The position numbers were made by a program, and so were the translations under genes. A DNA stretch of 64,000 bases. It comes from Alphaproteobacteria bacterium (lineage in GTDB: Bacteria > Pseudomonadota > Alphaproteobacteria > Rs-D84). Below the pieces are notes generated by a model. That model made no database searches and was not told the DNA's origin. It saw nothing but the letters and a program-made list of their open reading frames with translations. Within the stretch, counting starts at the first letter, position 1; every line of letters begins with the position of its first letter. The stretch spans positions 96,001-160,000 of the forward strand of contig JAVBPX010000001.1 of the NCBI GenBank assembly GCA_031549365.1. Direction: 5' to 3'. This document shows positions 1 to 64,000 of this stretch, one piece after another.

Positions 1-202
1 TTAAAAATTCCGGAAGAATAAAATTATAAGTATCAATTACCGGAGAATAAACATAATCATTAACAACTTCGTTGAATGCAAATATTCCACGATTGGTTTG
101 TTCAATTGGATCATATGGGGCTGGCACAACGCCAACATCTCGATGGGATGCGCATCCAAAACAAACGAATACCAATAAAACTACCAAGACCTTTTTAAAC
201 AT
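1..202 (-). CDS. mlaA: VacJ/MlaA family lipoprotein (5' part; runs off window start)
   Basis: Not in the ORF track. Manual translation from ATG 202: MFKKVLVVLLVFVCFGCASHRDVGVVPAPYDPIEQTNRGIFAFNEVV...; lipobox FGC and the DPxExxNRxxFAFN MlaA signature. Confidence 0.85.
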   Translation of the reverse strand, partial: MFKKVLVVLLVFVCFGCASHRDVGVVPAPYDPIEQTNRGIFAFNEVVNDYVYSPVIDTYNFILPEFL

Positions 203-238
203 GGCCTCATTTTATCATAAAATGCTTTTAAATGCACG

Positions 239-1003
239 TTGATATTGTCCCTTAATTCTGATAATATTACAGGCATGAATACATTTGATTTCACTAAAAC
301 TTTGGCAGAAATAAAACCTTTGCTCAACCTTTGCTGTTGGACCAGCGAGGATTCATCAACTCTGATACATGCCGCCACGGCCGCGGTTGAAAATAATGTT
401 AAACTATTATCGGTCGAACCTGTATCAATACCATTGGTCTGGAGTTGGACTGAAAAAACACCATTAAAATTATATGCTTTTATGGCCGCTGATTTTAACA
501 AACAGGATGAAAAAAAATTAATATCTGATATGAATATCCCATTAAAACGTGGCGCTTCTGGAATTCAGATTTATACACCTGTTAATTCATTTGAATCTTT
601 GGTAAACGCTTTGCTGCCTATTCGCCACGATTTGTTTTTTGGACGAGATCTAACAATCGCTTTGCCATTGGACAATATTACACCGAACCAATGGCCAATG
701 ATATTTCAATATTTATCCAAATTGGATGTTTCACGATTATTATTAATTGCGTCAAAACCATTGGCCGTTGCGCAACATATATATGGCCTGCTTTCGGTAA
801 TACCTGCACACACAAATTGGTCATTGGATGTATGTGTAACGTCATCTAAAAATGCGATAAAACCAATCGAAGATACATTTCGTTTAACACAAAAAATGGC
901 GCCATGGATATTGGACCAAAACAAATTGCATTTTTTCGTCCAACCATCTTTCTTTCAAAATTACCCACGGGATACACAATATGATGATGCGGATCTGGAC
1001 TAG
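239..1003 (+). CDS. hypothetical protein, DeoC/aldolase-like TIM barrel, apparently degenerate
   Basis: 254-aa ORF; pattern AAVENNVKLLSVEP...KRGASGIQIY resembles the DeoC N-half, but no KTSTG catalytic Lys motif. Confidence 0.45.
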   Translation: MILSLNSDNITGMNTFDFTKTLAEIKPLLNLCCWTSEDSSTLIHAATAAVENNVKLLSVEPVSIPLVWSWTEKTPLKLYAFMAADFNKQDEKKLISDMNIPLKRGASGIQIYTPVNSFESLVNALLPIRHDLFFGRDLTIALPLDNITPNQWPMIFQYLSKLDVSRLLLIASKPLAVAQHIYGLLSVIPAHTNWSLDVCVTSSKNAIKPIEDTFRLTQKMAPWILDQNKLHFFVQPSFFQNYPRDTQYDDADLD

Positions 1004-1913
1004 TTTGACCACAGCCTGCTTATTAATGCTGACACTAAATACAGCGCCAGCAACATCGCCTTTTGACTATGACGATTCTAATAAAACTGGACTCTCAAAC
1101 GATAAAAACATTTCTGACAACGGTGAATATTGCCATGTAATTGGCACCTCAAACCGCGCACCGACACTATGTGGGAAACCGGTCCAGGGCGGATTATTAT
1201 ACGGAGAATCCAGAAACCATTCTGTTTATTATAAAAATGAATTGGTATCTATTGGCGACATATTTACAATCGGATTGGATCGCGATACTCCGGATACAAT
1301 TAAATTAAAGTTCTGTAATAAATTGGGGGAATGTTCTGAATACGCTTATAAAATTGAAAAGCAAAACTGGCAGATCCAACGGGTATCCGTCCCTGATAAA
1401 TTTGTACATTATACCCCCGAAATAGAAAAACGAATCGAACGCGAAAGCAATGAAATCCGAAACGCACGAACCGCCCGCGACACAACATTATTTTTCATGA
1501 ATATGGAGGAACCACTGGACTCAAAAAAATTCCGAATTTCCGGCGTTTTTGGATCGCAACGTGTGTTTAATGATATACCAAAATCCCCCCATCGTGGATT
1601 GGATTTCGCAGCACCGACTGGAACGCCTGTTATTGCTGCCGCTCCGGGTCGCGTTGTATTGGTTGGGGATCATTTTATGTCTGGAAATATCGTGATGATT
1701 TCACACGGATATGGGATATACAGTGTGTATTTGCACCTGTCAAAAATTAATGTATCTGTTGGACAAAACGTATCTGGCACCACAAAAATCGGATTGGTTG
1801 GATCAACAGGCAGATCATCTGGCGCCCATTTACACTTTGGAATTTACTGGAATCAAACTGCATTGGATCCCCAACAAATCTTGATCCCCCGTGGCACCGA
1901 AAAAACATTATAA
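981..1913 (+). CDS. M23 family metallopeptidase, secreted
   Basis: Signal peptide; HRGLDFAA (HxxxD), YLHL, GSTGRSSGAHLHF (HxH) motifs. Confidence 0.92.
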   Translation: MMMRIWTSLTTACLLMLTLNTAPATSPFDYDDSNKTGLSNDKNISDNGEYCHVIGTSNRAPTLCGKPVQGGLLYGESRNHSVYYKNELVSIGDIFTIGLDRDTPDTIKLKFCNKLGECSEYAYKIEKQNWQIQRVSVPDKFVHYTPEIEKRIERESNEIRNARTARDTTLFFMNMEEPLDSKKFRISGVFGSQRVFNDIPKSPHRGLDFAAPTGTPVIAAAPGRVVLVGDHFMSGNIVMISHGYGIYSVYLHLSKINVSVGQNVSGTTKIGLVGSTGRSSGAHLHFGIYWNQTALDPQQILIPRGTEKTL

Positions 1914-1946
1914 TCAATTGAATAATACAAAATTTATTAAAACTTG

Positions 1947-2074
1947 TTAATCGCGTCATAATGCGATGAATGTAAAGAAACATTAATTTTTTCGGGGGTG
2001 AGTGTATATAGACATACATGATCCTTCGAAAAAATTAATGTCTTGTTTTCAGTCGCGCATTATGACGCGATTAA
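1947..2074. repeat. long imperfect inverted repeat (~128-nt hairpin) between convergent genes
   Basis: TTAATCGCGTCATAATGCG (1947-1965) / CGCATTATGACGCGATTAA (2056-2074); inner ACATTAATTTTTTCG (1980-1994) / CGAAAAAATTAATGT (2027-2041). Confidence 0.85.
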
Positions 2075-2992
2075 ATAGTCTTCGACTTCCATGGCGGCCG
2101 TTGCCCCCCACCCCACTGCAATCGCAACCTGTAACTTGGTATTTGCACGAACGTCGCCCGCAACAAAAATTCCATGATTTTCAATTTGCGTTTTGTTTGG
2201 CAATGTTACCAAATGGCCATGGTCATCACGCTTAATTTCATCATTTAAAAACTCAGTATTAGGAGAATGTCCGATTGTAATAAATACGCCATCGATATTA
2301 ATTGTATTTTGCTTTTCCGAATCAATTTCTTGGGTTAATACAGATGTAACACCATTTGCATCGCCCATGATTTCAACAACATCCGTGTTCCACATAACTG
2401 ATATATTTGTCGCATTCATAATTTTATCAACAACAACTTTTTCCCCGCGGAAAAATGCATCACGACGGTAAATTATTGTTACGTGTTTGGCCAATTTTGA
2501 CATGTATAATGCTTCGACCAATGCGGAATTTCCACCGCCAATGAACACAACATCTTTGCCGCGGTAAAAAAATCCATCGCACACAGCGCAATAACTGACC
2601 CCGCGACCTAAATATTCAGATTCTCCTGGAATTCCCATTGTTTTTGCACGGGCCCCGGTTGCGACTATAATCGCGCGAGCAACCAATTCTTTGCCGTTGT
2701 CCAATGAAATATTATAATTGTCGTTATCACGTTTTACAAATTTCGCTGACGCCAAAATAATTTTTGCACCGAAACTTTCCGCCTGATTTTTCATAATCTC
2801 GGTTACTTCGAACCCTGAAATTGGTCCAATAACCCCTGGATAATTTTCCAATTCTGGGATTGTTGCCATTTGACCACCTAACTCTCCTCCGGCGACAATC
2901 GCGACCGAACGTCCGGCACGCCCTGCGTATAATGCAGCTGTTAACCCAGCAGGCCCAGACCCTAAAATAACAATGTCAAAAATATTATCCAT
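2060..2992 (-). CDS. trxB: thioredoxin-disulfide reductase
   Basis: GSGPAG FAD motif, GVSYCAVCDG redox CxxC, GGGNSA NADPH motif, GIFVAGDV. Confidence 0.96.
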   Translation of the reverse strand: MDNIFDIVILGSGPAGLTAALYAGRAGRSVAIVAGGELGGQMATIPELENYPGVIGPISGFEVTEIMKNQAESFGAKIILASAKFVKRDNDNYNISLDNGKELVARAIIVATGARAKTMGIPGESEYLGRGVSYCAVCDGFFYRGKDVVFIGGGNSALVEALYMSKLAKHVTIIYRRDAFFRGEKVVVDKIMNATNISVMWNTDVVEIMGDANGVTSVLTQEIDSEKQNTINIDGVFITIGHSPNTEFLNDEIKRDDHGHLVTLPNKTQIENHGIFVAGDVRANTKLQVAIAVGWGATAAMEVEDYLIAS

Positions 2993-3045
2993 AATTCATC
3001 CTTTTTACGGATTTTAACCATATTCAAACAAATGATGCAAGCGGT

Positions 3046-3744
3046 TTATTCCCGAAATATCACAGTATCAAACAAATTATTTAAATCTTGCTTTAAATAT
3101 TCATCATTGAAAAATTGATTGCGTTCGGTTTCGTTTGTACGAGGGCCTTCATCTGCTTCGTATACGCGATATTTTTGCACGGCAAAGCTTTTGATGCCGG
3201 CATCTGATGATCGCTTTGCTATATCCAAAACGGCTTCACGCGACACAAACCTGGGATCACATGTAATCCGAACTTCGGCAGATTTACCTGATTTTCCCAA
3301 AACTTCCAAACTTTCAATCACACGATTGTGCGCGGAACTGACCCCTGTTAATTTCAAATAATTTTTTTGATCTGTTTTTATATCCAATCCAACCCAATCA
3401 ATAATTGATAATGCTTTTTTTAATTGGTCCGGATAAAATCCGTTTGTATGCAAACCAATTAAAAAACCCATATCTTTGATTCGTTTCATATATTCCAAAA
3501 CAACATCGCCTTGGGTTAATGCCTCCCCTCCTGAAAAAACAACTGCTTCTAATTTGCCTCGACGATGATTTAACCATTCAATAATTTTTTCTGGATCGTA
3601 TTCACCCTCGCCCGCTTCCAAGAACTGAGGATTCGAACAATAAACACACCTAAATGGGCAACCTTTTAAAAATAAAACGGCGGCCAACATCCCCGGATAA
3701 TCAATCGTAGTAAAGGGAGTCAGTCCGCCGATCTGAACTTGCAT
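3046..3744 (-). CDS. nrdG: anaerobic ribonucleoside-triphosphate reductase activating protein (radical SAM)
   Basis: TTIDYPG, GCPFRCVYCSNP (CxxxCxxC), FSGGEA; downstream of nrdD. Confidence 0.93.
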   Translation of the reverse strand: MQVQIGGLTPFTTIDYPGMLAAVLFLKGCPFRCVYCSNPQFLEAGEGEYDPEKIIEWLNHRRGKLEAVVFSGGEALTQGDVVLEYMKRIKDMGFLIGLHTNGFYPDQLKKALSIIDWVGLDIKTDQKNYLKLTGVSSAHNRVIESLEVLGKSGKSAEVRITCDPRFVSREAVLDIAKRSSDAGIKSFAVQKYRVYEADEGPRTNETERNQFFNDEYLKQDLNNLFDTVIFRE

Positions 3745-3751
3745 TATATTA

Positions 3752-3928
3752 TTACGCTGCTTTCTTTAATAATTCTAAATGGCGATCGGCCGTAGTCAAA
3801 GCATTTTCTTCTTTGAAAGTTTTTCTTTCTTGGAATTCGGAAAATTTTCCAATATTAAAATGTTTAACCGGACGAATGTATCCCATGCTACGTGAAAAAG
3901 TCTCACATTTTGTTCTTTGTTTTGTCAT
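3752..3928 (-). CDS. stand-alone glycyl-radical C-terminal domain of class III RNR (58 aa)
   Basis: Not in the ORF track. MTKQRTKCETFSRSMGYIRPVKHFNIGKFSEFQERKTFKEENALTTADRHLELLKKAA; matches NrdD C-terminal CExxSRxxGYxRPxxxxNxGKxxEFxxR; strong RBS AGGAGGAG. Confidence 0.9.
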   Translation of the reverse strand: MTKQRTKCETFSRSMGYIRPVKHFNIGKFSEFQERKTFKEENALTTADRHLELLKKAA

Positions 3929-3951
3929 AATTCTCCTCCTCTATTTTTTGT

Positions 3952-6000
3952 TTATTTTACAATGTTTGCTAATCTTTCCTCGGCGGCGATTTCCTCGTCG
4001 CACTTTGGACAGAATTCATGCCGTCCCGGCAAATACCCGTGTTTCGGACAAGTCGAGAACGTAGGGGTCAAAGTCATATAAGGCAATTTATAGTTTTCAA
4101 AAATTGTCTTAATAATTTTCTTTGCCGCCTCTCCGGATGACACGGGCTCCCCCAGGTACATATGCCACATGGTACCGCCTGTATATTTCCGTTGAAATGC
4201 TTCTTGATGTTCCAATGCAACAAATGGATCATCTGTAAAATTAACTGGTAACTGAGTAGAATTAGTATAGTACGGTGCATCGTTTGTTCCCGCCGTCAAA
4301 ATATCAGGGAAATTTTTCAAATCAGTTCTTGCAAATCTGTATGCTGTGCCCTCTCCTGGTGTTGCTTCTAGATTGTACAAATTTCCTGTTTCTTCTTGAA
4401 ACACAACCAATTGTTCACGAATGAAATCCATAACGTCTATAACCAATTGTTTACCCATTGGGGATGAAATATCTTCGCGCCCATCGGTAAAATTCCTGAC
4501 CATTTCATTTGCACCATTAACACCAATGGTCGAAAAATGGTGATTCCAGTTACCCAAATAACGTTTGGTAAATGGATATAATCCGTTATCAATATTTTTA
4601 GTAATTACACGGCGTTTAATTTCCAACGAATCTTTGGCTAATCCCAATAATATTTTTAAATTATCAAACAAAGCTTCACGATTTCCCTTGTTTAAATAAC
4701 CCAACCTTGGCAAATTTATTGTAACAACTCCGATTGATCCCGTTTTTTCAGCAGATCCGAACAAACCACCGCCACGTTTTAACAATTCACGAACATCCAA
4801 CTGCAAACGGCAACACATAGAACGAACATCGGTTGGGTTCAAATCAGAATTCAAGAAATTTTGGAAATTTGGAATACCGTATTTGGCAGTTAAATCAAAC
4901 AAAGGCCCAACGTTTGGATGATTCCATGGGAAATCTTTGGTGATATTATATGTTGGAATTGGGAAAGTAAATGGACGACCATGCGCATCACCTTCGGTCA
5001 TAACTTCTAAAAATGCTTTGTTTAACATATCCATTTCTGGCTGCAAATCGCCATATGTGAAATTGACTGGTCTGCCGCCGATATACGGGTTTTGTTTTTT
5101 CAAATCTTCGGGACACGTCCAATCAAAAGTAAAATTAATGAATGGTGTTTGGGTTCCCCAGCGGCAAGGCACCGCGCAATTGAAAATCAAAGTTTGCATT
5201 GCGTTTTTAACTTCTTCGAAAGACATATTGTCAATTTTGATATATGGCGCCAAATAAGTGTCCACTGATGAAAAAGCCTGGGCCCCAGCAAATTCGTTTT
5301 GCAATGTTCCTAAAAAATTAACCATGTGGGATACAGCGGTCGACATGTGTTTCGCAGGCTGACATTGTAAATAACCCTCAACCCCGTTGAATCCTTCGTA
5401 CAATAATTCTCGCAATGACCAACCGGCACAATATCCAGTCAACCAACCCAAATCATGTATGTGCAATGCAGCACTTTTGTGCGCTTCGGCAACAGGACGT
5501 GGATACAAATGCAACCAATATTGGGCTGTTACTCGTTCGGATGTCCTCAAAATCAAGCCGCCAATCGAATATCCAATATTGGCATTTTCCTTGACTCGCC
5601 AATCGGCAGCGGACAAGTATCCGTCCATTACATCAACAACATCCAAATTTGTGTCGCGGATCTCGTTATGTTGATGTCTATATATAATGTATGCTTCGGC
5701 AGTTTTATAAGCATGATGATCCATTAATGCTTTGACCACTAAATCTTGTATTTGTTCAACAGTTGGGATTAAACCACAAAATCTGTCATCCAAATCGCGA
5801 ACAACACTGGCTTCTATGGCTAAAACTCCGGCCATATCAATTTCTTGGGTGGCGTTTGCTGCTTTTCTGATGGCATTTTGAATCTTTTTGGAATCAAAGG
5901 CTATAACTTCACCATCGCGCTTTTGAACTTTGGCGACCTTGCACGCAAAACCAGATGCGATTTCGATGATATTCTTCTGATTATTGTCCTTTTTTTCCAT
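3952..6000 (-). CDS. nrdD: anaerobic ribonucleoside-triphosphate reductase, large part with ATP-cone, lacking the Gly-radical loop
   Basis: ATP-cone VQKRDG, HIHDL, GYCAGW, RSMCCRL, EATPGEG, YTGGT, CPKHGY...CPKC; start placed at MEKKD (6000). Confidence 0.95.
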   Translation of the reverse strand: MEKKDNNQKNIIEIASGFACKVAKVQKRDGEVIAFDSKKIQNAIRKAANATQEIDMAGVLAIEASVVRDLDDRFCGLIPTVEQIQDLVVKALMDHHAYKTAEAYIIYRHQHNEIRDTNLDVVDVMDGYLSAADWRVKENANIGYSIGGLILRTSERVTAQYWLHLYPRPVAEAHKSAALHIHDLGWLTGYCAGWSLRELLYEGFNGVEGYLQCQPAKHMSTAVSHMVNFLGTLQNEFAGAQAFSSVDTYLAPYIKIDNMSFEEVKNAMQTLIFNCAVPCRWGTQTPFINFTFDWTCPEDLKKQNPYIGGRPVNFTYGDLQPEMDMLNKAFLEVMTEGDAHGRPFTFPIPTYNITKDFPWNHPNVGPLFDLTAKYGIPNFQNFLNSDLNPTDVRSMCCRLQLDVRELLKRGGGLFGSAEKTGSIGVVTINLPRLGYLNKGNREALFDNLKILLGLAKDSLEIKRRVITKNIDNGLYPFTKRYLGNWNHHFSTIGVNGANEMVRNFTDGREDISSPMGKQLVIDVMDFIREQLVVFQEETGNLYNLEATPGEGTAYRFARTDLKNFPDILTAGTNDAPYYTNSTQLPVNFTDDPFVALEHQEAFQRKYTGGTMWHMYLGEPVSSGEAAKKIIKTIFENYKLPYMTLTPTFSTCPKHGYLPGRHEFCPKCDEEIAAEERLANIVK

Positions 6001-6031
6001 TTTTTTGCCTTTTTCATAAAAAATGCCAAAA

Positions 6032-6081
6032 ATACAACTGGTTGTGTCTTTTTGGGTGTTTGTATACACAATATATAGTTT
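6032..6081. promoter_or_regulatory. tandem NrdR-box-like sites upstream of nrdD
   Basis: ACACAATATATAGTTT (6066-6081) fits the acaCwAtATaTwGtgt consensus; weaker palindrome ATACAACTGGTTGTGT (6032-6047). Confidence 0.65.
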
Positions 6082-6244
6082 TTAAAATTTTCAAACAAGA
6101 CATTTTTTTGCAAAATTTGCACTTTTTTGTCTTGACTTTTTTAAAGTGCCAAAAATCTGCCAAAACCGGATTTTGCCCCCTAGATTTTTGATAAAAAAAA
6201 TGATATACTTCGACCATATTTATTGAAACCGCGGGGAAATTCAC

Positions 6245-7054
6245 ATGCAACGTATGTTTATTATATTTGGAACTTGGGCCACAGCATCATTGATTTGGAC
6301 TTTGTTATCGATTCGTTTATTGGTTGGAACACTGTCTATGGATGCCTTGATAGAATTGGATTCCGTTATGATTTCTGCCTTGGTTATTTGCATAATTGTT
6401 CCGATTTCGATGTTTTTTATGATTGCTGTCCTATTTAATTTTTATTCGATTCAAAAACAAACTCTGCGACTATTGTTTAATATGCATAATTCATCAAAAC
6501 ATCAAATGGATATACTACAACAGTTGGGAATGGCATTTATTGAATTCAAACATCAAACATCTGCTGATTCGTTTATGCGCAATATTGATTTGATTTATCA
6601 CGATTTATTACAACATTTGATTCCAATTGCTGATTCGGTATCGGTGGTTGCCCGCTCGTCCAAGGAACATCCATTATGGCAAGTCGCAGGCGGTCTGGTT
6701 GATGCATACAATAAAAATCCACACGTGTTGGAACAATTGCGCCGCCAATTAAAATGGGACGAATCATATCAACAACATGTTGAACTGTTTTTAAAACACG
6801 CGAACCAATTGTTGGAAAAATTGGGGGAATACGACCGCGACGGATTATTGTTACAAACATTTAACGAGGGGTTAATGGGTCAAATCATGGCATTATTAAC
6901 CCAGGCTCAAAATCTGGCCATGGATTCTGGATTAAAAACACCTGCTGCTACACAATCATCATCACAAAAATCTGTGCTGTCGATTCTGGGGCAAAAATCC
7001 CCAGCCTCTCCGTCTTTGTTGGACGAAGATTTGTTGGAGCCTGATAATGCATGA
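6245..7054 (+). CDS. hypothetical membrane protein
   Basis: 269-aa ORF, two N-terminal hydrophobic helices, RBS GGGG; overlaps sufB start. Confidence 0.7.
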   Translation: MQRMFIIFGTWATASLIWTLLSIRLLVGTLSMDALIELDSVMISALVICIIVPISMFFMIAVLFNFYSIQKQTLRLLFNMHNSSKHQMDILQQLGMAFIEFKHQTSADSFMRNIDLIYHDLLQHLIPIADSVSVVARSSKEHPLWQVAGGLVDAYNKNPHVLEQLRRQLKWDESYQQHVELFLKHANQLLEKLGEYDRDGLLLQTFNEGLMGQIMALLTQAQNLAMDSGLKTPAATQSSSQKSVLSILGQKSPASPSLLDEDLLEPDNA

Positions 7055-8408
7055 ATTCAAACCAGGGATATCGCGTGATGCAATTACACAATTATCAAAA
7101 TTGCGTAACGAACCTTCTTGGTTACTGGATTTTCGATTAAATGCATTTGAACATTGGAAAACAATGAGCGAACCACATTGGTCCACAACAACATATGATC
7201 CAATTGATTACCAATCAATAACATATCATTCCAAACCCACTATTAATGATGAAATTGATGCTGATACAAAATCAGTATATGACAAATTGGGAATCCCAGA
7301 ACACGAACAACGCGCATTAATGGGAATGGCTGTGGACGCTATATTGGACAGCTCATCCATACATACATCATATCAATCCGATTTGGAAAAATTGGGAATT
7401 ATATTTATGCCTATGTCTGATGCTATCAAAAAACATCCTGAATTGGTTCGAAAATATTTGGGAACGGTTGTTCCACATACAGATAATTTTTTTGCATGCT
7501 TGAATTCCGCAGTATTTTCAGACGGGACATTTGTATATATTCCATCCGGAGTTAAATGCCCGATTGATTTGGCATCATACTTTCGAATTAATACAGCAAC
7601 CATTGGCCAATTCGAACGAACATTAATAATTGCAGAATCCGGGTCTGAATTATCTTATCTCGAGGGGTGCTCGGCCCCGCGCCGTCCAAACCATCAGTTA
7701 CATTCCGGAATTGTTGAAATAATCGCACATGATAATTCAATTGTAAAATACGCCACTGTTCAAAATTGGTACGCTGGAAATTCCGATGGCGTTGGCGGCA
7801 TATATAATTTCGTAACCAAACGTGGAATTGTTCATAAAAACGCAAAATTATTATGGACCCAGCTCGAGGTTGGATCCGCCAAAACCTGGAAATACCCATC
7901 GTCAATATTAATGGGCGATAATTCACATTCCGACTTTTATTCATTATCAATCACACGCCATCACCAAATGGCCGACACAGGAACAAAAATGATTCATATT
8001 GGAAACAATTCAACATCAAATATATTATCCCAGGGTGTCGCTATGGAACAATCAAATCAAACTTTCCGATCATTGATTACATTTGGCAAAAATACAACCG
8101 GCGCCAAAAGCGCATCAAATTGCGATTCAAAAATTATTGGGAATATGGCATCGGTAAACACATTACCAACCGTTCGCCATATGAATTCAAATAATACTTC
8201 GGGGCACGAGGCAAAAACATCCGCAATATCCGAATCCCAATTATTCTTTTTGAACGCATCCGGAATTGGTTCAGATCTGGCCACAGGATTAATTATTGGC
8301 GGGCTTGCAGCACCTATTCTTTCTCGCCTTCCTATGGAATTTTTAATAGAATCAAAACAGCTAATTCAAATCGCAGTATCAAATGGTGATAAAAATGCTA
8401 CAAATTAA
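7047..8408 (+). CDS. sufB: Fe-S cluster assembly protein SufB
   Basis: LNSAVFSDGTFVYIP, GQFERTLI, YLEGCSAP, YNFVTKRG, TWKYPS, ADTGTKMIH. Confidence 0.95.
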   Translation: MHEFKPGISRDAITQLSKLRNEPSWLLDFRLNAFEHWKTMSEPHWSTTTYDPIDYQSITYHSKPTINDEIDADTKSVYDKLGIPEHEQRALMGMAVDAILDSSSIHTSYQSDLEKLGIIFMPMSDAIKKHPELVRKYLGTVVPHTDNFFACLNSAVFSDGTFVYIPSGVKCPIDLASYFRINTATIGQFERTLIIAESGSELSYLEGCSAPRRPNHQLHSGIVEIIAHDNSIVKYATVQNWYAGNSDGVGGIYNFVTKRGIVHKNAKLLWTQLEVGSAKTWKYPSSILMGDNSHSDFYSLSITRHHQMADTGTKMIHIGNNSTSNILSQGVAMEQSNQTFRSLITFGKNTTGAKSASNCDSKIIGNMASVNTLPTVRHMNSNNTSGHEAKTSAISESQLFFLNASGIGSDLATGLIIGGLAAPILSRLPMEFLIESKQLIQIAVSNGDKNATN

Positions 8409-9072
8409 AAATTTAACCGTAACAAACGGAAATAAAAAATTATTGAATAATGTTTCAATTAATATTGCTGATAATTCAATCCATTTGTTATCTGGCCCAA
8501 ACGGCAGTGGCAAAACCAGTCTATTAATGACAATCATGGGACATCCAGACTATGTTGTCGAATCTGGTGAAATTTTATTTAATGGCAAAAACATTGTTAA
8601 TATAACTCCAACCGAACGTTCATTAATTGGGATTGCCTTGTTACAACAACATGTGCCTGAAATACCGGGATTAACAGTATCATCATATTTAAAACACGCA
8701 ATGTCAGCACATTATAAAAATAAATTTGGGAATGATTTGACCGCTGGTGAATTTTTTAAAATGTTAAATGATGCCACTGAAAATTTATCAATCCCGGCAC
8801 CTTGGCTATCGCGATCAATTAATGTTGGTTTTTCGGGTGGGGAACGTAAAAAATTGGCCCTGCTCTATCTCTATTTAATAAAACCAAGATTGGCCATGAT
8901 TGATGAACCCGATTCGGGATCCGATTTGGATACACAAAAATTAATAGCAAAAACAATTTTGGAACTGCATCAATCCGGCACCACATTTATTGTAATTTCG
9001 CACCAACCAACGTTTACGGAAATGATACATCCAACCAATGTATCAAAAATTGACAGCGGCACCATATTATAA
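8383..9072 (+). CDS. sufC: Fe-S cluster assembly ATPase SufC
   Basis: GPNGSGKT, RSINVGFSGGERKK, DEPDSG; adjacent to sufB. Confidence 0.92.
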   Translation: MVIKMLQIKNLTVTNGNKKLLNNVSINIADNSIHLLSGPNGSGKTSLLMTIMGHPDYVVESGEILFNGKNIVNITPTERSLIGIALLQQHVPEIPGLTVSSYLKHAMSAHYKNKFGNDLTAGEFFKMLNDATENLSIPAPWLSRSINVGFSGGERKKLALLYLYLIKPRLAMIDEPDSGSDLDTQKLIAKTILELHQSGTTFIVISHQPTFTEMIHPTNVSKIDSGTIL

Positions 9073-9158
9073 ATGGATTAATCTCCTATATTATTTTCTG
9101 TGGATTCCTTAAATTTTGTGATATAATACGCACGTTAAAACCATACAGGAGGAACCAC

Positions 9159-9956
9159 ATGGTAAAAAAACTAAAAGCCCCCTCGGCTCCGTCAAAATCC
9201 GTCGCCACAAAACAATCGAAAACCCAAAAACGCAGTTTGTGCTCTTGGTTTATGAGCCCACGCGAACATTTGGATCGCCTCAGCTATATCGCCATTTCAT
9301 TAAACTTATTGTTGCACGCGATTATTGCAGGAATCGGATTGCACTATTTTCATAAAAAAATCATGATGGCCTGGACAATTACCGGCCAAATGGTTCCATT
9401 GAAATTAATCTTATCACCTGCTGAACGCATTGTTTTGACAGTATTTGGAATCTATATGCTGTGGATTATCGTAATGTCTGTATTTACGATTATTAAACGT
9501 AGTCGCAAATTGGGACTGGCTGGCTGGACAATGTTATTTTCATTTCCATTCGGATTGCACACCCTGTCATTATCTGGATTCTTTTTGCCGGATTCGGACG
9601 AAAAAATGGCATTGGATTTGCGCATGAACTGGTTTAAAAAATTGGTAAATTGGGTTGCTTATTCAACACCAGGCCAAATGTTATCTGGCATTTTAATTAT
9701 GTTGTCTTCATGGATTGCGGCACCAATTATATTTGTATTTGATTTCTTGTTCTTTTGGCTGCCAGCATCATTGTTTGGCCGCGAAAAAGTTTCGAAATCA
9801 TTCAAAAATTATGCCCCTGTTATCGCAGTATTTAACATTTTGATGATTATCTTGTTGGTAATTGCAATCGCATTGGTGTACCGCGCATATTTAAATATGA
9901 CGCCAGGATCTGAATTAACAGTTTCTGAAACAATTTCTGCAACTGTAACAAAATAA
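9159..9956 (+). CDS. hypothetical multi-pass membrane protein
   Basis: 265 aa, several TM helices, RBS AGGAGG, TATAAT upstream. Confidence 0.75.
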   Translation: MVKKLKAPSAPSKSVATKQSKTQKRSLCSWFMSPREHLDRLSYIAISLNLLLHAIIAGIGLHYFHKKIMMAWTITGQMVPLKLILSPAERIVLTVFGIYMLWIIVMSVFTIIKRSRKLGLAGWTMLFSFPFGLHTLSLSGFFLPDSDEKMALDLRMNWFKKLVNWVAYSTPGQMLSGILIMLSSWIAAPIIFVFDFLFFWLPASLFGREKVSKSFKNYAPVIAVFNILMIILLVIAIALVYRAYLNMTPGSELTVSETISATVTK

Positions 9957-9959
9957 TTA

Positions 9960-11009
9960 ATGGGGACGACAATGTCAAAATTTCTATCTATTGTATTTGG
10001 AATACTTGGTGTTGTCGTCCTGTTATCCTTGGGACAGTCTGTAATTGTTCCATTTTTGGTCGCAATATTTGGCTGGTATTTAATTAATGCTCTGGCTACA
10101 TATTACGCCATGGTTATGCCACGCCCGAAATCAAAATGGACAAAAATATTTTCATTACTTTTTTCAATTGCAACCACCATTGGATTGGTCTGGTTGTTTG
10201 TAATTGAAATGACTCCAAACATCCATTTATTTATGGAAAGATGGCCTCAAATCCAATCAAAATTAATTATATTTTTACGCCAACTATTGGAACCTGTTGG
10301 AATTACAATATCAACATCTGCGATGAATATGGAATTTAATGAAATTGCTATGGCATTTCGTTCATCCCTGGCGGGATTATTTACATCCATGGGGTTAATA
10401 TTGGTGTATATATTCTTTATGTTTATTGAACAAGGAACTTTTGTTAATAAAATTCGTGCTCTTTTCTCTGAAAACAATCAGCACAAAAAAATCCTGCGAA
10501 TATTTCGTGACATCGACCATAATATGAAAAAATATTTATTTATCAGAACTGTAATGTCATCCATGATGGGTGTGTCATCTTATTTATGGATGTCCTACTT
10601 TAATTTGGAATTGGCTGGTTTTTGGGCATTTTTAATATTCGTATTAATGTATATTCCAACATTTGGATCAATTCTGGCATGTGCATTGCCTATACTTTAT
10701 TCATTGTTATTCTTTCGCGATATATCGGACACCATTACAATGGGACTTGGGATCGCAGCATTACAAATTGTTATCGGAAATATATTGGAACCAAAATTGA
10801 CCGGACAGACTTTGAATTTATCCACTTTGGCCATATTGGTAAACTTGGTATTCTGGGGAATTTTATGGGGACCCGTTGGAATGTTTTTCAGTGTCCCATT
10901 GTTGGTCGCAATATTGGTTGTAACATCACAATTTGATTCGATGCGTCCATTTGCAATTTTATTGTCCGCGAACGGAATAATCCCAGACAAGGAAGAAGAC
11001 GATAATTAA
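9960..11009 (+). CDS. AI-2E family transporter
   Basis: YIPTFGS, IGNILEPKLTG, FWGILWGPVGMFFSVPL motifs. Confidence 0.9.
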   Translation: MGTTMSKFLSIVFGILGVVVLLSLGQSVIVPFLVAIFGWYLINALATYYAMVMPRPKSKWTKIFSLLFSIATTIGLVWLFVIEMTPNIHLFMERWPQIQSKLIIFLRQLLEPVGITISTSAMNMEFNEIAMAFRSSLAGLFTSMGLILVYIFFMFIEQGTFVNKIRALFSENNQHKKILRIFRDIDHNMKKYLFIRTVMSSMMGVSSYLWMSYFNLELAGFWAFLIFVLMYIPTFGSILACALPILYSLLFFRDISDTITMGLGIAALQIVIGNILEPKLTGQTLNLSTLAILVNLVFWGILWGPVGMFFSVPLLVAILVVTSQFDSMRPFAILLSANGIIPDKEEDDN

Positions 11010-11039
11010 AAATAAACCAGAAACAAAATTTAAAAACTT

Positions 11040-11064
11040 GGGGCCCAATTTGGGCCCCACTTTT
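11040..11064. terminator. bidirectional intrinsic terminator
   Basis: GGGGCCCAA-TT-TGGGCCCC hairpin flanked by A/T runs between convergent genes. Confidence 0.75.
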
Positions 11065-11645
11065 TATTTAACTGATTTTATTTTCTTTGTTGCTTCTATT
11101 GTATATGTGACTGCGGACCAAATTGATAAAATCATTGCGATCCATAAACATAACATTGAAGCATAAAACACCAATTCCATAAATTTCGAATAAATGTATG
11201 GTGTACGAACCAAGGCTAAAAACAAATACAGACCGCTAATTGAAATAAATTGTGTGGCTGCTTTGATTTTACCAATTGAAAATCTTGGCTTTGGCACAGG
11301 CAATGAAATTTTCATTGATCCCAACCATTCGCGTAACCCAGATACATATAATTCACGCAAAATCATTAATATTGATGGTATCACACATGCCCATGCGCCC
11401 CACACAACCATCAATAACATTAATGCGATTGCCACCAAAAATTTATCACCCATGTGATCCATTACGCCGCCAAATTTGCTCTCCACTTTGTATTTTCTGG
11501 CCAAATACCCGTCAAAAAAATCCGTTGCTGCTGCGATTGAAAAAACAATAAACGCCGCACCAAACATTTGATTCATTGCCAATGGAATCAATGTAAAAGC
11601 ACCAATAATTCGAAATATAGTTAAAGCGTTAACAAATGTTTTCAT
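11064..11645 (-). CDS. pgsA: CDP-diacylglycerol--glycerol-3-phosphate 3-phosphatidyltransferase
   Basis: NALTIFRI, TDFFDGYLAR...GGVMDHMGDK CDP-alcohol phosphotransferase motif; uvrC-pgsA synteny. Confidence 0.9.
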   Translation of the reverse strand: MKTFVNALTIFRIIGAFTLIPLAMNQMFGAAFIVFSIAAATDFFDGYLARKYKVESKFGGVMDHMGDKFLVAIALMLLMVVWGAWACVIPSILMILRELYVSGLREWLGSMKISLPVPKPRFSIGKIKAATQFISISGLYLFLALVRTPYIYSKFMELVFYASMLCLWIAMILSIWSAVTYTIEATKKIKSVK

Positions 11646-11671
11646 TTAAAACTCCCTTTTGTTTATAATAT

Positions 11672-13471
11672 TTACCCTAGCGCGTCTTTGTGAAAAAATC
11701 TATATATTTTTTCAGCCGTTGATTTTGAAATACCATCAACCTTGGTCAAATTTTCGATTGAAGCGTCAATTATCCCGTTAACACTGCCGAAATATGCCAA
11801 TAATGCTTTTTTGCGCGTGCCGCCAATCCCCTCGATTGCGTCCAGCGCGGACCCAACCGCAGATTTTGCCCGTTGTTTTCGGTGAAATGATATTGCGAAT
11901 CGATGTGCTTCATCACGAACCGCACCCATTAAATTAAACAACTTGGTGTCCTTTTCAATTTTAACCTCTGACCCATCTGGCATTATGAAATGTTCATCGC
12001 CGGATCGAACCACACCCTTGACCACGCCCAATGTTGGAATATCCAAGCCAATTTCATTTTGAACCGATTTTGCAACATTCCATTGTGCGCGACCACCGTC
12101 AACAATAATTAAGCTCGGGATTGTTCCTTGTACTTCCGCTTTGGAATAACGTCGTAATAAAAATTCATGCATCATGCCGATGTCATTGCCGGCCATGGCT
12201 AAATCCTCCAATTTAAAATGGCGATATTCTTTTTTGTTAAAACCGTCCGCGCCAAATACAATCATGGACCCAACAGGATGTTTTCCAAACAAATGCGAAT
12301 TATCAAAAACATCAACCCTATTAATTTCAATACCCAACCAATTTTTTAAATCATTAATTGGCTCATCCCATTTTTTTATATTGTTTACAGAAAACCTCCG
12401 CGAGGATAACATTTGTTGTTCAATTTGATCGATTGCCCCCTTGTCTGATCCGTGCGCCATATTAATGTTAATTTTTCGTCCAAATTTTTCACGTAAAACT
12501 TTGGCCACATTTTCAGATATTTGAATTGATGTAACAATATTGATGTTATCTGTACAATCATTGTAAAACCATAATATGCTGGATTCCAGAATTTCCGAAT
12601 TTGTCATATCATCCGTGTGTTTTGGATAAATTGTTTGTGCGGAAATAATTTGACCATTGCGTTGCCTAGTAATCCCAACAATTGGTTGCGCCCCATCAAA
12701 CACACCAACAAAATAATCAACATTTCGGGTATCATGCTTGCCTTGTTTCACAGTTGTTGATATGGCTTGGATTTGATCTCTGAAACGCGTTGCGCTTTCG
12801 TAATCCATTTTATTTGATGCCGCCGCCATCTTAACTGATAATTCGCGAATCAAATCATCCGATTTCCCGGATAATACAGAACGTGCAAATTCAACATTTT
12901 TAATATATTCACCATGCGAAATTTTATCGCAACATGGACCAGAACACCGACCAATTTGATACAACAGACATGGCCTCACACGGTTTTTAAACATAGCATT
13001 GGAACAAGTCCGTAATAAACAAACCCTCTGAATTAACTTGACTGTTTCATTTAATGCGCCAACTGATGGGTACGGCCCAAACACATCACGTTTTGCTGTA
13101 ATTTTTCCACGAAATTTAATCAAGCGCGGAAAATTATCATCACTGATGTTCATCAATGGATACATTTTATCATCAGTTAATAAAATATTATATTTTGGGG
13201 CCCTATTTTTTATCAAATCAGATTCTAATATCAAAGCCTCGGTCTCGGTCTTGGTTGTTAAAATATCAACCTTATCAATCTGCAAAACCATTTGCCCAAT
13301 ACGTGCCGACACCTTGGATAAATCAGTATACTGATTTAAACGCTTTTTTAAATTCTTGGCCTTGCCTACATATAACAGTTTTGATTCATGATCAAACATC
13401 TGATAAACCCCTGGGGTTTCCGGGGCATTTTCGATTAAAATTTTTAATTTTTCTACTTTCATTATTTGCAA
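11672..13471 (-). CDS. uvrC: excinuclease ABC subunit C
   Basis: GIY-YIG (PGVYQM, LYVGKAKNL), Cys cluster, DNSH, DGG, RDEAHRFA, HhH. Confidence 0.96.
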   Translation of the reverse strand: MQIMKVEKLKILIENAPETPGVYQMFDHESKLLYVGKAKNLKKRLNQYTDLSKVSARIGQMVLQIDKVDILTTKTETEALILESDLIKNRAPKYNILLTDDKMYPLMNISDDNFPRLIKFRGKITAKRDVFGPYPSVGALNETVKLIQRVCLLRTCSNAMFKNRVRPCLLYQIGRCSGPCCDKISHGEYIKNVEFARSVLSGKSDDLIRELSVKMAAASNKMDYESATRFRDQIQAISTTVKQGKHDTRNVDYFVGVFDGAQPIVGITRQRNGQIISAQTIYPKHTDDMTNSEILESSILWFYNDCTDNINIVTSIQISENVAKVLREKFGRKININMAHGSDKGAIDQIEQQMLSSRRFSVNNIKKWDEPINDLKNWLGIEINRVDVFDNSHLFGKHPVGSMIVFGADGFNKKEYRHFKLEDLAMAGNDIGMMHEFLLRRYSKAEVQGTIPSLIIVDGGRAQWNVAKSVQNEIGLDIPTLGVVKGVVRSGDEHFIMPDGSEVKIEKDTKLFNLMGAVRDEAHRFAISFHRKQRAKSAVGSALDAIEGIGGTRKKALLAYFGSVNGIIDASIENLTKVDGISKSTAEKIYRFFHKDALG

Positions 13472-13529
13472 ACACCACTATTTTATGATATAATAGCGTC
13501 GCAAACATAAAAAAACAAGGGAGTGTTTC

Positions 13530-14006
13530 ATGTTAATTAAAAAATCCGAATCTGGACGTTCCATGATTGAAATGTTGGGTGTTTTGGCAATTATGGGCGT
13601 TTTGACTATCGGCGCCATCCAATTGGTATCATACGCCATGGCGACCCAGAAAAAAGGCACGGTTGAAACCGAAATTGTCCAAATATACCAAGGCGTTCGC
13701 AATATTTTCAGCGCAGCCGAAGATTATTCTGCCCTGGATAACGGCGTATTCGGAGCAATGGGTATTTCACAAAAAAATCCGTATGGCGGAACATATTCTG
13801 TATCGGCTGATGTTTCCAATCCACGCCAATTCACGGTTCATATTAATGGATTGCCAAAATCGGATTGCGAATACTTTAAACTGAAACGCTGGACAGAATC
13901 TGTTGAATATATCAACAGCAACGGCCAACGTGGCGGCGCCGTTGCAACCCCAGCGGATTGCTCGGACCGTGCTGGAAATAATACAGTATCAATTACTTAT
14001 TTCTAA
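13530..14006 (+). CDS. type IV pilin-like protein
   Basis: Class III signal ESG|RSMIEMLGVLAIMGVL; C-terminal NPYGG...INGLPKSDC like PilS-type pilins. Confidence 0.85.
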   Translation: MLIKKSESGRSMIEMLGVLAIMGVLTIGAIQLVSYAMATQKKGTVETEIVQIYQGVRNIFSAAEDYSALDNGVFGAMGISQKNPYGGTYSVSADVSNPRQFTVHINGLPKSDCEYFKLKRWTESVEYINSNGQRGGAVATPADCSDRAGNNTVSITYF

Positions 14007-14024
14007 ACCACGAAAATCAAACTT

Positions 14025-14047
14025 GGGGCCGATTGGCCCCTTTTTTT
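14025..14047 (+). terminator. intrinsic terminator
   Basis: GGGGCC-GATT-GGCCCC followed by a T run. Confidence 0.8.
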
Positions 14048-14132
14048 AATTGCCTTTTTATGTTGCCCAGGCTTTTATTCTTGACAAAACATTTATTTAA
14101 TATACAATTACCGTAACCAAAAGGCATAAACC

Positions 14133-14795
14133 ATGATTAAACCAGATTGCTTTGATTGTCCGATATCGCCGGGATGCCTGCCATCAACCGCAATGATTTG
14201 CGATGATAAACTGAAAAAAATAATGTTTTCTAACCACGGGGAAAATTGGCTTTGGCTGGTATTGTATCCGCAATTGTCATTTTTAATTTTATCCGCAGAG
14301 ATCACAATGAACCCTCGAATTTTGGGCAATACAGAAACAACCAAAGGCAATCCATATAATCATATCCAAAATTTCATCAAATCATTGGAATTGATGAAAA
14401 ATCAATTTTCATTTATGTCGGCAACATCAGACTTAATAACATATTATGAACTGATTTTAAAATCAACACGGAACAATAAATTATTGCGCGACGATTTTGA
14501 ATATATGGAATTATGCGGACATTATACTGGGAAATGGTCCCAACCCGACAATATAAAAAATATGCACTATGTTACTATAAATAAAATCTTGTTGGATCTA
14601 TCATCCAGTTTCAGCCGTCCTACAAAATTCACCGTGGATAAAAAAACGTACGATCGCCCTGCTTTGTCTGCAAATGACATTAAAAACTTTGAACTTTTTA
14701 CGCAAATCACATCTGAAAGATTTCGTGAATTATCCGAAAACTTTCAAAAAGCATCCATCGGCATATATGACTTTGACGACGACCAAGGGAGATAG
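14133..14795 (+). CDS. hypothetical protein, paralogue 1 of 3
   Basis: TTGACA-17-TACAAT promoter upstream; shares AExxMNP and NxHY motifs with the next two ORFs. Confidence 0.75.
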   Translation: MIKPDCFDCPISPGCLPSTAMICDDKLKKIMFSNHGENWLWLVLYPQLSFLILSAEITMNPRILGNTETTKGNPYNHIQNFIKSLELMKNQFSFMSATSDLITYYELILKSTRNNKLLRDDFEYMELCGHYTGKWSQPDNIKNMHYVTINKILLDLSSSFSRPTKFTVDKKTYDRPALSANDIKNFELFTQITSERFRELSENFQKASIGIYDFDDDQGR

Positions 14796-14806
14796 AGGAC
14801 AAAAAA

Positions 14807-15373
14807 ATGCAAACAAAAACAATTGCAACAAATTTTCCATATCCTTGTTCGGACGAAATGAAAAATGCTATGGAACAATTTCCAAAATCTCTCTATTGGA
14901 CCGAAAGCGTATTTCATTTCATATACGAAAATATTAAATTCGCAGAACTGACAATGAACCCAAAATATATTCATTCAAATAATTCTGATCCAACTCTTCG
15001 ATTCCGCGCATATTATACAAATGTGATGGACGTTATGCGCAGCCTGAATTTAATCCACTATATGGAATTCCCCGAAGTTAAAAATCATTACGATAAAATT
15101 TTGAACGCACTGCGTCCTCGGATTGAAATTGATGACATATTGGATTTATTTGAATTCTGTCGATACGATTTGGCCACATGTACCCCAACCCGAAACAATA
15201 TCCACTATGTTGCTATTATGAAAGTACTCCGTGAATGGAAAGACTCTGCAAACGGCAAACCATCTGTCATTATTGAAAAAATTGGACCAACCGCATCTGG
15301 CATTGCCTATAATAATTTCATAGATTTCACTAATGCTACAATCAAACACGTGCGCAATGAAAAATTAAAATGA
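14807..15373 (+). CDS. hypothetical protein, paralogue 2 of 3
   Basis: RBS GAGG; FAELTMNP, DILDLFE..YDL, NIHY. Confidence 0.75.
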   Translation: MQTKTIATNFPYPCSDEMKNAMEQFPKSLYWTESVFHFIYENIKFAELTMNPKYIHSNNSDPTLRFRAYYTNVMDVMRSLNLIHYMEFPEVKNHYDKILNALRPRIEIDDILDLFEFCRYDLATCTPTRNNIHYVAIMKVLREWKDSANGKPSVIIEKIGPTASGIAYNNFIDFTNATIKHVRNEKLK

Positions 15374-15942
15374 TGTACGAAGATATAATTCATATTGATT
15401 TATACACCGAACTACCCTGTCCAATGCGAGGATGGTGCCACGGACAAAATCAAGATATTATTAATTTTTTTAAAAAACATAAATTTTCACACAACGATTA
15501 TAAAAAAATCCATGCGATTTATAATCATATAATGTGTGCAGAATATTGGCTGGCGCCGCATTTGGTTCATAAAAAATTTCAAGATCCGGTACGCCGATAT
15601 CATTATTACCGGGATTCTGTCATGTCCATAATTAAACAAACAACGGACATTTGGGATGCTCCGTTCCCAGAATTAAATAAACATTATAAATCATTTATTA
15701 AAAACAAATATAACGGCTGTATATATGATTTGGATATTTTGGATTTACTAGAACAAAATTACTATGATTTAAAAACATTGTCCCCTTCATTACAAAACAT
15801 TCATTATCAAATAGCTAGTTCGATAATAGAATTGGCAAAACAAGAAACAAAATTTTCGGCCTCGCAAATTGCACTGCCATCACTGTTATTACAATTTAAA
15901 AATATATTAATCTCAAATATTAAACGCGACAAATTCAAATAA
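15370..15942 (+). CDS. hypothetical protein, paralogue 3 of 3
   Basis: ATGA overlap; CAEYWLAP, DILDLLE..YDL, NIHY. Confidence 0.75.
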   Translation: MMYEDIIHIDLYTELPCPMRGWCHGQNQDIINFFKKHKFSHNDYKKIHAIYNHIMCAEYWLAPHLVHKKFQDPVRRYHYYRDSVMSIIKQTTDIWDAPFPELNKHYKSFIKNKYNGCIYDLDILDLLEQNYYDLKTLSPSLQNIHYQIASSIIELAKQETKFSASQIALPSLLLQFKNILISNIKRDKFK

Positions 15943-15944
15943 TA

Positions 15945-16904
15945 TTATTTATACCGATTATTTGATGACATCACATCAACATTTTTATTCTTGTATAATT
16001 CAACCATTTTATCACGAGCAACAGACAAATAAGTACGCGGATCAAATACATCTGGTTGTTCGGATAATACTTTCCTTATCCCTGCTGTAAAAGCCAACCT
16101 GGAATCAGAATCAACATTTATTTTGCAAATATTTTTTTGAACAGCCAAACGCAATTCAGATTCTGGCACACCATGGGCATTAATTAATCTTCCGCCAAAT
16201 TTATTAATTTCATCAATCAAATATTCCGGCACGGACGAAGCTCCGTGTAATACCAGCGGAAAATTCGGTAATTTTTTTGCAATCTCATCCAAAATATCCA
16301 AACGCAGTTTCGCATTTTCATTTTTAAATTTATACGCCCCATGCGATGTCCCGATTGATATAGCCAAACTGTCGACACCCGTTAATTCTACAAATTTAAC
16401 AACATCATCCGGGTTTGTATACATTGATTTATCGGATTCAATATCTTCCTCTATTCCGCCCAATATTCCCAATTCGCCTTCAACTGAAACATCAAATTTT
16501 TTTGCATATTCAACAACGCGCTTTGTTAATGCAATATTTTCATCAAATGGTAAATCGGAACCATCAATCATAACTGATGAAAAGCCAGAATCAATGGCGT
16601 CAACACATGATTCAAAACTGTTGCCATGATCCAAATGTAGTGCTATCGGGAAACGCCCGCCCATTTCACGCGCATATTCGGTCGCGCCCATCGCCAAATG
16701 TTTTAATAATGTTGATCCCATATACTTTCTAGCGCCCCGGGAAACCTGTAAAATCACGGGGGAACCTGTTTCCGCGCATGCTAAAATTATTGCCTGTAAT
16801 TGTTCCAAATTATTGAAATTGTACGCCGGCACAGCATATTTATTATCATATGCATGTCTAAACATTTCGCGTGTATTTACCAAACCCAAATCTTGATATT
16901 TCAT
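15945..16904 (-). CDS. fba: class II fructose-1,6-bisphosphate aldolase
   Basis: HLDHG, SVMIDGS, VEGELG, GTSHGAYK, VLHGAS, KINVD. Confidence 0.95.
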   Translation of the reverse strand: MKYQDLGLVNTREMFRHAYDNKYAVPAYNFNNLEQLQAIILACAETGSPVILQVSRGARKYMGSTLLKHLAMGATEYAREMGGRFPIALHLDHGNSFESCVDAIDSGFSSVMIDGSDLPFDENIALTKRVVEYAKKFDVSVEGELGILGGIEEDIESDKSMYTNPDDVVKFVELTGVDSLAISIGTSHGAYKFKNENAKLRLDILDEIAKKLPNFPLVLHGASSVPEYLIDEINKFGGRLINAHGVPESELRLAVQKNICKINVDSDSRLAFTAGIRKVLSEQPDVFDPRTYLSVARDKMVELYKNKNVDVMSSNNRYK

Positions 16905-17007
16905 TAGCTCACCTTTGTAGTTGCATTATAGCATAAAAAGACGTGGATTCGAAAATAAATTGAAATACGTCCCTCAAATTACGAGTCCAATAATTTTGTT
17001 AAAAAAT

Positions 17008-17039
17008 CATCCGGGAAAATCAACGATTTCCTCCGGATG
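17008..17039. repeat. intergenic palindrome family B
   Basis: CATCCGGGAAAATCAACGATTTCCTCCGGATG; near-identical copy at 45483-45514. Confidence 0.8.
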
Positions 17040-17075
17040 CAGTAACAGAATATTAAATAATACAAAGAATAAAAT

Positions 17076-19055
17076 TTACACAAATACGTCTTTTACAAAT
17101 TTGGCATGTTCTGTAATAAATTTGAAACGGAACTCTGGTTTTTTCCCCATTAATTCAGCAACTAAAACCCGGGTTTTTTCGGCATCTTCTGCCCCCTCTT
17201 CGGTTTTTTCGGGCAATTCAACACGAATTAAACGACGTGTCCGCGGATCCATTGTCGTTTCTTTTAATTGGTTCGCCATCATTTCACCCAATCCTTTGAA
17301 TCGTGAAATTTCGACTTTTTTATTTTTTAATTTTCCGTTTAATAACTCATCCAATTCTTCGTCGGACGCAACATAAATACTTTCGGTTCCAACCGTTACC
17401 TTGAACAAAGGCGGGCAAGACAAATATAAATGCCCGTTTTGGATTAATCCCGGCATTTGTTGATAGAAAAATGTCATCAACAACGAAGCAATGTGCGATC
17501 CGTCAACGTCAGCGTCGGTCATAATAATTACTTTTTCATAGCGTAATTTTTCATCATCATAATTGCGTAGAGAGCCTGCTCCCAAAGCTTCAATTAAATC
17601 ATTCAATTCTTTGTTTGCTTCGAACTTTTCATTTGAATGCGTCGCAACATTTAAAATTTTTCCGCGCAATGGTAAAATCGCTTGGGTTTCTCTGGAACGC
17701 GCTTGTTTAGCCGTACCGCCCGCGGAATCGCCTTCGACTATGAATAATTCAGTGCCGATCACACCATGCTTTGAACAGTCTGCCAATTTACCCGGTAAAC
17801 GCACGCGCTTGGTCGGAGTTTTACGCGCAACATCTTTGACTTTTTTTGTTTTAATACGCGCATCGGACAACATAATAATGAAATCCAATAACGCATTCGC
17901 AGTCTTTGGATCTGATGCCAAAAATAAATCGAACGGATCCTTCATCGCATTTTCAACATAACGTGCAATTTCTGGATTTGATAATTTTTCCTTGGTCTGC
18001 CCTAAAAATTGTGGGGTTTTATAAAATACAGATAACAAAACAGTCGCAGAATCTAAAACATCCTCGGCCACGATTTGATTGGCGTGTTTATTGCTAATTT
18101 TTTCGCCATAATTTTTTAATCCCTTGACCAATGCAGAACGTAATCCCGATTCATGCGTTCCACCATCAATTGTTGAAATGGTATTGCAATACGAATTGAA
18201 AAATCCATCGTCTGACGCTGCCCCATTTTCATCCGTCAACCAAGATACCGCCCATTCTACATGCCCTAAATCATCTGGGAATTCGACGGACCCTGCAAAA
18301 ATTTTTGGCGTAATTGTTTGTTTTTTTGAAACTACTTGGCTTAAAAAATCCTCGACTCCGTTTTTAAAAAAGAACGTGGCACGATCCGGAATATTCATAT
18401 CCTCGGTTATTAAATCTGGATTGCAAATCCATTCAATTTTAACACCACGTGTTAAAAAAGCTTTGGCGCGCGCCAATCTATATAATTTAACTGGTTTAAA
18501 TACAGCCGCATCACCAAAAATTTGCTCATCCAATGTGAAACGCACCGCAGTTCCATGCCCCTTGGTCGGCGCACCCTGACTAATTTTTGAAACTGTTTTC
18601 CCGCGTGAAAATGTTTGAGTCCATGAATACCCATCCTTGATAACTGTCACAGTCGTATCGGATGATAATGCATTAACAACAGCAGCACCAACACCGTGCA
18701 ATCCGCCGGATGTTTTGTAAACATTGTTGTTAAATTTTCCGCCCGAATGCAATGATGTAAATATAATTTCCAGCGCGGATTTATCTGGGAACTTTGGATG
18801 CGGATCAATCGGAATACCACGACCATTGTCTGAAATTTCAACAGTTTTAGCATCAATTAATTTAAATGTGATTGTATCTGCGAATCCTGCCACAGCCTCG
18901 TCCACGGCATTGTCCAAAATTTCGACCGGCAAATGGTGCCAAGCTTTTTCATCAGTGCCGCCGATATACATTCCCGGGCGCAACCGAACAGGTTCCAGCC
19001 CTTCCAATACTTGAATGTCTGACGCAGAATAAGAATTATTAATTTTTTCACTCAT
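17076..19055 (-). CDS. parE: DNA topoisomerase IV subunit B
   Basis: LEGLEPVRLRPGMYIG, VEGDSAGG, LPLRGKILN, MTDADVDG, RFKGLGEM; 659 aa without the GyrB insert. Confidence 0.93.
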   Translation of the reverse strand: MSEKINNSYSASDIQVLEGLEPVRLRPGMYIGGTDEKAWHHLPVEILDNAVDEAVAGFADTITFKLIDAKTVEISDNGRGIPIDPHPKFPDKSALEIIFTSLHSGGKFNNNVYKTSGGLHGVGAAVVNALSSDTTVTVIKDGYSWTQTFSRGKTVSKISQGAPTKGHGTAVRFTLDEQIFGDAAVFKPVKLYRLARAKAFLTRGVKIEWICNPDLITEDMNIPDRATFFFKNGVEDFLSQVVSKKQTITPKIFAGSVEFPDDLGHVEWAVSWLTDENGAASDDGFFNSYCNTISTIDGGTHESGLRSALVKGLKNYGEKISNKHANQIVAEDVLDSATVLLSVFYKTPQFLGQTKEKLSNPEIARYVENAMKDPFDLFLASDPKTANALLDFIIMLSDARIKTKKVKDVARKTPTKRVRLPGKLADCSKHGVIGTELFIVEGDSAGGTAKQARSRETQAILPLRGKILNVATHSNEKFEANKELNDLIEALGAGSLRNYDDEKLRYEKVIIMTDADVDGSHIASLLMTFFYQQMPGLIQNGHLYLSCPPLFKVTVGTESIYVASDEELDELLNGKLKNKKVEISRFKGLGEMMANQLKETTMDPRTRRLIRVELPEKTEEGAEDAEKTRVLVAELMGKKPEFRFKFITEHAKFVKDVFV

Positions 19056-19155
19056 GCGCCCTATTATAAGGATTTCAATCGCGATTGCAAATTAAAAATG
19101 CCCCTTGACTTTAATCAATGCTAAACTATATACATAACAAAAAGGATTGTATTAA

Positions 19156-20259
19156 ATGGCCAAAAATTTATATGAAATATTGGGTGTATCCAAAACTGCA
19201 AACGATGCTGAAATTAAAAAGGCATACCATAAATTGGTGATGCAATACCATCCCGATCGAAACCCGGATAACAAAGAAGCAGAATCCAAATTCAAAGAAA
19301 TAAACTCTGCCTATGATATTTTGCGCGACCCACAAAAACGTGCGGCCTATGACCAATTTAGCGACGCAGCATTCCAAAATGGTAACACTGGGGGCGGCGC
19401 TGGATTTAACGGGTTTGGCGGCGGATTTGGTGGTTTTGGGGCTGGCGGTGCCGATTTTTCCGACATATTCGAAGATTTATTTGGCGGAATGGGATTTGGC
19501 GGCGGGACAAAACAGCAACGCAACCAACCTGGCCGCGATTTATTACACGAAGTAACAATGTCATTACACGATGCATTTTTGGGAAAAACTGAAACCGTTA
19601 CATTTACAGCTGCATCCAAATGCAAAAAATGCCATGGGCACGGTACGGATAGCGGGAAAGAAGCCCCAACCTGTTCAACCTGTCACGGATCTGGAATGGT
19701 TCGCCGGTCCCAGGGTTTCTTTGCAATGCAAACACCGTGTCCCGAATGTCATGGATCCGGACATATTATTAAAAGCCCATGTACTGAATGTCATGGGAAC
19801 GGCGTTGTTAATGAAAAACGAACATTGGATGTAAAAATACCTGCCGGCGTTATGGACGGCACACGATTACGACTGGCCGGCATGGGCGAAGCATCAGTGC
19901 ACGGTGGCCGCGCGGGTGATTTTTATGTTGATATACGCGTTCGTGCGGATAAAACATTTGACCGCGATGGCGACGATTTGCACCAAACCATATCGGTTCC
20001 ATTTACAACATTGGCAATGGGTGGCAAAATTGATGTTGATACAATTGATGGCAAACCAGTTGAATTAAAAATTGCGGACGGCACCCAAATTGGAACAAAA
20101 ATGCGCGTTCGCGGACGCGGAATGCCCGTTGTTGGTCGCGATTCGCGTGGGGACATGTATGTCCATATAACAACTGATATTCCAAAAAAATTAACGGACA
20201 AACAACGTGAATTGTTGGAAAAATTCGCCGCCGAAAAACCAAAAAAGGGCTGGTTTTAA
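19156..20259 (+). CDS. dnaJ: molecular chaperone DnaJ
   Basis: HPD J-domain, G/F region, four CxxCxGxG repeats. Confidence 0.97.
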   Translation: MAKNLYEILGVSKTANDAEIKKAYHKLVMQYHPDRNPDNKEAESKFKEINSAYDILRDPQKRAAYDQFSDAAFQNGNTGGGAGFNGFGGGFGGFGAGGADFSDIFEDLFGGMGFGGGTKQQRNQPGRDLLHEVTMSLHDAFLGKTETVTFTAASKCKKCHGHGTDSGKEAPTCSTCHGSGMVRRSQGFFAMQTPCPECHGSGHIIKSPCTECHGNGVVNEKRTLDVKIPAGVMDGTRLRLAGMGEASVHGGRAGDFYVDIRVRADKTFDRDGDDLHQTISVPFTTLAMGGKIDVDTIDGKPVELKIADGTQIGTKMRVRGRGMPVVGRDSRGDMYVHITTDIPKKLTDKQRELLEKFAAEKPKKGWF

Positions 20260-20263
20260 TTAT

Positions 20264-20303
20264 TGTTAAATCCAGAATAACATTGTTATTTCCGGATTTA
20301 ACA
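20264..20303. repeat. intergenic palindrome family A
   Basis: TGTTAAATCCAGAATAACATTGTTATTTCCGGATTTAACA. Confidence 0.75.
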
Positions 20304-20418
20304 AACTCAATAATAATTGTAAAAAACCAAAACAAATCTTCATTTTTGCTCATACTTAGCACCAAATGCGACCCATAAAATCCCAATCATATATAGACTG
20401 ATGCAACCTCACGCCTCA

Positions 20419-20461
20419 TGTTAATTCCGTGGAAAATTAAAAATTTTATCCTGAATTAACA
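20419..20461. repeat. intergenic palindrome family A
   Basis: TGTTAATTCCGTGGAAAATTAAAAATTTTATCCTGAATTAACA. Confidence 0.75.
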
Positions 20462-20502
20462 ATCACAATAAAAACATAAAACATTATTTCGTAACCAACA
20501 TT

Positions 20503-20524
20503 AAAACCCGGAATTCCGGGTTTT
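20503..20524. terminator. bidirectional intrinsic terminator
   Basis: AAAACCCGGAATTCCGGGTTTT perfect palindrome. Confidence 0.75.
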
Positions 20525-20528
20525 AATA

Positions 20529-20738
20529 TTAATACGATTTTGAACCATGCTGACCTGTATATGGATTTACATTACCACTGCTGCTCCAGTTATCACTTTT
20601 TGTATGATTTGCGTCGGATCTATAATGACCTTGGACGTGCGTGCCGTTGGATCTTGTATATCCATTAACGTACGTATCTGCCACAGCTGCCGACGAAACA
20701 AATGCCAACACACCAAATAAAACAAGTATTTTTTTCAT
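20529..20738 (-). CDS. small secreted protein (YVxGYxRxNGTxVxGHYR type)
   Basis: MKKILV...AVA signal peptide, RBS AAGGA; YVNGYTRSNGTHVQGHYRS...NVNPYTG. Confidence 0.8.
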   Translation of the reverse strand: MKKILVLFGVLAFVSSAAVADTYVNGYTRSNGTHVQGHYRSDANHTKSDNWSSSGNVNPYTGQHGSKSY

Positions 20739-20951
20739 ATTCATTCCTTTTAATTTGCGGCAGAAATATTTCTGCCATCTCAACCAATGATTGAATCAAA
20801 AACATAAAAAGTAAACAGGTTCATATTCCTAGGATATGTTAAAAATATCTATGCCGGCATCCCTCTTTTTTGACCATGTGCCAACCCCAACAAATTACTT
20901 GACAAACGCAATAAATCGTTTATTATGTATTCATAGACCAAAGGAAATAAA

Positions 20952-21344
20952 ATGCCAAATTGTAACGAATGCAAATATTTAAATACATGCGACCTGCGCA
21001 AATCGGACGTGCCAGAATTATGCACGGACGAATTATTACAACACCGTTTTGTATCGGCTTCTGAAATGGGAACAATGTCAAAACACGCTATTGCTCACTA
21101 TAAAAATTTACGCAATGCGTTAAATTTGTTGTGCAATTCCAGGAACATATCCGAAATCAAACGCCTGTCAAAATTCTTGGGGAACAGTTTGGAAATTTTA
21201 CAAAATACAGTTGATCACCATAAAAATATCGGCGGGCTGAGCAAATACACCGAAAGCACAAAACAATTTTCGGTTATTAACCTCCGTGCGCTTGAAATTT
21301 TAAAACCAGAAATCGAACGCGTAATCACGCAAAACTCAAAATAA
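20952..21344 (+). CDS. hypothetical protein with N-terminal Cys cluster
   Basis: TTGACA promoter and AAGGA RBS; CxxCxxxxxC. Confidence 0.65.
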   Translation: MPNCNECKYLNTCDLRKSDVPELCTDELLQHRFVSASEMGTMSKHAIAHYKNLRNALNLLCNSRNISEIKRLSKFLGNSLEILQNTVDHHKNIGGLSKYTESTKQFSVINLRALEILKPEIERVITQNSK

Positions 21345-21346
21345 CG

Positions 21347-21883
21347 GTGAATATTATGAAATTCAAACCATTGTTTAAAACAGCATTATTATCATTATTA
21401 ATGTTTGTCGCATGCAAAAAGGATGAAAACGGTCCAACCGTTGAAAAATACAATGCAAAAATTAACGCAACAACCGACGCGAATTCTGTTTATGCCGCTG
21501 GGCATCGTGCGATTCGCCTGGGTGCATCCGAAATGGTAATTACATCCGACATTGGCCGATATGAATTAACGCCATCTGGCATTAATCATTGGTTTCAATT
21601 GCGCCTGCATATGGAGGATGCCGGTAACAAAAAATTCATTGTAAACAACATTGACACCCTGTCCCCTGCGATGAAGGGTCAACCATTTAATTTACACACC
21701 ATGGTTGCGTACGAAAAAATGGGATACCCGGTTATTGTTTATATCGGATCAAATTCATTCCAATTTGATACGGTAACCGCCGGCAAATTTTCGTTGGATT
21801 CAATTAAATCACCAATTATAATTGATACAACAAAAACCGTTATATCAGAATCCTCTGCCCGTAATGCAATTAATTCAAAATAA
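21347..21883 (+). CDS. putative lipoprotein
   Basis: Lipobox-like FVAC-KKDE after a hydrophobic stretch. Confidence 0.65.
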   Translation: MNIMKFKPLFKTALLSLLMFVACKKDENGPTVEKYNAKINATTDANSVYAAGHRAIRLGASEMVITSDIGRYELTPSGINHWFQLRLHMEDAGNKKFIVNNIDTLSPAMKGQPFNLHTMVAYEKMGYPVIVYIGSNSFQFDTVTAGKFSLDSIKSPIIIDTTKTVISESSARNAINSK

Positions 21884-21892
21884 GGAAAAATC

Positions 21893-22577
21893 ATGACAAA
21901 ACAAAACAAATATATTCTATAAAAAAATAACTATCGAACTTCCTATTTCTACTAGTATCCAAGAAGCCGCAGAGAAAGCTATATTAACAGCAGAAATCGA
22001 GGAAGGCTTTTTTACAAATGCAAAATGTATTGTATCTTTTAATTTTAATGGGGTAACAATTAACGTTACTTCTGCAATGACTATCGAACAAGTAACCGCT
22101 TCTCTGTTCAGAAAATATGAACTCCGATCGATGAAAGACAAAAGCTCGCCAGACTATATCAAAAGCGATTTGCTTTCTAAACTTGCTTATGTTAAACGCG
22201 AACGAGCCGACAAAAAAACACAGACTAAGGTTCAAGCCGAGCCATTTGAAACATCCTCCATACCAGCATGGAACAATTACAGGGATCTAAATTCTGATTC
22301 GTACAGCAATGCCGTTATGGAATATGCGGAAATATGGGCGAAATTAATGCAAATTGAATTGCGCACTGGGGCAAAATTAACCAAAGAGCTTGCAGATCTG
22401 CTATCCGACCAAGCAGATGTTTTGGGAATCTCTGGGTTCCAATTTGGATGTGCAAAAAATTGCTTATACGCTTACTGGAAATACGGCGAAGAATTGGGCG
22501 CGGCTTATAATGCCCCATCTGACAAAATCAAACAAATTCGATCGGATGTTGCAAAACGTCAAAAAGAATCCAAATAA
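21893..22577 (+). pseudogene. hypothetical protein, frameshifted just after the start codon (the 22077 ORF is its 3' part)
   Basis: RBS+ATG at 21893 stops at 21920; the +1 frame is open from 21897 to 22577; C-terminal YAExWAKLM...GISGFxxGCA...WKYGEEL motif. Confidence 0.6.
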
Positions 22578-22585
22578 ACCGCCAT

Positions 22586-22612
22586 AAAAAACCCGCCAAT
22601 TGGCGGGTTTTT
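22586..22612. terminator. bidirectional intrinsic terminator
   Basis: AAAAAACCCGCCAATTGGCGGGTTTTT. Confidence 0.85.
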
Positions 22613-22615
22613 CTT

Positions 22616-23731
22616 TTATATCCTCTGTGGCATTAAAATGAATAATGCGTCTTTCTTGTCTTTCGATTGCAAAATCGTTGGAGACAATGGATCCATCATT
22701 ATCATTTGCATCGTATCGCCATCGATTTGATTCGCAATATCCAATAAAAAACGAACATTAAACGAAATCACAAATTGATCATCGCCATTGTATTCGATAT
22801 CCATATCTTCGGTCGCAGTACCAGTTTCTGGGGTCGAGGCGGATGCCACCAATTTGTTCATTGAAAAAGTCAATAAAACTGATTTTGTTTTCTCGGTCGA
22901 TGCAACGGATACACGATCAACGATTTGAATGAAATGCGCTTTGTCCATTGTAACAACTTTGTCGTTGTTCTTTGGAATTACAACTTTGTAATTTGGATAT
23001 TGAGCGTCAACCAGTTTGGATGTTAATACGGCGTCGCCCACAGTGAATCTGGCCTTGGTTTCGGACAATTCGATAACAACGTCGTCTGATGCTGCATCAT
23101 CCAATAATTTACGCAATTCGCCAATTACACGACGAGGCAAAATAACGGACGGCATTTCCTCGGAACCCTTGGGCGATGGCACAGAACACAATGCTAAACG
23201 TTGTGAGTCGGTCGCAACGGACGTCAACATTTTTTGGCCTTTTTCTTCGGTCAAATGGAAATAAATCCCGCCCAAATGATAACGAACATCATCTGTTGGA
23301 ATTGCAAATTTTGTTTGATCAATCATATGCGATAAATCATCTGTCGACATCGCAAATTTTGTGGTCAAATGCGCACCCGCCATCATTGGGAAATTATCGG
23401 CTGGTAATGTTGATAATGTAAATCTGGCCTTGCCACTCGACACAACCATTTGATCGCCAATTTGCTTCATCTTGATTTCGGAATCATCTGGTAATTTGCG
23501 AACGATATCGTACAACAAATGGACAGGCAATGTCATTTTACCCTGTAATGTAACGTCGGCTGGAACTTTTTCAACCAATTCCAAATCAACGTTTGTTGCG
23601 GTCATAATCAAACTGTCTTTGACCTCCATTTTAACGTTCATCAAAATTGGTAATGTAGCACGTCTTTCCACGATGGATTGCATGTGTGCCAATGTTTTGA
23701 TTAAATCCTGACGATATACTGAAAATTCCAT
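22616..23731 (-). CDS. dnaN: DNA polymerase III subunit beta
   Basis: VERRATLPIL, VATDSQRL, SKLVDAQYPNY, FILMPQRI; follows dnaA. Confidence 0.96.
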   Translation of the reverse strand: MEFSVYRQDLIKTLAHMQSIVERRATLPILMNVKMEVKDSLIMTATNVDLELVEKVPADVTLQGKMTLPVHLLYDIVRKLPDDSEIKMKQIGDQMVVSSGKARFTLSTLPADNFPMMAGAHLTTKFAMSTDDLSHMIDQTKFAIPTDDVRYHLGGIYFHLTEEKGQKMLTSVATDSQRLALCSVPSPKGSEEMPSVILPRRVIGELRKLLDDAASDDVVIELSETKARFTVGDAVLTSKLVDAQYPNYKVVIPKNNDKVVTMDKAHFIQIVDRVSVASTEKTKSVLLTFSMNKLVASASTPETGTATEDMDIEYNGDDQFVISFNVRFLLDIANQIDGDTMQMIMMDPLSPTILQSKDKKDALFILMPQRI

Positions 23732-23832
23732 CGTATGCTCCTTTGTAATCTTTTGTATTTCATGGCTATTTTAACGAAAATCCCCCCGCGACGCAAGGGA
23801 TTTTTGGGTATTTTTTCAAAAATTTCTAGATG

Positions 23833-25170
23833 TTAAATGGATCCGCCACAAATGCGGGCCAATTGATCCAATTCTGCGATTAATGTCAAATCGGACAGCT
23901 TTTGTTGTTCAATTTGATCAATTCCGTACAAAACAGTCGCATGATCACGATCGCCCAACAATTTACCAATGGCCGTCAAAGATAAATCCGTAGAATTTTT
24001 CAAAACATACATCATCATGTAACGGGCACGAACAACTGATTTTTGACGACGAGAGGATAAAACATCATCAAACGCAACACCTATCGATTCGCACATTTTT
24101 TTAACAAAATCTGTTGGTGTTTTTGGTTGTGATATTACATCGCGCAATAAAAATTCGGCGCGATCGCGGGATACTTTTTGTCCCGTCAAATCGGACCAGG
24201 CCGCAACTTTTTTCAAAACACCGGACATTACATGGCCATTACCTTGGATTATTGATGCAATATGTTCGGCAACATTTAAATCCAGTCCCGCACGCGCCAA
24301 AATCGTTTTTTTAACATGTGCATTCATTGAACAAACGTCCACCACCAGGCCCGATGCCAATATCGATTGGAAACGACGATCAAAACCAGTTAATGCGGAT
24401 GGCGCCATCGGAGCAGTGATTACAACTTGTTTTCCGGCAGCGATTAAATCCAATAATGTTAATAACATTTCCTCGGTTGATGCGCGTTTCCCAATTAATG
24501 CCGAAATTCCATCAATAATTAAAACATCGCATGCGCGCAATTTGTCCTTGAAATCAAATGTGGATTTTTCATGAATCGAACGAATGAAATCGGATGCAAA
24601 CCCGGCCCCAGTCATCATTAATACATTGCGTTTGCCATTGGATTCAATGTCGCCGGCAATCGCGTTTAATAAATGGGTTTTTCCGCATCCTTCGTCGCCA
24701 TAAATGAATAATGGTGAAAACACAGCGGCGTTTGATGATGCCACTTTTTTGCATGCTGCCACAGCAAAAGAATTTTCATCCACTGTTACAAAATTATTAA
24801 ATGTTTGATCACGATTTGCAATTGGCGCAGATGTTTCAAATATCGCTTTTTGAATATTGTCATTAACGTTTTCCGTAATAATTTCGCATGAAACACTACG
24901 GCGAATTGATACTGTTACTGTCAATCCGAACGAACCCGCAACCTTGTTAATTATTGATAAATGGGTATGTAGTATAAAATCAGAAACAAAACGATTTGGA
25001 GCAATGATATTAACTTGGTTATTTTCGATGTTGCCAACACATGGGGCAATCCAGCTTGCAAAAGCAGCCTCGTTCATACTCTTTTTTAATTGGTCGCAAA
25101 ATAAATCCCAAGTAACATTTGAAACTTGTCCAATAACATTTGTTTGGTGCGCCAATAAAACCATTACCAT
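23833..25170 (-). CDS. dnaA: chromosomal replication initiator DnaA (divergent AAA+ motifs)
   Basis: TFNNFV, SPLFIYG..GCGKTHLL, domain IV DRDHATVLYG; upstream of dnaN; start uncertain (25164/25170/25197). Confidence 0.88.
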   Translation of the reverse strand: MVMVLLAHQTNVIGQVSNVTWDLFCDQLKKSMNEAAFASWIAPCVGNIENNQVNIIAPNRFVSDFILHTHLSIINKVAGSFGLTVTVSIRRSVSCEIITENVNDNIQKAIFETSAPIANRDQTFNNFVTVDENSFAVAACKKVASSNAAVFSPLFIYGDEGCGKTHLLNAIAGDIESNGKRNVLMMTGAGFASDFIRSIHEKSTFDFKDKLRACDVLIIDGISALIGKRASTEEMLLTLLDLIAAGKQVVITAPMAPSALTGFDRRFQSILASGLVVDVCSMNAHVKKTILARAGLDLNVAEHIASIIQGNGHVMSGVLKKVAAWSDLTGQKVSRDRAEFLLRDVISQPKTPTDFVKKMCESIGVAFDDVLSSRRQKSVVRARYMMMYVLKNSTDLSLTAIGKLLGDRDHATVLYGIDQIEQQKLSDLTLIAELDQLARICGGSI

Positions 25171-25334
25171 TCCCCTTCTTGGGTTTACAGAAAACATCTC
25201 TATACCAATGCGCCCCGAATTTTCAATCAACCAACATATAAATTATATGTTTTTAATTATGACCGCTGAAACATCACCGCGAACACAATATGATTGTCCC
25301 TATCACCCGAACACATCCATCACAAATAATCAAA

Positions 25335-25495
25335 ACGTCAGTCCCATTTTGAAAACATGTTTTGAACGGTATAGCCTTCCTCTTCTTTTTGTTTACTGTG
25401 CCGTCAAAGATTTTTTGGAATATAGATTCTGAATTTATGCGCTATTACAACAATTCGAACCCGTCTTCAAAATGTCTTCGATCGACTGGATACGT
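25335..25495 (-). ncRNA. structured RNA / 5' leader upstream of dnaA
   Basis: Closing helices ACGT, CAGTC/GACTG and 12-bp CATTTTGAAGAC/GTTTTCAAAATG enclose two hairpins; promoter TTGTAA-16-TACTAT (25528-25501) puts the TSS at the helix start. Confidence 0.55.
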
Positions 25496-25673
25496 AGTTC
25501 ATAGTATATTCAAAAACCCAACTTACAAGCGTTTTTTTTCAAAATAACAAACTTTTTTTTCTTGACGATTTTCGGGCAATTTGATTTTTATTTTGTATAT
25601 ACATTGCCTATCCGTTTATGGGCTTTAATTTTCAAAAAATCCCTAACTAAAACCGATTCTGATTTTACACTTT

Positions 25674-26684
25674 TTACGCTAAAATAAATCCGCCTTCAAC
25701 ACGAATTATGCTGCCATTTATTTCCAATATAACTAATTCTTTTTTAATATCAGATACATTTTTGTTCAATATTAATGATATTTCAGATTCAGATAATGGC
25801 TTTTGACTTAATAACTCCAAAATATTTGATTCAACTTGAATCTTTTTCTCGTTGATTTTTGTATCTTTTTTGAAAAAATCCGTTATACCCATGCACAATG
25901 TGGCCTGCCCTGATTTTATTAACGAATTTGGCCCAAAACTGCGTGGGTCTGTTGGGTGCGATGGAATCGCAAACACAGGCCTAGACAATTTAATCATATG
26001 ATTCGCAGTAATCATACTGCCCGATTTATCTGTTGCTTCGCCCAATATCATTTGATTCGAAATCCCAGCCACCAATTGATTTCGCTTCACGAAATACTTT
26101 GCTATGGGTTTTGTGCCAATTGGCATATCCGATATAACGCATCCGCGTTCAATAATTGATTTATATAACGATTCGTTTTCAATGGGCCAAGGCTGATCAA
26201 CCCCGCCTGCCAAAACAGCAACTGTTACATTGTTTTTGCTTGATTTTAATGCGCCCTGATGTGCGGCGGCGTCCGATCCCATCGCCATACCAGATACAAC
26301 CAAAAATCCATTTTCGGCAAATTCATATGACAATTGCCCCATAAACTTTAAGCCATTTGCGGATGCGTTTCTGGTACCCACCATCGCAACCGATTCTTTT
26401 GATAATGTGTCTGGGTTACCCAACACACTGATTACAGGCGGATGACCGTGCATAGACTTTAAATTAACGGGATATCTTGGGTCATCATCAAATATGAATT
26501 CGGACCCTTTTCTATTCATCAATTCAATCTCACGTGAAACCGAATCGTGTAACGAATCTTTAATTGCCAAATTATCCAGCGCGGACCTGGCCGAACCAAA
26601 TTCATTTATTAATTGATTATATTTGACGGGGCCAACGCCATCCATCCGAATTAACGTTAATCTATCAATGTCCGATTGTTTCAT
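25674..26684 (-). CDS. dprA: DNA-processing protein DprA
   Basis: VAMVGTRNAS, VVSGMAMGSD, FVKRNQLVAG, SGSMITA. Confidence 0.93.
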   Translation of the reverse strand: MKQSDIDRLTLIRMDGVGPVKYNQLINEFGSARSALDNLAIKDSLHDSVSREIELMNRKGSEFIFDDDPRYPVNLKSMHGHPPVISVLGNPDTLSKESVAMVGTRNASANGLKFMGQLSYEFAENGFLVVSGMAMGSDAAAHQGALKSSKNNVTVAVLAGGVDQPWPIENESLYKSIIERGCVISDMPIGTKPIAKYFVKRNQLVAGISNQMILGEATDKSGSMITANHMIKLSRPVFAIPSHPTDPRSFGPNSLIKSGQATLCMGITDFFKKDTKINEKKIQVESNILELLSQKPLSESEISLILNKNVSDIKKELVILEINGSIIRVEGGFILA

Positions 26685-27313
26685 TTTTTTAATTTTATCC
26701 TGGATTCTTCACCACGAATCAAACGTTTGATATTTTCATAATGACGAGCCCATCCCAACAACGCCAAAACAGCAAATGTTACAACTATAATCTGTTGGCC
26801 AGTTATTAAATATGCAAACATAGGCAGAGACAATAACATCATTAACGCCGCCAGCGAAGAATAACGGAATACAATTGCCATTACCAACCAAACTAAAACT
26901 GCTCCGATAAACATATTTGTATTAACAGCCAATGCGAACCCCAGGGTGGACGCAATACCCTTGCCTCCCTTGAACTTTAACCAAATTGGAAAGTTATGTC
27001 CCAGCACAGCAAAAAAACCGGCAACAATGCCCGCCATTGGATTAAATAATGTCTGACCTATGATTGTTGCCAATGCGGCCTTGCCCCCATCCAACAACAC
27101 GGTTAATATGGCCAATTCCCAACGACCTGTTCGCAAAACATTCGTTGCCCCGATGTTTCCGGACCCAATTTTACGCAAGTCCCCTGCTTTGAACAATTTG
27201 GTCAAAATCAATCCAAATGGGATTGAGCCCAGCAAATAGCCCGTCACCATCATAGTGTACAGAGGCGGCTGATTGAAAAACCAAACAGAAATTGATTCGA
27301 ATAATTGTTGCAT
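26681..27313 (-). CDS. plsY: glycerol-3-phosphate 1-O-acyltransferase PlsY
   Basis: GSIPFG, GSGNIGATNVLR, GHNFP, FKGGKGIA, RHYENI. Confidence 0.96.
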   Translation of the reverse strand: MQQLFESISVWFFNQPPLYTMMVTGYLLGSIPFGLILTKLFKAGDLRKIGSGNIGATNVLRTGRWELAILTVLLDGGKAALATIIGQTLFNPMAGIVAGFFAVLGHNFPIWLKFKGGKGIASTLGFALAVNTNMFIGAVLVWLVMAIVFRYSSLAALMMLLSLPMFAYLITGQQIIVVTFAVLALLGWARHYENIKRLIRGEESRIKLKK

Positions 27314-27410
27314 TTTAATCCTCCTTGATTAAAAAACTTGACCTTTTTCGTTTTATACTTTATAACATATCCTGTTCAACTCCGTAAAGGAAAAAAAGGA
27401 TATAAAAAAT

Positions 27411-27671
27411 ATGGCACACCATAAATCTGCAAAAACTCGTATTACACGCAACGAAAACGCTCGTTCTGTGAATATTTCCCGCAAATCACGCATCCGTACT
27501 TTTATTAAAAAAGTAACAACTGCTATTACAGGCGGCGACAAAAAAACAGCAACCGAAAACATGCGCGTTGCAGAATCCCAAATGGCACGTGGTGCTGGCC
27601 GCGTAATGCATAAACGCACTGCAGCCAGAAAGACTTCGCGCATGGCAAAGAAAGTCAATAAAATGGCTTAA
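27411..27671 (+). CDS. rpsT: 30S ribosomal protein S20
   Basis: MAHHKSAK...KSRIRTFIKK...MHKRTAARKTSR. Confidence 0.96.
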   Translation: MAHHKSAKTRITRNENARSVNISRKSRIRTFIKKVTTAITGGDKKTATENMRVAESQMARGAGRVMHKRTAARKTSRMAKKVNKMA

Positions 27672-27766
27672 TTTCCCCTTGGGAATATAAACTTCTTGCC
27701 CCGGACGTTTGTCTGGGGTAAAATTTTGTTTGGATATATACAATTCATAAACCAAAGGGGGGATAA

Positions 27767-28414
27767 ATGAAAAAAGTATTAATATTCTTGGGCATAATTG
27801 CTGTTGCATTGATTGGCGCATACGCCTATTTCGGTGGATTTTCATCCGTTACTGTTAATAATGTAACACGCGATCAAAAAATCGCAGTATACGTAACACA
27901 CACTGGATGTTACAAAAAAATGAACGATGATATGATGCCATTGTACAAAAATTTGGAAAAAACATTTGGTCCGGACGCTAAAAATTTGGTCGGTTTTGGA
28001 ATTTATTTGGATAATCCTGAAACTGTTAAATCCACGGATTTGCGCTCAATCGTTGGATATTTCATTTCAGAGGATCAGGCTAAAAAATTAAAAGACGAAA
28101 CATTCCATTCGGGCATCACAGTAATCCCATCATATAATGCGATTTCGGTTCCATTTACATATCGCGGAATGCCTTCGTTTATAATTGGTGTAATGCGTGC
28201 ATACCCTGCGTTGGATAAATTCATCATGGCGAATCCTGAATTAAAATGGGGATCATCCGTTGAAATCTATGATTTACAAAATCACCAAGTTTTCTATGAC
28301 GTACCAACAGGCGAAAGCTTTACAATCATGATGACAAATCTGTATACAAAGTCGGTATTGGCAAAACCATCCACGGCACCTGCCGCCCCTGTTGAACCAA
28401 CACCTGCAAAATAA
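27767..28414 (+). CDS. membrane-anchored GyrI-like domain protein
   Basis: N-terminal TM; HTGCY, GIYLDNP, DLRSIVG, EIYD. Confidence 0.7.
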   Translation: MKKVLIFLGIIAVALIGAYAYFGGFSSVTVNNVTRDQKIAVYVTHTGCYKKMNDDMMPLYKNLEKTFGPDAKNLVGFGIYLDNPETVKSTDLRSIVGYFISEDQAKKLKDETFHSGITVIPSYNAISVPFTYRGMPSFIIGVMRAYPALDKFIMANPELKWGSSVEIYDLQNHQVFYDVPTGESFTIMMTNLYTKSVLAKPSTAPAAPVEPTPAK

Positions 28415-28431
28415 TTATTTTGCTGATAATT

Positions 28432-28459
28432 AAATCCCCGTGTCTTGCGGGGATTTTTT
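28432..28459 (+). terminator. intrinsic terminator
   Basis: ATCCCCG-TGTCTTG-CGGGGAT followed by a T run. Confidence 0.8.
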
Positions 28460-28484
28460 ATTGCAATCTAGGGCATGCATTTTA

Positions 28485-28526
28485 TGTTAATTTCAGAATA
28501 ACATCCTGTTATTTTCGAAATTAACA
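28485..28526. repeat. intergenic palindrome family A
   Basis: TGTTAATTTCAGAATAACATCCTGTTATTTTCGAAATTAACA. Confidence 0.75.
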
Positions 28527-28619
28527 ATGCCAACAATTTAAAACTATCCATAATCAGTATAATTTAATACTAACACTTGTCATTGCTAACAAAGCGCGAC
28601 AATCTTTGCAATTAAAAAA

Positions 28620-28640
28620 CATCCGGGATTTTCCCGGATG
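28620..28640. repeat. short family-B palindrome, likely terminator
   Basis: CATCCGGGATTTTCCCGGATG. Confidence 0.65.
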
Positions 28641-28663
28641 TTAAAAAATCAAATAACAATCAA

Positions 28664-29362
28664 TTAAAACAATATATGCAAACGTCCACCAATTGTTAAA
28701 TCAGATTCATCAATTGCATACGACATATATCCAACCCATTGTGTGCGTCCATAAATTTTGTTCAATCCCAAATTAATGAATATGTCATCGAAATCGGATT
28801 CTGTTGATTTTCTGAACGTTACACCCAAATTACTGGACCAGCTTTCTGTAAACCTGAACTGCATTTCTGGTGTAAAATCAATGTTTGCAAAACCATCATC
28901 ATGATCAAAAACCCATGATGTTTTCAAAGTTCCCGTAAATGTAACATTTTTACGAACAGTACCGCCACGAATTCCCAATGTATAAATCGTGTGATAATAT
29001 TCTGGGACATCATCTTTGGCACCAAATCGAATGTCCGCCAATGCGTCGTAAATCATTGACCCCTCGGCCAAACGAACAACCGTTCCGATTTGAACATTTG
29101 CTAATCCGTCTTCGTCGCTATTTAAATCTTCGCGATAACGAATTGCGCCCCAAACAGAAGTATTTGGAGTAACACCCCACAATACTTTTTCTGAAATTTC
29201 TGCAACTTCATGGGTAAAAGATAACCCTGTTGTTGATAAAATGTCATTGCGCGCGGCCATCCATAATGGATCTTCCATGTTTGTTGAAAATGGTCTTTCT
29301 GCCGCCATGGATGCACTTGGCAATACCAATAAACCGGCCAAAATTACTAAATAACGTTTCAT
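28664..29362 (-). CDS. putative outer-membrane beta-barrel protein
   Basis: Signal peptide, alternating amphipathic strands, C-terminal Phe (GRLHILF). Confidence 0.7.
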   Translation of the reverse strand: MKRYLVILAGLLVLPSASMAAERPFSTNMEDPLWMAARNDILSTTGLSFTHEVAEISEKVLWGVTPNTSVWGAIRYREDLNSDEDGLANVQIGTVVRLAEGSMIYDALADIRFGAKDDVPEYYHTIYTLGIRGGTVRKNVTFTGTLKTSWVFDHDDGFANIDFTPEMQFRFTESWSSNLGVTFRKSTESDFDDIFINLGLNKIYGRTQWVGYMSYAIDESDLTIGGRLHILF

Positions 29363-29379
29363 ATTATATGCTCTTTAAA

Positions 29380-30585
29380 TTAAAAATATATCTTTAAACC
29401 AACGCCAACATTGTATTCGCTGCTGTTGTCGATTTTGCCAGTGTACAATTGTTTTCTGACACCTTGGTATACGCGTTCCAACGTCATGTTGTCACCATCA
29501 CCACTATCCCACAATACCATTGACCCGAACACATCCAAAGCAACATATTTATTGAATTGGTATCCCAAATCAGCCCTGGCACCCCATTTTTGATGCCAAC
29601 CAAAATCCCCGATTGCTGTGGATAAATCCAAAGACAATCCGTTCCCGAACGCAGTAAACACACCGACAGTTCCTTCGACGTATACATGATTTTTCCCGTC
29701 TTCCAATACAATAATGTACTGTGCGGCATCCGCTGGATTTACAACACCGATTCCACGCTCTTCGTCATCATACATTGCAATATAAACGTCTGCGGCTGCA
29801 TACAATGTAGACATTTGCATTTTATACCCAACTCTGCCATCCAAAACAAACTGGGACGAAGCATCTTGTTTTGTATACATTAATGATGTGCGCGTAACGA
29901 TCTTGCTGTCTTCGTATGGGCGATATGTAACACCAACACCATAATCATCCAAACCAGAATCACTCTCTTTTAATCCGATAAATTTATAATCTGAATCATG
30001 ATATAATCCGACAACAAAAATTGCGAAATTATCTGTGATTCCAACGCCGAATTCTTGGGTAATATCCAATGATTTTCCCCGCCATTCTGCCACATCACCA
30101 ACAACTGCTGGATTTCCATTTACCAACAACGGGTTATCCAGAGGATCCAAAATTGCACCAACCTTGAAATCCAAATCATATTTATGAAAAGCGGCTTCGG
30201 TTGATGAAACAAAAGCACCCTCGCCCGGCATAAAGAATGGGTGTAACAATGTTTTCTCACGATTTTTTGTTGTCGTGGTGGTTGTTTTATCCCTATAATT
30301 TTTTGCTTTTACAGTCGTTTCACAATTGCTTGTTTTGCAACCATCATAATCATCATAAATGCTGGATGGAGTATAATACATATTTGCGCCACCGCGTGTT
30401 GGTTCTTGGACAGCATATGCGGATCCAGCAACCGTTTGGTTTGACGCATTATATTTATTCCATTCGATATTTTGCTTTGGCTGTTGTGCTTTTTGGGTCA
30501 AATTTGCTTGGTACGATGGATAACTAGCTGCATTCGCAACGCCAACAGAAAACAACCCCAGCGCTAACAGAGATACTTTTTTCAT
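29380..30585 (-). CDS. putative outer-membrane beta-barrel protein
   Basis: MKK signal peptide ending ANA, RBS AGGAG, C-terminal VGVGLKIYF beta-signal. Confidence 0.72.
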   Translation of the reverse strand: MKKVSLLALGLFSVGVANAASYPSYQANLTQKAQQPKQNIEWNKYNASNQTVAGSAYAVQEPTRGGANMYYTPSSIYDDYDGCKTSNCETTVKAKNYRDKTTTTTTKNREKTLLHPFFMPGEGAFVSSTEAAFHKYDLDFKVGAILDPLDNPLLVNGNPAVVGDVAEWRGKSLDITQEFGVGITDNFAIFVVGLYHDSDYKFIGLKESDSGLDDYGVGVTYRPYEDSKIVTRTSLMYTKQDASSQFVLDGRVGYKMQMSTLYAAADVYIAMYDDEERGIGVVNPADAAQYIIVLEDGKNHVYVEGTVGVFTAFGNGLSLDLSTAIGDFGWHQKWGARADLGYQFNKYVALDVFGSMVLWDSGDGDNMTLERVYQGVRKQLYTGKIDNSSEYNVGVGLKIYF

Positions 30586-30648
30586 AAACAACTCCTATGT
30601 TTCATCCGTTGATTATATCACAAAAGCAATCCCCCTCCAAATGTTTTT

Positions 30649-31287
30649 TTACTTTGGATTATGACTAAAAATATCCCTCTCGGACCATTCTAAATCCAAT
30701 AAAACCCTTGTTGGCAAAAATTCAAAACAAGAATTTGCAACATCCAACAAATTTTTATCCTCTAACATTTGTTCCAACACCAGTTTTAATTCATGCAAAA
30801 ACAACACATCGTTGGCTGCATATTCACGTTGCGGACGCGTTAAATCTTTGGACCAATCGGACATATTTTCTGACTTGTCCAATTCGATACCCAAAACCTC
30901 TTTTAATGAACGGGCCAGAGTATGCCCTTTTTTAGGCCGGGCCAATAAAACTGCAATTTTAGAACAAAATGTTGGCATTGCCCAAACGCCCAATTCTTTG
31001 TAAATCATCAATAAATCCATCCGGGCATAATGAAATATTTTTAAACATTTTTTATTTGATAAAACACGCTTTAAATTATCATATTCTACACCGCGCTTGA
31101 TCTGAACCAAATAAACATCGTCGCTGCCCTTGGCCTTTAATTGAACCAATAATAAACGATCTTCGTGAACATCAATACCTGTTAATTCAGTATCAACCGC
31201 CAATTCTTTGGTTTTTAATAAATCTTCGGCCATTTCATCCGATAAATCTTGTTTTAAATAAATTATGTTTGGCGCTGTCATAAACAT
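30649..31287 (-). CDS. rnd: RNase D-like 3'-5' exonuclease
   Basis: AVDTE, KIFHYARMD, SDWS, YAANDV (DEDDy). Confidence 0.88.
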   Translation of the reverse strand: MFMTAPNIIYLKQDLSDEMAEDLLKTKELAVDTELTGIDVHEDRLLLVQLKAKGSDDVYLVQIKRGVEYDNLKRVLSNKKCLKIFHYARMDLLMIYKELGVWAMPTFCSKIAVLLARPKKGHTLARSLKEVLGIELDKSENMSDWSKDLTRPQREYAANDVLFLHELKLVLEQMLEDKNLLDVANSCFEFLPTRVLLDLEWSERDIFSHNPK

Positions 31288-31751
31288 GTCCTTTTTGCTT
31301 GATCCAAAAAATCATTTAATAAAATTGTCGCAGACATTTGATCCGTTGTTTCGCGTCGACGTGCTCTGGATAAATTTAATTCGCCCAATAATCTGGATTC
31401 TGCGGCCTTGGATGTTAAACGTTCGTCCATAAAAAATATTGGAAAATCAAACTGGGCCAATAATTTATCTGCAAATCCGCGAACTTTACCGGCCGTTTCA
31501 CCGATTGACCCGTCCATATTTTTTGGGTCCCCAATAACAATACCACCTATGTTATTCTCGGATATCATGGTTAAAATTGTATCTATTGCCCTGTCCTGAT
31601 TTTTTGCTTCAATTTGCGCCCTGGGTAACGCCATCACCATATCATAGTCAGACACAGCAATACCAATACGAACACTGCCCCAATCAATCGCCAAAACGCG
31701 CTTTTTTTGGGGGATTTTTGACATAAAATCCTTGCAACTTGTGTAAATCAA
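31278..31751 (-). CDS. ruvX: pre-16S rRNA nuclease / Holliday junction resolvase-like YqgF
   Basis: LAIDWGSVRIGIAVSD, GDPKNMDG, DERLTS. Confidence 0.92.
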   Translation of the reverse strand: MIYTSCKDFMSKIPQKKRVLAIDWGSVRIGIAVSDYDMVMALPRAQIEAKNQDRAIDTILTMISENNIGGIVIGDPKNMDGSIGETAGKVRGFADKLLAQFDFPIFFMDERLTSKAAESRLLGELNLSRARRRETTDQMSATILLNDFLDQAKRTCL

Positions 31752-31792
31752 TGGTATAACCTTCTATGTTTTATATAACCAAAGGTAGCATA

Positions 31793-32092
31793 ATGAGTAT
31801 TGATAAATCAAGTCTGAAAAAAATCGCAAAATCAGTATGCCTGGAAATAACCGATGAACAAATTGATAATTTGGATTTAATATCTGTTATTGAATGGGCC
31901 GGCGAAATTTCCCGTGTTGATACAAAAAATATTGAACCAATGTATCATATTCCAACGCATGCTATGATATTCCGTGATGATGTTGCCAATACTGGCGGGA
32001 TTCAGAAAACAATACTTGCAAATTCACCGGATAAAACGGGCGTAAATGCCGGCTATTTTGCCGTTCCAAAAATGATAGGTGGGGAAGAATAA
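31793..32092 (+). CDS. gatC: Asp/Glu-tRNA amidotransferase subunit C
   Basis: VDTKNIEPM, FRDDV, YFAVPKMI; precedes gatA. Confidence 0.88.
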   Translation: MSIDKSSLKKIAKSVCLEITDEQIDNLDLISVIEWAGEISRVDTKNIEPMYHIPTHAMIFRDDVANTGGIQKTILANSPDKTGVNAGYFAVPKMIGGEE

Positions 32093-32094
32093 CC

Positions 32095-33573
32095 ATGACA
32101 AAATTATACGATTTAACATTAAACGAAGCATTGATTGGGTTAAAAAACCGCGATTTCTCATCAGCTGAATTAACAAATGCTTTTTTATCCCGTATGGAAA
32201 AATTCCGTACAATGAACGCGTATATTACGGAAACACCTGAACGCGCTTTGGCTGATGCGACGGCGGCGGATAAACGAATTGCCGATGGCAACACCCTGCC
32301 GTTGGATGGCGCCCCAATCGGAATGAAGGATTTATTCGCAACACGCGGAATTCGCACAACCGCGGCCTCACGTATTTTGGAAAATTTTGTACCAGATTAT
32401 GAATCAACGATTTCAAAAAAATTGACTGACGCAGGAACAGTATTATTGGGCAAATTGAATTTGGATGAATTCGCCTGTGGAACCACATCCAAATCATCAT
32501 TTTTTGGAACTCCGATTAATCCGTGGAAAAATGAACTGAAATTAATTGCAGGCGGATCGTCCGGCGGCTCAACTGTTGCTGTTGCTGGGGGATTGTGCTT
32601 GGCCGCAACAGGGACCGATACCGGCGGTTCAATCCGTTATCCATCATCAATCACTGGGTTGGTCGGATTTAAACCAACTTATGGAACATGTTCTCGTTAT
32701 GGATGTATTGCATATTCATCATCGTTGGATACTCCCGGGACATTATCCCGAACTGTCATGGACGCGGCGCTAATGTTTGATACAATGCGCGGATATGATC
32801 CGATGGACGCAACATCTTCGCCTGAAAAATTCGATCCAGCAACACCAGAAATTGGAAAAAAATCCGTATCCAAATTACGCGTTGGCACAATTCGTGAAAT
32901 TAATGAATTGCCATTATCGGATGATGCCCGCAAATTATACATGAAACATTTGGAATCATTGAAATCCATGGGCGCTGAAATAATTGAATTTTCAATGCCT
33001 CTGGTCCATTACGCATTACACAGCTATGCGATAATTACCGCGACCGAGGTCGCTTCTAATTTGGCCCGTTATGACGGCGTTCGTTATGGATTGCGCGTTG
33101 ATGGAACGGATTTGAATGACATGTATGTAAAAACACGCAACGCTGGATTTGGCGGAACAATTACCCGCAAAATAATGCTGGGCGCAACTTTTTCATCATC
33201 CAAATATTTTGAATCCCATTATGTCCAGGCCGCCCGCGTTCGCCAAATGGTAACAGACGCGTTTGATGATATTTTATCAAAATGTGATTTGTTGCTAACG
33301 CCAACTTGTTTGAACCCTGCATTTCCAATTGATCGCGAAATGAACGCAATTGACGCATCAGCACTTGATTTGTTGGTATTGCCGATGAATTTGGCTGGGT
33401 TACCATCTTGCTCGGTCCCATCAGGATTAACAACTGACGGATTGCCGGTTGGAATCCAGGTTGTTGGCCGTCGATTTGATGATAACAACGTATTGGCATT
33501 TGCCCATGTCGTTGAACAATTGGCCCGTGACAACGGCTTTGATAATAAACCAAGCCTTATTTTGGGGGAATAA
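32095..33573 (+). CDS. gatA: Asp/Glu-tRNA amidotransferase subunit A
   Basis: GGSSGGS, TGTDTGGSIR, SNLARYDGVRYG. Confidence 0.96.
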   Translation: MTKLYDLTLNEALIGLKNRDFSSAELTNAFLSRMEKFRTMNAYITETPERALADATAADKRIADGNTLPLDGAPIGMKDLFATRGIRTTAASRILENFVPDYESTISKKLTDAGTVLLGKLNLDEFACGTTSKSSFFGTPINPWKNELKLIAGGSSGGSTVAVAGGLCLAATGTDTGGSIRYPSSITGLVGFKPTYGTCSRYGCIAYSSSLDTPGTLSRTVMDAALMFDTMRGYDPMDATSSPEKFDPATPEIGKKSVSKLRVGTIREINELPLSDDARKLYMKHLESLKSMGAEIIEFSMPLVHYALHSYAIITATEVASNLARYDGVRYGLRVDGTDLNDMYVKTRNAGFGGTITRKIMLGATFSSSKYFESHYVQAARVRQMVTDAFDDILSKCDLLLTPTCLNPAFPIDREMNAIDASALDLLVLPMNLAGLPSCSVPSGLTTDGLPVGIQVVGRRFDDNNVLAFAHVVEQLARDNGFDNKPSLILGE

Positions 33574-33574
33574 T

Positions 33575-35041
33575 ATGACATACTTAATTCATGGAAAAAC
33601 ATCTGATTGGGAATTGGTAATTGGGCTGGAAACCCACATGCAGGTTACATCAAACGCCAAATTATTTTCAGGGGCATCTGCCGATTATACTCCGAAATCA
33701 ATCCCAAATGACCAGGTTGACTTTATCGATGCCGCATTCCCTGGAATGTTGCCAACACCAAATCGTTTTTGCATCGATCAGGCAATCCGCATGGGACTTG
33801 GCATTAATGCAGAAATCAATTTAAAATCCATTTTTGCACGTAAAAATTATTTCTATGCTGATTTGGCATCTGGGTATCAAATCACCCAAACAACACCCAT
33901 TGTTGGAAACGGGTATTTGGATATTTTGGACGAGGATAATAATACAAAACGCATCCGTATTGAACGCATTCACTTGGAACAAGATGCCGGGAAAAATAAA
34001 CACGACCAAAACCCAACAAAATCATTCGTTGATTTTAACCGCGCCGGCGTTGCATTAATGGAAATCGTATCATTTCCTGACATATCGTCCCCGGTTCAGG
34101 CCGCAAATTATTTACGCGGATTACAGGCCATTGCCCGCGCATTAAAAACATCCGATGGAAATATGGAGGCAGGATCCATGCGAGCGGATGTCAACGTATC
34201 CGTACGCCGTGTTGGTGAAACAGAATTCCGCACTCGTTGTGAAATAAAAAACATGACCAGCTTTTCTTTCATCCAATCCGCAATTGAATTCGAAGCCAAC
34301 CGCCAGGTTGAAATATATGAAAACGGTGGTGTAATTGACCAAGAAACACGCCGTTATCATCCGGATATAAATGAAACTTCGACCCTGCGATCCAAGGAAA
34401 ACGCCCTTGATTACCGATATTTTCCCGATCCGGATTTATTGCCATTGATATTAACATCTGAATATGTTGAAAATATTCGCAAATCCATGCCTGAATTACC
34501 GGCCGCTAAACGCAACCGTTTCATATCCGAATATGGGTTATCCGAATATGATGCAAACATTTTAACAATGGACATGAACACTGCCGAATGGTTTGAAAAA
34601 TCCGTTAATGGAAATGCGAAATCTGCAAAACCAATTGCAAATTGGATGATATCTGAATTATTTGCGCATTTAAATAAATCAAACGAAACATTATTGGATT
34701 GCCCGATTAAACCGGAACATTTATCCGAACTGGTTGAATTGATTTCAACGGATGTAATATCCGGCAAAATCGCCAAAACCGTATTTGCAAAAATGTTGGA
34801 AGGCGACGGCGAACCATCAAAAATCGTTGAAAAACACGGATTGAAACAGGTAACCGACACATCTGCAATTGATGCGGTCATTGATGAATTGATTGCATCA
34901 AACCCGGATTCTGTTTCGGCATATAAAAACGGTAAAACCGCTTTAATCGGTTGGTTTGTTGGCCAAGTAATGCAAAAAACCGGCGGCCGCGCAAACCCTG
35001 GCGTTGTAAACCAATTATTAACCAAAAAACTGAATGGATAA
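33575..35041 (+). CDS. gatB: Asp/Glu-tRNA amidotransferase subunit B
   Basis: VIGLETH, RIHLEQDAGK, YRYFPDPDL, GRANP; start moved to MTYLI. Confidence 0.96.
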   Translation: MTYLIHGKTSDWELVIGLETHMQVTSNAKLFSGASADYTPKSIPNDQVDFIDAAFPGMLPTPNRFCIDQAIRMGLGINAEINLKSIFARKNYFYADLASGYQITQTTPIVGNGYLDILDEDNNTKRIRIERIHLEQDAGKNKHDQNPTKSFVDFNRAGVALMEIVSFPDISSPVQAANYLRGLQAIARALKTSDGNMEAGSMRADVNVSVRRVGETEFRTRCEIKNMTSFSFIQSAIEFEANRQVEIYENGGVIDQETRRYHPDINETSTLRSKENALDYRYFPDPDLLPLILTSEYVENIRKSMPELPAAKRNRFISEYGLSEYDANILTMDMNTAEWFEKSVNGNAKSAKPIANWMISELFAHLNKSNETLLDCPIKPEHLSELVELISTDVISGKIAKTVFAKMLEGDGEPSKIVEKHGLKQVTDTSAIDAVIDELIASNPDSVSAYKNGKTALIGWFVGQVMQKTGGRANPGVVNQLLTKKLNG

Positions 35042-35257
35042 AATCATGTATAAATTACACCAAGTATTACGTAAATTGTTTCCAAATGCCCCTGTTGCAT
35101 TTTTCCTTTTTCCACAAAACAAACGTTTGGAAAAAAGAAACAACAGCAAACAACTATCAAACAAAACAAATACTGTTTTAAAATTTCACAATCGCACACA
35201 TCAAAACCGCAGCGGGAAATAAATTGATTCTAAAACAGGTAAAAATTAAAAAATAAA

Positions 35258-36577
35258 ATGTCCAAGCCATCAACATTTTTTCTGCAAACTTTTGGATGCC
35301 AAATGAATGTGTATGATGGCAAACGCATATCATCAATGTTGATCCAACACGGATTAAAACATGTTGAAAATGCAGCGGATGCGGATGTCATCATTTTAAA
35401 TACTTGTTCTGTCCGGGAAAAGGCATCGGAAAAAATATTTTCAGCACTCGGCCGATTGGAAAAAATAAAATCAAAACGACAGAAATTAACAAAAAGGCCG
35501 GTAATTATGGGTATTGTCGGCTGCGTCGCACGCGAATCCGGCGCGAATGCCTTTCGCCGCCAACGGGCACTAAATTTTGTTTTGGGCCCCCAGAGCTATC
35601 ATAAATTACCCGAAATATTATTGGATCCCGAAACACCATATTTGGATATTGATTTATCAGGGTTGGAAAAATTTAATGCCCTGCCCGCCGTTCACGAAAG
35701 CACGGCTGTTGGTTATGTCCCGATCCAAGAAGGTTGCGACCACGTATGCACGTATTGCATTGTTCCATACACTCGCGGCCGCGAATTATCACGCGATATG
35801 ATGGATATAATGGCCGAGATTGAACACCTGGCCCACCTGGGCGCAATGGAAATTTGTTTTTTGGGACAAAATGTAAATGGGTATCGCGGGCCAAACGGAA
35901 AAACATTGGCCGATTTAATTCGTGAAACTGCAAAAATACCAGCAATTAAACGAATTTGGTATACATCATCATATCCAACCGAAATGACGGATGAATTGAT
36001 TGCAATGCACGGGACTGAACCAAAATTGTTACCAATTGTCCATTTGCCGCTTCAATCTGGGTCGCCCGCCGTTTTAAAACGAATGAACCGTCCGTACGAT
36101 TTAAATCAATACATATCAATTATTGAAAAATTACGCGCTGCACGATCCGATTTACAAATTTCATCCGATTTTATTGTTGGATTTCCTGGGGAAACGGACG
36201 ACGATTTTAATGAAACTGTAAATATCGTTAATAAAATTGGATACATAAATTCGTTCAGTTTTAAATATTCCAAACGTCCGCATACTGCTGCGGCATTAAT
36301 GATGGATCAAATTCCTGAAAATATAAAATCGGTTCGTCTAAAAACATTGGACGGGATTTTAAACGAACAACAACGCGCTTTTAATCAATCATTAATTGGA
36401 AAAACTTTTTCATGTTTAATTGATCAAAACGGCAAACTTCCGAACCAAGTTATTGCCCGCACACCATACATGCAGCCCGTGATTTTGGATAATGCGAAAC
36501 ATTTAATGGGCAAATTGGTTAACGTTAAAATCACATCCGGAAACAAGAGTGCGTTAAGGGGGGATATCATAGAATGA
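35258..36577 (+). CDS. miaB: tRNA-2-methylthio-N6-dimethylallyladenosine synthase
   Basis: TFGCQMNVYD, NTCSVREKA, EGCDHVCTYCIVP, C-terminal TRAM. Confidence 0.95.
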   Translation: MSKPSTFFLQTFGCQMNVYDGKRISSMLIQHGLKHVENAADADVIILNTCSVREKASEKIFSALGRLEKIKSKRQKLTKRPVIMGIVGCVARESGANAFRRQRALNFVLGPQSYHKLPEILLDPETPYLDIDLSGLEKFNALPAVHESTAVGYVPIQEGCDHVCTYCIVPYTRGRELSRDMMDIMAEIEHLAHLGAMEICFLGQNVNGYRGPNGKTLADLIRETAKIPAIKRIWYTSSYPTEMTDELIAMHGTEPKLLPIVHLPLQSGSPAVLKRMNRPYDLNQYISIIEKLRAARSDLQISSDFIVGFPGETDDDFNETVNIVNKIGYINSFSFKYSKRPHTAAALMMDQIPENIKSVRLKTLDGILNEQQRAFNQSLIGKTFSCLIDQNGKLPNQVIARTPYMQPVILDNAKHLMGKLVNVKITSGNKSALRGDIIE

Positions 36578-38580
36578 CAACAACACACATAACAATAAAT
36601 GACACTCGCTGGAAAAACGCCAAACTTGATTTTGGCACAATTGTTAATCAAACGTTAAAGTATATGGGGCATAAAAAACCCGGGGCCGAGGTTTCAATCC
36701 TACTTACCAATGATTCCGAAATCCAAAAATTAAATTCTGAATATCGCGGCAAAAACAAACCAACAAACGTATTATCATTTGAAACTGGTGATGATATGAT
36801 GCTGGGCGATATTGTATTATCATATGATACAGTTGAACGCGAATCTATATCTGAACACAAATCTTTTAAAAATCATGCGACTCATCTAATTATCCACGGG
36901 GTATTACATTTATTGGGTTACGATCATATTGATGAAAATCAAGCCAATGAAATGGAGGGGTTGGAACAAAAAATCCTTAATACCATGAAAATTGCTGACC
37001 CGTATTCTGATAAACACCGCAAATTGCCAAAATGGTTGCGCGGTTCATTATTATCATTTGGATTAATGTTGCTGGGTGCATTTACATCCCTTGGGTTTGC
37101 TCCAACAAATTTTATTTGGGCGTCGATTATCGGAATGATTGTTTATTACATTGTAATTTTTCCAAAACACGGATTTATAAATGGAATGAAAACCGGCTTT
37201 TGGTTTGGCGCAGGATACGCATTAACCATGTTATCATGGATGACATCATCATTTTTTGTTGACGCAACGGCGGCTGCAACATTTGGTCCATTATTACCAC
37301 TGGCGTTAATGGGGATTGGAATTGGTGGCGGAATTATATTTGGATTGCCTGCGGCACTGACAGCTATGACGCGCGAAACATCCTGGCGACATGCCGTGTT
37401 TTTTGCAACATTTTCAACATTAATATTATGGGCCCGCGGTTGGATTCTTACTGGATTTCCCTGGAACCCGTTCGGCTTGGTTTTAATGCCATATGCAGCG
37501 ATCGCAAATTCAATGTCTTTGATTGGATCATTGGGGCTTTCATTTTTGTTGATCGGTTTGTGTTCAGCAATTGGATTTATAATCGCCAAACGCATATATA
37601 AAATACCAGCCCGCACAATGGATCAATTAATGGTATCTGTGTTTGCAATATTATTGTTTGCTTGTTCTTGCTATGGGGCATACCGCTTGAATATGGAATT
37701 ACCAAAACCAATTGCAAATGTCCGTTTGGTCCAGGCCGCAATCCCACAACAATTCAAATGGGACCCAGAAATGGCAACTGATCACGTAAATAAACACATC
37801 ATGCTGTCGAATTTACCATCAAAAAATCATTTGGATGCCATAATTTGGCCGGAAAGCGCATATCCATTCGTACAATCAAAACCGGTCTTTTTGCCCGCTA
37901 CCCAAACAAAAATGCGTGATAATATTTTAATCAGTGGCGCAATATTAAAATCAGATTCAAATTACTATAACGGATTAATTGTTGCGAACACATCTGGCAA
38001 TATTATCCAAACATATCAAAAACATCACTTGGTCCCATTTGGAGAATATAATCCATTTGAAATTATTGGGATGGGCGCATTGGTTCCAATGCCCGGGTCT
38101 TTTGGTTCAGGGAATGGTGTTAAGACGATTGAAACACCAACCTTTTCATTTGCCCCAGCAATCTGCTATGAAATAATTTTTTCAGGCGGAGTTATTGGCG
38201 ATATAAAACCAAAAATGATTTTAAACATCACAAATGATGGTTGGTTTGGAACAACGTCTGGGCCATACCAACATTTAAACTTGGCCATTGCACATGCAAT
38301 TGAAACTGGAACTTCGGTTACACGTGTATCATATTCGGGAATATCCGCTGTAATTGATCCTGTTGGATATTTGGTAAACGGAGAACGTACAACCATCACC
38401 GACAGCGTAATTTCAAACGATGTATCAAACAATATCCCACTACAACAAATGGGCGTGTTGGATGTTTATGTGCCGGGACCAATGTATGCACCGTATTTAT
38501 GGGTCGGCCCACATAAAATGATGATATTGATTTTGTTATTGGTATTAATTACGACAAAAATTCGATTTAATCGGAAATAA
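36574..38580 (+). CDS. ybeY-lnt: YbeY endoribonuclease fused to apolipoprotein N-acyltransferase Lnt
   Basis: N-term LNSEYRGKNKPTNVLSF, HGVLHLLGYDH; C-term TGFPWN, WPESA, KHHLVPFGEY, ICYE, ITNDGWFG in one stop-free ORF. Confidence 0.92.
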   Translation: MTTTHITINDTRWKNAKLDFGTIVNQTLKYMGHKKPGAEVSILLTNDSEIQKLNSEYRGKNKPTNVLSFETGDDMMLGDIVLSYDTVERESISEHKSFKNHATHLIIHGVLHLLGYDHIDENQANEMEGLEQKILNTMKIADPYSDKHRKLPKWLRGSLLSFGLMLLGAFTSLGFAPTNFIWASIIGMIVYYIVIFPKHGFINGMKTGFWFGAGYALTMLSWMTSSFFVDATAAATFGPLLPLALMGIGIGGGIIFGLPAALTAMTRETSWRHAVFFATFSTLILWARGWILTGFPWNPFGLVLMPYAAIANSMSLIGSLGLSFLLIGLCSAIGFIIAKRIYKIPARTMDQLMVSVFAILLFACSCYGAYRLNMELPKPIANVRLVQAAIPQQFKWDPEMATDHVNKHIMLSNLPSKNHLDAIIWPESAYPFVQSKPVFLPATQTKMRDNILISGAILKSDSNYYNGLIVANTSGNIIQTYQKHHLVPFGEYNPFEIIGMGALVPMPGSFGSGNGVKTIETPTFSFAPAICYEIIFSGGVIGDIKPKMILNITNDGWFGTTSGPYQHLNLAIAHAIETGTSVTRVSYSGISAVIDPVGYLVNGERTTITDSVISNDVSNNIPLQQMGVLDVYVPGPMYAPYLWVGPHKMMILILLLVLITTKIRFNRK

Positions 38581-38968
38581 CTTTTTTCATATTAATGGCA
38601 TCAACACCACTGTAATATCCGGGACGTCGCCCTATTTCAACAAAACCTGTTTTTTTGTATAACGATATTGCGGCAATATTTTCAACACTGACTTCTAAAA
38701 AAATTGATTTAACTCCGGCTGATTTTAATTCTTTTTCCATCAATGCTAACATTGTTTCAGCGATCCCGCTTCGACGAGAATTCGGACGAACGGCAATTGT
38801 TAATAATTCAGCCTCGTCCAAAACACTCCGCCATACAATTAATCCATTGTCGGATGCCAAAATCTCGGCCCCAGATTTTTTTAATTCATCAAAATCCGTG
38901 GCGCACCAACCATGATCCCCAAATGATTCACGATGTAAATCTTCCAATAATTTTATGAATTCTGACAT
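38567..38968 (-). CDS. rimI: ribosomal protein S18-alanine N-acetyltransferase
   Basis: DEAELLTIAV, RRSGIA, FLEVSVEN, RPGYY. Confidence 0.88.
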   Translation of the reverse strand: MSEFIKLLEDLHRESFGDHGWCATDFDELKKSGAEILASDNGLIVWRSVLDEAELLTIAVRPNSRRSGIAETMLALMEKELKSAGVKSIFLEVSVENIAAISLYKKTGFVEIGRRPGYYSGVDAINMKKVISD

Positions 38969-39522
38969 GTGTTCTTCTCGGCATAATGGGGGCGCAAATA
39001 CATGGGAATAACATCTAAAACACCGGCTTTTTTGTCCATTGCCATGAAACCAAATTTCATATCTGTTGGAATTTTTGTAATGACTTTTAATTCTGTATTT
39101 TTAATCTCTTGGTCGGTCATAGTTGATGGTTCAATTAAAACCGAGCCGTCAGAATTAATTCCGGATACAAAAAAATCTTCGCGACCCGAATTAATTTTGA
39201 ATAATGCGGCATGCCCCGAATTTTCGGCCGCCATCATATCGAATACTGATACCGGGACAACCGGGATGTTTAATCCCAACCCAACGCCCTTGGCAAATGC
39301 GATTGACAAACGAATGCCGGTAAAAGAGCCCGGCCCTACAACGACGCCAACTTGGGATAATTCCTTAAATTTAACATCTGCATCATGCAAAACGTCATCG
39401 GTCATTTTGATTAAATCGACGGCTTGGCGTTCTGCTGTAAATTCACGTGCAAAAATCTGGCCTTTTGTTTCAACGGCCACACGAATATTTTGTGTTGATG
39501 TATCAATAAACAATCTCTTCAT
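38953..39522 (-). CDS. tsaB: t6A biosynthesis protein TsaB
   Basis: LFIDTS, GPGSFTGIR, PMYLR. Confidence 0.92.
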   Translation of the reverse strand: MKRLFIDTSTQNIRVAVETKGQIFAREFTAERQAVDLIKMTDDVLHDADVKFKELSQVGVVVGPGSFTGIRLSIAFAKGVGLGLNIPVVPVSVFDMMAAENSGHAALFKINSGREDFFVSGINSDGSVLIEPSTMTDQEIKNTELKVITKIPTDMKFGFMAMDKKAGVLDVIPMYLRPHYAEKNTCQNS

Positions 39523-39596
39523 TGCCATATAATGGCACAGCTTTTTTACTAAATCAAGGCCTTGATTTCAGGCCCCCATCGCGCTATTATCCGGAT

Positions 39597-40679
39597 ATGA
39601 TAATAACATTAACATTGACCAATTTTCGAAATCACCCAACAACCCGCATTCGGGTTGATGGCGCGCGGCACATTGTATTAACCGGCGAAAATGGATCGGG
39701 TAAAACAAACGTGATCGAGGCTTTATCCTTGCTCGCCCCTGGCACAGGACTTCGTCGTGCAAATTTATCGGAAATTTCTACCTTTAATTCATCATCCGGA
39801 TTCGGAGTCGTTGCAGAATTGTCAAATGGGACATTGGTTGCAACGGCATTATCAAATGATTCTGAAAAGCGTGTTGCTACAATTGATAAACAAACATCCG
39901 CAATATCCCATTTTCCAAATGTGATACGTTTGGTTTGGATAACCCCGCGCGAGGATCGACTGTTTAACGATTCAGTATCCGATCGTCGTTCATTTTTTGA
40001 TCAATTAATAACAACATTTGATCCTGCACATTCTGGCCGAATTTCCAGATTATCCAAATTACTAAACGAACGTGCATACGCATTAAAATGTGGGGGCGAT
40101 TCAATTTGGCTGGACGGAATTGAAAAACATTTATCTGAAACATCCGCATCAATTGCAGCCGCACGCGTGATGTATGCATCCGAAATTAATCATTTTTTTG
40201 GTGACGCATCATCCCCATTTGGCCAAAACGCATTGACTGTTTCCGGTTGGTTCGAGGATCGAATTATTAAAAATAAAACGTCAATTGAAATCGAATCTGA
40301 ATATATTGAATACCTGCGAAATAACCGGTTTTTAACCAATGATAAACAAATAATTGATGGGCCGAATAAATCGGATATTGTGACTTGGAATATAACATTG
40401 GACCGCCCTGCACACCTGTGTTCCACCGGCCAGCAAAAGATGATTTTATTATCTTTGATTTTATCCCATGCAAAATTGGTCATGACAAAAACTGGATCTG
40501 CGCCCGTTATATTATTGGACGAAGTCGTCGCACATTTGGATCCAAACACGCGCGCATCTTTGTTTAACGCATTGAACCAATTGAATGGGCAAACCTGGAT
40601 GACGGGCGTTGATCCCAATTTATTTTCGGGACTGGACGGTGCATTAATTTTAAACGTTAATAATGGTAAAATTTCTTAA
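39597..40679 (+). CDS. recF: DNA replication/repair protein RecF
   Basis: LTNFRN, GENGSGKTN, CSTGQQK, LLDEVVAHLD; start moved to MIITL. Confidence 0.93.
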   Translation: MIITLTLTNFRNHPTTRIRVDGARHIVLTGENGSGKTNVIEALSLLAPGTGLRRANLSEISTFNSSSGFGVVAELSNGTLVATALSNDSEKRVATIDKQTSAISHFPNVIRLVWITPREDRLFNDSVSDRRSFFDQLITTFDPAHSGRISRLSKLLNERAYALKCGGDSIWLDGIEKHLSETSASIAAARVMYASEINHFFGDASSPFGQNALTVSGWFEDRIIKNKTSIEIESEYIEYLRNNRFLTNDKQIIDGPNKSDIVTWNITLDRPAHLCSTGQQKMILLSLILSHAKLVMTKTGSAPVILLDEVVAHLDPNTRASLFNALNQLNGQTWMTGVDPNLFSGLDGALILNVNNGKIS

Positions 40680-41014
40680 TCACAAACTTTTTGCTTGGCC
40701 AAAAACGGTTCAATTTCATCTGTGATATACCGAACTATGTAATCATAAATCTCGGGGTTTCCACCGGTTGATAATGCCAATTTTTCAAATCCAGAACGCA
40801 CATTTTCGGTTTCGACCAAAAAATCAATTGGATGACAATCACGCTCTTGGAACTTTTCATATTTATGAATCAGATCTGCAAAAAATTTATTATGTTGCAT
40901 TGCGCGTTCCAACGTTACTTTTTCGGGAACACCATCGGCATATAAATTCGGAAAAACATATAAAACACCGGCAAATAAAACAAAAATCAGAATAAATTTA
41001 ATGAAATCTTTCAT
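40676..41014 (-). CDS. hypothetical protein with N-terminal TM/signal
   Basis: 112 aa, RBS AGGGG. Confidence 0.6.
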   Translation of the reverse strand: MKDFIKFILIFVLFAGVLYVFPNLYADGVPEKVTLERAMQHNKFFADLIHKYEKFQERDCHPIDFLVETENVRSGFEKLALSTGGNPEIYDYIVRYITDEIEPFLAKQKVCD

Positions 41015-41086
41015 GATGTACCCCTTTGATGGTTACATCATTTTAACATATATTAAAACTTAATTCAACCCATGGTTGCATAAATA

Positions 41087-43102
41087 TTATTGACCAAACT
41101 GCTTATTTTGCTGACTGGATTGGGTGGTCTTTTTGTTCAATTCATCTTGGATCGATGATAATTTCATAGACATATTTGCAATACATGTATTGGCCTGGTT
41201 TGCATCTTTTATTTCACTCTCTGAACATCCACTGACGGCACCAACACCAGTTACCCTGTTTGTTGAATAACTGTTAATTGATGACGCTAATTTTGCCAAT
41301 TGTTTACGCGCCTTGTCCGACACAGTTTTACCAGAAATCAAACTCTTTGATTGCGACAATTGGTTGTTGAAACAATACATTCTGTCTGTATCAGTTGATT
41401 TGATTAAACAATCTTCGGATGAAACCGATCCCGATGCACCGGATGCGGACGCCGTTAAATCTTCGCCGGATTCAACCCTGGCAATTGCTTTTTGTAACTG
41501 CATTTGGAAACGCATGGTGGTTGATTCCAAATAATTATATTGGCGCTGCATTTCACGTGTTAATAATGTAACCTTGGACGCGATCAAACGATTTAATTCG
41601 GCCTTGGACGCTTCGTCCGTCACAAACTTCGTATCCAAATCTGCGGAATTATAAACTGCGGTTGAACATAATGCATAATACGGATTAACAGAACCTTTGA
41701 TCCAACCTTTGGTTGGATCGAGATCAGATTCCAAAATCCATTGAATTCCCGCTGTTGATATCTTTGCCAAATCCTTGTCCAATTCGATCTGTGTTGATTG
41801 ACATTTATTCTTCGCCTTTTCTATGTCTGTTTCATTTCCAGCCTTGGCTGTGACGGTTCCATCAACTGCTAAAACTTTGCGTAATTTTGAAATCGACACA
41901 CCCTGATCATTATCCATAATACCTTCGAAAAAGCCGGAATTCATTGCCGTATCCGATACACATTTAACAACCGTTTTACCAGTTTTATCGATGCTGGACA
42001 TAAATTTATCTTCTACTTCTTGGTTATCTGTGAACAAACGCAACAACTGATCGGGCTTACCATCTTCTGTTTGATACAATCCCCAAACTGAACATGAATT
42101 GGTCAACATACGATAAATATCATTAACATCAACACCCAATGCCTGGGCTGAAATCAATGCTTTGTAAACTTCGCGGCGCGCATTATCATACGGATCAAAA
42201 AATGCTTCGGCCTTTTGCTTGAAGGCAGCCACGCGTTTTGGCCCGGTACAATTGTCCCCGGTTGCGTTACAACCTGCGTATGTAAATGCATCCTGCATTG
42301 CTTTACGCACAGTTGCCAATGATGCATTAATATTATCCAATTTTGTTAACAATTCGCCGGACGGCGTTGCACGCGCCAATAAATCAGATTGCGATACGCT
42401 GGTTTGTTGTTGGGCGGCTTGAGCCGCCAATACTTCTTGGACCTGTGATGCGGCTTGTTGTTGAGCCATCTGAACTTGCTGATTCATTTGTTCCATTTGT
42501 TGCTGCATCATGGCCATTTGCTGATTTGTTTGGGCGGATATTGCTGCGGCTTCGGCCTGTTGTGCTTTGCCTGCGGAATCGGCAGCCAATGCGGCGGCAA
42601 CCGCACTTGAAATTGTTGGAAATTGTTTACAGCCAAACGCTATACGACCGGATAACGATGACATGCAACCATCGGCAATGCCTGTTGCAACCCCGGAATC
42701 CCCACAACCACCGGATTTACATTTTGGGGACGCACAACGCAAAACCATTCCATAACAATTATTATAATTTACGCCGTCCGCTTCCAAACAGCCCCGAACC
42801 ATATCGGTGCAACGTTGGGACCCAGCCTTGATAATACCGTTTGCAAATGAATTCATATCCAATGTTGCTGCACATTGATCAAAATATTGATCGCATTGGG
42901 ATGATGCCGTACGTCCACCGGATGTTCCCGATGTCCACATTGCATTGTTTGCCCCGCCAAAATTGCTGGACGCTGATGTTAAATTTCCACCGCCACCAAA
43001 AATCGCAGGCGCTGGTCCCGTTACCGGGTTCGCAGCATACAACAAAACCGGGCATAATAACATCCCACAAAAAACTGCCAATAAACCGGTTTTTTTAACC
43101 AT
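41087..43102 (-). CDS. large secreted Cys-rich protein with Gln/Ala coiled-coil
   Basis: Signal peptide, many Cys, QQMAMMQQQMEQMNQQ segment. Confidence 0.75.
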   Translation of the reverse strand: MVKKTGLLAVFCGMLLCPVLLYAANPVTGPAPAIFGGGGNLTSASSNFGGANNAMWTSGTSGGRTASSQCDQYFDQCAATLDMNSFANGIIKAGSQRCTDMVRGCLEADGVNYNNCYGMVLRCASPKCKSGGCGDSGVATGIADGCMSSLSGRIAFGCKQFPTISSAVAAALAADSAGKAQQAEAAAISAQTNQQMAMMQQQMEQMNQQVQMAQQQAASQVQEVLAAQAAQQQTSVSQSDLLARATPSGELLTKLDNINASLATVRKAMQDAFTYAGCNATGDNCTGPKRVAAFKQKAEAFFDPYDNARREVYKALISAQALGVDVNDIYRMLTNSCSVWGLYQTEDGKPDQLLRLFTDNQEVEDKFMSSIDKTGKTVVKCVSDTAMNSGFFEGIMDNDQGVSISKLRKVLAVDGTVTAKAGNETDIEKAKNKCQSTQIELDKDLAKISTAGIQWILESDLDPTKGWIKGSVNPYYALCSTAVYNSADLDTKFVTDEASKAELNRLIASKVTLLTREMQRQYNYLESTTMRFQMQLQKAIARVESGEDLTASASGASGSVSSEDCLIKSTDTDRMYCFNNQLSQSKSLISGKTVSDKARKQLAKLASSINSYSTNRVTGVGAVSGCSESEIKDANQANTCIANMSMKLSSIQDELNKKTTQSSQQNKQFGQ

Positions 43103-43192
43103 TCCCTGTCCCTTATCCTCTTATGCTTAATATTCTATCACATTTTTCATAAACCCCGCAACCAATATTTGTTATAAAAACATCAAGCCACA

Positions 43193-43234
43193 TGTTAATT
43201 TCAGAACAATTAAAAATTGTTTCCAAAATTAACA
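43193..43234. repeat. intergenic palindrome family A
   Basis: TGTTAATTTCAGAACAATTAAAAATTGTTTCCAAAATTAACA. Confidence 0.75.
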
Positions 43235-43466
43235 TCAACAACAAAAATTTATGAACAAATATGTAAAATTTCATCTGGCCGCTGCCAATCAATTCGCGAC
43301 CCAAATTGTCATCACTCGGCGGCTATGGGCCCGCGGCAATTTTTACGATTGAAAAACCATCCTGGAAAATCAAAGATTTTTTGCATAAAAAAATAAAACC
43401 CAGGGAAATATTAAATTTTCTCTGGGTTTTATTCGTATAACAACAATAAAATTATTATAAAATATT

Positions 43467-45200
43467 TTATATGTCGCTGTGCGGCATTTTAACAGAATGC
43501 TTCATTAATTCGACAAAGTCGGACAATGACATTGTTTCTTGTTTTTCCACACCCAAACGTCGAATGGTGACAGTTTGGTCGGCTTTTTCCTTTTCCCCAA
43601 CAATAACTGTGATTGGGGTTTTTGCCAACGCATGTTCACGAATCTTGTAATTAATTTTTTCATTACGCAAATCGGATTCTGCATAAATGCCGGCTTTTTT
43701 CAACAATTTAACAACATCGGACGCATAATCATTAAATATATTGATAATTGGACAAACGACAACTGGATTTGGCGACAACCACAATGGCAAATGCCCCGCA
43801 GTATTTTCCAACAATATGCCAAAAAACCGTTCGATTGATCCGAATAACGCACGATGCAACATAATTGGACGATGTTTGTCCCCATCTTCGCCAATGTATG
43901 AAATATCAAAACGTTCCGGCAAATTCATATCAACTTGGACCGTTCCACACTGCCAATCACGACCGATGGCATCACGCAGAACGAATTCCAATTTTGGCCC
44001 ATAAAATGCGCCTTCACCCTCGTTAATTTGATATTCAAAGCCGTGTTTGGTCAAAGCATTTTTCAAAGCATTTTCAGACAAATCCCAAACTTCGTCTGAA
44101 CCAATTCGATGAATACTGTCCGGCCTGGTTGATAATTTAATTAATACTTTTTCAAAACCAAAATCCTTGTAAATATCGATGATCAATTTCGTAGTATCAA
44201 TAATTTCAGATTCCATCTGATCCGGAGTACAAAAAATATGGGCATCATCCTGGGTAAATTCGCGAACACGCATCAAACCCATTAATGAACCAGATGCTTC
44301 GTAACGATGAACCTTGCCAAATTCAGCCATGCGAATTGGTAAATCGCGATACGATTTTAAACCCTGTTTGTATACCAACAATCCGCCCGGGCAATTCATT
44401 GGCTTGATACAAAACACACGACCGTCTTCGGTTTCGCCGGAATAATTATGCTCACCATATTTATCCCAATGGCCCGAAGTTTCCCACAAACAACGATCCA
44501 TAACGGCTGGCGTTGACACTTCGGAATAATCATTTTGTTCCTGACGCATACGCATATATTCAATCAAACGACGGTATACGCGATATCCCAAATTATGCCA
44601 AAACACAGAACCAGGCGCATAATCAGGTTCAAAATGAAACAAATCCATTTCGCGTCCCAATTTGCGATGATCGCGCTTGGCTGCTTCTTCCAACATTTTT
44701 AAATGCTGTTCCAATTCTGCATCGGTAGCAAAAGCATCAACATAAATTCGTTGTAACATTTTGTTTTTGGAATCACCCTTCCAATATGCGCCTGCAATTT
44801 TTTGTAATTTAAACGATTTTGGTAAATCTTTGGAACTTTCAACGTGTGGACCGCGACATAAATCAGTAAAATCACGAAATTTATAGATCGAAATTTCACC
44901 ATCATTTAAATCGTTAATCCATTCCAATTTGTATGGTTCGTTTTTGAAAATTTCCAATGCTTCCGGCTTGGATACAATGCTCTTTTCGAAACGACCGTTG
45001 GATTTAATTAAATCCCGCATTTCGCGTTCGATTGTTGGAAAATCATCCGGGGTAAATACGTGATCTGAATCAAAATCATAATAAAAACCGTTTTCGATGG
45101 ATGGACCGCCTGCGAATTTGACGCCTGGGTACAATTTTTGAATGGCCGCCGCCATAACATGAGCCAGAGAATGGCGAATAACTTCAATTGGATAAGACAT
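43467..45200 (-). CDS. thrS: threonine--tRNA ligase (no N-terminal TGS domain)
   Basis: RHSLAH, DLCRGPH, RDHRKLG, KPMNCP, RVREFTQDDAH, HRALFGS. Confidence 0.97.
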   Translation of the reverse strand: MSYPIEVIRHSLAHVMAAAIQKLYPGVKFAGGPSIENGFYYDFDSDHVFTPDDFPTIEREMRDLIKSNGRFEKSIVSKPEALEIFKNEPYKLEWINDLNDGEISIYKFRDFTDLCRGPHVESSKDLPKSFKLQKIAGAYWKGDSKNKMLQRIYVDAFATDAELEQHLKMLEEAAKRDHRKLGREMDLFHFEPDYAPGSVFWHNLGYRVYRRLIEYMRMRQEQNDYSEVSTPAVMDRCLWETSGHWDKYGEHNYSGETEDGRVFCIKPMNCPGGLLVYKQGLKSYRDLPIRMAEFGKVHRYEASGSLMGLMRVREFTQDDAHIFCTPDQMESEIIDTTKLIIDIYKDFGFEKVLIKLSTRPDSIHRIGSDEVWDLSENALKNALTKHGFEYQINEGEGAFYGPKLEFVLRDAIGRDWQCGTVQVDMNLPERFDISYIGEDGDKHRPIMLHRALFGSIERFFGILLENTAGHLPLWLSPNPVVVCPIINIFNDYASDVVKLLKKAGIYAESDLRNEKINYKIREHALAKTPITVIVGEKEKADQTVTIRRLGVEKQETMSLSDFVELMKHSVKMPHSDI

Positions 45201-45482
45201 AAAAACAACTCCTGTTTTTCTTTTTTAATTTGCTTGATTATTATAAGTATTGTGCGAAAAAATCGCAATAGAAATTATAACCCCAACGGGGTTGTAGTTG
45301 TTGTAACAAAAAAGTTAAATTTGAATAACATATATTTATTATATAAATAACAATTCCAAAAATCAAGAGCAAACGATAATATTACTCTTTTTTATGTCAT
45401 TACTCGGTACGGATACATAAAACGATTAATAATCGTTTTCTCAGTCCTCATCAGCAATAACAATCATTGTAATTAAAAAAAT

Positions 45483-45514
45483 CATCCGGGAAAATCAAAG
45501 ATTTTCTCCGGATG
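45483..45514. repeat. intergenic palindrome family B
   Basis: CATCCGGGAAAATCAAAGATTTTCTCCGGATG. Confidence 0.8.
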
Positions 45515-45541
45515 CAACATCAATAAATGATTGAATAAATA

Positions 45542-47545
45542 TTACTTTTTGAATCCCTGCAACCTCAAAAAGGCATCTTTGGATGGCCCCCGGCCCATAA
45601 ATGCACGGAATGATTCTGCCATTGGACGGGATCCACCAACGGATAAAATTTCATCCAAATAATCATAACTACGTTCTGGGCTTTCAATCAAAACACTGGC
45701 CACATCGGATGATAATACACGGGACCACAAATAAGAATAATATCCCATTGCGTATCCGCCGGCAAATATATGACTGAATGCAGTTGGGAAACGTGTCCAA
45801 TTTGGAGACGGAACAACACCGTATTTTTCTCGAACTCGAAACCATTCATCCATTATGTTTATATCACCAGTCTTTGATTCATAAATTTTCATATCAAATA
45901 TTCCGTATTCCAACTGGCGAACCCAAAATAATCCATTTTGAAAATGCTTGGCCGAAATTACCCGATCAACCAACGCTGCTGGGATTTTTTCATGCGTTTT
46001 GACATGTTCGCTCATCGCTATTAAAAAGTCGCGATTCCAAACAAATTCTTCCATCATTTGGCTCGGCAATTCAACGCCATCCCATTCGACGCTCGTCCCA
46101 GACACGTCTAACACATCAATCGTTGTCATAATTTCATGCATCGTGTGACCCATTTCATGAAACAGTGTTTCTATTTCACCAATTTTTAATGTTGCTGGAT
46201 TATCCGATGTTGGCGGGGTAAAATTTGCCACCAAATACGCCATCGGCAACTGAGTCTTTCCATCAAATACCCGGCGTTTTTGAAAACCGTTTTCCCAAGC
46301 ACCCGATCTTTTACCATCGCGCGCATATAAATCCACATAGATACCACCAATAACGTTCCCGTTTTTTACAACTTGGTAATATTTAACATCATCATGCCAA
46401 ACTGGAACTTTTTTTTGAGCAAACGTAATTCCGTACATTTGGTTCAGCTTTTGAAATAATGCGTCAACAACACGATTGGTTGGGAAATATTGCTCGACCT
46501 CGGTTTCTGAAAAATCATATTGGGATTTACGCATTTTTTCTGAAACATAATTTGCATCCCATGGATCAATTTTATCCATACCCATTTCAGTTCTTGCGTA
46601 TTTTTGCAAATCTTTCCATTCCGATATCGCAATTGGACGCGCAGATGTCATGACATCCATTAACATAGCATCAACCTCGGATACGGATTTTGCCATTTTT
46701 GTAACCAGCGCGACTTCGGCGTAATTTTTATACCCTAAAATATTTGCTTTTTCAGCCCTCAATTTCAAAATTTTCTGCATGTTATTGGTGTTATCAAACG
46801 CCTGATTGCCTTGGTCGCTCGCTCTTGTTTGATACGCACGATAAATTTTATATCGCAAATCTTGGCTGTTCGCATACTTTAAAATGGCCCCAACTTCTGG
46901 TGCGGATAATCCAATGCGCCACCCGTCAATGCTGGCCTTTTTGGCGTTATCTGCGAATATAGCGACCATATTATCAGGAATGCCTGACAACTCATTAATA
47001 TCTGATACATTCAATTTAAATTCATCCGTTGATTTTAAAATATTTTCTTCAAATTTTGATGTTAACACAGATAATTCGGAATTAATCGCGGCCAATTTTT
47101 CTTTTTTATCCTTTGGCAAATTAACACCTGATAATTCAAATGCTTGGATTGTCAAATCAATTGATCTGCGTTGCGCCGCCGAATATGTCTTGTATTCAGG
47201 TCCAAATTTTAATTGTTTAAATAATTCGTACAATTTTTCGTCCTGATTGATTTTCGTTGAAAAATCACTTAATTCAGGCAATAATTCCTGTTCAGTCGCC
47301 CTTAATTCCGACGTACTTTTAACAGATGTTATATGTTCAATTAAACCAAATGAACGGGAAACCCTGTCGGTTGCTGACATCAAAGGTTCCGCAACATTAT
47401 TCCAAGTCGGCACAATAACTTGCTTAATTAATACTATTTGTTCACGACCTTGTTTAATCGCCAATCTGACCGCGGGCCCCATGTTTTCGGGTGTCACATA
47501 TGAAAAATTTGGATTATATTTAAAATCAATTAATTCTTTTTGCAT
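45542..47545 (-). CDS. prlC: M3 family oligopeptidase A
   Basis: TLFHEMGH, VELPSQ, FSHIFAGGYAMGYYSY. Confidence 0.92.
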   Translation of the reverse strand: MQKELIDFKYNPNFSYVTPENMGPAVRLAIKQGREQIVLIKQVIVPTWNNVAEPLMSATDRVSRSFGLIEHITSVKSTSELRATEQELLPELSDFSTKINQDEKLYELFKQLKFGPEYKTYSAAQRRSIDLTIQAFELSGVNLPKDKKEKLAAINSELSVLTSKFEENILKSTDEFKLNVSDINELSGIPDNMVAIFADNAKKASIDGWRIGLSAPEVGAILKYANSQDLRYKIYRAYQTRASDQGNQAFDNTNNMQKILKLRAEKANILGYKNYAEVALVTKMAKSVSEVDAMLMDVMTSARPIAISEWKDLQKYARTEMGMDKIDPWDANYVSEKMRKSQYDFSETEVEQYFPTNRVVDALFQKLNQMYGITFAQKKVPVWHDDVKYYQVVKNGNVIGGIYVDLYARDGKRSGAWENGFQKRRVFDGKTQLPMAYLVANFTPPTSDNPATLKIGEIETLFHEMGHTMHEIMTTIDVLDVSGTSVEWDGVELPSQMMEEFVWNRDFLIAMSEHVKTHEKIPAALVDRVISAKHFQNGLFWVRQLEYGIFDMKIYESKTGDINIMDEWFRVREKYGVVPSPNWTRFPTAFSHIFAGGYAMGYYSYLWSRVLSSDVASVLIESPERSYDYLDEILSVGGSRPMAESFRAFMGRGPSKDAFLRLQGFKK

Positions 47546-47560
47546 ATTCCGCTCCGTCAG

Positions 47561-48274
47561 TCAATTTAATAAAATGCATCCGTATAAAACGGCAAAGAAA
47601 TGTAACACCGTTCCACCAATTACAAACAAATGCCAAATTGCGTGTGAAAATTTCAACCTGCGCCATAAATAAAATATAACACCAACGGTATATGAAATTC
47701 CGCCTAATAAAACAAAAATTAATCCGATTGTTGGGATTTTTGCAATCATTTGTGGCAATATAAATAACAACGCCCACCCCATTAACAAATATAATCCAAC
47801 CGTCCATTTTGGTTGTTTGTCTTTGTAATAAAACTTTAATATGGTCCCAAATATCGCAACAGCCCATAAAATACCGAATACAGTCCAACCGACGGGGCCA
47901 CGCAAATTCACTAATAAAAACGGGGTATATGTTCCAGCAATCAAAAAATAAATCGCAATGTTGTCCATCATTTCAAAACAGCGTTCACCCTTTTTCCCAG
48001 TGCGCCAATGGCAAAAAGTTGATGCAAAATACATAAATATTGCGGAACTTCCAAAAATAACTGTCGATACAATGGCCCATGGATCGCCCTTGATCCCAGC
48101 AAACACCGCCAACAATGTTACCGCCGCAATCCCTAAACCTATGCCTATGCCATGTATTACGATATTCATAAACTCTTCGGCTTTGGTATGGCCACATTCC
48201 CAACGACAATCACCGATTGTTTGTTTATTTTCTTTGATGATTTTTGATTTTATCTTTCTTATTACCTTTCCCAT
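47561..48274 (-). CDS. hemolysin III / PAQR family membrane protein
   Basis: EEFMNIVIHG, STFCH, IAGTYTPF, HAIWHLFV. Confidence 0.92.
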   Translation of the reverse strand: MGKVIRKIKSKIIKENKQTIGDCRWECGHTKAEEFMNIVIHGIGIGLGIAAVTLLAVFAGIKGDPWAIVSTVIFGSSAIFMYFASTFCHWRTGKKGERCFEMMDNIAIYFLIAGTYTPFLLVNLRGPVGWTVFGILWAVAIFGTILKFYYKDKQPKWTVGLYLLMGWALLFILPQMIAKIPTIGLIFVLLGGISYTVGVIFYLWRRLKFSHAIWHLFVIGGTVLHFFAVLYGCILLN

Positions 48275-48394
48275 ATTTTACTCCTCTGAATTGTTATTAC
48301 AGCCAATTTATTAGCACTGCAATCTTTGCAATATTATATTATTAATTTCAGGAAAATTGAAATTAATACTTAAACAACGTTTCATTAAATATGA

Positions 48395-50065
48395 CTATCC
48401 ATTGATGATGTTGTTTAACCTGTCAATTACCCGGCTTTTACCCATAACTTGCATAATTGAATACAAGTCTGGGGTCATTTTACGTCCCGTTATTGCAACA
48501 CGCAAAAAAGACGCGACATCTGATACCGTCCCAATGTACTTATCGGGGGCAGCATCGTATTCCTTTTGATTTTTGGCAAAACCAAACCTTTCACCCAAAT
48601 CGCGAACGCCGTTGAACCAATCTGATGCGTCCAGCGCATCATCATAATTATCACGAAACTCGGATAAAACAGATATAATAACTTCATGGTTCAACCCATT
48701 GAATTCAGATTCAAATTTTGATTTTGTTAATTTGAATAAATCGTCATAGAAATACGATACTTCATCTAAAGTCTGACGCCATGTAACAAAATCTTTTCTG
48801 ATTCTTTTCGGATTATCGCGTTCAATCGCCAACATATTTTTTAAATAATCCGGGGATTTGGCAATTCGTTCCGACCAATCAGCATCATATTTCATGGCAA
48901 ATTCGTAAACGCTTGCAAACAAATCGTTAATCGACAATGTCGCAATCCATTCACGCGAAATGCTCTCTAATTTTTTCATATCAAATAATGCGCCTGATGG
49001 ACTCATCTTTTTTAAATTGATTGGATATGACCACATGTTAATTGATGAATTTTTTAATTTCGCATCTTCGTACCCAGATGCTGCAATATTAAACAAATAT
49101 TCCAAAATTGCCTGAGGAGCAAAACCCTGCTCTAACATTAATGCAATTGATGCTTCGGGGTCGTGACGTTTTGAAATTTTACGGCGTGATTCGCCATCCA
49201 TTTTATCAATTGTCCCCAAATGAGCATAAACAGGCACATCCCAACCCATCATTTGAAATAACGACACGTGCAAAGGCATTGATGACAACCATTCTCCGCC
49301 ACGAACAACGTGCGTTGTGCGCATTAAATGATCATCAACCAAATGGGCAAAATGATATGTTGGCAAACCATCCGATTTTAAAATAACAATATCCGTGTCG
49401 TTTTGCGGAAATGCAATTGATCCGCGGAGAGCGTCCTTACAATAAATTTTTTCATCATAATTACCGGTTGAATATAATCTAAAAATTGGTTTTTTCCCGG
49501 CGTCCAAACGCGTGATAATTTCATCCTCGGCCAAATTACGATCACGGGCATATTCACCGTAAAAGCCGGGCCTCAACCCACTTTTCGTTTGAATGGATGT
49601 GATTTTTTCAATATCATCTTCGGCCATAAAACATGGGTATGCCAAACCGCGCTCCAATAAATCAGCAACATATGTTTTATAAATTTCAACGCGATGACTT
49701 TGGGTATATGGGCCATAATTACCGTGCTCGCCCCCACCCAGTTTTGGGCCCTCGTCAATCTTTAATCCGAATCTTGATTCAACCTCTAAAATAACATCTA
49801 TTGAACCTGCGACCGAACGTTTTGTGTCGGTATCTTCGATACGTATAAAAAATACACCATTTGATTGATGGGCCAAACGCTCGTTTATCATTAACATATT
49901 TAATGAGCCCAAATGCAAAAACCCGGTTGGGGATGGCGCGAAACGCGTAACCATTGCCCCGTCCAACAATTCTCGCTTTGGATACATTTCTTCCAATTGA
50001 TTTGGGGTATATTTAACATCCCCTAACAAACGTCCAATTAATGATTTTGATAGGCCTGATCTCAT
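48395..50065 (-). CDS. gltX: glutamate--tRNA ligase
   Basis: TRFAPSPTGFLHLG, RIEDTD, PTYHFAHLVDD, KISKR; start moved to MRSGL. Confidence 0.93.
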   Translation of the reverse strand: MRSGLSKSLIGRLLGDVKYTPNQLEEMYPKRELLDGAMVTRFAPSPTGFLHLGSLNMLMINERLAHQSNGVFFIRIEDTDTKRSVAGSIDVILEVESRFGLKIDEGPKLGGGEHGNYGPYTQSHRVEIYKTYVADLLERGLAYPCFMAEDDIEKITSIQTKSGLRPGFYGEYARDRNLAEDEIITRLDAGKKPIFRLYSTGNYDEKIYCKDALRGSIAFPQNDTDIVILKSDGLPTYHFAHLVDDHLMRTTHVVRGGEWLSSMPLHVSLFQMMGWDVPVYAHLGTIDKMDGESRRKISKRHDPEASIALMLEQGFAPQAILEYLFNIAASGYEDAKLKNSSINMWSYPINLKKMSPSGALFDMKKLESISREWIATLSINDLFASVYEFAMKYDADWSERIAKSPDYLKNMLAIERDNPKRIRKDFVTWRQTLDEVSYFYDDLFKLTKSKFESEFNGLNHEVIISVLSEFRDNYDDALDASDWFNGVRDLGERFGFAKNQKEYDAAPDKYIGTVSDVASFLRVAITGRKMTPDLYSIMQVMGKSRVIDRLNNIING

Positions 50066-50216
50066 ACTTAAATCCTTTTTATAACGGCTTATATTATAAT
50101 CCCCCTCCCCAATAATGCAAGAGGATTTAACCATCCTGTTAATTCAAGCCCTTGAAATATTTTTATTGAACTGTTATAATTCGCCCAATACCAAAGGTAT
50201 GCATTTGGGGAATAAC

Positions 50217-50882
50217 ATGGCAATAAAAAATATATTTTGGGATGTTGATGGGGTATTGGCGGATTTGAATTTCGCATACTTTAATTTTTTGAAAAACCAT
50301 CCAAAATACCGGGAAACATATAAAAATTTAAAGTGGGACGAGTTACCTAACGTTTTGCCAATCCAACCAAAATATGGGGCGTTGGAATTAAAAACACATC
50401 CAACGATGGGCGATGTTATGGATCATGATTTTTGTGCCGATTTAAACTTTTTCAATAACCGTCCATTGTATCCAGACGTTATCCAAACACTTAAAAAATT
50501 AAATGACTTGGGCTATCACCAATTTACGATGTCGGCCACTTTTGATGTTGAAACCAAGAAAAAATTGTTAAATACCCTGCTTGCCGATGTAACTGATTTT
50601 TTAACAATTGAATGTGTACAACATGGAAAATTCATGCACGACACGGCCAAGCAAGACATGTTGCGCGAATGCTTTGAAAAATATGGTCTGAAACCAGACG
50701 AAACAATATTGGTTGATGACCGGATTTATAACCTGGCCGCGGCTATTAATGTTGGGGCACATCCAATTCGCATGCGTTGCGAATTTACAACGGATGCCCC
50801 GGATGATTTGAAATGGGTTCCTGAAATACATAACGTTACTGAATTACATGATTATTTAATAAAAAATGGGGAAAAACTATGA
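50217..50882 (+). CDS. HAD-superfamily hydrolase
   Basis: WDVDGVL (DxD), MSA, K, LVDD motifs; translationally coupled to kdsB. Confidence 0.85.
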   Translation: MAIKNIFWDVDGVLADLNFAYFNFLKNHPKYRETYKNLKWDELPNVLPIQPKYGALELKTHPTMGDVMDHDFCADLNFFNNRPLYPDVIQTLKKLNDLGYHQFTMSATFDVETKKKLLNTLLADVTDFLTIECVQHGKFMHDTAKQDMLRECFEKYGLKPDETILVDDRIYNLAAAINVGAHPIRMRCEFTTDAPDDLKWVPEIHNVTELHDYLIKNGEKL

Positions 50883-51649
50883 AAACAGCCGTAATTATAC
50901 CAACACGTTTAAAATCAACACGATTACCAAACAAACCATTAATTGATATTAATGGCAAAACCATGATCCAACATGTTTATGAAAATGTTGCCGCTATTTA
51001 TGATCGTGATGATATTTATATCGCATCCGGGGACGCTGAAATAATTGATGTTGCGAATAAGTTCGGCGCAAAATGCTTGTTAACCGACCCAACTCTGCCA
51101 TCTGGTACGGATCGAATTGCTGCCGCATTAAAACAAATTGATCCGGACGGTTCCAAATACGATGTTATCGTTAATTTTCAGGGCGACGGCATAAACGTTG
51201 ACCCAAAATTGAATAATGAACTGGTTGCTATAATGCGCGAAACAAATGCAGACATTGTAACCGTTTGCCAAAAAATCACTGATGCTGATGAAATCCAAAA
51301 CCCAAATTTGGTTAAAATTGCGATGGGGTTAAGCAATAATGAAACCGTTGGCCGTTGTTTGTATTTTTCACGCGCCCCAATTCCATTTGACCGCGATTTG
51401 GACGGCACTCCCAAGCTTGCCTATTGGCACATAGGCATATATGTTTACAATGCAAAATCATTGCAGAGGTTTGTTGAATTACCTGTTGGGATATTGGAAA
51501 ATACCGAAAAATTGGAACAATTGCGCGCATTGGAAAATGGCATGACAATATACGCTAAATTGGTTGATGATGTCCGCTTGATTAAACAAGCACCTGCGGA
51601 TATCAACACCCCGCAAGAATATGCAGAAGCATTAAAGTGGATAAAATAA
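50879..51649 (+). CDS. kdsB: 3-deoxy-manno-octulosonate cytidylyltransferase
   Basis: STRLPNKPL, SGTDRI, NFQGD, YFSRAPIP, HIGIY, EKLEQLRALE. Confidence 0.95.
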   Translation: MKTAVIIPTRLKSTRLPNKPLIDINGKTMIQHVYENVAAIYDRDDIYIASGDAEIIDVANKFGAKCLLTDPTLPSGTDRIAAALKQIDPDGSKYDVIVNFQGDGINVDPKLNNELVAIMRETNADIVTVCQKITDADEIQNPNLVKIAMGLSNNETVGRCLYFSRAPIPFDRDLDGTPKLAYWHIGIYVYNAKSLQRFVELPVGILENTEKLEQLRALENGMTIYAKLVDDVRLIKQAPADINTPQEYAEALKWIK

Positions 51650-51666
51650 TCCGCCCTAATCTTTGT

Positions 51667-51708
51667 TGTTAATTCGGGGAAAATTAAAAATTTACTCCCG
51701 AATTAACA
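51667..51708. repeat. intergenic palindrome family A
   Basis: TGTTAATTCGGGGAAAATTAAAAATTTACTCCCGAATTAACA. Confidence 0.75.
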
Positions 51709-51781
51709 AAATAACATCCAAATAATTATATAATATTTATCCTTGCACTTTTGTAAAAATCAACTTAATATACCCCCATTC

Positions 51782-51873
51782 GGAGAGGTGGCAGAGCCCG
51801 GTTGAATGCGCTCGACTCGAAATCGAGTATACTGGCGACAGTATCGGGGGTTCGAATCCCCCCCTCTCCGCCA
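51782..51873 (+). tRNA. tRNA-Ser(CGA)
   Basis: GGAGAGG/CCTCTCC acceptor, CTCGA-CT-CGA-AA-TCGAG anticodon arm, long variable arm, TTCGAAT, G73-CCA. Confidence 0.96.
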
Positions 51874-51926
51874 GACAAGATATTGATTTTACTACAATTT
51901 TTTACAAAATCGATAACCCTTGAATT

Positions 51927-51951
51927 ATCCCCGGAATTCGGGGATTTTTTT
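51927..51951 (+). terminator. terminator after tRNA-Ser
   Basis: ATCCCCG-GAATT-CGGGGAT followed by a T run. Confidence 0.8.
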
Positions 51952-52088
51952 GATGCGATTTTAAGGTTATTGCAATGGTATGTGATTTAATATGTGAAAA
52001 TACGGCGATATTTTGATGTTTACATACAATGCCCGTTTTTGGCAGTGCACTGTTCATTGGTGCGAGGAAATTTTAAGGGAGTTTATTA

Positions 52089-52191
52089 TTGACTTTTTTG
52101 ATGATTTGTGGTATAATGCAGAGTATATTAGGACGGATTTTATCCGTCTTTTTTAATTTTAGTCCCGCTATTTTTGGCGGGGCTTTTTTTT
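52089..52191 (+). promoter_or_regulatory. sigma70 promoter followed by two terminator-like hairpins
   Basis: TTGACT-17-TATAAT (52089-52117); GACGGA-TTTTA-TCCGTC+T run; CCCGCTA-TTTT-TGGCGGG+T run. Confidence 0.65.
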
Positions 52192-52210
52192 ATATTTTTA
52201 AGGGAGTAAT

Positions 52211-52990
52211 ATGAAAAATAATTTTTTTAACGAACAATCTTTAAATTCTGATATTAAAACTCAGATTATCTTAGCTACATTTAAACTTTGGCTTCAAGAC
52301 AATAAAAAGGAACAAAATCTATCTTATATTGATCTATTTTCAGGGCCTGGCATATATGATGATGGAACATTATCTACACCGATATGTATTTTACAGGAAA
52401 TTTGCAATAATAAGAGAATGGCACAGAGATTCAATGTGATCTTAAATGATTATAATGCAGAATTTATTGCAAAATTGCGTCGTATGATTTTGAATGTGAA
52501 AAATGCTAGGTTTATAAAAACTTTGGTTACTTCGATTGGTAATGCTGAAAGTTTTCAAAAGACCGTATCTAATAATGAACATATCTTCATGTTAATTGAT
52601 CCTTGGGGATGGAAGGGTATAAATAGAAATTATATTAATAATATGTTATTAAATAAGGACTGTGATATTGCGGTGATGTTTAATTTTAATCAGTTTAATC
52701 GGTTTATGAATTTTGATATCGCAGATGAATTGTTTAATGATTTGTTTGATAAAAAAACTTTGCACGAAATACGTAAATTTTGTAGCACAAATCCAAAATC
52801 GGAAAGAGAACAATTCGTGATAGATAAATTTGTGAAAATGGTTTGTAAAAATTGTGAAAATTGTAATTACACGCCATTTAAATTTAAGATGGAAAAATCG
52901 ACGCGTACAAGCCATTATATTATTTTTATAATTCGTGATAAAGATAGATTTCAAGCAACGAAAACTTTGTTAAATCAATACTTGGCTTGA
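52211..52990 (+). CDS. tcmP: three-Cys-motif partner protein (TcmP, SAM-methyltransferase-like fold)
   Basis: YIDLFSGPGxYDDG...TP, LIDPWGWKG; directly upstream of DUF5131. Confidence 0.8.
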   Translation: MKNNFFNEQSLNSDIKTQIILATFKLWLQDNKKEQNLSYIDLFSGPGIYDDGTLSTPICILQEICNNKRMAQRFNVILNDYNAEFIAKLRRMILNVKNARFIKTLVTSIGNAESFQKTVSNNEHIFMLIDPWGWKGINRNYINNMLLNKDCDIAVMFNFNQFNRFMNFDIADELFNDLFDKKTLHEIRKFCSTNPKSEREQFVIDKFVKMVCKNCENCNYTPFKFKMEKSTRTSHYIIFIIRDKDRFQATKTLLNQYLA

Positions 52991-53021
52991 AAAATAATAT
53001 CGTTTCTGGCATAATGTGAAT

Positions 53022-53756
53022 ATGGCAGAAAAATCTAAACTTGAATGGACGGATGCAACGTGGAACCCAGTTGTTGGATGTACAAAGTACAGCGATGGGT
53101 GTATAAATTGTTATGCAAAACCAATTGCAGAACGTTTGTGTAGACAAGGAGTTTTTGGATACGAAAATGGTTTTAAAATGACATTGCGTCCAGAGCGTTT
53201 GGAAATTCCATTGCATTGGAAAAAACCAAGATTAATATTTGTAGACTCCATGTGCGATTTATTTCACGATGATGTGCCATTAGAATATATTCAGAAAGTT
53301 TTTGCAATAATGAAGCGTGCAGATTGGCATGTTTATACCATATTAACAAAACGATCAAAGCGTTTGCGTGAATTGGCGTCAAACCTTGAATGGATGCCGC
53401 ATGTTGTAATGGGTGTAACGATTGAATCCGATAAATATCGTGATAGGCTGGATGATTTGAAGGCTGTGCCTGCATATATGCGATATTTATCATTGGAGCC
53501 ATTGTTGGGACCAATTAACCGATTGGATTTGGATGGAATTGATTGGGTTATTGCTGGTGGAGAATCCGGACCAAATGCACGGCAACTGGATACAAATTGG
53601 GTCAGAGAAATTCGCGATTGGACATTGGAACAAAAAGCTGCGTTTTGGTTTAAACAGTATAGCGAGTATGGGGGACAGCATAAAGACCCTATTTTAGATG
53701 GGGAAAAATATAAGCAATTTCCAGATTTTAAAACCGGAAAACCGAGTCTGTTTTAA
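53022..53756 (+). CDS. DUF5131 (phage Gp37/Gp68-like) radical-SAM-like protein
   Basis: EWTDATWNPVVGCTKYSDGCINCYA, SMCDLFH, LTKR, SLEPLLG, WVIAGGESG, FKQ. Confidence 0.9.
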   Translation: MAEKSKLEWTDATWNPVVGCTKYSDGCINCYAKPIAERLCRQGVFGYENGFKMTLRPERLEIPLHWKKPRLIFVDSMCDLFHDDVPLEYIQKVFAIMKRADWHVYTILTKRSKRLRELASNLEWMPHVVMGVTIESDKYRDRLDDLKAVPAYMRYLSLEPLLGPINRLDLDGIDWVIAGGESGPNARQLDTNWVREIRDWTLEQKAAFWFKQYSEYGGQHKDPILDGEKYKQFPDFKTGKPSLF

Positions 53757-53959
53757 TGGCAATGATTTATACAATCGGTTTTAGTGGAAAAACAGCGGAC
53801 ATTTTTACGGATGTTCTGGATGCTGTTGGTGTCAAAAAATTGATTGATATTCGTTTATGGCGGGCGTCACGATTTGTTCCATGGGCATCGGGTGCAAATT
53901 TGCAGAAACTTTTGGGTGACAAATATTGTTATATGCCGGAATTGACACCAACAAAATGA
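53756..53959 (+). pseudogene. truncated DUF488-family protein
   Basis: IYTIGFS...LIDIR...PELTPT then stop at 67 aa; C-terminal CxHR region absent. Confidence 0.7.
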
Positions 53960-54387
53960 AGAAATTATTAAAAAGATAAATTATCGTCTGGGTACAAATG
54001 CGGATAAAATAAAACTCATTGAAAAAAACTATAATCGTCCGAATATTGAAGAATATTTGCAAATGTTTTCAAAAAACATGGATGGAGTAGATGAGACCAG
54101 AATTGCCCACTTTTATTTGAAATATTGCGATTTCAAACATTCCAATGTACTGACGTGTTTAGAAGGACAAATACTTGATTTTCAGGTTGAACGCGTTATT
54201 ACAGTAATGGTTATGCTTGTTACATATTTGAGTATGGCAAAATTAGAGCCCTATGTACATCCTGTCGGTATTTAAATATCAATTATCCAGTAGGAAAATA
54301 CTATTATGGATCAATGCTGTTAGTGAGACTTTCTTGACTTTTTAACATTATAATAGTAGCATCCTTTGTGAGAAAAATGAGGTTTAA

Positions 54388-55980
54388 ATGTCGGATAACA
54401 ATGCCATTCATTGGGCGGATTTTATTGCAGAGCGAATAATTCGTGAAAAAGGCGATAAAGATTTATATACTTTGGCCAGCGGAATTACCCCGTCTGGGAC
54501 AATTCATATTGGAAAATTTCGCGAGATTATAACCACCGAATTGGTGTCCCGGGCGTTGGTTCGCATGGGGAAAAAGGTACGTTTTATTTATTCTTGGGAT
54601 GATTATGATACTTTTCGCAAAGTGCCGGGCGATATGCCACAGCAAGAGATGTTAAAAGAATTATTGTATCAGCCGATTGTCGATATTCCAGATGTTTACG
54701 GAACAGAAAGTTCTTATGCTCGGCATAACGAAGTGTCGTTGGAACGTATTGCTCCGGTATTGGGCATAACAAATATTGAATTTATTTATCAAAGTCGGAT
54801 GTATCGTAGTGGCGAATATAATGATTTGATTATAAAGGTTATGGATTCGCGAGATAAAATTCGTGATATTTTACAGACATCTAAAAGCCAGGGGATGGAT
54901 GAAGAGTTTTATCCTATTGCAACTTATTGCAGCAATTGCAATCGTGACCGAATTGTTTTTTCAAATTATAATACATCAGATAAAACAGTTGATTATAAGT
55001 GTAAGTTATGCAACCACACGGAAAAGTTAAATTTACGCGATTCAAGGCGGCTGAAATTGCCTTGGCGAATTGATTGGCCAATGCGTTGGGCATTTGAAAA
55101 TGTTGATTTTGAACCAGGTGGGACAGATCATTCTTCGGCTGGGGGCAGTTTTGATACCAGCAAAGTAATCGTTAGTGAGATTTTTGGAGGGGCGTCTCCG
55201 GTTTATGCAAAATATGCATTTGTATTGCCAAAGGGTGAAAGCAAAAAGATGTCTTCGTCAATTGGTAACGGGTTTTCTGTGGAAAGCGTTTTGCAGGTTT
55301 ATGAACCAGAAATGATACGTTGGTTTTTTGCTTCGTATAAACCAGATGCGCAGTTCAGTATGGCTTTTGACATTGATGTTTTGAAGAATTACGAAGCATT
55401 TGACCGAATGGAACGCGTGGTTTATGGATTGGAAGATGTGAATGATGACAGGCGTGCAGTGCAGCGGCGTATTTATGAAATGTCTCAGATAAATTTTGAT
55501 GGAAAGATTCCGGAACAGATGCCTTTTCAGCCGAGTTTTAGGCACCTGTGTAATCAGTTGCAAATAAACGAATTTGATATCGAAAAAACCAGAGCATATT
55601 ACGCCCACCAAATCAAAAATGACATCGATGAACAACGGTATCAAGAAAGGTCCAAATGCGCAGTATTTTGGATACAAAATTGTGCTTCGGATGATTTCAA
55701 ACTTATATTGAATTCCGAAAAACGCAATGACATGACATTGTCGACAGATGAAAAAAAGTTCGTGAATGACTTGCACAAAATGTTGGAGATTGATTGGGAC
55801 AATTTAGATGACGAACGCGTCTTACAAAGTAAGGTCGGTGAATTAATTAAGGCCAACGGATTGGAAGTACTAAATGCGTATAAACTGTTATATCAGTTAC
55901 TGGTCAATCGGGACCAAGGACCAAAGCTGGCCGGATTTATTTTGGGTATTGGCAAGGATAAGATTCTGAATTTGTTGTAA
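54388..55980 (+). CDS. lysS: class I lysine--tRNA ligase (spirochaete-like)
   Basis: HWAD, ASGITPSGTIHIG, SWDDYD..RKVP, KLPWRIDWPMRW, KMSSS, GPKLAGFI. Confidence 0.93.
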   Translation: MSDNNAIHWADFIAERIIREKGDKDLYTLASGITPSGTIHIGKFREIITTELVSRALVRMGKKVRFIYSWDDYDTFRKVPGDMPQQEMLKELLYQPIVDIPDVYGTESSYARHNEVSLERIAPVLGITNIEFIYQSRMYRSGEYNDLIIKVMDSRDKIRDILQTSKSQGMDEEFYPIATYCSNCNRDRIVFSNYNTSDKTVDYKCKLCNHTEKLNLRDSRRLKLPWRIDWPMRWAFENVDFEPGGTDHSSAGGSFDTSKVIVSEIFGGASPVYAKYAFVLPKGESKKMSSSIGNGFSVESVLQVYEPEMIRWFFASYKPDAQFSMAFDIDVLKNYEAFDRMERVVYGLEDVNDDRRAVQRRIYEMSQINFDGKIPEQMPFQPSFRHLCNQLQINEFDIEKTRAYYAHQIKNDIDEQRYQERSKCAVFWIQNCASDDFKLILNSEKRNDMTLSTDEKKFVNDLHKMLEIDWDNLDDERVLQSKVGELIKANGLEVLNAYKLLYQLLVNRDQGPKLAGFILGIGKDKILNLL

Positions 55981-55984
55981 TTCA

Positions 55985-56749
55985 TTACCTTTCTTGTATG
56001 TGCTTTCCCATAATGCACTGGCGAGCGATGATTTTTTTGATGTTACTGCCGACAAGTTGCGATGTTAGAGGGCAATGATAGCTTTTTTTGAAATTTTCAG
56101 TGCATTGTTGTAAAGTTTCTGTAAAATTTGGTTTATAAAATTTTCCAATTTCTATACCCACAGGGGTGTTTTCAAGATTTCCCTTTGCTATTTCGTTATC
56201 AAAATTTTGTTTTGTAGTCGCAATTATATGTTTATTATCAGTGGTATGCAAGTGTGGTTCAGCCCTCTCCCATTGCGGTTGTGTAGATACAAATTTATCG
56301 GCCTCTTGCTTGTATGTTGAGTGTAATAGTGGACTATCTTTTAGTATTATTTTAGGTAAGTGCAACACCCATAAAATAATTCGAGCATATTGAAATTGCG
56401 ATAATATGCAATCAGTTAATACGCATGAAGAACTCATAATTGACGGTAGAGAATCTTTAATGTTATTTGCAATGTATATGAGATCTGAAAGGCATTCTTT
56501 GTCTAGGCAAAATCCAAGGTGGTCAAAATCCTTTTGAAGGTCGTAATGCAGTTTCTTCATGTATTCAAGAAATTTTTTTTCTTGTTCGTGGTTGGATTTT
56601 TTTAGTAATATAAAAGTGTCAACATCTGAATTTGTTTTATCTTCACCTCGAGCAGTTGAGCCACATATAAATGAAAACTCTAGATTGTCTCCGAATATCT
56701 CTCGGGTATCTAAGTCCAATTGTTTTATCTGTTTTTTTGTTATTTTCAT
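55985..56749 (-). CDS. Pol-beta-superfamily nucleotidyltransferase-domain protein
   Basis: FICGSTARGEDKTNSDVDTFI (hGS...DxD). Confidence 0.8.
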   Translation of the reverse strand: MKITKKQIKQLDLDTREIFGDNLEFSFICGSTARGEDKTNSDVDTFILLKKSNHEQEKKFLEYMKKLHYDLQKDFDHLGFCLDKECLSDLIYIANNIKDSLPSIMSSSCVLTDCILSQFQYARIILWVLHLPKIILKDSPLLHSTYKQEADKFVSTQPQWERAEPHLHTTDNKHIIATTKQNFDNEIAKGNLENTPVGIEIGKFYKPNFTETLQQCTENFKKSYHCPLTSQLVGSNIKKIIARQCIMGKHIQER

Positions 56750-56771
56750 TATTATTTACCAGTTGCTGTTT

Positions 56772-58229
56772 TTATAAGTATCTTACGATTTCTCTCTGAG
56801 GTAGAATTGGTTGTGGAGTAAATATGCCTTTGTAATAGATTCCAGATGCATGCTTTCCTATACCGCCATATGGTTTGTATCCATGCTCGAAATTGTGTAG
56901 ATGGTCATTCACAAGTATAGAGTCCGGCATATGGATTTTTTCATCATAAAGTATGGCTATTGTTTCTTCTTTTAATTTTCCATAAACTGTCAAAAACATA
57001 GCTGATTCTTTATATTTTGTATTTTTGAAATAGTTTATAAGTTCATTTTCTGAATCATAAGGTTGTATAAAGAATATTGGACAGAACAATTCTTCGTAAT
57101 TAGCTCCTTCAGAGAGATCCTTTACTATTACCGTAGGATATATCATATTTTTTGAAGCGTCTATAAGACCTCCATAATAAATATTCTTCCGATTGTTATA
57201 AATTAGTTTTGCAGCATTTAATGCGTATCCATCTTTTGTATTAGGCATTATTATCGTGGATTTTTCAGGATTTGAATTACAGTTTTCATGAATTTCTTTT
57301 AATTTATTTATTAAAATTTCTTGAAAATCTGTTAAACAATCTCTTTTCACAAGTAATGCATTTGGGGCGGCACAGTCTTGTCCTTGGTTGTATGTTCCAA
57401 GCTCGATACATGCTTCGACGGCTTCTTTGATATTTGACCGAAGATTTATTATAACCGGGTTTTGTCCAGCACCACCAAAGAAACAATATAACTCTTTGTT
57501 ATACGATCTTTTTACTTTCTTCATGTTTTCATATGTACCTGTAAATATAAATGCCTTTATTTCATTTCGTGTAATATTGAGAAAATCCTCTCTTCCTCCA
57601 TAGAATATTTCTATATTTGGCATACTTGATAAATTTAACAATTTATCTAGCTCTTTAAAAACGTCTTGAGAATCATTTGGATATCTAACATATACTTTCT
57701 TACAAATATACGATGGAACAAGAGCAAAACAAACAAAGGAATACAGCAATTGGTTTAAAGGCATAAATGACGCGATTGGTGCTTTCTCTTTTAAAAAGTA
57801 TTCCTTATTTATGGTAAGATTTGTAAGAAGGTCTATTGATCTATCAATTTCATCACATATTGTATTATAGGTGGCATATGATGAAAGAGCTTTATAGATA
57901 TCTTCTCTGCGCTGATTTAATTGAAACGAAAAATTGAGCGCGTCTGTTAAAATTTTATCAAAGTCTAGATTATTTTCCACGTCTTTTTTAGAAATATTTG
58001 TTCTTTGTCCAAACCAAGAGCCAATTTCCTTTTTACTGAGTTTCTCTGTTTTTACTATAAGCCCTAAGTCATTTTTTTCATACTCCAGGCTGAGATTGTT
58101 AATATTGTGGAGTATATTATCTTTAGCTTTTGTATCCATCTCATCAAATTTGAGGATAAAAGTCAGCCCATTTTTATCTTGTAAAATGGTTCCAATAGGC
58201 TGTTTCTTTTTCCTTACTATGAAGTCCAT
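56772..58229 (-). CDS. aldehyde dehydrogenase-fold protein (atypical)
   Basis: PLNQ, FTGT, GGAGQNP, NQGQDC (catalytic Cys), EELFCP, PYGG; RBS AAGGAG. Confidence 0.85.
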   Translation of the reverse strand: MDFIVRKKKQPIGTILQDKNGLTFILKFDEMDTKAKDNILHNINNLSLEYEKNDLGLIVKTEKLSKKEIGSWFGQRTNISKKDVENNLDFDKILTDALNFSFQLNQRREDIYKALSSYATYNTICDEIDRSIDLLTNLTINKEYFLKEKAPIASFMPLNQLLYSFVCFALVPSYICKKVYVRYPNDSQDVFKELDKLLNLSSMPNIEIFYGGREDFLNITRNEIKAFIFTGTYENMKKVKRSYNKELYCFFGGAGQNPVIINLRSNIKEAVEACIELGTYNQGQDCAAPNALLVKRDCLTDFQEILINKLKEIHENCNSNPEKSTIIMPNTKDGYALNAAKLIYNNRKNIYYGGLIDASKNMIYPTVIVKDLSEGANYEELFCPIFFIQPYDSENELINYFKNTKYKESAMFLTVYGKLKEETIAILYDEKIHMPDSILVNDHLHNFEHGYKPYGGIGKHASGIYYKGIFTPQPILPQREIVRYL

Positions 58230-58260
58230 ATTTTCTCCTTGATTAATGTGGACCTTAAGT

Positions 58261-59760
58261 TTATCTCAACTTTATTTTTTTTAACATGGGAAATGTTAAA
58301 ACATCTCTGATATTAGATGAGTTTGTTAACATCATGGCGAGGCGATCTGCACCTATTCCCATGCCTCCTGTAGGGGGCATACCGTATTCTAAAGCTGTAA
58401 GAAAGGCTTCATCCATTTGCATTGCTTCAGGATCATCTGAAAGAGATGCTTGTTCTTCGAATTTTTTTCTTTGATCTATTGGATTTGATAATTCTGAGTA
58501 AGCTTCACCAAATTCAATGCCGCCAACATAGAGCATAAATCTTTCAGAAAGACGTGGGTTTTGTCGATGTATTTTTGTCAGCGGAGATATATCATATGGA
58601 ACATCCATTACGAAAGTTGGTTGAATAAGAGTTTTTTCGACTTTTTCTTCAAATATAGTTTCTACTACTTTACCCCAAGATTCAGTTCCCTTGAGTCGAA
58701 TTTTGTGTTTTTGGGCAATGCTATGAATTTCCCTATCGCTCATGTTTATAAGATCTTCGTTCAGCGCTTCTGATGCTGCGTCTACCATTGGTAATCTTTT
58801 AAATGGTTTTTCAAGGTCTATTAAGGCATCTTTCCAAGTAATGTGGAGAGAGCTGTTGACAGCCATAGATGAATCTCGCAGCAATCTTTCTGCGAGAATC
58901 ATCATGTCAAAATAGTCTTTATAAGAGCCATATATATCTAGCATTGTGAATTCTGGACTGTGGCGATTATCAATACCTTCATTGCGGAAATTTTTACCAA
59001 TTTCAAACACTCGAGGAATGCCTCCAACAATGAGCCGCTTTAGTTCAAGTTCAGATGCTATCCTGAGATAAAAATCGTCTTTAAGAGAATTATAATGTGT
59101 AGTAAATGGAGCAGCATTTGCACCGGCTTTTACTGGGTGAAGTATAGGTGTTTCTACCTCTATATATCCCTCATCGTGCATTACTTCGCGTATAGCATAC
59201 ATTGCTTTCGCCCTATTGAGAACAACATCCCGAGAGTTTTTGTTTACTATAAGATCTACGGATTTATTGCGGTATCTTTCTTCGGAGTCTGTTAGACCGT
59301 GGTATTTTTCAGGAAGAATATTCAATGATTTTGACAGCATTGTTACTTCCAGAGGAGTAACAGAAACTGCTCCTCGCAAAGTTTTTTTAATTCCTCCCAA
59401 AACACCAATTATATCACCAATGTCAAGATTTTTAAGCATGTTATTAAATTGTGTATCTGCTTTTGGATTTTCATTGCAAATTTGAATTTTTCCGGATTCA
59501 TCTTCAACATCGATGAACATTCCGGAATTTCGGATTGCCATAATTCTTCCTGCAATTTTTACAATGTCTTTTGTATCCGCTGTCTTTTCACCAGGTTGAA
59601 GGTGGCCAAATTCAGCTATTATATTACTGGCAAGATGCGTTGGTTTGTATATGTGTGGATATGCGTTTATTCCTTGAGATTCGATGTCTTTAAGTTTTTG
59701 AATCCTTATTTCTTTTAAAGAATTTATTGGTGTCTTATTATCTTTTTTTTGATTTTGCAT
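58261..59760 (-). CDS. lysS: class II lysine--tRNA ligase paralogue (full length, with OB-fold)
   Basis: AGRIMAIR, LPEKYHGL, EVETP, YLRIASEL, FRNEG..HSPEF, YGMPPTGGMGIGADRL. Confidence 0.92.
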   Translation of the reverse strand: MQNQKKDNKTPINSLKEIRIQKLKDIESQGINAYPHIYKPTHLASNIIAEFGHLQPGEKTADTKDIVKIAGRIMAIRNSGMFIDVEDESGKIQICNENPKADTQFNNMLKNLDIGDIIGVLGGIKKTLRGAVSVTPLEVTMLSKSLNILPEKYHGLTDSEERYRNKSVDLIVNKNSRDVVLNRAKAMYAIREVMHDEGYIEVETPILHPVKAGANAAPFTTHYNSLKDDFYLRIASELELKRLIVGGIPRVFEIGKNFRNEGIDNRHSPEFTMLDIYGSYKDYFDMMILAERLLRDSSMAVNSSLHITWKDALIDLEKPFKRLPMVDAASEALNEDLINMSDREIHSIAQKHKIRLKGTESWGKVVETIFEEKVEKTLIQPTFVMDVPYDISPLTKIHRQNPRLSERFMLYVGGIEFGEAYSELSNPIDQRKKFEEQASLSDDPEAMQMDEAFLTALEYGMPPTGGMGIGADRLAMMLTNSSNIRDVLTFPMLKKIKLR

Positions 59761-59782
59761 AGATATACCTTTTTATACTTTT

Positions 59783-59855
59783 TGGGGGGCGGTCCGGATT
59801 TGAACCGTACCTCTGAGGGAAAACTCAGCGTTCTGCCTAATTATACTACCCGCCC
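59783..59855 (-). tRNA. non-canonical tRNA-like gene (73 nt including CCA)
   Basis: GGGCGGGTAGTATAATTAGGCAGAACGCTGAGTTTTCCCTCAGAGGTACGGTTCAAATCCGGACCGCCCCCCA: acceptor GGGCGG/CCGCCC, D-loop GG, CTGAG/CTCAG arm with 6-nt loop, GGTTCAAATCC, CCA. Confidence 0.8.
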
Positions 59856-59938
59856 TATAATTGTGATGAAGTGATCCCATCAACTTATCATTGTTTATGT
59901 CAAAAGCAATTTAAATGTCAATAATTATTTTTTGTTAT

Positions 59939-61051
59939 TTATTTGTTATTTAATATAATTAATGGCACTTGCATTTCGGATGCTGTCCCGCCTGCATGTT
60001 CAGATGCTGGTGAGCCAAACTCTTCCCAAGCTTTTTGATTTTGATGCAATGATTTGTTTCCTATTCCAATTGCGACATAGTCCCCGATTGATTCATCTTC
60101 CAGCACTCTATTCTTGGCAGAATACCAGTGAAGGTAGTTTGTTTTAAAAGTTTCCTTATTGATCAGCAAAAAATCTTTCTCCGAAAATATTTCATAAAAT
60201 ATTCTTTCAAAGCTATTTTTAGCCTCTGGTTTTACGAAAAATTGTGTACAACGCGCCTCACATGAAATCGGCATTATCAGAGTGTCAGCAATACCCGTAA
60301 AATCTTCGATAAATAAGGGCAAAGTATCAATATGACCGTGATCAGCAGTTATGATGAATAATGTATCTGGGCAATTATTTTGCAAATTTATTATTGCATC
60401 TCGTATATTGCAGATACAATTTCTGGCTTCGCCAGACAAAATTCCGTGATCATGGTTAGTGCTATCTGGCTCCGGCCAATACGCGTATATGTAATTTTTA
60501 TTGGCATTTTTTGTATTTGCTATTTTTTCAATAGTTGAACACCATTTCTCAACTGTATTATGCTCTGGTGTAATAAACTGAGGCATAACCTCAAAAGCGC
60601 TCCATTCGGAAATATCATTGATTTGGTCAACAAGTAATGCTGGCATTTTTTCCAACGGAGGCTTCGTAAGATGAGATGATTCACCACTATAAAAGTCACA
60701 ATTAGTAAAATTTTCGACAATCTCTCCAGATTCTTTATAATATTGCGACCATCCCAATAACCCATGTGATACAGGCAACAGCCCCGTGCGCAAAGTTGTT
60801 GTGGCGGCAACCGTAGTAGAAGGAACTATTGTATCAATAGTATCATATTTGTTTTTATAAAAATAGTCTGTCACAGAATCGCTTAATACATCCAGCTGTT
60901 CTGTCCCCATTCCGTCTAGGACTATAAGAGCTATGTTTTTGTACACTTCCGATGACCACGAATTTATGATCATTGGATGCGACTCATAATTTGGACATAG
61001 TCCAACAATTTTTTGTATTGCAGATGTTATTGATGTTATATCGTATTTCAT
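59939..61051 (-). CDS. alkaline-phosphatase-superfamily nucleotide pyrophosphatase/phosphodiesterase
   Basis: LIVLDGMG, PSTT, EPDSTNHDHG, ITADHG, EHAG; probable start MKYDI. Confidence 0.85.
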   Translation of the reverse strand: MKYDITSITSAIQKIVGLCPNYESHPMIINSWSSEVYKNIALIVLDGMGTEQLDVLSDSVTDYFYKNKYDTIDTIVPSTTVAATTTLRTGLLPVSHGLLGWSQYYKESGEIVENFTNCDFYSGESSHLTKPPLEKMPALLVDQINDISEWSAFEVMPQFITPEHNTVEKWCSTIEKIANTKNANKNYIYAYWPEPDSTNHDHGILSGEARNCICNIRDAIINLQNNCPDTLFIITADHGHIDTLPLFIEDFTGIADTLIMPISCEARCTQFFVKPEAKNSFERIFYEIFSEKDFLLINKETFKTNYLHWYSAKNRVLEDESIGDYVAIGIGNKSLHQNQKAWEEFGSPASEHAGGTASEMQVPLIILNNK

Positions 61052-61183
61052 GAGGTACATATTAGCAATGACATATCTTGAAGTCAACCGCGTATTTGGT
61101 TGAAAGTTGAGCGGAATTCTAGTTTCGTGGGAATATTGGTTGTTTTTATGTTTTGGTAATGAATTTTCATTGTTATTTAAAAT

Positions 61184-61437
61184 AAATTCCCTGTTAGGGT
61201 TTTAGGGAATTTGGGGTGATGTGGGTAGTGGATGCCGCGGTGTGGTTGGGGTTGTGAATTTGGGACCAATTGGTAAAATGCGATTTTAGGGGCAAAACCA
61301 CAAAATTTCCCTGTAAATTCCCTGATGTTGTTTGTGTGATTAATTTTGCTGTGTGGAATCGCGTAACCTTGCGATGCACACATCAATTCCGTGCTAATAA
61401 CGCACGTCATTGTGTGTTTATATGCTCGGTTTCCCTG
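61184..61437. repeat. clustered (AAA)TTCCCTG motifs at the island right boundary
   Basis: AAATTCCCT(61184)-11 nt-AGGGAATTT(61212) inverted pair; direct copies at 61304, 61315 and 61431. Confidence 0.65.
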
Positions 61438-61714
61438 ATAATCGGTTGGATGTTGGTGGGGTGTTGGATTATTCGGGGAAATAATCGGGATAAGTGATTT
61501 ATGAGGTGTTTATCATGTTTAGTATGCTCTACACCAATAACATTTACACCTCCGCCAGAATTGGCCGTTTTATTTTTATCCGCGCGCGGCCCCGAAAACT
61601 CGCGGCTTTACTTTTTATTTTCACAGTGGTATGGTGATTTATATCAAAAATCTGCAGATTTGGTTCTCCTTACATACGATTACCATTTTTGCACTGTGAA
61701 CTTTGGGGGCTGTT

Positions 61715-62206
61715 ATGACCGCAACAATACATTTAGTACATGGTTTTATTGGGTTTGGAAAAACTACGATTGCGAAAAGATTGGCGCATGAATTGCCTAC
61801 GGTTATTCTGTCTGATGATGAATTTATGGTAAAATTATATGGCAATAATCCTCCTGCTGATTTATTTCGTGATTATTATAATCGTATAGATAATTTAATT
61901 TGGAATTTAGCAAAAGAGATTGTAAAAACTGGCGCAGATGTAATTATTGATTCCGGTTTTTGGAGTAAAGAAAGTCGTGCAACTGCATATAATCGCGCAA
62001 AAAATATTACAAAAAATGTAGTGTTTCACAACATTCAATGCAATATGGATATTGCCCGGCAACGAGCATTGGAACGGACAAAAATGAATTCCGGCGAATT
62101 GGCTGTGGATGAAAATACGTTTGATTTATTTAAAATTCAATTTCAACCAATTGATTCTGATGAAAATTATATAGTAATTAACCACGATAATAATATTAAA
62201 AAATGA
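61715..62206 (+). CDS. AAA_33-type P-loop kinase/ATPase
   Basis: GFIGFGKTT, LSDDE, IIDSGFW, R...R lid. Confidence 0.85.
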   Translation: MTATIHLVHGFIGFGKTTIAKRLAHELPTVILSDDEFMVKLYGNNPPADLFRDYYNRIDNLIWNLAKEIVKTGADVIIDSGFWSKESRATAYNRAKNITKNVVFHNIQCNMDIARQRALERTKMNSGELAVDENTFDLFKIQFQPIDSDENYIVINHDNNIKK

Positions 62207-62769
62207 AACAAGTAAAACGCTGTGAATGGTGCGGGACAGACCCACTATATGTTAAATACCACGATACCGAATGGGGACGTTTGGTAGATGACGACCAAAC
62301 AATGTTTGAATTTTTAACGTTGGAATCAGCCCAGGCCGGCTTATCATGGATAACCGTATTGCGCAAACGGGAAAATTATAGACAGGCTTTTGCAAATTTT
62401 GATGTGAATGCAGTTGCTAAATTTACTGACAAAGATGTCGAAAAATTAATGCAAAATAATGGCATCATTCGAAATCGCTTAAAAATCCGTGCAGCAATTA
62501 CAAATGCACAAAAATTTATTGAAATACAAAGGGAATTCAAAAGCTTTTGTAATTATATTCGCGGCTTTTTACCAAACGAAAAACCCATTGTAAATAAACC
62601 GAAATCATTATCCGACATCCCTGCCCGCTCAGAACTCTCCGACGCGATTTCAACGGACATGAAAAAACGTGGTTTTAAATTTTTCGGATCAACCATATGT
62701 TATGCACATTTGCAAGCAACCGGATACATAAATGACCATTTGGCTCATTGCTCGTTCCGCAACAATTAA
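62203..62769 (+). CDS. tag: DNA-3-methyladenine glycosylase I
   Basis: RCEW, YHDTEWG, ESAQAGLSW, IIRNRLKI, NDHLAHC. Confidence 0.96.
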   Translation: MKQVKRCEWCGTDPLYVKYHDTEWGRLVDDDQTMFEFLTLESAQAGLSWITVLRKRENYRQAFANFDVNAVAKFTDKDVEKLMQNNGIIRNRLKIRAAITNAQKFIEIQREFKSFCNYIRGFLPNEKPIVNKPKSLSDIPARSELSDAISTDMKKRGFKFFGSTICYAHLQATGYINDHLAHCSFRNN

Positions 62770-62815
62770 TACAATGTGCTTTTATTTTGCCGCAACATAA
62801 TGTATAATCGAGCCC

Positions 62816-63124
62816 ATGGGAATAAACAAAACATTATACATTATTATAACTTTTTTCGCTTTGTCCGCCTGTTCTCCATCGGTATTACAGGTTGGGAATC
62901 CCGAACAAAAGCCGACCGAACCAACACACACCGAAACAATTCGCCATTATTTTTGGGGGGCAATTGGAACAAACACAATTGATGCCGAAAAAATTTGCAC
63001 TGGGAATCATTTAAATTCAATAGAAACCAGCGATAACTTTGTAAATGGAATTTTAAACTTTTTCACTGGCGGAATTTACATGCCTGTTACTTATTCATTT
63101 TATTGCAATGCTGTAAAAATTTAA
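62816..63124 (+). CDS. Bor/Iss family lipoprotein
   Basis: Lipobox LSAC; HYFWG...IC...FVNG...GIYMP...YC. Confidence 0.85.
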   Translation: MGINKTLYIIITFFALSACSPSVLQVGNPEQKPTEPTHTETIRHYFWGAIGTNTIDAEKICTGNHLNSIETSDNFVNGILNFFTGGIYMPVTYSFYCNAVKI

Positions 63125-63756
63125 TTTTTTTGTTGTTTTTCTTTTGTTTTTTTAATTATTTTATTACAGGAAATGTATGTAATATCTGCAAAAACCATAC
63201 CTATGAATGCACCAACAATTACGTCGGACGGATAATGAGCCCCCACAATAACGCGCGATACACCCATTAATACAGCCAGAGTCCAGGTCAATGGTTTAAA
63301 TTTTTTGAATAATAATCCCAACATTACCATCCCTGCAAACGTTGCAACCGTGTGCCCAGAAGGAAAAGAATGGAACGCGTCCGAAAAAGTAAATGGATAA
63401 AAACCCGATTGCCCCAACGCATCGTAAAACATTGGTCGCATACGACCAAATCCAAATTTTAAAATCCATGCAAACGCAGACGCCGAAATCAATGACATCA
63501 TCACAAAAAATGCTGTTCTGGTTATTTTTTTGTTTTTTAAAATCCAACCAGCGATAAAACAAGACCCAACCACCAAAAACCAAATTTTGGCTGCGCCCAT
63601 TTGCGTACCTCTGTCCCATAAAATATTTTGATGTTCAATCATCCAAACATGTACCGGCAAATCCAGCCAAAATATACCCAAAACAGCCAAAATGCCGGAA
63701 ATCACAAACCCAACAACTATGTTTTTTATAGATAATTTATCATTTTTGATAAACAT
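63121..63756 (-). CDS. PAP2 family phosphatase
   Basis: KFGFGRMRP, SFPSGH, SRVIVGAHYPSD. Confidence 0.92.
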   Translation of the reverse strand: MFIKNDKLSIKNIVVGFVISGILAVLGIFWLDLPVHVWMIEHQNILWDRGTQMGAAKIWFLVVGSCFIAGWILKNKKITRTAFFVMMSLISASAFAWILKFGFGRMRPMFYDALGQSGFYPFTFSDAFHSFPSGHTVATFAGMVMLGLLFKKFKPLTWTLAVLMGVSRVIVGAHYPSDVIVGAFIGMVFADITYISCNKIIKKTKEKQQKN

Positions 63757-63775
63757 GGGATTCCCCTTCTCTCTA

Positions 63776-63982
63776 TTATGGAATCAATTTAATTAACGCG
63801 TCATAAACCTTTGGGTTTGAAAATATTTGCGCAACAACACCCTGGGTTAACAAATCTTCATCTTGGCCATTTGCAACTTCGGGACAACCACGACGAATTT
63901 TTTCAATACGCGATTGATCTGTTTCCGAATACCACGTTTCCAATCCTGTTTTGAAATCTTTGTTTAAAATGTTAACAAACAT
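63776..63982 (-). CDS. small hypothetical protein (may be the 3' end of a longer gene)
   Basis: 68-aa ORF co-oriented with the PAP2 gene at the window edge. Confidence 0.45.
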   Translation of the reverse strand: MFVNILNKDFKTGLETWYSETDQSRIEKIRRGCPEVANGQDEDLLTQGVVAQIFSNPKVYDALIKLIP

Positions 63983-64000
63983 AACTTCTTGCTGCTTTTG

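Follow-up and report, generated by a model that had tools for sequence, protein, structure and literature searches.

A shrunken tRNA-like gene heads an acquired operon with a divergent class II lysyl-tRNA synthetase: a possible non-translational carrier for an aldehyde dehydrogenase-like enzyme

The window studied here, a 64,000-nt stretch of DNA, carries on the minus strand a shrunken tRNA-like gene (59783-59855; hereafter the element) of 73 nt including an encoded CCA, as read from the sequence and located with ARAGORN and Rfam. Three genes follow it on the same strand. The first encodes LysRS-II*, a divergent extra class II lysyl-tRNA synthetase (58261-59760; PF00152, PF01336, NF001756); the second an ALDH/LuxC-like protein, which we propose as a lysyl-tRNA reductase (56772-58229; PF00171, 68 bits against a cut-off of 23); and the last a Pol-beta-type nucleotidyltransferase (55985-56749; PF01909, PF18765). 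The CCA of the element lies 22 nt from the ATG of LysRS-II*, the LysRS-II* stop codon 31 nt from the start of the ALDH-like gene, and the stop of the latter 22 nt from the start of the nucleotidyltransferase gene; no terminator-like site was found between them. The element and the three genes form a tight operon headed by the element. Promoter and terminator predictions were not above those for shuffled sequence (23 against 23.5 expected and 4 against 3.1, respectively). A gene for a phosphodiesterase-like protein of the alkaline phosphatase superfamily (59939-61087, minus strand; PF01663, 48 bits) is located 83 nt upstream of the element in the same orientation, and a class I lysyl-tRNA synthetase gene (54388-55980, plus strand; PF01921, 383 bits; TIGR00467, 478 bits) is convergent with the operon, its end 4 nt from the nucleotidyltransferase stop codon. 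A canonical tRNA-Ser(CGA) gene lies beyond it (51782-51873, plus strand; ARAGORN; Rfam, 57.7 bits).

The acceptor stem of the element consists of six G-C pairs, GGGCGG/CCGCCC, with G7 opposite A. In the D stem the oppositions are G-C, U-A, A.A and U.G, and GG is present in the D loop. All five pairs are perfect in the anticodon stem (CUGAG/CUCAG), which encloses a 6-nt loop, UUUUCC; the T stem reads U-A, A.G, C-G, G-C and G-C and closes a loop of UUCAAAU, and the discriminator is C. The initial annotation had described these stems, the 6-nt loop, the discriminator and the CCA, and its anatomy is borne out on the minus strand. As read from the sequence, the tertiary core is kept at U8, A14, G18G19, A21, G26/A44, G53-C61 and T54-A58, so that the element has the canonical core together with a 3' CCA, which is also encoded in all 44 other tRNA genes of the genome. 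The anticodon loop of canonical elongator tRNAs has seven nucleotides, among them U33 and purine 37, whereas UUUUCC is one nucleotide short and contains no purine. Likewise, a canonical 7-bp acceptor stem and 5-bp T stem give 12 stacked pairs, whereas the element has 11 stacked layers, made up of six Watson-Crick acceptor pairs and five T-stem layers, one of which is A.G.

The prediction that tRNA finders would return an undetermined call also held. ARAGORN reported the element at 59784-59856 (minus strand) as 'tRNA-???' with a two-base anticodon and the amino acid label 'Lys|Glu', with the same six G-C pairs. The Rfam tRNA model (RF00005) gave it 28.6 bits (E 0.0005 in a 401-nt search), below the gathering score of 29 bits, and at that threshold the tRNA-Ser gene was the only tRNA reported in the window. 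The two programs treat the short helix differently: ARAGORN moves the acceptor stem by one base, and the Infernal alignment deletes pair 53-61. Among the 45 ARAGORN calls genome-wide, the element is the only one without a 7-nt loop and purine 37; U33 and purine 37 are present in all of the other 44. The minimum-energy fold of the element is not a cloverleaf (-14.0 kcal/mol for the cloverleaf against -25.0 for the alternative; z -1.73), but this is not decisive against it because 15 of the 44 genuine tRNAs of the genome behave in the same way. The element is more than a chance resemblance to a tRNA.

The loop is made of two homopolymer runs, TTTT and then CC continuing into the C of the stem, and one could suppose that the true gene has a 7-nt loop from which one base was dropped in the T or the C run. 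The DNA contig of run X1, which is possibly the source of this DNA, is identical over the element at a depth of 32.6. A metatranscriptome contig (run X2, record 15) spans 59705-59922, bridging the element and the start of LysRS-II*, with 0 differences and 0 gaps at a depth of 2.5; RNA-library contigs are of low depth and possibly DNA-derived, and strand, ends, processing and charging are not readable from them. Both supporting libraries belong to one study, and contigs may mask rare variants, but the separate DNA and RNA-library contigs agree and no indel is listed. Insertion of one T or one C would still leave no purine at position 37, and the 11-layer helix and the mismatches have no relation to homopolymers. 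The 6-nt loop does not come from an error in a single assembly, and we consider an artefact of this kind highly improbable.

The genome (97.6% complete) has tRNA-Lys(UUU), tRNA-Lys(CUU), tRNA-Glu(UUC) and tRNA-Glu(CUC), and the element is an extra gene beside this full translational set, as would be required of a non-translational carrier. It could nevertheless be a working Lys or Glu isoacceptor, possibly one whose short loop permits doublet decoding or frameshifting: UUU and UUC occur in overlapping registers of the loop, ARAGORN offers Lys or Glu, and the CCA and tertiary core are retained. This is very hard to credit, since canonical tRNAs cover all Lys and Glu codons, the 44 other tRNAs invariably have the 7-nt loop with U33 and R37, the acceptor/T helix is one layer short with a mismatched T stem, and the gene was not found in the relatives searched. 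A tRNA-Glu lacking A37 was considered and found less likely, as the neighboring gene encodes a LysRS and the body of the element is unlike that of the genome's tRNA-Glu. By blastn the element is single copy in the genome, with elsewhere only 12-nt chance matches, and its best resident tRNA match has 53 identities over 73 positions; by this comparison it is not a recent copy of a resident tRNA. A tRNA fragment or att-site remnant was rejected on the same best match, the full length of the element and the lack of a flanking repeat. We also rejected as its origin a tRNA-Gly(GCC) that lies upstream of lysS in two relatives (G008 and G022) and belongs to a housekeeping gene of the type described next.

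Three LysRS genes are present in the genome: the class I gene, LysRS-II* and a class II copy on another contig (C5). LysRS-II* scores as a class II LysRS with both NF001756 (596 bits, cut-off 468) and TIGR00499 (541 bits, cut-off 428), and the motif 2 and motif 3 arginines are among the invariant columns of its family alignment (A2). It is 45-51% identical to the LysRS of relatives, and the C5 copy is 70-76% identical to them; the C5 copy is the housekeeping class II enzyme. Five changes in LysRS-II* (H223Y, N268S, E275D, E409M and N419E) affect columns with 96-100% conservation across 117 other class II LysRS, including the genome's own C5 copy, which lacks them. These columns presumably form the amino acid and Mg site, as in E. 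coli LysS/LysU, and LysRS-II* departs from the canonical residues of that site. In the OB fold, every column conserved at 93% or more is kept. Judged from the alignments, LysRS-II* keeps its tRNA-binding side and has altered residues in its amino acid/Mg site. The signature changes are common to only three database proteins. The closest relatives of LysRS-II*, P0079-P0081, are 59-62% identical and uncharacterised, and the signature of these proteins may reflect their lineage and not a novel specificity.

The AlphaFold model of the ALDH-like protein has a pLDDT of 94, its top Foldseek matches are ALDHs (E to 7e-22, TM about 0.65), and the modeled protein has an ALDH fold. Its residues C286, N159 and E380 are invariant in a family alignment of 76 sequences. 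In alignment to ALDHs of solved structure, C286 and N159 match a Cys and an Asn, and we take them to be the catalytic Cys and the oxyanion Asn. The E-x-F-x-P nicotinamide motif is invariant or nearly so in the family. Classical, hydrolyzing ALDHs have a Glu in the ELGGKSP motif, presumably the general base; this position is G252 in the present protein and Asn in at least 90% of the 76 family members. A Cys without the general-base Glu is typical of non-hydrolyzing, thioester-handling members of the superfamily, and the residues of the ALDH-like protein fit a reductase. Some members of the family match the LuxC model (PF05893). Membership in the GluTR (HemA) family was rejected, as Pfam, NCBIfam and the fold search gave only ALDH-type matches. 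No Pfam family was found for the N-terminal domain (residues 1-100).

At E<=1e-30 the family counts at least 219 representative clusters; it is widespread in Patescibacteria and present in cultured Xenorhabdus, including fused versions. All 18 relatives of 850-2425 aa have a LysRS domain, 16 of class I and two of class II type; the protein P0213 joins the ALDH-like domain to a full class II LysRS (611 bits, cut-off 468). In 80 metagenome loci with ALDH-like genes there were 11 in-frame ORFs combining the ALDH-like domain with a class I LysRS, four of them confirmed by Pfam, and both domain orders occur; fusions of the family are most often to class I LysRS. In 45 loci the ALDH-like protein has a C-terminal extension of 148-195 aa, which in the 25 loci aligned is homologous to the C-terminus of class I LysRS (hhalign 99.8%, E 1.4e-27). 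A full class II LysRS gene adjoins the ALDH-like gene in six loci. Fusion or adjacency to LysRS thus recurs in the family and involves both of the unrelated LysRS classes. Other fusion partners or neighbors include PLP aminotransferases, GNAT proteins, nucleotidyltransferases and IucA/IucC, and an SMR-like small membrane protein adjoins the family in 31 loci; these partners and neighbors fit an aldehyde or amine product. Nucleotidyltransferase segments similar to that of the window are fused to or adjoin ALDH-like relatives (L095, L033, P0252 and P0258). Family searches gave no more precise name for the window's nucleotidyltransferase or its phosphodiesterase-like protein. To our knowledge, a link of this ALDH-like family to LysRS and tRNA-Lys is undescribed; in a literature search of freely accessible main texts, neither fusions of ALDH with LysRS nor a lysyl-tRNA reductase nor a bacterial tRNA with a 6-nt loop came up.

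When tRNA genes were sought in the 80 ALDH-like loci, seven of the 13 found were tRNA-Lys (six distinct), an enrichment with a binomial P of 5e-7 against a rate of 2/44. Of the 80 loci, 72 have no tRNA gene according to ARAGORN; the family can evidently function with ordinary tRNA-Lys and does not require a private tRNA. Canonical tRNA-Lys genes are present in loci L057, L063, L091 and L023. Two of the six distinct tRNA-Lys break the anticodon loop rule: that of L019 has U37, and that of L030 and L031, identical in the two contigs, has G33. All five non-Lys tRNAs of these loci have U33 and purine 37. The element and the tRNAs of L019, L030 and L031 all adjoin both a class II LysRS gene and an ALDH-like gene. 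The position of the tRNA-Lys gene varies: it follows the LysRS gene in L030 and precedes the ALDH-like gene in L019 and L091.

Among 328 genomes of the order, this one included, a full match to the ALDH-like family was found only in this genome; one other (G080) had a weak partial match, with no LysRS or tRNA gene nearby. Relatives of LysRS-II* were sought in the 328 genomes at E<=1e-162 and in 400 sampled genomes of the class at 1e-165, and none was found. The GC content of the block is 0.32-0.36, against about 0.39 for the contigs of the genome. The block is foreign and was horizontally acquired. For the element itself, blastn against the genome and the 80 metagenome loci gave no homologue. 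In viral contigs the exact 16-nt anticodon-arm pattern had three matches, none within a tRNA, and the ALDH-like alignment matched nothing; a single-protein scan of a collection of genome contigs returned one locus, weak and unrelated. The protein searches of the order and class, blastn and the viral pattern search thus revealed no homologue of the element that shares its 6-nt loop. This counts against the carrier reading, and selection on the loop is only presumed.

We tentatively favor, at close to even chances, a reading in which the element is barred from translation and serves, within this acquired operon, as a dedicated tRNA(Lys)-like carrier that supplies a tRNA-dependent, aldehyde-forming reductase. 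The operon would be transcribed as one RNA, from which the tRNA-like part would be excised. LysRS-II*, with its conserved anticodon-binding OB fold, would recognize the U-run in the loop and esterify lysine or a close analogue onto the encoded CCA end. Once charged, the carrier would be kept from the ribosome and EF-Tu by its short loop of 6 nt, the lack of purine 37, the helix of 11 layers and the T-stem A.G. As the residues and fusions of the family suggest, the invariant Cys of the ALDH-like protein would attack the aminoacyl ester to form a thioester, which NAD(P)H would reduce to an alpha-amino aldehyde, in the manner of GluTR on a different fold. The aldehyde would then be processed, in this window by the nucleotidyltransferase and in other loci by an aminotransferase, GNAT protein, IucA/IucC synthetase or SMR-type exporter in its place. 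The initial annotation had proposed a non-ribosomal carrier; that proposal now has strong backing from the operon with LysRS-II*, the ALDH-like enzyme and the nucleotidyltransferase, and from the fusion or adjacency of the family to LysRS and tRNA-Lys genes across many unrelated loci. It should be noted that A73 is an identity element for LysRS in E. coli, and the discriminator C of the element counts against a lysyl carrier. A stronger version of the proposal, that the LysRS with its remodeled pocket and the 6-nt-loop, 11-layer tRNA are a natural orthogonal pair feeding an ALDH-fold aminoacyl-tRNA reductase, is possible but more doubtful.

The main rival to the carrier reading is that the block brought in an ordinary tRNA-Lys gene that is now a pseudogene, the enzymes, if active, using normal Lys-tRNA. 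Such decay would account for several independent lesions (the lost loop base, the D-stem A.A, the T-stem A.G and G7 facing A) and for the Rfam score below threshold, and drift would be expected in a reduced host genome of 0.91 Mb. The canonical tRNA-Lys genes of four related loci, the many loci in which ARAGORN found no tRNA gene and the failure to find a conserved homologue of the element agree with it. However, the tertiary-core positions, anticodon stem, T loop and CCA are all intact, as are the four tightly packed flanking genes, and the damage is mainly at sites of decoding and EF-Tu contact. Two other tRNA-Lys linked to such modules break U33 or R37 and are otherwise tRNA-like, one of them being found in two contigs, and the RNA-library contigs cover the element. 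We therefore regard decay as unlikely, if still a serious contender. The preference first expressed for a carrier over random decay survives in part: decay is weakened and still stands, since the supposed pattern of determinants lost and function kept is that of one sequence.

The location of the element, 5' to a synthetase gene, also suggests a cis-acting role. The thrS operator mimics tRNA-Thr, and the element might similarly be a tRNA mimic in the LysRS-II* mRNA leader, serving either as a site of synthetase autoregulation or as a signal for RNase P/Z, whose cleavage would set the 5' end of the mRNA; in the latter variant too the element would be no carrier. Its placement close to the start codon, on the same strand and with no intervening terminator, the RNA-library contig that spans it and the gene start, and its resemblance to the cognate tRNA class of the downstream synthetase are all in keeping with such a mimic. 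Yet a full cloverleaf, an encoded CCA and a complete T loop exceed what a mimic needs, no ribosome-binding-site pairing is apparent in the sequence, and the tRNA-Lys genes of related modules are free-standing elsewhere (after LysRS in L030, before the ALDH-like gene in L019 and L091). We judge this explanation improbable.

Few tRNAs are known to us that are kept for work outside translation, and these usually differ only subtly from normal ones. If the carrier reading is correct, the element would be an extreme case, with a loop unable to present a normal anticodon, its own synthetase and a likely consumer adjoining it. The non-proteinogenic tRNA-Gly of Staphylococcus is an extra, isoacceptor-like and translation-weakened tRNA that feeds peptidoglycan bridge synthesis by FemXAB. 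Like the proposed carrier, it is a deviant extra tRNA that gives an activated amino acid to a non-ribosomal enzyme; unlike the element, it has a normal 7-nt loop and is charged by the housekeeping GlyRS, with no private synthetase, and its consumer is a Fem transferase where the candidate consumer here is an oxidoreductase. A second comparison is with tRNA-Other, on which Ataide et al. reportedly did earlier work in 2005. In the passages of PMC3399842 that concern it, tRNA-Other of Bacillus cereus comes from an additional tRNA-like gene associated with foreign DNA, acts outside translation, can be lysylated in vitro, carries a Trp anticodon and takes part in regulation at trpS1; the same passages mention the Staphylococcus tRNA-Gly. 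As described there, tRNA-Other resembles the element in being extra and linked to foreign DNA, and in both cases the organism has class I and class II LysRS, but its gene does not share an operon with LysRS and ALDH-like genes. The element differs from it in turn by its 6-nt U-run loop, a helix one layer short and the adjoining candidate consumer enzyme. Passages on allo-tRNAs (PMC7609411; PMC5389517) describe 8/4 or 9/3 helices, with 12 stacked acceptor/T pairs and a 7-nt loop; the passages of the former, a review of non-canonical tRNAs, report an 8-nt loop for yeast mt-tRNA-Thr and mention no 6-nt loop. The allo-tRNAs of these passages are like the element bacterial, unusual in stem lengths and mis-scored by tRNA finders, but have 12 layers rather than 11 and a 7-nt rather than a 6-nt loop.

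The chemistry proposed for the ALDH-like enzyme is that of GluTR (HemA) in tetrapyrrole synthesis, where a Cys attacks the ester of Glu-tRNA and NADPH reduces the resulting thioester to an alpha-amino aldehyde. GluTR differs in having its own family and fold and in using Glu on the ordinary translational tRNA-Glu, whereas the present system has PF00171, is lysine-type and has its own tRNA and synthetase. LuxC and the CoA-acylating ALDHs are non-hydrolyzing and interconvert thioester and aldehyde, with acyl-CoA, acyl-ACP or acyl-protein as donors. They share with the present family the ALDH fold and a catalytic Cys without a hydrolytic general base, but in the present family fusions and gene neighborhood make the connection to LysRS and tRNA-Lys. 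A branch of the ALDH superfamily with the Cys, without the hydrolytic base, and fused to both LysRS classes points to an undescribed tRNA-dependent reductase, to which GluTR is the only analogue known to us. If the orthogonal pair is real, the enzyme that it feeds would belong to a second class of aminoacyl-tRNA reductases, unrelated in structure to GluTR, and would convert lysyl-tRNA or a lysine-analogue-tRNA to an amino aldehyde destined for products resembling polyamines or siderophores. The window would hold a minimal set for this, of four genes and one RNA, and a synthetase/tRNA pair naturally excluded from translation would be of interest to engineers of orthogonal pairs.

Aminoacyl-tRNA is also diverted from translation by the lysyl-phosphatidylglycerol synthases MprF/LysX, cyclodipeptide synthases, LanB dehydratases and PEARLs. 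These enzymes are transferases, whereas the enzyme proposed here is a reductase, and we know of none of these systems that brings a tRNA with a 6-nt loop. MprF was rejected as a consumer, as PF09924 was not found in this genome while control genomes gave matches. LysX (NF002821) is a consumer enzyme fused to a class II LysRS, and in this joining of consumer to synthetase it is like the ALDH-LysRS fusions.

The phosphodiesterase-like gene is possibly the first gene of the acquired block; this gene was not found in 40 relatives, and no link to it was seen near the ALDH-like metagenome loci at E 1e-5. The class I LysRS of the window is 60-79% identical to those of 11 of the 40 relatives searched, and the flanks of the relatives' genes have no genes in common with the window. 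No att-like repeat of the tRNA-Ser gene was found around the island. The tRNA-Ser(CGA) gene, after which come an unknown ORF and a gene for a DUF5131 protein, may mark one edge of the inserted DNA.

The tRNA-like gene at 59783-59855 (minus strand) is 73 nt long and was read from the sequence as a reduced cloverleaf. Its acceptor stem consists of six G-C pairs with G7 opposite A; the D stem (G-C, U-A, A.A, U.G) carries GG in its loop; a perfect 5-bp anticodon stem encloses a 6-nt loop, UUUUCC; and the T stem (U-A, A.G, C-G, G-C, G-C) closes the loop UUCAAAU. CCA is encoded at the 3' end, preceded by a discriminator C. As the initial annotation had expected of a tRNA finder, ARAGORN left the identity undetermined (tRNA-???, with an "anticodon" of two bases); its drawing contains the same six G-C pairs, with the register off by one base and an A.C pair on top. 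The Rfam tRNA model was aligned over all 71 of its positions, with a position of the loop and pair 53-61 deleted, and scored 28.6 bits (gathering score 29). In either register the acceptor/T stack is 11 layers high instead of the usual 12, and the tertiary-core nucleotides read as complete. The cloverleaf, the 11-layer stack and the complete core, together with the ARAGORN and Rfam results, therefore bear out the shrunken tRNA described in the initial annotation. The element is a real, unusual tRNA-like gene.

The 6-nt loop was also found outside the window assembly. Contigs from a DNA run, possibly the source of the window DNA itself, span the entire operon with zero differences at a depth of 32.6. 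A 218-nt metatranscriptome contig from the same study covers 59705-59922 without a difference or gap (depth 2.5) and joins the element to the start of the next gene; other RNA-library contigs lie at 59391-59707, 58243-58452 and 55653-56194. These contigs are silent on strand, ends and level, and RNA libraries can contain DNA. Their agreement rules out a slip in a single assembly as the source of the loop, and nothing beyond that; the indel that the initial annotation wished to see checked is absent at the level of contigs, all from one study. We regard an artefact as very improbable.

The genome (911 kb in 15 contigs, 97.6% complete) has 44 ordinary tRNAs, including Lys(UUU), Lys(CUU), Glu(UUC) and Glu(CUC), and all 44 have U33, purine 37 and an encoded CCA. 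The element is an extra gene beside a complete Lys and Glu set. A genome search revealed no second copy, and a recent origin from a resident tRNA was rejected, as the closest one shares just 53 of 73 positions, the ordinary background between tRNAs.

The element stands at the head of a tightly packed minus-strand operon. A full-length class II lysyl-tRNA synthetase, here called LysRS-II* (58261-59760; NF001756, 596 bits, cut-off 468), begins 22 nt downstream of it; a 485-aa ALDH-family protein (56772-58229; PF00171, 68 bits) begins 31 nt past the LysRS-II* stop; and a Pol-beta-type nucleotidyltransferase, identified by domain match, begins 22 nt past the ALDH-like gene. Upstream, a gene with a domain match to alkaline-phosphatase-superfamily phosphodiesterases ends 83 nt from the element on the same strand. 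A class I LysRS gene (54388-55980, plus strand; TIGR00467, 478 bits) is convergent with the operon, 4 nt from the nucleotidyltransferase stop. No terminator-like site was found within the operon, but promoter and terminator scans performed no better than on shuffled sequence. Placed in the LysRS-II* leader, the element might instead be a cis-acting mimic that serves autoregulation or RNA processing, which we consider improbable. Farther along the window, the segment 51782-53756 holds a tRNA-Ser(CGA), a 259-aa ORF without a Pfam family and a phage-associated DUF5131 gene, and may mark a boundary of inserted DNA; no repeat was found. The region from 52 to 56 kb shows strongly positive GC skew and low G+C. 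The GluRS gene at 48395-50134 (minus strand) encodes 579 aa, with a catalytic-domain match only from residue 61 and an anticodon-binding match to the last 40 residues only; the protein therefore exceeds the 470 positions of the bacterial model.

Among 328 genomes of the order, full matches to the ALDH-like family occur in this genome only, apart from a single weak hit in G080 that is partial and lies at the end of a contig. The phosphodiesterase-like gene was not found in any of the 40 relatives searched, and G+C is 0.32-0.36 over 56-60 kb, compared with about 0.39 for the contigs of the genome. A second class II LysRS (gene at contig C5:19866-21308, minus strand) shares 70-76% identity with the enzymes of three relatives, whereas LysRS-II* reaches at most 45-51% with any relative's LysRS and 48% with the C5 copy, which makes the latter the inherited housekeeping enzyme. 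Only three of 8000 candidates scored are closer to LysRS-II* (59-62% identity); beyond them identity falls to about 50%, in metagenome-assembled genomes mostly labelled Alphaproteobacteria. Neither the order (at E<=1e-162) nor a sample of 400 genomes from the class (at E<=1e-165) yielded a relative. Judged by these sequence comparisons, the operon block is foreign and LysRS-II* is a third, divergent LysRS copy. The 0.91-Mb genome thus has one class I and two class II enzymes. Strong class I matches were found in 11 of 40 relatives searched with a class I query. Most relatives have a class II enzyme; at least two class I holders (G012, G023) lack a strong class II match, and G017 has both. In two relatives a tRNA-Gly(GCC) and a terminator-like hairpin lie directly upstream of the housekeeping lysS (L008:1205-1281, L011:1341-1417), and the same tRNA adjoins tRNA-Lys(UUU) on contig C1 of the present genome.

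When LysRS-II* and its three relatives were compared with 117 other class II LysRS, seven changes were common to all four (I186A/T, H223Y, N268S/L, E275D, E409M, N419E, A489T), at columns 94-100% conserved among the others; the C5 enzyme has the usual residue at all seven. E275 and N419 presumably correspond to E278 and N424 of the lysine pocket, and E409 to the Mg2+ ligand E414, in the E. coli LysU/LysS structures. The residues of the catalytic motifs do not vary in the alignment, and none of the changes falls in the OB-fold anticodon-binding domain (residues 67-141). With this domain unchanged and the pocket altered, LysRS-II* thus probably still reads a UUU-type anticodon with a remodelled amino-acid site; the signature may reflect a new substrate or only a lineage habit.

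An AlphaFold model of the ALDH-like protein, built from 76 relatives (pLDDT 94), matches solved ALDHs with E values down to 7e-22 and a TM score of about 0.65. In the 76-sequence alignment C286 (in NQGQDCAAPN), N159 and E380-x-F382-x-P384 are invariant or almost so and align with the corresponding sites of solved ALDHs, which we take to be the catalytic Cys, the oxyanion Asn and the nicotinamide-ribose motif. Where the ELGGKSP motif has its general-base Glu, the window protein has Gly, and at least 90% of the family have Asn. A Cys without the hydrolytic base is the hallmark of ALDH-superfamily enzymes that act on thioesters but do not hydrolyse them, such as LuxC-type reductases and CoA-acylating enzymes, and several relatives also match the LuxC model. 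Exhaustive phmmer searching with the ALDH-like query yielded 219 representative clusters at E<=1e-30. One member, on a metagenome contig (L091:7854-9428), has 14 in-frame stops under table 11 at family-conserved Gly positions (e.g. NGAGHNP), from which it follows that TGA encodes Gly in its organism, the table 25 code of the Gracilibacteria/SR1 type.

Long relatives (850-2425 aa, E<=1e-10) have a LysRS domain in 18 of 18 cases by precomputed Pfam, 16 of class I and two of class II type. P0213 has a complete class II LysRS (611 bits, cut-off 468) after the ALDH-like domain. We fetched 80 metagenomic loci with the family alignment. One open frame runs through the ALDH-like part and a class I LysRS in 11 of them, with Pfam confirmation for four (three ALDH-LysRS, one in reverse order), and a full class II LysRS adjoins the gene in six. 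A C-terminal extension of 148-195 aa was present in 45 of the 80; aligned for 25 of these, it matched the C-termini of 13 class I LysRS (hhalign probability 99.8%, E 1.4e-27, 142 columns). The two LysRS classes have unrelated folds and only their function in common; fusion to both therefore points to a need of the ALDH-like domain for lysyl-adenylate or lysyl-tRNA. Forms with the class I C-terminal domain alone, presumably the tRNA-side domain, favour lysyl-tRNA.

Other partners were sought by Pfam scan of ten hand-picked long representatives. Two are fused to a Pol-beta nucleotidyltransferase, two to a PLP aminotransferase and one to a GNAT acetyltransferase (P0270, P0328, P0233, P0252 and P0258 in all); one has a class I LysRS, two have class II synthetase parts and two nothing recognisable. 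Locus L095 has an in-frame segment 39% identical to the window nucleotidyltransferase (E 2e-10), and in L033 such a gene directly follows the fused gene; the window nucleotidyltransferase therefore recurs as a member of the module. The combination of an aldehyde-forming reductase with a neighbouring aminotransferase is well known from natural-product pathways, and the partners suggest an aldehyde or amine product that is processed further. In L030 an IucA/IucC-type synthetase with an FhuF domain lies between the ALDH-like gene and a LysRS/tRNA pair; the full order (L030:7950-14278, the same DNA as L031) is ALDH-like, IucA/IucC with FhuF, GTP cyclohydrolase II, a 290-aa protein, class II LysRS and a tRNA-Lys with G33. 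This looks like a compact cluster for siderophore-like small-molecule biosynthesis with its own synthetase and tRNA. Among Patescibacteria-type loci, 31 have a 113-118-aa protein just upstream of the ALDH-like gene (no Pfam match), which by eye reads as SMR-like with four membrane helices, and 43 have a sensor histidine kinase just downstream (no Pfam match at 0.001). Across L034-L094 the SMR-like protein, the ALDH-like gene with LysRS-I C-terminal domain and the kinase form a conserved trio (e.g. L038:7641-7976, 7986-9830, 9847-11358). An nhaA-I riboswitch-like RNA (RF03057, 39.4 bits against 37) precedes one family gene by about 2 kb (L043:5800-5858, minus strand).

ARAGORN found 12 tRNA genes in eight of the 80 loci, six of them tRNA-Lys, and a permissive Rfam scan (9/80 loci) added a tRNA-Lys(CUU) interrupted by a contig end. 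The tRNA-Lys share near the family is 7/13 (six distinct, L030 and L031 being two records of the same DNA), with a binomial P of 5e-7 against the genome's own rate of 2/44. The tRNA lies directly upstream of the ALDH-like gene in L019 and L091 and about 40 nt after the class II LysRS in L030 and L031. The tRNA of L019 carries U37, and that of L030/L031 carries G33 and an acceptor-stem C.A pair; the remaining four are canonical. A tRNA-Lys-like gene is present in four of the six class II LysRS modules (window, L019, L030/L031, L039, L071, L091), and three of these four break a universal anticodon-loop rule that is kept by the five non-Lys tRNAs of the loci and by the 44 others of the genome. 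Small as the numbers are, this pattern is as expected if module tRNAs were freed from, or selected against, decoding.

The element could also be a decaying passenger tRNA, a reading that we hold to be possible but rather unlikely. It has several lesions, no conserved homologue of it was found, and most ALDH-like loci manage without a tRNA gene; against this, its core, anticodon stem, T loop and CCA are all intact, as are the neighbouring genes, and two other modules have parallel tRNA deviations. The non-ribosomal carrier that the initial annotation preferred over random decay is a candidate role, and the best-supported reading from its setting, namely the operon and the LysRS/tRNA-Lys linkage. 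We give about an even chance to a private lysyl carrier outside translation that serves the ALDH-like enzyme as a putative reductase. LysRS-II* would charge the element, and the short loop, the lack of purine 37, the 11-layer helix and the T-stem mismatch would keep it out of translation; a decoding tRNA appears very unlikely. The aminoacyl group would be moved onto C286 and reduced to an amino aldehyde, which the nucleotidyltransferase, and perhaps the phosphodiesterase-like enzyme, would process further. Each of these biochemical steps is an inference, whereas the anatomy, the operon, its foreign origin and the patterns of fusions, neighbours and residues are shown. Such a carrier, private and deviant, would shield the Lys-tRNA used in translation and, if LysRS-II* loads an analogue, the proteome as well.

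On this private-carrier reading the element belongs with carrier tRNAs outside translation, a known class of which the staphylococcal non-proteinogenic tRNA-Gly is the classic example. The tRNA-Other of Bacillus cereus has a loop of normal size. It is the closest known RNA to the element, a pseudo-tRNA beside foreign DNA that is poorly lysylated in vitro and stays off polysomes; its host has LysRS of both classes (PMC3399842). It differs from the element in its Trp anticodon and in having no consumer enzyme next to it. The accessible part of a review of non-canonical tRNAs gives a 7-nt loop as the rule, mentions a yeast mitochondrial tRNA with 8 nt, and names no 6-nt loop (PMC7609411). In chemistry, glutamyl-tRNA reductase comes nearest among known enzymes, but the ALDH-like enzyme lies outside that family, as its family and fold matches are to ALDH. 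In full-text literature, a coverage that excludes most subscription journals and supplements, we found neither an ALDH-LysRS fusion nor a lysyl-tRNA reductase. The LysRS-linked reductase family is probably undescribed so far, and the ALDH-like partner could be a new kind of tRNA-dependent enzyme. Two of the 18 long LysRS-bearing relatives come from cultured Xenorhabdus species, whose fusion proteins would offer tractable systems for the function of the family. Proteins of 750-940 aa with class I LysRS parts and an ALDH-like domain are found in X. miraniensis, X. lircayensis and X. hominickii, as named by the sources (P0199, P0200 and P0016).

Follow-up and report, generated by a model that had tools for sequence, protein, structure and literature searches.

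A misshapen extra tRNA-Lys-like gene at the head of an accessory operon with a second lysyl-tRNA synthetase and an ALDH/LuxC-like protein

The stretch of DNA analysed here, a window of 64,000 nucleotides, contains a real but misshapen extra tRNA gene of the lysine type, hereafter ODD (59783..59855, minus strand), which stands immediately before the genes of a second class II lysyl-tRNA synthetase and of a protein related to aldehyde dehydrogenases (ALDH) and LuxC. The cassette headed by ODD is an accessory, imported operon. The interpretation that we prefer, with a probability of about 45%, is that ODD may be a carrier resembling tRNA-Lys, insulated from translation, which serves a Lys-tRNA-dependent reductase encoded by its own cassette.

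Read as the reverse complement of 59783-59855, ODD is 73 nt long. Its acceptor stem comprises six Watson-Crick pairs (GGGCGG/CCGCCC) with G7 opposite an A, and its D stem (GUAU/GAAC) consists of G-C, U-A, A.A and U.G. The anticodon stem (CUGAG/CUCAG) is a perfect 5-bp helix that closes a 6-nt loop, UUUUCC, and the T stem, interrupted by an A.G mismatch, carries the T loop UUCAAAU. All these details, together with the discriminator C and the encoded CCA, agree with the shrunken tRNA described in the sequence-only reading that preceded this work. In total, 18 of the 21 cloverleaf pairs are kept, the whole anticodon stem among them, and three helix positions are mismatched. Acceptor and T stem stack in 11 layers, including the G7.A and A.G mismatches, instead of the canonical 12 pairs. 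The anticodon loop, canonically of 7 nt with a U in position 33 and a purine in position 37, has here 6 nt and no purine. The loop does contain UUUU, for which the usual position numbering (U35, U36) is undefined in a 6-nt loop. As for the discriminator, the C of ODD contrasts with the A73 of the two normal tRNA-Lys of the genome, and this is of importance for charging: according to the accessible part of PMC9976931, lysine identity resides in the anticodon and in A73, and class II LysRS charges less well whenever A73 is substituted.

Other features of the tRNA fold are preserved. Specifically, the 12 columns that are invariant across 36 aligned tRNAs (34 of the genome's own, plus two odd ones) are all kept in ODD, and the conserved tertiary and processing nucleotides U8, A14, G18 G19, G53, U54 U55 C56, C61 and CCA are in place. 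This agrees with the earlier proposal that ODD retains tertiary-fold and processing signals, except that the encoded CCA is no special signal, since it is the norm in this genome (34 of 34 aligned resident tRNAs). ODD is no close copy of any resident tRNA: its best identities, 66% to tRNA-Thr and 65% to tRNA-Lys(UUU), compare with an average of 63% between unrelated resident pairs.

ARAGORN returned tRNA-??? with a two-base anticodon, 'tt', the pseudo or undetermined type of call that had been anticipated, and ODD is the only such case among the 45 tRNAs of this 911-kb, 15-contig genome. With the Rfam tRNA model RF00005, whose gathering score is 29 bits, ODD obtained 28.6 bits (E = 0.00055, for a search space of 451 nt), and it was not reported when the whole window was scanned with Rfam at the gathering threshold. 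A covariance model built from the genome's own tRNAs (R1) gave 46 bits, but ODD was part of its training set. Folding calculations are less favourable to the cloverleaf, whose best form reaches -16.7 kcal/mol compared with a minimum free energy (MFE) of -25.0 kcal/mol in a different acceptor register, that is, a gap of 8.3 kcal/mol; the cloverleaf acceptor pairs have an ensemble probability of about zero, and the folding z-score of the whole sequence is only -1.7. No DNA homologue of ODD was detected in 60 relatives.

The short loop is borne out by independent assemblies. A contig of depth 33 from a DNA run, probably that of the source sample, is identical to the window over 54300-61200, with no difference and no gap. 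In addition, a 218-nt contig from an RNA library of another sample of the same study matches 59705-59922 with 0 differences, spanning the whole of ODD, 67 nt upstream of it and the first 56 nt of the adjacent synthetase gene. The material used for this verification consists of contigs from one study, not of raw reads. Coverage of the cassette by RNA-library contigs is incomplete, and no meaning attaches to the parts left uncovered. As the independent DNA-run and RNA-library contigs match exactly, the 6-nt loop is no indel error in the TTTT/CCC runs, where the sequence-only reading had advised looking for one. The RNA-library contig also suggests that ODD is transcribed, with the proviso that RNA libraries may contain DNA. 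A promoter scan yielded 23 promoter-like sites versus 23.5 expected and thus no usable signal, and a terminator scan found no terminator-like site between ODD and the synthetase gene. One TATAAT match falls inside the D arm of ODD.

On the minus strand, ODD is followed after 22 nt by the gene of the second class II lysyl-tRNA synthetase, LysRS2' (58261..59760; 499 aa; Pfam tRNA-synt_2, 3e-81, plus an OB-fold anticodon-binding domain), then by that of the ALDH/LuxC-like protein (56772..58229, minus strand; 485 aa; Pfam Aldedh, 7.7e-19), a candidate Lys-tRNA (or Lys-AMP) reductase, and finally by that of a 254-aa nucleotidyltransferase of the Pol-beta type (55985..56749, minus strand; Pfam NTP_transf_2 and Polbeta), the last gene of the operon. 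Homologues of the nucleotidyltransferase adjoin the ALDH-like gene in three loci of other organisms (L003, L082 and L197). Directly upstream of ODD lies a phosphodiesterase-like gene of the alkaline-phosphatase superfamily (59939..61087, minus strand; Pfam Phosphodiest, 1.5e-12), possibly the first gene of the island, for which no counterpart was found in 40 relatives and no homologue in the other ALDH-like loci. For both this protein and the nucleotidyltransferase, the ESM Atlas pointed to generic families only. The convergent neighbour of the operon encodes a class I lysyl-tRNA synthetase (54388..55980, plus strand; 530 aa; Pfam tRNA-synt_1f, 2e-114). Its membership of the system is uncertain, because orthologues with 48-79% identity are present in 10 of 40 relatives that are devoid of the cassette; a synteny comparison around the gene in three relatives revealed nothing beyond the gene itself. 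In other organisms, however, class I LysRS is the partner most often met beside the ALDH-like family. The ALDH-like protein, for its part, was found in none of 60 relatives, and GC content is 30-37% across the cassette versus 38-41% for the contigs of the genome. No sign of an integration site, such as direct repeats or pieces of tRNA at the flanks, was found.

Canonical tRNA-Lys(UUU) and tRNA-Lys(CUU) genes are present elsewhere in the genome, and a housekeeping class II LysRS, 47% identical to LysRS2', is encoded on another contig (C5). The latter enzyme, with orthologues of 70-76% identity in the relatives, is the vertically inherited copy; the copies of the cassette are therefore extras. 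LysRS2' is intact but divergent. In particular, an alignment with 116 other LysRS2 sequences shows that it departs from the consensus at 19 of the 158 columns with at least 95% agreement; five of these departures also occur in the few sequences close to it (59-62% identity), and others are unique to LysRS2', three of them lying within the anticodon-binding domain. No close relative of LysRS2' (E <= 1e-160) was found in 400 genomes of the class, and viral contigs scanned with LysRS2' and with the ALDH-like alignment gave no relatives.

The homologues of the ALDH-like protein display a recurrent association with lysyl-tRNA synthetases. A database search retrieved 77 relatives, many of which are about 600 aa long and labelled as class I LysRS by their sources. 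We examined 160 loci of other organisms, 80 from species genomes and 80 from metagenomes, and in 135 of them the ALDH-like gene has a LysRS of one or the other class, or the C-terminal domain of class I LysRS, as its fusion partner or neighbour. Specifically, this C-terminal domain is fused to, or immediately follows, the ALDH-like gene in 74 loci, a class I LysRS lies within 3 kb in 54, a class II LysRS lies within 3 kb in five, and two loci show combinations; neither partner was seen in the remaining 25, 15 of which end less than 500 nt from the ALDH-like match. Single-ORF fusions are known with both of the unrelated LysRS classes, for example an ALDH-LysRS2 fusion of 936 aa in an Aliiroseovarius genome (L072), LysRS1-ALDH fusions of 962 and 984 aa in Photorhabdus and Pseudomonas (L015 and L020) and an ALDH-LysRS1 fusion of 1042 aa on a contig using code 25 (L181). 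As to the forms of about 600 aa, a profile-profile comparison reveals homology between their C-terminal 103 residues or so and the C-terminus of class I LysRS (probability 98.9%, E = 1e-17), a part that probably belongs to the tRNA-binding end of that enzyme.

The family is a distant relative of aldehyde dehydrogenases with no close solved structure. The protein of the cassette keeps the catalytic Cys (in the motif NQGQDC) but has a Gly where ELGGK has its Glu, and several homologues give weak Pfam matches to LuxC. Since what the two classes of LysRS share is their product, the simplest reading of these associations is that the ALDH-like enzyme would act on lysyl-tRNA, reducing it to an aldehyde, lysyl-adenylate being the less likely substrate. 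No published function was found for the ALDH-like family. Likewise, the accessible portions of the literature, reviews of aminoacyl-tRNA-dependent enzymes and of aminoacyl-tRNA synthetase paralogues included, offered no description of a LysRS-ALDH system or of a lysyl-tRNA reductase.

A second line of evidence comes from the tRNA genes that accompany this family. ARAGORN, run at 85% thresholds on the related loci, produced 283 calls, most of them spurious; the general covariance model built from the genome's own tRNAs was therefore used instead and recognized 12 tRNAs in the 80 genome loci and nine in the 80 metagenome loci. Five of these 21 tRNAs (20 of them typed) are tRNA-Lys, when about one would be expected; the enrichment has a binomial p of 0.002 at a background of 2/45 and of 0.01 at 3/46, with the reservation that some loci depend on one another. 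L151, L181 and L200 look like canonical tRNA-Lys. The other two of the five, in a genome (L005, in G061) and on a metagenome contig (L129), are tRNA-Lys(CUU) genes with a U at position 37 and with Rfam scores of 48.1 and 49.4 bits. A search of 150 relatives of the L005 genome added a third U37 tRNA-Lys(CUU), L260 in genome G570, which carries C33 as well as U37 in its loop UCCUUUA. Altogether, the loops of this group read UUCUUUA, UCCUUUA and CUCUUUA, and all three tRNAs have A73. Each of them precedes an ALDH-like ORF on the same strand. The gap measures about 25 nt in L005 and about 50 nt in L129; in G570 it is about 22 nt, and the tRNA gene there is preceded by a promoter, TTGACA-17-TACTAT. 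Because canonical tRNA-Lys(CUU) and tRNA-Lys(UUU) are also present in both G061 and G570, the U37 genes of these genomes are a third, extra tRNA-Lys. A dedicated synthetase is not a general feature of these systems, as the ALDH-linked LysRS2 of G061 is the only LysRS2 of that genome and in G570 no LysRS lies within 7 kb.

Comparison of the three U37 tRNAs shows that, of the 21 cloverleaf pairs, 11 are invariant, six have undergone compensatory double changes and four one-sided changes, pair 27-43 being the only one left unpaired. Moreover, the cloverleaves of L005 and L260 lie just 3.0-3.6 kcal/mol from the MFE. This covariation pattern argues that the U37 tRNAs are under selection. A purine at 37 is found in nearly all tRNAs, and in tRNA-Lys it carries t6A, which is needed for decoding; in the genome of ODD, position 37 is a purine in all 34 aligned resident tRNAs. 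A pyrimidine at 37 fits an RNA that is charged and yet not meant for decoding. With the U37 group ODD has three features in common: it sits directly upstream of, and in the same orientation as, the first ORF of the operon, it is a lysine-type tRNA additional to the canonical pair, and it has no purine 37; it possesses neither the CUUUA loop motif of the group nor A73 nor a sound cloverleaf. The link between ODD and these genes is thus one of position and of the missing purine 37, not of homology.

In the mechanism that we propose, ODD would be co-transcribed with the accessory cassette that it heads and would be used by it. LysRS2' would charge ODD with lysine, after which the conserved Cys of the ALDH/LuxC-like protein might attack the lysyl ester and the resulting thioester be reduced to an amino-aldehyde, a step suggested only by family resemblance and following the same logic as glutamyl-tRNA reductase and LuxE/LuxC. 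The shortened, purine-37-less loop, together with the weakened acceptor/T stack, would bar ODD from ribosomal decoding. By virtue of this exclusion, the pathway would neither drain the translational pool of Lys-tRNA nor be confused with it. A more far-reaching and more doubtful proposal, which we put forward tentatively, is that the whole ALDH/LuxC-like family might represent a widespread, hitherto undescribed lysyl-tRNA reductase that employs tRNA as an acyl carrier, with private non-decoding tRNA-Lys carriers separating the pathway from translation in some lineages. Within this lysyl-tRNA-reductase reading, the product would be a lysine-derived amino-aldehyde, the U37 tRNAs, one of them with C33 as well, would be such private carriers, and ODD would be their extreme form, with a 6-nt loop and its own LysRS paralogue.

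Such an enzyme would join HemA as the second reductase of aminoacyl-tRNA, with a fold unlike that of HemA. If the carrier reading of ODD is right, the locus would be a natural example of a tRNA/synthetase pair insulated from translation, and aminoacyl-tRNA would gain a new role in small-molecule metabolism, that of an activated carrier. It would also provide a handle on an enzyme family whose fusions with LysRS occur in Photorhabdus, Xenorhabdus, Pseudomonas, actinomycetes and many candidate-phyla bacteria. To our knowledge, very few tRNAs are reserved for non-ribosomal work, and none is paired with its own synthetase and reductase. ODD may belong with the known non-translational tRNAs, and the enzymes that surround it may form a system of a new kind.

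The nearest precedent is tRNA-Other of Bacillus cereus, whose genome encodes both classes of LysRS. This aberrant tRNA lies on acquired DNA and, as described in the accessible parts of PMC3399842 and PMC2916919, is poorly lysylated by the two LysRS together, is absent from polysomes and works outside translation. ODD is likened to it by description, not by sequence: in both cases an extra, aberrant tRNA-like gene sits on acquired DNA and both LysRS classes are encoded, here right next to ODD. The two differ in that tRNA-Other has a Trp (CCA) anticodon and acts on the trpS1 T-box, whereas ODD has a U-run in its 6-nt loop and the window contains no T-box match; furthermore, an ALDH-like partner such as the one beside ODD is not described for tRNA-Other. 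In staphylococci, extra tRNA-Gly isoacceptors are charged by the normal synthetase and diverted by Fem transferases to the synthesis of the peptidoglycan bridge. Our reading of ODD resembles this case in the diversion of a tRNA from the ribosome to a non-ribosomal enzyme, with the difference that the staphylococcal tRNA-Gly have a 7-nt loop, a regular cloverleaf and Fem transferases as partners, in place of a shortened loop and an ALDH/LuxC-like protein. This non-proteinogenic tRNA-Gly is named as a non-ribosomal tRNA in the part of PMC3399842 available to us. In Mycobacterium, LysX is a LysRS fused to MprF, the consumer of its Lys-tRNA in a non-ribosomal reaction (PMC9437257, in the part accessible). 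The consumer is in that case a lipid lysyl-transferase and here an ALDH-like enzyme, and no dedicated tRNA is described for LysX.

As regards the chemistry, glutamyl-tRNA reductase (HemA) uses an active-site Cys to attack the ester of the aminoacyl-tRNA, the thioester so formed being reduced by NADPH to give an amino-aldehyde. The reaction proposed for the ALDH-like protein would be HemA-like, with the distinction that HemA has a different fold and works with an ordinary tRNA-Glu, while the protein of the cassette belongs to the ALDH superfamily. In the LuxC/LuxE system, an adenylating enzyme passes an activated acyl group to the Cys of an ALDH-like reductase, which releases the aldehyde. The likeness to LuxC lies in the weak Pfam matches of the homologues and in the replacement by Gly of the Glu of ELGGK, the general base of hydrolytic activity. 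The difference is that the activating partner is here a LysRS of either class, and that a LysRS domain, probably a tRNA-binding one, is fused in many members. This points to a tRNA ester and not to an acyl-protein intermediate.

Several other explanations of ODD have to be weighed, a small share of the probability being assigned neither to these nor to the carrier reading. That the true loop has 7 nt and the gene is an artefact of assembly or sequencing could be imagined from the homopolymer runs bordering the loop, and it is nonetheless extremely improbable, given the exact agreement of the depth-33 DNA-run contig and of the RNA-library contig from another sample (0 differences, 0 gaps); besides, one extra U or C would still leave no purine at 37. 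Only slightly less improbable is that ODD would be a working decoder with an unusual loop, reading doublets, promoting frameshifting or adopting an 8-nt loop if the closing G-C pair opens. The two-base anticodon returned by ARAGORN is in line with such a function, and the U-run could pair with A-rich lysine codons. On the other hand, a 6-nt loop without purine 37 is ill suited to decoding, the 8-nt-loop form costs 2.7 kcal/mol more (-11.3 versus -14.0 kcal/mol for the matching 6/5 cloverleaf), the genome already has its canonical tRNA-Lys(UUU) and tRNA-Lys(CUU), and the neighbouring ORFs all read through in the standard code without frameshifts. Somewhat more credible, and still quite improbable, is a role in cis, in which ODD would be a tRNA mimic in the mRNA leader, bound by LysRS2' or by the ALDH-like protein close to the ribosome-binding site so as to auto-regulate the operon in the manner of the thrS operator, or else a site for RNase P or 3'-end processing that sets the 5' end of the mRNA. 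All four special tRNAs, namely ODD and the U37 group, lie directly upstream of the first ORF and on the same strand (22, ~25, ~22 and ~50 nt), one RNA-library contig runs from ODD into the first 56 nt of LysRS2', and no terminator-like site separates the two. However, tRNA genes often share a transcript with protein genes, and the arrangement alone is therefore no sign of regulation; a full cloverleaf with T loop and encoded CCA or ACCA exceeds the needs of a mimic of the anticodon arm, and no T-box or other Rfam regulatory family has a match in the window.

The rival that carries most weight, although we consider it unlikely, is that ODD would be a decaying relic: the cassette would have arrived with a functional tRNA-Lys like those that accompany ALDH-like genes in other organisms which, superfluous in a host with its own set, is now degenerating, with the loss of one base from the loop, three helix mismatches and C73 as the marks of decay. 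The mismatches and the 6-nt loop are what this explanation predicts, as are a cloverleaf 8.3 kcal/mol above the MFE with negligible ensemble probability, an Rfam score below threshold and the lack of the A73 demanded by the identity rule (PMC9976931, as far as accessible). No homologue was found in the genomes searched, hence no sign of purifying selection. Moreover, most ALDH-like loci have no adjacent tRNA, tRNA-Lys genes numbering only five in 160 loci, and the enzyme evidently works with a resident tRNA-Lys or without a dedicated one. Against decay stand the 12 of 12 invariant tRNA columns and the 18 of 21 cloverleaf pairs that ODD keeps, a perfect anticodon stem included, and its identity of at most 66% to any resident tRNA. 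ODD has, moreover, survived in a genome of only 0.9 Mb, within a compact operon whose next gene begins 22 nt further on. Analogous extra tRNAs elsewhere also appear to be clearly under selection. The sequence-only reading had held that a non-ribosomal carrier fits ODD better than random decay. The carrier part of this statement has gained from the accessory operon with LysRS2' and the ALDH/LuxC-like enzyme, from the tie to LysRS in 135 of 160 loci, from the five tRNA-Lys among 21 tRNAs and from the U37 analogues. The comparison with decay is not borne out for ODD itself, for which no homologue was found in the genomes searched and which has no CUUUA motif, no A73 and a cloverleaf so far above the MFE.

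Even if ODD proves to be decaying, the U37 tRNA-Lys genes, standing by the same enzyme and showing compensatory changes, make the question directly testable. Two of the three carriers of U37 genes are of the Saccharibacteria type.

Three lysyl-tRNA synthetases (LysRSs) are encoded in this 0.9-Mb genome, that is, one of class I (window 54388-55980, plus strand) and two of class II. Of the latter, LysRS2′, the copy located 22 nt after the tRNA-like gene, spans window 58261-59760 on the minus strand, and the other, housekeeping copy lies on a separate contig of the same genome (C5:19869-21332). In two genera among the relatives compared (g13 and g20), a class I LysRS is present and a strong class II match is mostly absent. 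Substitutions at residues 223, 268, 275, 409 and 419 (H→Y, N→S/L, E→D, E→M and N→E) are common to LysRS2′ and the three relatives closest to it. These sites are catalytic-core positions, at least 95% conserved across other class II LysRSs, and therefore the sequence comparison suggests that the active site of LysRS2′ and of these three relatives may have been remodelled.

The ALDH/LuxC-like domain, encoded in the cassette by the gene following LysRS2′, is found elsewhere fused to a LysRS within a single ORF, namely to the class I enzyme in Photorhabdus, Pseudomonas and a code-25 contig (L015:6372-9260, L020:6276-9230 and L181:4725-7853), and to the class II enzyme in Aliiroseovarius (L072:7920-10730). 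In Pseudomonas, the gene next after the fusion encodes an MFS transporter. Moreover, in the ALDH-like proteins of candidate phyla the last ~103 residues are homologous to the class I LysRS C-terminus, as determined by hhalign of an alignment of 22 proteins of about 600 aa against one of 8 class I LysRSs (probability 98.9%, E = 1e-17); this class I LysRS-type C-terminal domain is not detected by Pfam. Some class II LysRSs carry a C-terminal DUF2000 (P0146, P0171, P0182 and, adjoining the ALDH-like gene of genome G061, L005:5751-7718 on the minus strand).

Homologues of the cassette nucleotidyltransferase adjoin an ALDH-like gene in three unrelated loci (L003:9502-10143, L082:2400-2567 and L197:7963-8178), the first of which additionally harbors two aminotransferases and a short-chain dehydrogenase in its neighborhood.

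A promoter-like match (ATCACA-16-TATAAT, 10/12) occurs at window 59840-59867 on the minus strand, its -10 box falling within the part of the tRNA-like gene that encodes the D arm; in a scan of the region, the count of such promoter-like sites equals the chance expectation. The extra tRNA-Lys(CUU) of genome G570 (L260:1379-1457) has the anticodon loop UCCUUUA, with U37 and with C33 instead of the near-universal U33. An ordinary tRNA-Ser(CGA) is located at window 51782-51873 (Rfam, 57.7 bits).

Follow-up and report, generated by a model that had tools for sequence, protein, structure and literature searches.

The question raised by this locus is what a 73-nt tRNA-like gene with a six-nucleotide anticodon loop does in a bacterial genome. 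The gene lies at positions 59783..59855, on the minus strand, of the 64,000-nt stretch of alphaproteobacterial DNA analysed here (the window). The reading that we favour, tentatively and at somewhat less than an even chance, is that this odd tRNA is a dedicated lysine carrier kept off translation, which would feed a reduction of the kind performed by glutamyl-tRNA reductase (GluTR) or LuxC. As part of the same reading, and held just as guardedly, the odd tRNA would be a genuine, structurally maintained gene that arrived with an accessory operon and serves it. Neither the minus-strand location nor the operon context was included in the original prediction made from the letters of this DNA.

Sequence and shape of the odd tRNA gene

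The odd tRNA gene was examined by direct reading of the sequence, by ARAGORN, and with the Rfam tRNA model, and its presence was confirmed as described. Read on the minus strand, it ends in an encoded CCA preceded by a discriminator C (C73), and its acceptor stem, GGGCGG/CCGCCC, consists of six Watson-Crick pairs and leaves G7 unpartnered. The D stem (GTAT/GAAC) contains one A·A opposition and one T·G pair, and the D loop contains GG. A perfect 5-bp anticodon stem (CTGAG/CTCAG) closes the 6-nt loop TTTTCC (UUUUCC), and the T stem has five pairs, with one A·G opposition, and carries the T loop TTCAAAT (UUCAAAU). The original prediction had listed the 73-nt tRNA shape, the six acceptor pairs, the D-stem and T-stem mismatches, the 6-nt loop, the discriminator C, and the CCA, and had pointed out the absence of purine 37 and the retention of the D-loop GG and the UUCAAAU T loop, all of which were borne out by the sequence. 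Its D-stem mismatch is present but does not qualify as an oddity, since the genuine tRNA-Thr(GGT) of the same genome shares it.

The acceptor and T stems of the odd tRNA together form a helix of 6 + 5 = 11 bp, whereas 7-bp and 5-bp stems are stacked into 12 bp in a canonical elongator tRNA. Likewise, the canonical 7-nt anticodon loop with U33 and purine 37 is replaced by a purine-free loop of 6 nt. The nucleotides involved in the tertiary fold, U8, A14, G18G19, A21, T54-T55-C56, and A58, are kept together with the 3′ CCA, and a CCA is also encoded in 44/44 normal tRNA genes of this genome. The loop carries UUUU, the register of which is undefined in a loop of 6 nt, and was labelled (Lys|Glu) by ARAGORN; it is equally readable as UUC (Glu). 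According to the available portion of one report, lysine identity for class II lysyl-tRNA synthetase (LysRS) rests on the anticodon and A73 (PMC9976931). A73 occurs in both genuine tRNA-Lys of this genome, in contrast to the C73 of the odd tRNA.

The G+C content of the odd tRNA gene is 0.56, compared to 0.18 and 0.23 in the flanking spacers and 0.39 in the whole genome. ARAGORN pairing leaves two of its stem pairs mismatched, as many as in the genuine tRNA-Thr(ggt) and tRNA-Ser(gga) of this genome. It does not closely resemble any isotype, with 53/73 identical positions to the nearest one. Its predicted minimum-free-energy fold was not a cloverleaf (z-score −1.73), and the cloverleaf lay 5–9 kcal/mol above the predicted minimum. 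Folding was non-discriminating, however, because many genuine tRNAs of the genome also have a non-cloverleaf minimum, and in 8 of the 44 the cloverleaf lay at least 5.4 kcal/mol above it.

Detection and sequence support

With default settings, ARAGORN reported the odd tRNA as tRNA-??? with a two-base "anticodon" tt, which corresponds to a 6-nt loop and agrees with the pseudo or undetermined call that had been expected. In the 0.91-Mb genome, this was the sole call without a 7-nt loop. Among the 88 tRNA calls in 1.27 Mb of loci, it was again the sole odd loop, counted twice owing to two overlapping loci. Relaxing the threshold to -ps85 raised the number of odd-loop calls over the 1.27 Mb to 43, two of which were the odd tRNA, and one other that was inspected was poor; therefore, only the calls at the default threshold are meaningful. 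The call of the odd tRNA exceeds chance. Its score with the Rfam tRNA model (RF00005) was 28.6 bits, just under the gathering score of 29, with E-values of 5.5e-4 in a 451-nt search and 2.7e-4 in the whole genome, whereas the other 44 tRNAs of the genome scored 39.5–77.9 bits.

The letters of the gene were compared with assemblies of sequencing runs. In the Logan assembly of run X1, one 9512-nt contig with a depth of 32.6 covered 55900-61200 without a single difference or gap; since X1 is a DNA run that probably represents the source sample, this assembly does not give independent support. In RNA library X2, derived from another sample of the same study, a 218-nt contig with a depth of 2.5 covered 59705-59922, also with 0 differences and 0 gaps, and linked the odd tRNA with the first 56 nt of the downstream gene for a divergent class II LysRS (LysRS2′). 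A second RNA-library contig bridged the junction between the LysRS2′ gene and the gene for an ALDH-like enzyme (58243-58452), and one X2 contig crossed the tail-to-tail junction between the nucleotidyltransferase (NTase) gene and the gene for class I LysRS (LysRS1), a finding compatible with either read-through or DNA. The ends, strand, and level of the RNA are not readable from these contigs, DNA carry-over is possible, and the parts of the block without X2 or X3 cover are uninformative either way. The indel in the T and C runs that the original prediction had wished to see checked did not appear in these assemblies, and an assembly error in the loop was ruled out by the identical letters in the X1 assembly and the X2 contig.

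Gene order of the block

The odd tRNA is part of a block of genes lying on one strand (minus) in the order of phosphodiesterase-like gene, odd tRNA, LysRS2′, ALDH/LuxC-like enzyme, and NTase, with spacings of 22, 31, and 22 nt from the odd tRNA to the NTase gene. The four protein genes of the block are uninterrupted open reading frames of 254–499 amino acid residues under translation table 11, with gaps of 22–83 nt. An A+T-rich spacer of 22 nt (59761..59782, minus strand, G+C 0.18), which likely contains a ribosome-binding site, separates the CCA end from the ATG of LysRS2′ (58261..59760, minus strand, 499 amino acid residues). It is followed by the genes for the ALDH/LuxC-like enzyme (56772..58229, minus strand, 485 amino acid residues) and a Pol-beta-type NTase matching PF01909 and PF18765 (55985..56749, minus strand, 254 amino acid residues), the last gene of the block. 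No terminator-like site was seen between the block genes, including the spacer ahead of LysRS2′. Upstream of the odd tRNA by 83 nt lies a gene for a phosphodiesterase/pyrophosphatase-like protein of the alkaline phosphatase superfamily (59939..61087, minus strand, 382 amino acid residues; PF01663, E 1.5e-12), which is probably the first gene of the block.

A full-length LysRS1 of 530 amino acid residues is encoded on the plus strand (54388..55980; TIGR00467, 478 bits), tail to tail with the NTase gene. Since relatives lacking the block have LysRS1 orthologues with 69–72% identity, LysRS1 is not block-specific, and its adjacency may be a coincidence. Synteny with three relatives (G020, G015, and G004) was limited to the gene pair 52211-53756, and for this reason the block borders could not be fixed by synteny. 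A search of solved structures by sequence found no relatives of the phosphodiesterase-like protein or the NTase, and PADLOC gave at most weak NTase-domain matches. A promoter scan yielded 23 sites, compared to 23.5 expected by chance; Rfam at permissive thresholds found nothing credible around the repeats at 51.7–54.4 kb and 61.0–61.9 kb.

LysRS2′ and the lysine equipment of the genome

LysRS2′ exceeded the cut-offs of two curated models, NF001756 (596 bits, cut-off 468) and TIGR00499 (541 bits, cut-off 428), and contains an OB-fold anticodon domain (PF01336) and a catalytic core (PF00152). Of 92 highly conserved positions, 83 are kept, including motifs 2 and 3 (FRNEG and GxGxGxDR; G466/G468/G470/D472/R473). 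E131, otherwise nearly invariant in the anticodon-binding domain, is lost, and the end branch of LysRS2′ was 1.11, compared to 0.19 for the housekeeping class II LysRS encoded on another contig (C5). LysRS2′ is thus intact yet long-branched.

Besides LysRS2′, this short-branched housekeeping LysRS2 and LysRS1 are encoded, so that class I and class II LysRS coexist in the genome. The decoding set comprises tRNA-Lys(ttt), tRNA-Lys(ctt), and 42 other normal tRNAs. Since lysine decoding and charging are already complete, the odd tRNA and LysRS2′ are surplus to translation. Searches of the genome, which is 97.6% complete, did not detect aminoacyl-tRNA users of the MprF type (PF09924) or the FemAB type (PF02388).

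The ALDH/LuxC-like enzyme and its family

The ALDH-like protein of the window matched PF00171 with 68 bits (cut-off 23), and this was its sole match, LuxC (PF05893) not being detected at E≤1e-3. The motif with the nucleophilic Cys, YNQGQDCAAPN, is kept and aligned with the Cys motif of solved ALDHs in a profile alignment. In hydrolytic ALDHs, the Glu of the (L)E(L)GG motif acts as the general base that hydrolyses the thioester. This Glu is replaced here: the E of 6k0z corresponds to N in the family profile, and the same site in the protein of the window reads FFGGAGQNP in a by-eye alignment to the family consensus. Several homologues (P0016, P0004, P0003, P0041, and the fusion protein of genome G255) did match LuxC (PF05893), with E-values of 3e-6 to 3e-5 and scores above the 21-bit cut-off.

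The family comprises at least 219 sequence clusters (about 219 at E≤1e-30). Domains were scanned in 32 long members, namely, all 24 of at least 800 amino acid residues among the best 150 and eight of 600–760 residues. A class I LysRS was present in 11 of the 32, and four contained the class II D/K/N OB anticodon-binding domain, one of them together with the class II core. Three (P0117, P0123, and P0185) were fused to a Pol-beta NTase. In addition, the C-terminal 85 residues of 32 proteins of about 615 residues matched the C-terminus of LysRS1 (hhalign probability 93%, E 3e-7). In G255, a LysRS1-ALDH-like fusion of 939 residues adjoins an MFS transporter; this genome also carries HphA/Slam genes. 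The LysRS parts of these partners, often cut down to those that bind tRNA, point to a substrate attached to tRNA and not to an acyl-AMP or one held by a carrier protein. Because the family is repeatedly fused to LysRS1, LysRS2-like or anticodon-binding, and NTase domains, the operon of the window looks like a split form of a lysyl-tRNA-using module.

Distribution in relatives and other genomes

None of the four proteins of the block and no copy of the odd tRNA were found in the 60–100 relatives searched. The ALDH-like protein, the NTase, and the phosphodiesterase-like protein were each absent from 60/60 relatives. No close orthologue of LysRS2′ and no orthologous operon were found, the best identity being 48% among 32 genome-contig loci and 51% among 56 metagenome-contig loci. 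When the 73-nt odd tRNA was compared by BLAST with 60 relatives, short T-arm and D-arm matches alone were obtained, and the best two lay inside tRNA-Cys genes. A covariance model built from the odd tRNA alone (self score 107.9 bits) found no other match at E≤0.01 when 100 relatives were searched with strict filters. ARAGORN found no odd tRNA at the LysRS2 loci of 29 relatives, the LysRS1 loci of 19 relatives, or three extended LysRS1 loci. In the rest of the genome, the single other BLAST match was 19 nt long and inverted (E 0.7), and no repeat of the 3′ half of the odd tRNA was found when 51000-64000 of the window was compared with the genome. Because the odd tRNA is a single instance among the sequences searched, neither constraint on its loop length nor covariation in its stems can be demonstrated.

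In a sample of the phylum, the ALDH-like family was detected in 2/401 genomes, the source genome and G255, and in the class of G255 it was detected in 1/400 scored genomes, G255 itself. Of 68 stretches of viral contigs that fitted a search pattern, none was confirmed. Two weak matches with 25% identity occurred in Staphylococcus phage records, and plasmids contained distant homologues alone, with 23–29% identity. No tRNA gene was present within 10 kb on either side of the ALDH-like locus of G255, and none at the locus of a distant homologue on pBMB171 of B. thuringiensis, which lies in an NRPS-type cluster. The ALDH-like system therefore does not in general include a special tRNA.

Proposed function and alternative explanations

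If the odd tRNA is a dedicated lysine carrier, we infer the following course of events from sequence and gene order. The odd tRNA would be excised from the operon transcript and charged with lysine by the divergent, dedicated LysRS2′ via the U-run of its loop, possibly with the assistance of the adjoining LysRS1, as with tRNA-Other of B. cereus. The 6-nt loop, the 11-bp (6+5) acceptor/T helix, and C73 would exclude it from ribosomal decoding and the housekeeping system. The Cys of the ALDH-like enzyme would then attack the lysyl ester, and NAD(P)H would reduce the resulting thioester to lysine aldehyde, or the lysyl group would be passed on; this chemistry is likened to that of glutamyl-tRNA reductase and LuxE/LuxC. 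The NTase and the phosphodiesterase-like protein may act in some manner on the product or on RNA.

We favour this reading because the sequence is no artefact and also occurs in an RNA library, with tight spacing on one strand and no terminator-like sites; because the odd tRNA and LysRS2′ are surplus, LysRS2′ being intact on a long branch with E131 lost; and because, among the genomes searched, the ALDH-like, NTase, and phosphodiesterase-like proteins occur in the source genome alone (61 genomes), as does the match to the odd-tRNA model (101 genomes). It is further supported by the ALDH-like family, which is fused to LysRS domains, keeps the Cys, lacks the hydrolytic Glu, and matches LuxC in several members, as well as by the high G+C content of the odd tRNA relative to the spacers, mismatches no more numerous than in two genuine tRNAs, and the lack of MprF/FemAB-type users. 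Against it stand the single instance, the tRNA-free loci of G255 and pBMB171, C73, and the UUC-readable loop, and also the sub-threshold Rfam score, the limits of the RNA contigs, the lack of a LuxC match in the ALDH-like protein of the window, and the fact that LysRS1 is not block-specific. The claim of the original prediction that a non-ribosomal carrier fits better than random decay thus gained support from the context, namely, the accessory operon with its own LysRS, the LysRS-fused ALDH-like family, the full tRNA set, the G+C content of 0.56, and the mismatch count; its proposals on charging and on the loss of decoding and EF-Tu determinants stand as suggestions drawn from shape.

An unlikely but serious alternative is that the odd tRNA is a functionless relic, once a normal tRNA (probably tRNA-Lys or tRNA-Glu) that came with the block or marks its integration site and has lost one nucleotide of the loop and one at the acceptor/T junction. 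Three length defects, the A·A and A·G oppositions in the D and T stems, the unpaired G7, and the Rfam score under the threshold fit such decay, as do the tRNA-free state of the two other ALDH-like loci and the lack of evidence for constraint in a gene without homologues whose best isotype match is 53/73; islands, moreover, often adjoin tRNA or pseudo-tRNA genes, as in the tRNA-Other case, according to the accessible text of that report (PMC3399842). Decay is harder to reconcile with a G+C content of 0.56 where the adjoining spacers of this A+T-rich, reduced genome have 0.18 and 0.23, with the perfect anticodon stem and the retained D-loop and T-loop nucleotides and CCA, and with a mismatch count no higher than in two genuine tRNAs. 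The genome also lacks the 3′-half repeat (window 51000-64000 searched), its one other match being the inverted 19 nt (E 0.7), and its location in a compact operon, where the gene of a matching synthetase starts 22 nt downstream, would be an odd coincidence. Quite unlikely, though likewise to be taken seriously, is a cis-acting role, in which the fold is a tRNA mimic in the leader of LysRS2′ that the synthetase binds to repress its own translation, or is a signal for RNase P or other processing that sets the 5′ end of the mRNA. ThrRS of E. coli represses its own translation via the thrS operator in such a manner. The distance of merely 22 nt from the CCA end to the ATG and the RNA-library contig joining the odd tRNA to the start of LysRS2′ would suit a mimic, for which a 7-nt loop, A73, and the standard helix length are all dispensable. 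An anticodon-arm mimic would, however, have no need of G18G19, the UUCAAAU T loop, a full acceptor stem, or an encoded CCA, yet all are kept; with CCA encoded in 44/44 normal tRNA genes, the odd tRNA resembles a gene for a molecule destined for maturation, and the contigs do not distinguish a joint RNA that is a precursor from one that is a stable form.

The remaining alternatives have less in their favour. It is improbable that the odd tRNA is a trans-acting regulatory pseudo-tRNA of the tRNA-Other kind, poorly charged or uncharged and acting on gene expression rather than carrying a substrate. This genome resembles B. cereus in having class I and class II LysRS together, and, in the excerpts of the respective reports, tRNA-Other stays off polysomes and is poorly lysylated (PMC3399842) and is charged by a complex of both LysRS classes (PMC5389517). 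On the other hand, no T-box or other tRNA-sensing RNA was found in the whole window at Rfam gathering scores or in 59600-60050 at E≤10, the tight link to a LysRS-fused enzyme family favours use as a substrate, and tRNA-Other itself differs in its Trp anticodon and setting, as far as the former report was accessible (PMC3399842). Very improbable is a working decoder with an unusual loop, acting by doublet reading, frameshifting, or post-transcriptional repair, or else an error within the T or C run that arose in sequencing or assembly. ARAGORN does model such loops as two-base anticodons, and the loop is made of homopolymer runs; but the same letters occur in a second DNA assembly (depth 32.6) and in an RNA-library contig from another sample, position 37 lacks a purine, the genome has a full set of normal decoders, and the four block reading frames (254–499 amino acid residues) are uninterrupted under table 11.

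Returning to the dedicated carrier, a wider version of that reading, which we regard as rather unlikely, is that the odd tRNA and its own class II LysRS form a natural orthogonal pair in which a non-decoding lysine carrier feeds an undescribed class of aminoacyl-tRNA reductases with the ALDH/LuxC fold. The members of this family (at least 219 clusters) would read tRNA-Lys through anticodon-binding domains borrowed from LysRS1 or LysRS2 and convert lysyl-tRNA to lysine aldehyde. That a fused or neighbouring NTase nucleotidylates lysine aldehyde or its alcohol is pure speculation.

Relation to known systems

A close likeness, by description, is tRNA-Other of B. cereus. In the parts of the reports at hand, it is an extra tRNA-like gene outside the decoding set, in a host with both LysRS classes and with a link to lysine charging (PMC3399842, PMC5389517, PMC2916919); its anticodon is that of Trp (CCA), it lies beside a pathogenicity island, and its role is regulatory (PMC3399842). 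The odd tRNA differs in its 6-nt UUUUCC loop and in heading an operon with a third LysRS and an ALDH-like enzyme. Other bacterial tRNAs that depart from the 7/5 acceptor/T plan, such as allo-tRNAs, the charging of which is often unclear, are described in the available part of one report (PMC5389517). They retain 12 bp, arranged as 8/4 or 9/3, together with a normal loop, in contrast to the 11 bp (6+5) and 6-nt loop of the odd tRNA. A six-nucleotide anticodon loop was not found by phrase in the literature searched.

Non-ribosomal use of tRNA is known from the non-proteinogenic tRNA-Gly of staphylococci, isoacceptors that supply peptidoglycan bridges and have features weakening their use in translation. 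Unlike the odd tRNA, they retain a normal anticodon loop of 7 nt and receive glycine from the housekeeping GlyRS, and the FemAB-type transferase was not found in the present genome. Pseudo-tRNAs in peptidoglycan synthesis are also mentioned in the accessible text of one report (PMC3399842).

With regard to the reduction step, the likeness to glutamyl-tRNA reductase (HemA/GluTR) lies in the chemistry proposed here for the ALDH-like enzyme. In glutamyl-tRNA reductase, a Cys of the enzyme attacks the aminoacyl-tRNA ester, and NADPH reduces the thioester to the amino aldehyde. The fold of GluTR is unrelated to the ALDH superfamily, however, and its substrate is a normal translational tRNA-Glu, whereas a malformed separate tRNA may be the carrier here. 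LuxE/LuxC and the carboxylic-acid reductases resemble the present system in that an adenylate-forming activator has as its partner, separate or fused, a thiol-dependent reductase releasing an aldehyde, and homologues of the window protein match PF05893; they differ in the activating partner, which here is an aminoacyl-tRNA synthetase, LysRS of class I or II. The terms "lysyl-tRNA reductase" and "aminoacyl-tRNA reductase" were not found among the literature matches listed.

If the dedicated-carrier reading is true, the odd tRNA would be one of the rare tRNAs that nature has remodelled to escape the ribosome yet serve a synthetase, that is, a natural orthogonal tRNA/synthetase pair of interest for genetic-code engineering. 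It would also imply a second, independently evolved aminoacyl-tRNA reduction after that of glutamyl-tRNA reductase, performed by an ALDH/LuxC-type enzyme with repeatedly captured LysRS domains. Even if the odd tRNA is a relic, the lead on the ALDH-like enzyme family remains standing. For that family, scattered across bacterial groups, the reading would provide a testable function. Its members are named in the sources as belonging to Candidatus Woesebacteria, Peregrinibacteria, Paceibacterota, Gracilibacteria, Cytophagales, Kibdelosporangium, and Xenorhabdus, and are currently labelled "aldehyde dehydrogenase" or "lysyl-tRNA synthetase class 1".

Structure and detection of a tRNA-like gene with a six-nucleotide anticodon loop

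A 73-nt tRNA-shaped gene, referred to here as the odd tRNA, was located on the minus strand (window 59855..59783). Direct reading gave an acceptor of six pairs (GGGCGG/CCGCCC) in which G7 lacks a partner, followed by U8 and A9, a D stem (GTAT/GAAC) that contains an A.A opposition and a T.G pair, A14, G18G19, and A21 in the D loop, a 6-nt anticodon loop, TTTTCC, on a perfect stem of 5 bp (CTGAG/CTCAG), a variable region of 3 nt, a T stem TACGG/CCGGA with one A.G opposition, the T loop TTCAAAT, the discriminator C, and an encoded CCA. All features listed in the original prediction, which left the strand unstated, were found to be correct. ARAGORN with default settings returned tRNA-??? with a two-base anticodon (label, Lys|Glu), in line with the pseudo or undetermined call anticipated there. 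This was the sole odd-loop call in G000, the 0.91-Mb genome containing the window, and it also stood alone among the 88 tRNAs called over 1.27 Mb of fetched loci. At a lowered threshold, 43 odd-loop calls were obtained over the 1.27 Mb; two of them were the odd tRNA, and one inspected call was poor. The Rfam tRNA model gave 28.6 bits versus a gathering score of 29, and the 44 other G000 tRNAs scored 39.5–77.9 bits. The cloverleaf lay 5–9 kcal/mol above the predicted optimum fold; likewise, 8 of the 44 genuine G000 tRNAs were at least 5.4 kcal/mol above theirs.

An assembly error in the loop, considered at the outset, was contradicted by contigs from two runs showing identical letters. The Logan assembly of the DNA sequencing run X1 contained one contig over 55900–61200 (depth 32.6) with no difference from the window; X1 is probably the source sample of the window, and hence its contig gives no independent support. 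X2, a metatranscriptome from another sample of the same study (invertebrate gut metagenome), yielded a 218-nt contig over 59705–59922 without difference or gap, spanning 67 nt upstream, the whole odd tRNA, and 56 nt at the start of the gene that follows. Further X2 contigs covered 59391–59707, 58243–58452, 55900–56194, and 60681–60828; ends, strand, and level are not readable from these contigs, and the RNA library possibly contains DNA carry-over.

Gene organization around the odd tRNA

A phosphodiesterase/pyrophosphatase-like gene (382 aa) ends 83 nt upstream of the odd tRNA, and the gene for a divergent class II lysyl-tRNA synthetase, LysRS2′ (58261–59760, minus strand, 499 aa), starts 22 nt after its CCA. 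On the same strand, the genes for a protein of the aldehyde-dehydrogenase superfamily (ALDH-like protein, 485 aa) and a Pol-beta-type nucleotidyltransferase (254 aa) follow, 31 nt past LysRS2′ and 22 nt past the ALDH-like gene, respectively. No terminator-like sites were found between the genes of this block. A complete class I LysRS (LysRS1; 54388–55980, plus strand; TIGR00467, 478 bits) is encoded next to it in tail-to-tail orientation. LysRS2′ matched NF001756 with 596 bits (cut-off 468) and TIGR00499 with 541 bits, and contains an OB-fold anticodon domain and a class II core.

Lysine decoding and lysyl-tRNA synthetases in G000

G000 (911 kb, 15 contigs, 97.6% complete) encodes 44 normal tRNAs, among which are those for Lys (ttt and ctt) and Glu (ttc and ctc); CCA is encoded in all 44, and A73 is present in both tRNA-Lys. 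A second, housekeeping class II LysRS, 48% identical to LysRS2′, is encoded on contig C5 (19866–21308, minus strand). The odd tRNA and LysRS2′ are not needed by G000 for translation. In total, the genome carries three lysyl-tRNA synthetase genes, one of class I and two of class II.

A quick maximum-likelihood tree of 62 LysRS2 sequences placed the C5 copy on a short branch (0.19) among same-family genomes and LysRS2′ on a long one (1.11), beside housekeeping enzymes from other families within the order. Of 92 positions with 93% or higher conservation among the other 61 sequences, LysRS2′ retains 83, FRNEG of motif 2 and the glycines and DR of motif 3 among them; its nine departures are E131A (anticodon-binding domain), Q165N, R166K, H223Y, E275D, G303S, D426N, G442D, and D452A. 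For the C5 copy, 1 of 90 conserved positions is changed. The kept motifs and the long branch therefore suggest that LysRS2′ is catalytically whole yet fast-evolving.

The LysRS type is a mosaic across the order: class I LysRS occurs in 13 of 14 genomes of family f3, and in family f1 the class II enzymes fall into two clades, and 4 of 36 genomes have class I LysRS. Many relatives have a tRNA-Gly(gcc) gene within 1.5 kb of the housekeeping LysRS2 gene (loci L059–L087), and tRNA-Lys(ttt) adjoins tRNA-Gly(gcc) on contig C1 of G000.

Distribution of the block

Among 61 genomes searched, only G000 yielded the ALDH-like protein, and the same holds for the nucleotidyltransferase and for the phosphodiesterase-like protein. 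Likewise, G000 was the only one of 101 genomes with a match to the covariance model built for the odd tRNA. BLAST of the 73 nt in relatives gave short arm matches only. No odd tRNA was found beside LysRS2 in the loci of 29 relatives, or beside LysRS1 in the loci of 19 relatives and three extended loci. LysRS1 orthologues (69–72% identity) occur in G017, G036, and G012, related genomes without the other block genes, and LysRS1 is by this sequence comparison not block-specific. Two big contig collections contained no close LysRS2′ orthologue, the best matches being 48% (32 loci) and 51% (56 loci) identical. The best match of the odd tRNA among the G000 isotypes, a tRNA-Thr, shared 53 of 73 positions (tRNA-Lys, 51); the likeness is only generic, and a recent copy of a native tRNA was therefore ruled out.

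The ALDH-like family and its fusions

A word-indexed search gave 77 members of the ALDH-like family, the best being 40% identical to the window protein; several are labelled 'lysyl-tRNA synthetase class 1' by the sources and others 'aldehyde dehydrogenase'. In an exhaustive search, 1142 representatives passed E ≤ 1e-3 and 219 passed E ≤ 1e-30. Pfam was run on 32 long members (all 24 of at least 800 aa among the best 150, and 8 of 600–760 aa). The second domain was a class I LysRS in 11, either N- or C-terminal to the ALDH-like domain; a class II D/K/N OB-fold anticodon-binding domain in 4, one of which also had a class II core; a Pol-beta nucleotidyltransferase in 3; another domain in 5 (GNAT, aminotransferase in two, PLD, and weak AAA_33); in 9, Pfam showed no second domain. 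In 32 proteins of about 615 aa, several named Patescibacteria-group by the sources, the last 85 residues match the LysRS1 C-terminus (hhalign probability 93%, E 3e-7). A genome of 4.5 Mb from the same phylum, G255, encodes a 939-aa LysRS1–ALDH-like fusion (L201:8660–11479) followed by an MFS transporter. The order LysRS2′–ALDH-like–nucleotidyltransferase with LysRS1 adjoining thus appears to be a split form of fusions recurring elsewhere.

In the member P0097, the fused class II part (residues about 421–871) aligns over nearly the full LysRS2 with 30–33% identity. By eye, it has VGNVE where LysRS has FRNEG; because the motif-2 arginine is replaced, this part may be a pseudo-synthetase that only holds tRNA. 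In the member P0087, a weak AAA_33 match (E 7e-5, below cut-off) lies N-terminal to the ALDH-like domain, and an AAA_33 kinase-like gene (61703–62206, plus strand) lies 0.6 kb beyond the block in the window.

The window ALDH-like protein retains the nucleophile motif YNQGQDCAAPN. In hydrolytic ALDHs, the general-base Glu hydrolyses the thioester; profile alignment to solved ALDHs placed N at this position in the family, and a by-eye comparison with the family consensus gave GGAGQNP for the window protein. Several homologues match LuxC acyl-CoA reductase, and the window protein gave no match to the LuxC model at E ≤ 1e-3. With at least 219 clusters at E ≤ 1e-30, the family is a candidate for lysyl-tRNA-dependent reductases and may be a larger find than the odd tRNA.

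Possible function of the odd tRNA

We tentatively read the odd tRNA as a lysine carrier kept out of translation, at slightly less than even probability. Because the ALDH-like enzyme is fused to anticodon-binding parts of both LysRS classes, it would meet its substrate on tRNA-Lys; because Cys is kept and Glu is lost, the thioester would be reduced or passed on, not hydrolysed. The route would run from lysine through Lys-tRNA and Lys-S-enzyme to lysine aldehyde, and we infer all steps, including charging and enzyme activity, by analogy with glutamyl-tRNA reductase and LuxE/LuxC; the proposed chemistry resembles that of both, and the ALDH-like enzyme belongs to neither family. The operon would bring its own carrier, the odd tRNA, and its own loader, LysRS2′. 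In PMC9976931, lysine identity is assigned to the anticodon and A73, with U35/U36 serving both LysRS classes; the U-run of the loop could supply what class II LysRS reads in the anticodon. Separation of the odd tRNA from housekeeping enzymes, EF-Tu, and the ribosome would come from C73, from the 6-nt loop, and from the 11-bp acceptor/T helix.

Several points count against a lysine carrier. As a discriminator, C73 does not match the class II lysine identity given in PMC9976931, the loop can also be read as UUC, and the Rfam score is under threshold with the cloverleaf above its predicted optimum. The odd tRNA is a single instance, with no homologue among the genomes searched. The ALDH-like family can clearly work without a special tRNA: no tRNA gene was found at the other two readable family loci, those of G255 and Bacillus thuringiensis pBMB171. 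A relic pseudo-tRNA that arrived with the block is the foremost alternative, though unlikely. The G+C content of the odd tRNA, 0.56 (flanking spacers, 0.18 and 0.23; G000, 0.39), and its two mismatched stem pairs, as many as in the genuine tRNA-Thr(ggt) and tRNA-Ser(gga), are instead signs of structural maintenance. The D-stem mismatch in the original prediction is present, but did not stand as an oddity: tRNA-Thr(ggt) (G000:C6:48025–48098) has the same GTAT/GAAC D stem with its A.A opposition, which is therefore no decay sign here.

It is rather improbable that the odd tRNA serves the LysRS2′ leader, where the short spacer would place it, as a cis-acting tRNA mimic or a processing signal. The nearest described case is tRNA-Other of B. 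cereus, according to PMC3399842 and PMC5389517 a regulatory pseudo-tRNA, poorly lysylated and off polysomes, in a genome with both LysRS classes. It differs in its Trp anticodon, setting, and known role, and is likened by description, not sequence; a regulator of this kind has a low probability. An odd decoder or an error is least probable of all, with a full set of normal tRNAs and the agreeing contigs. We class the odd tRNA as a putative non-translational RNA of tRNA-like form, linked to a synthetase paralogue; the earlier proposal of a non-ribosomal carrier finds partial support in the strong context of the operon, LysRS2′, and the family fusions, but is unproven.

The known non-ribosomal aminoacyl-tRNA users MprF (C-terminal domain) and FemAB were not found in G000. 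A literature search, with subscription journals largely outside it, returned no mention of a six-nucleotide anticodon loop or of such a combined system, and 'lysyl-tRNA reductase' or 'aminoacyl-tRNA reductase' in none among the matches listed.

Other observations

The distant ALDH-like homologue of pBMB171 (L202, 168927–170108; 29% identity) belongs to a cluster that also encodes a TPP enzyme, a class I adenylate-forming enzyme, a ketosynthase-like protein, a cyclic-peptide exporter, and an NRPS. Non-coding stretches of the window after tRNA-Ser(cga) and after the gene 53016–53756 (51778–52229, 51868–52191, and 53756–53956) recur on contig C8 (52246–52701, 28628–28943, and 51418–51618, respectively) with 82–87% identity, and no Rfam family fits them. 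Just past the block, 61079–61212 and 61497–61572, also without an Rfam match, are matched by C8 29614–29747 and 29346–29422 at 75–86%. Window 53757–53957 also matches relatives G022, G011, and G012 at 71–78%, and 61357–61437 has matches in several relatives at 80–85%.
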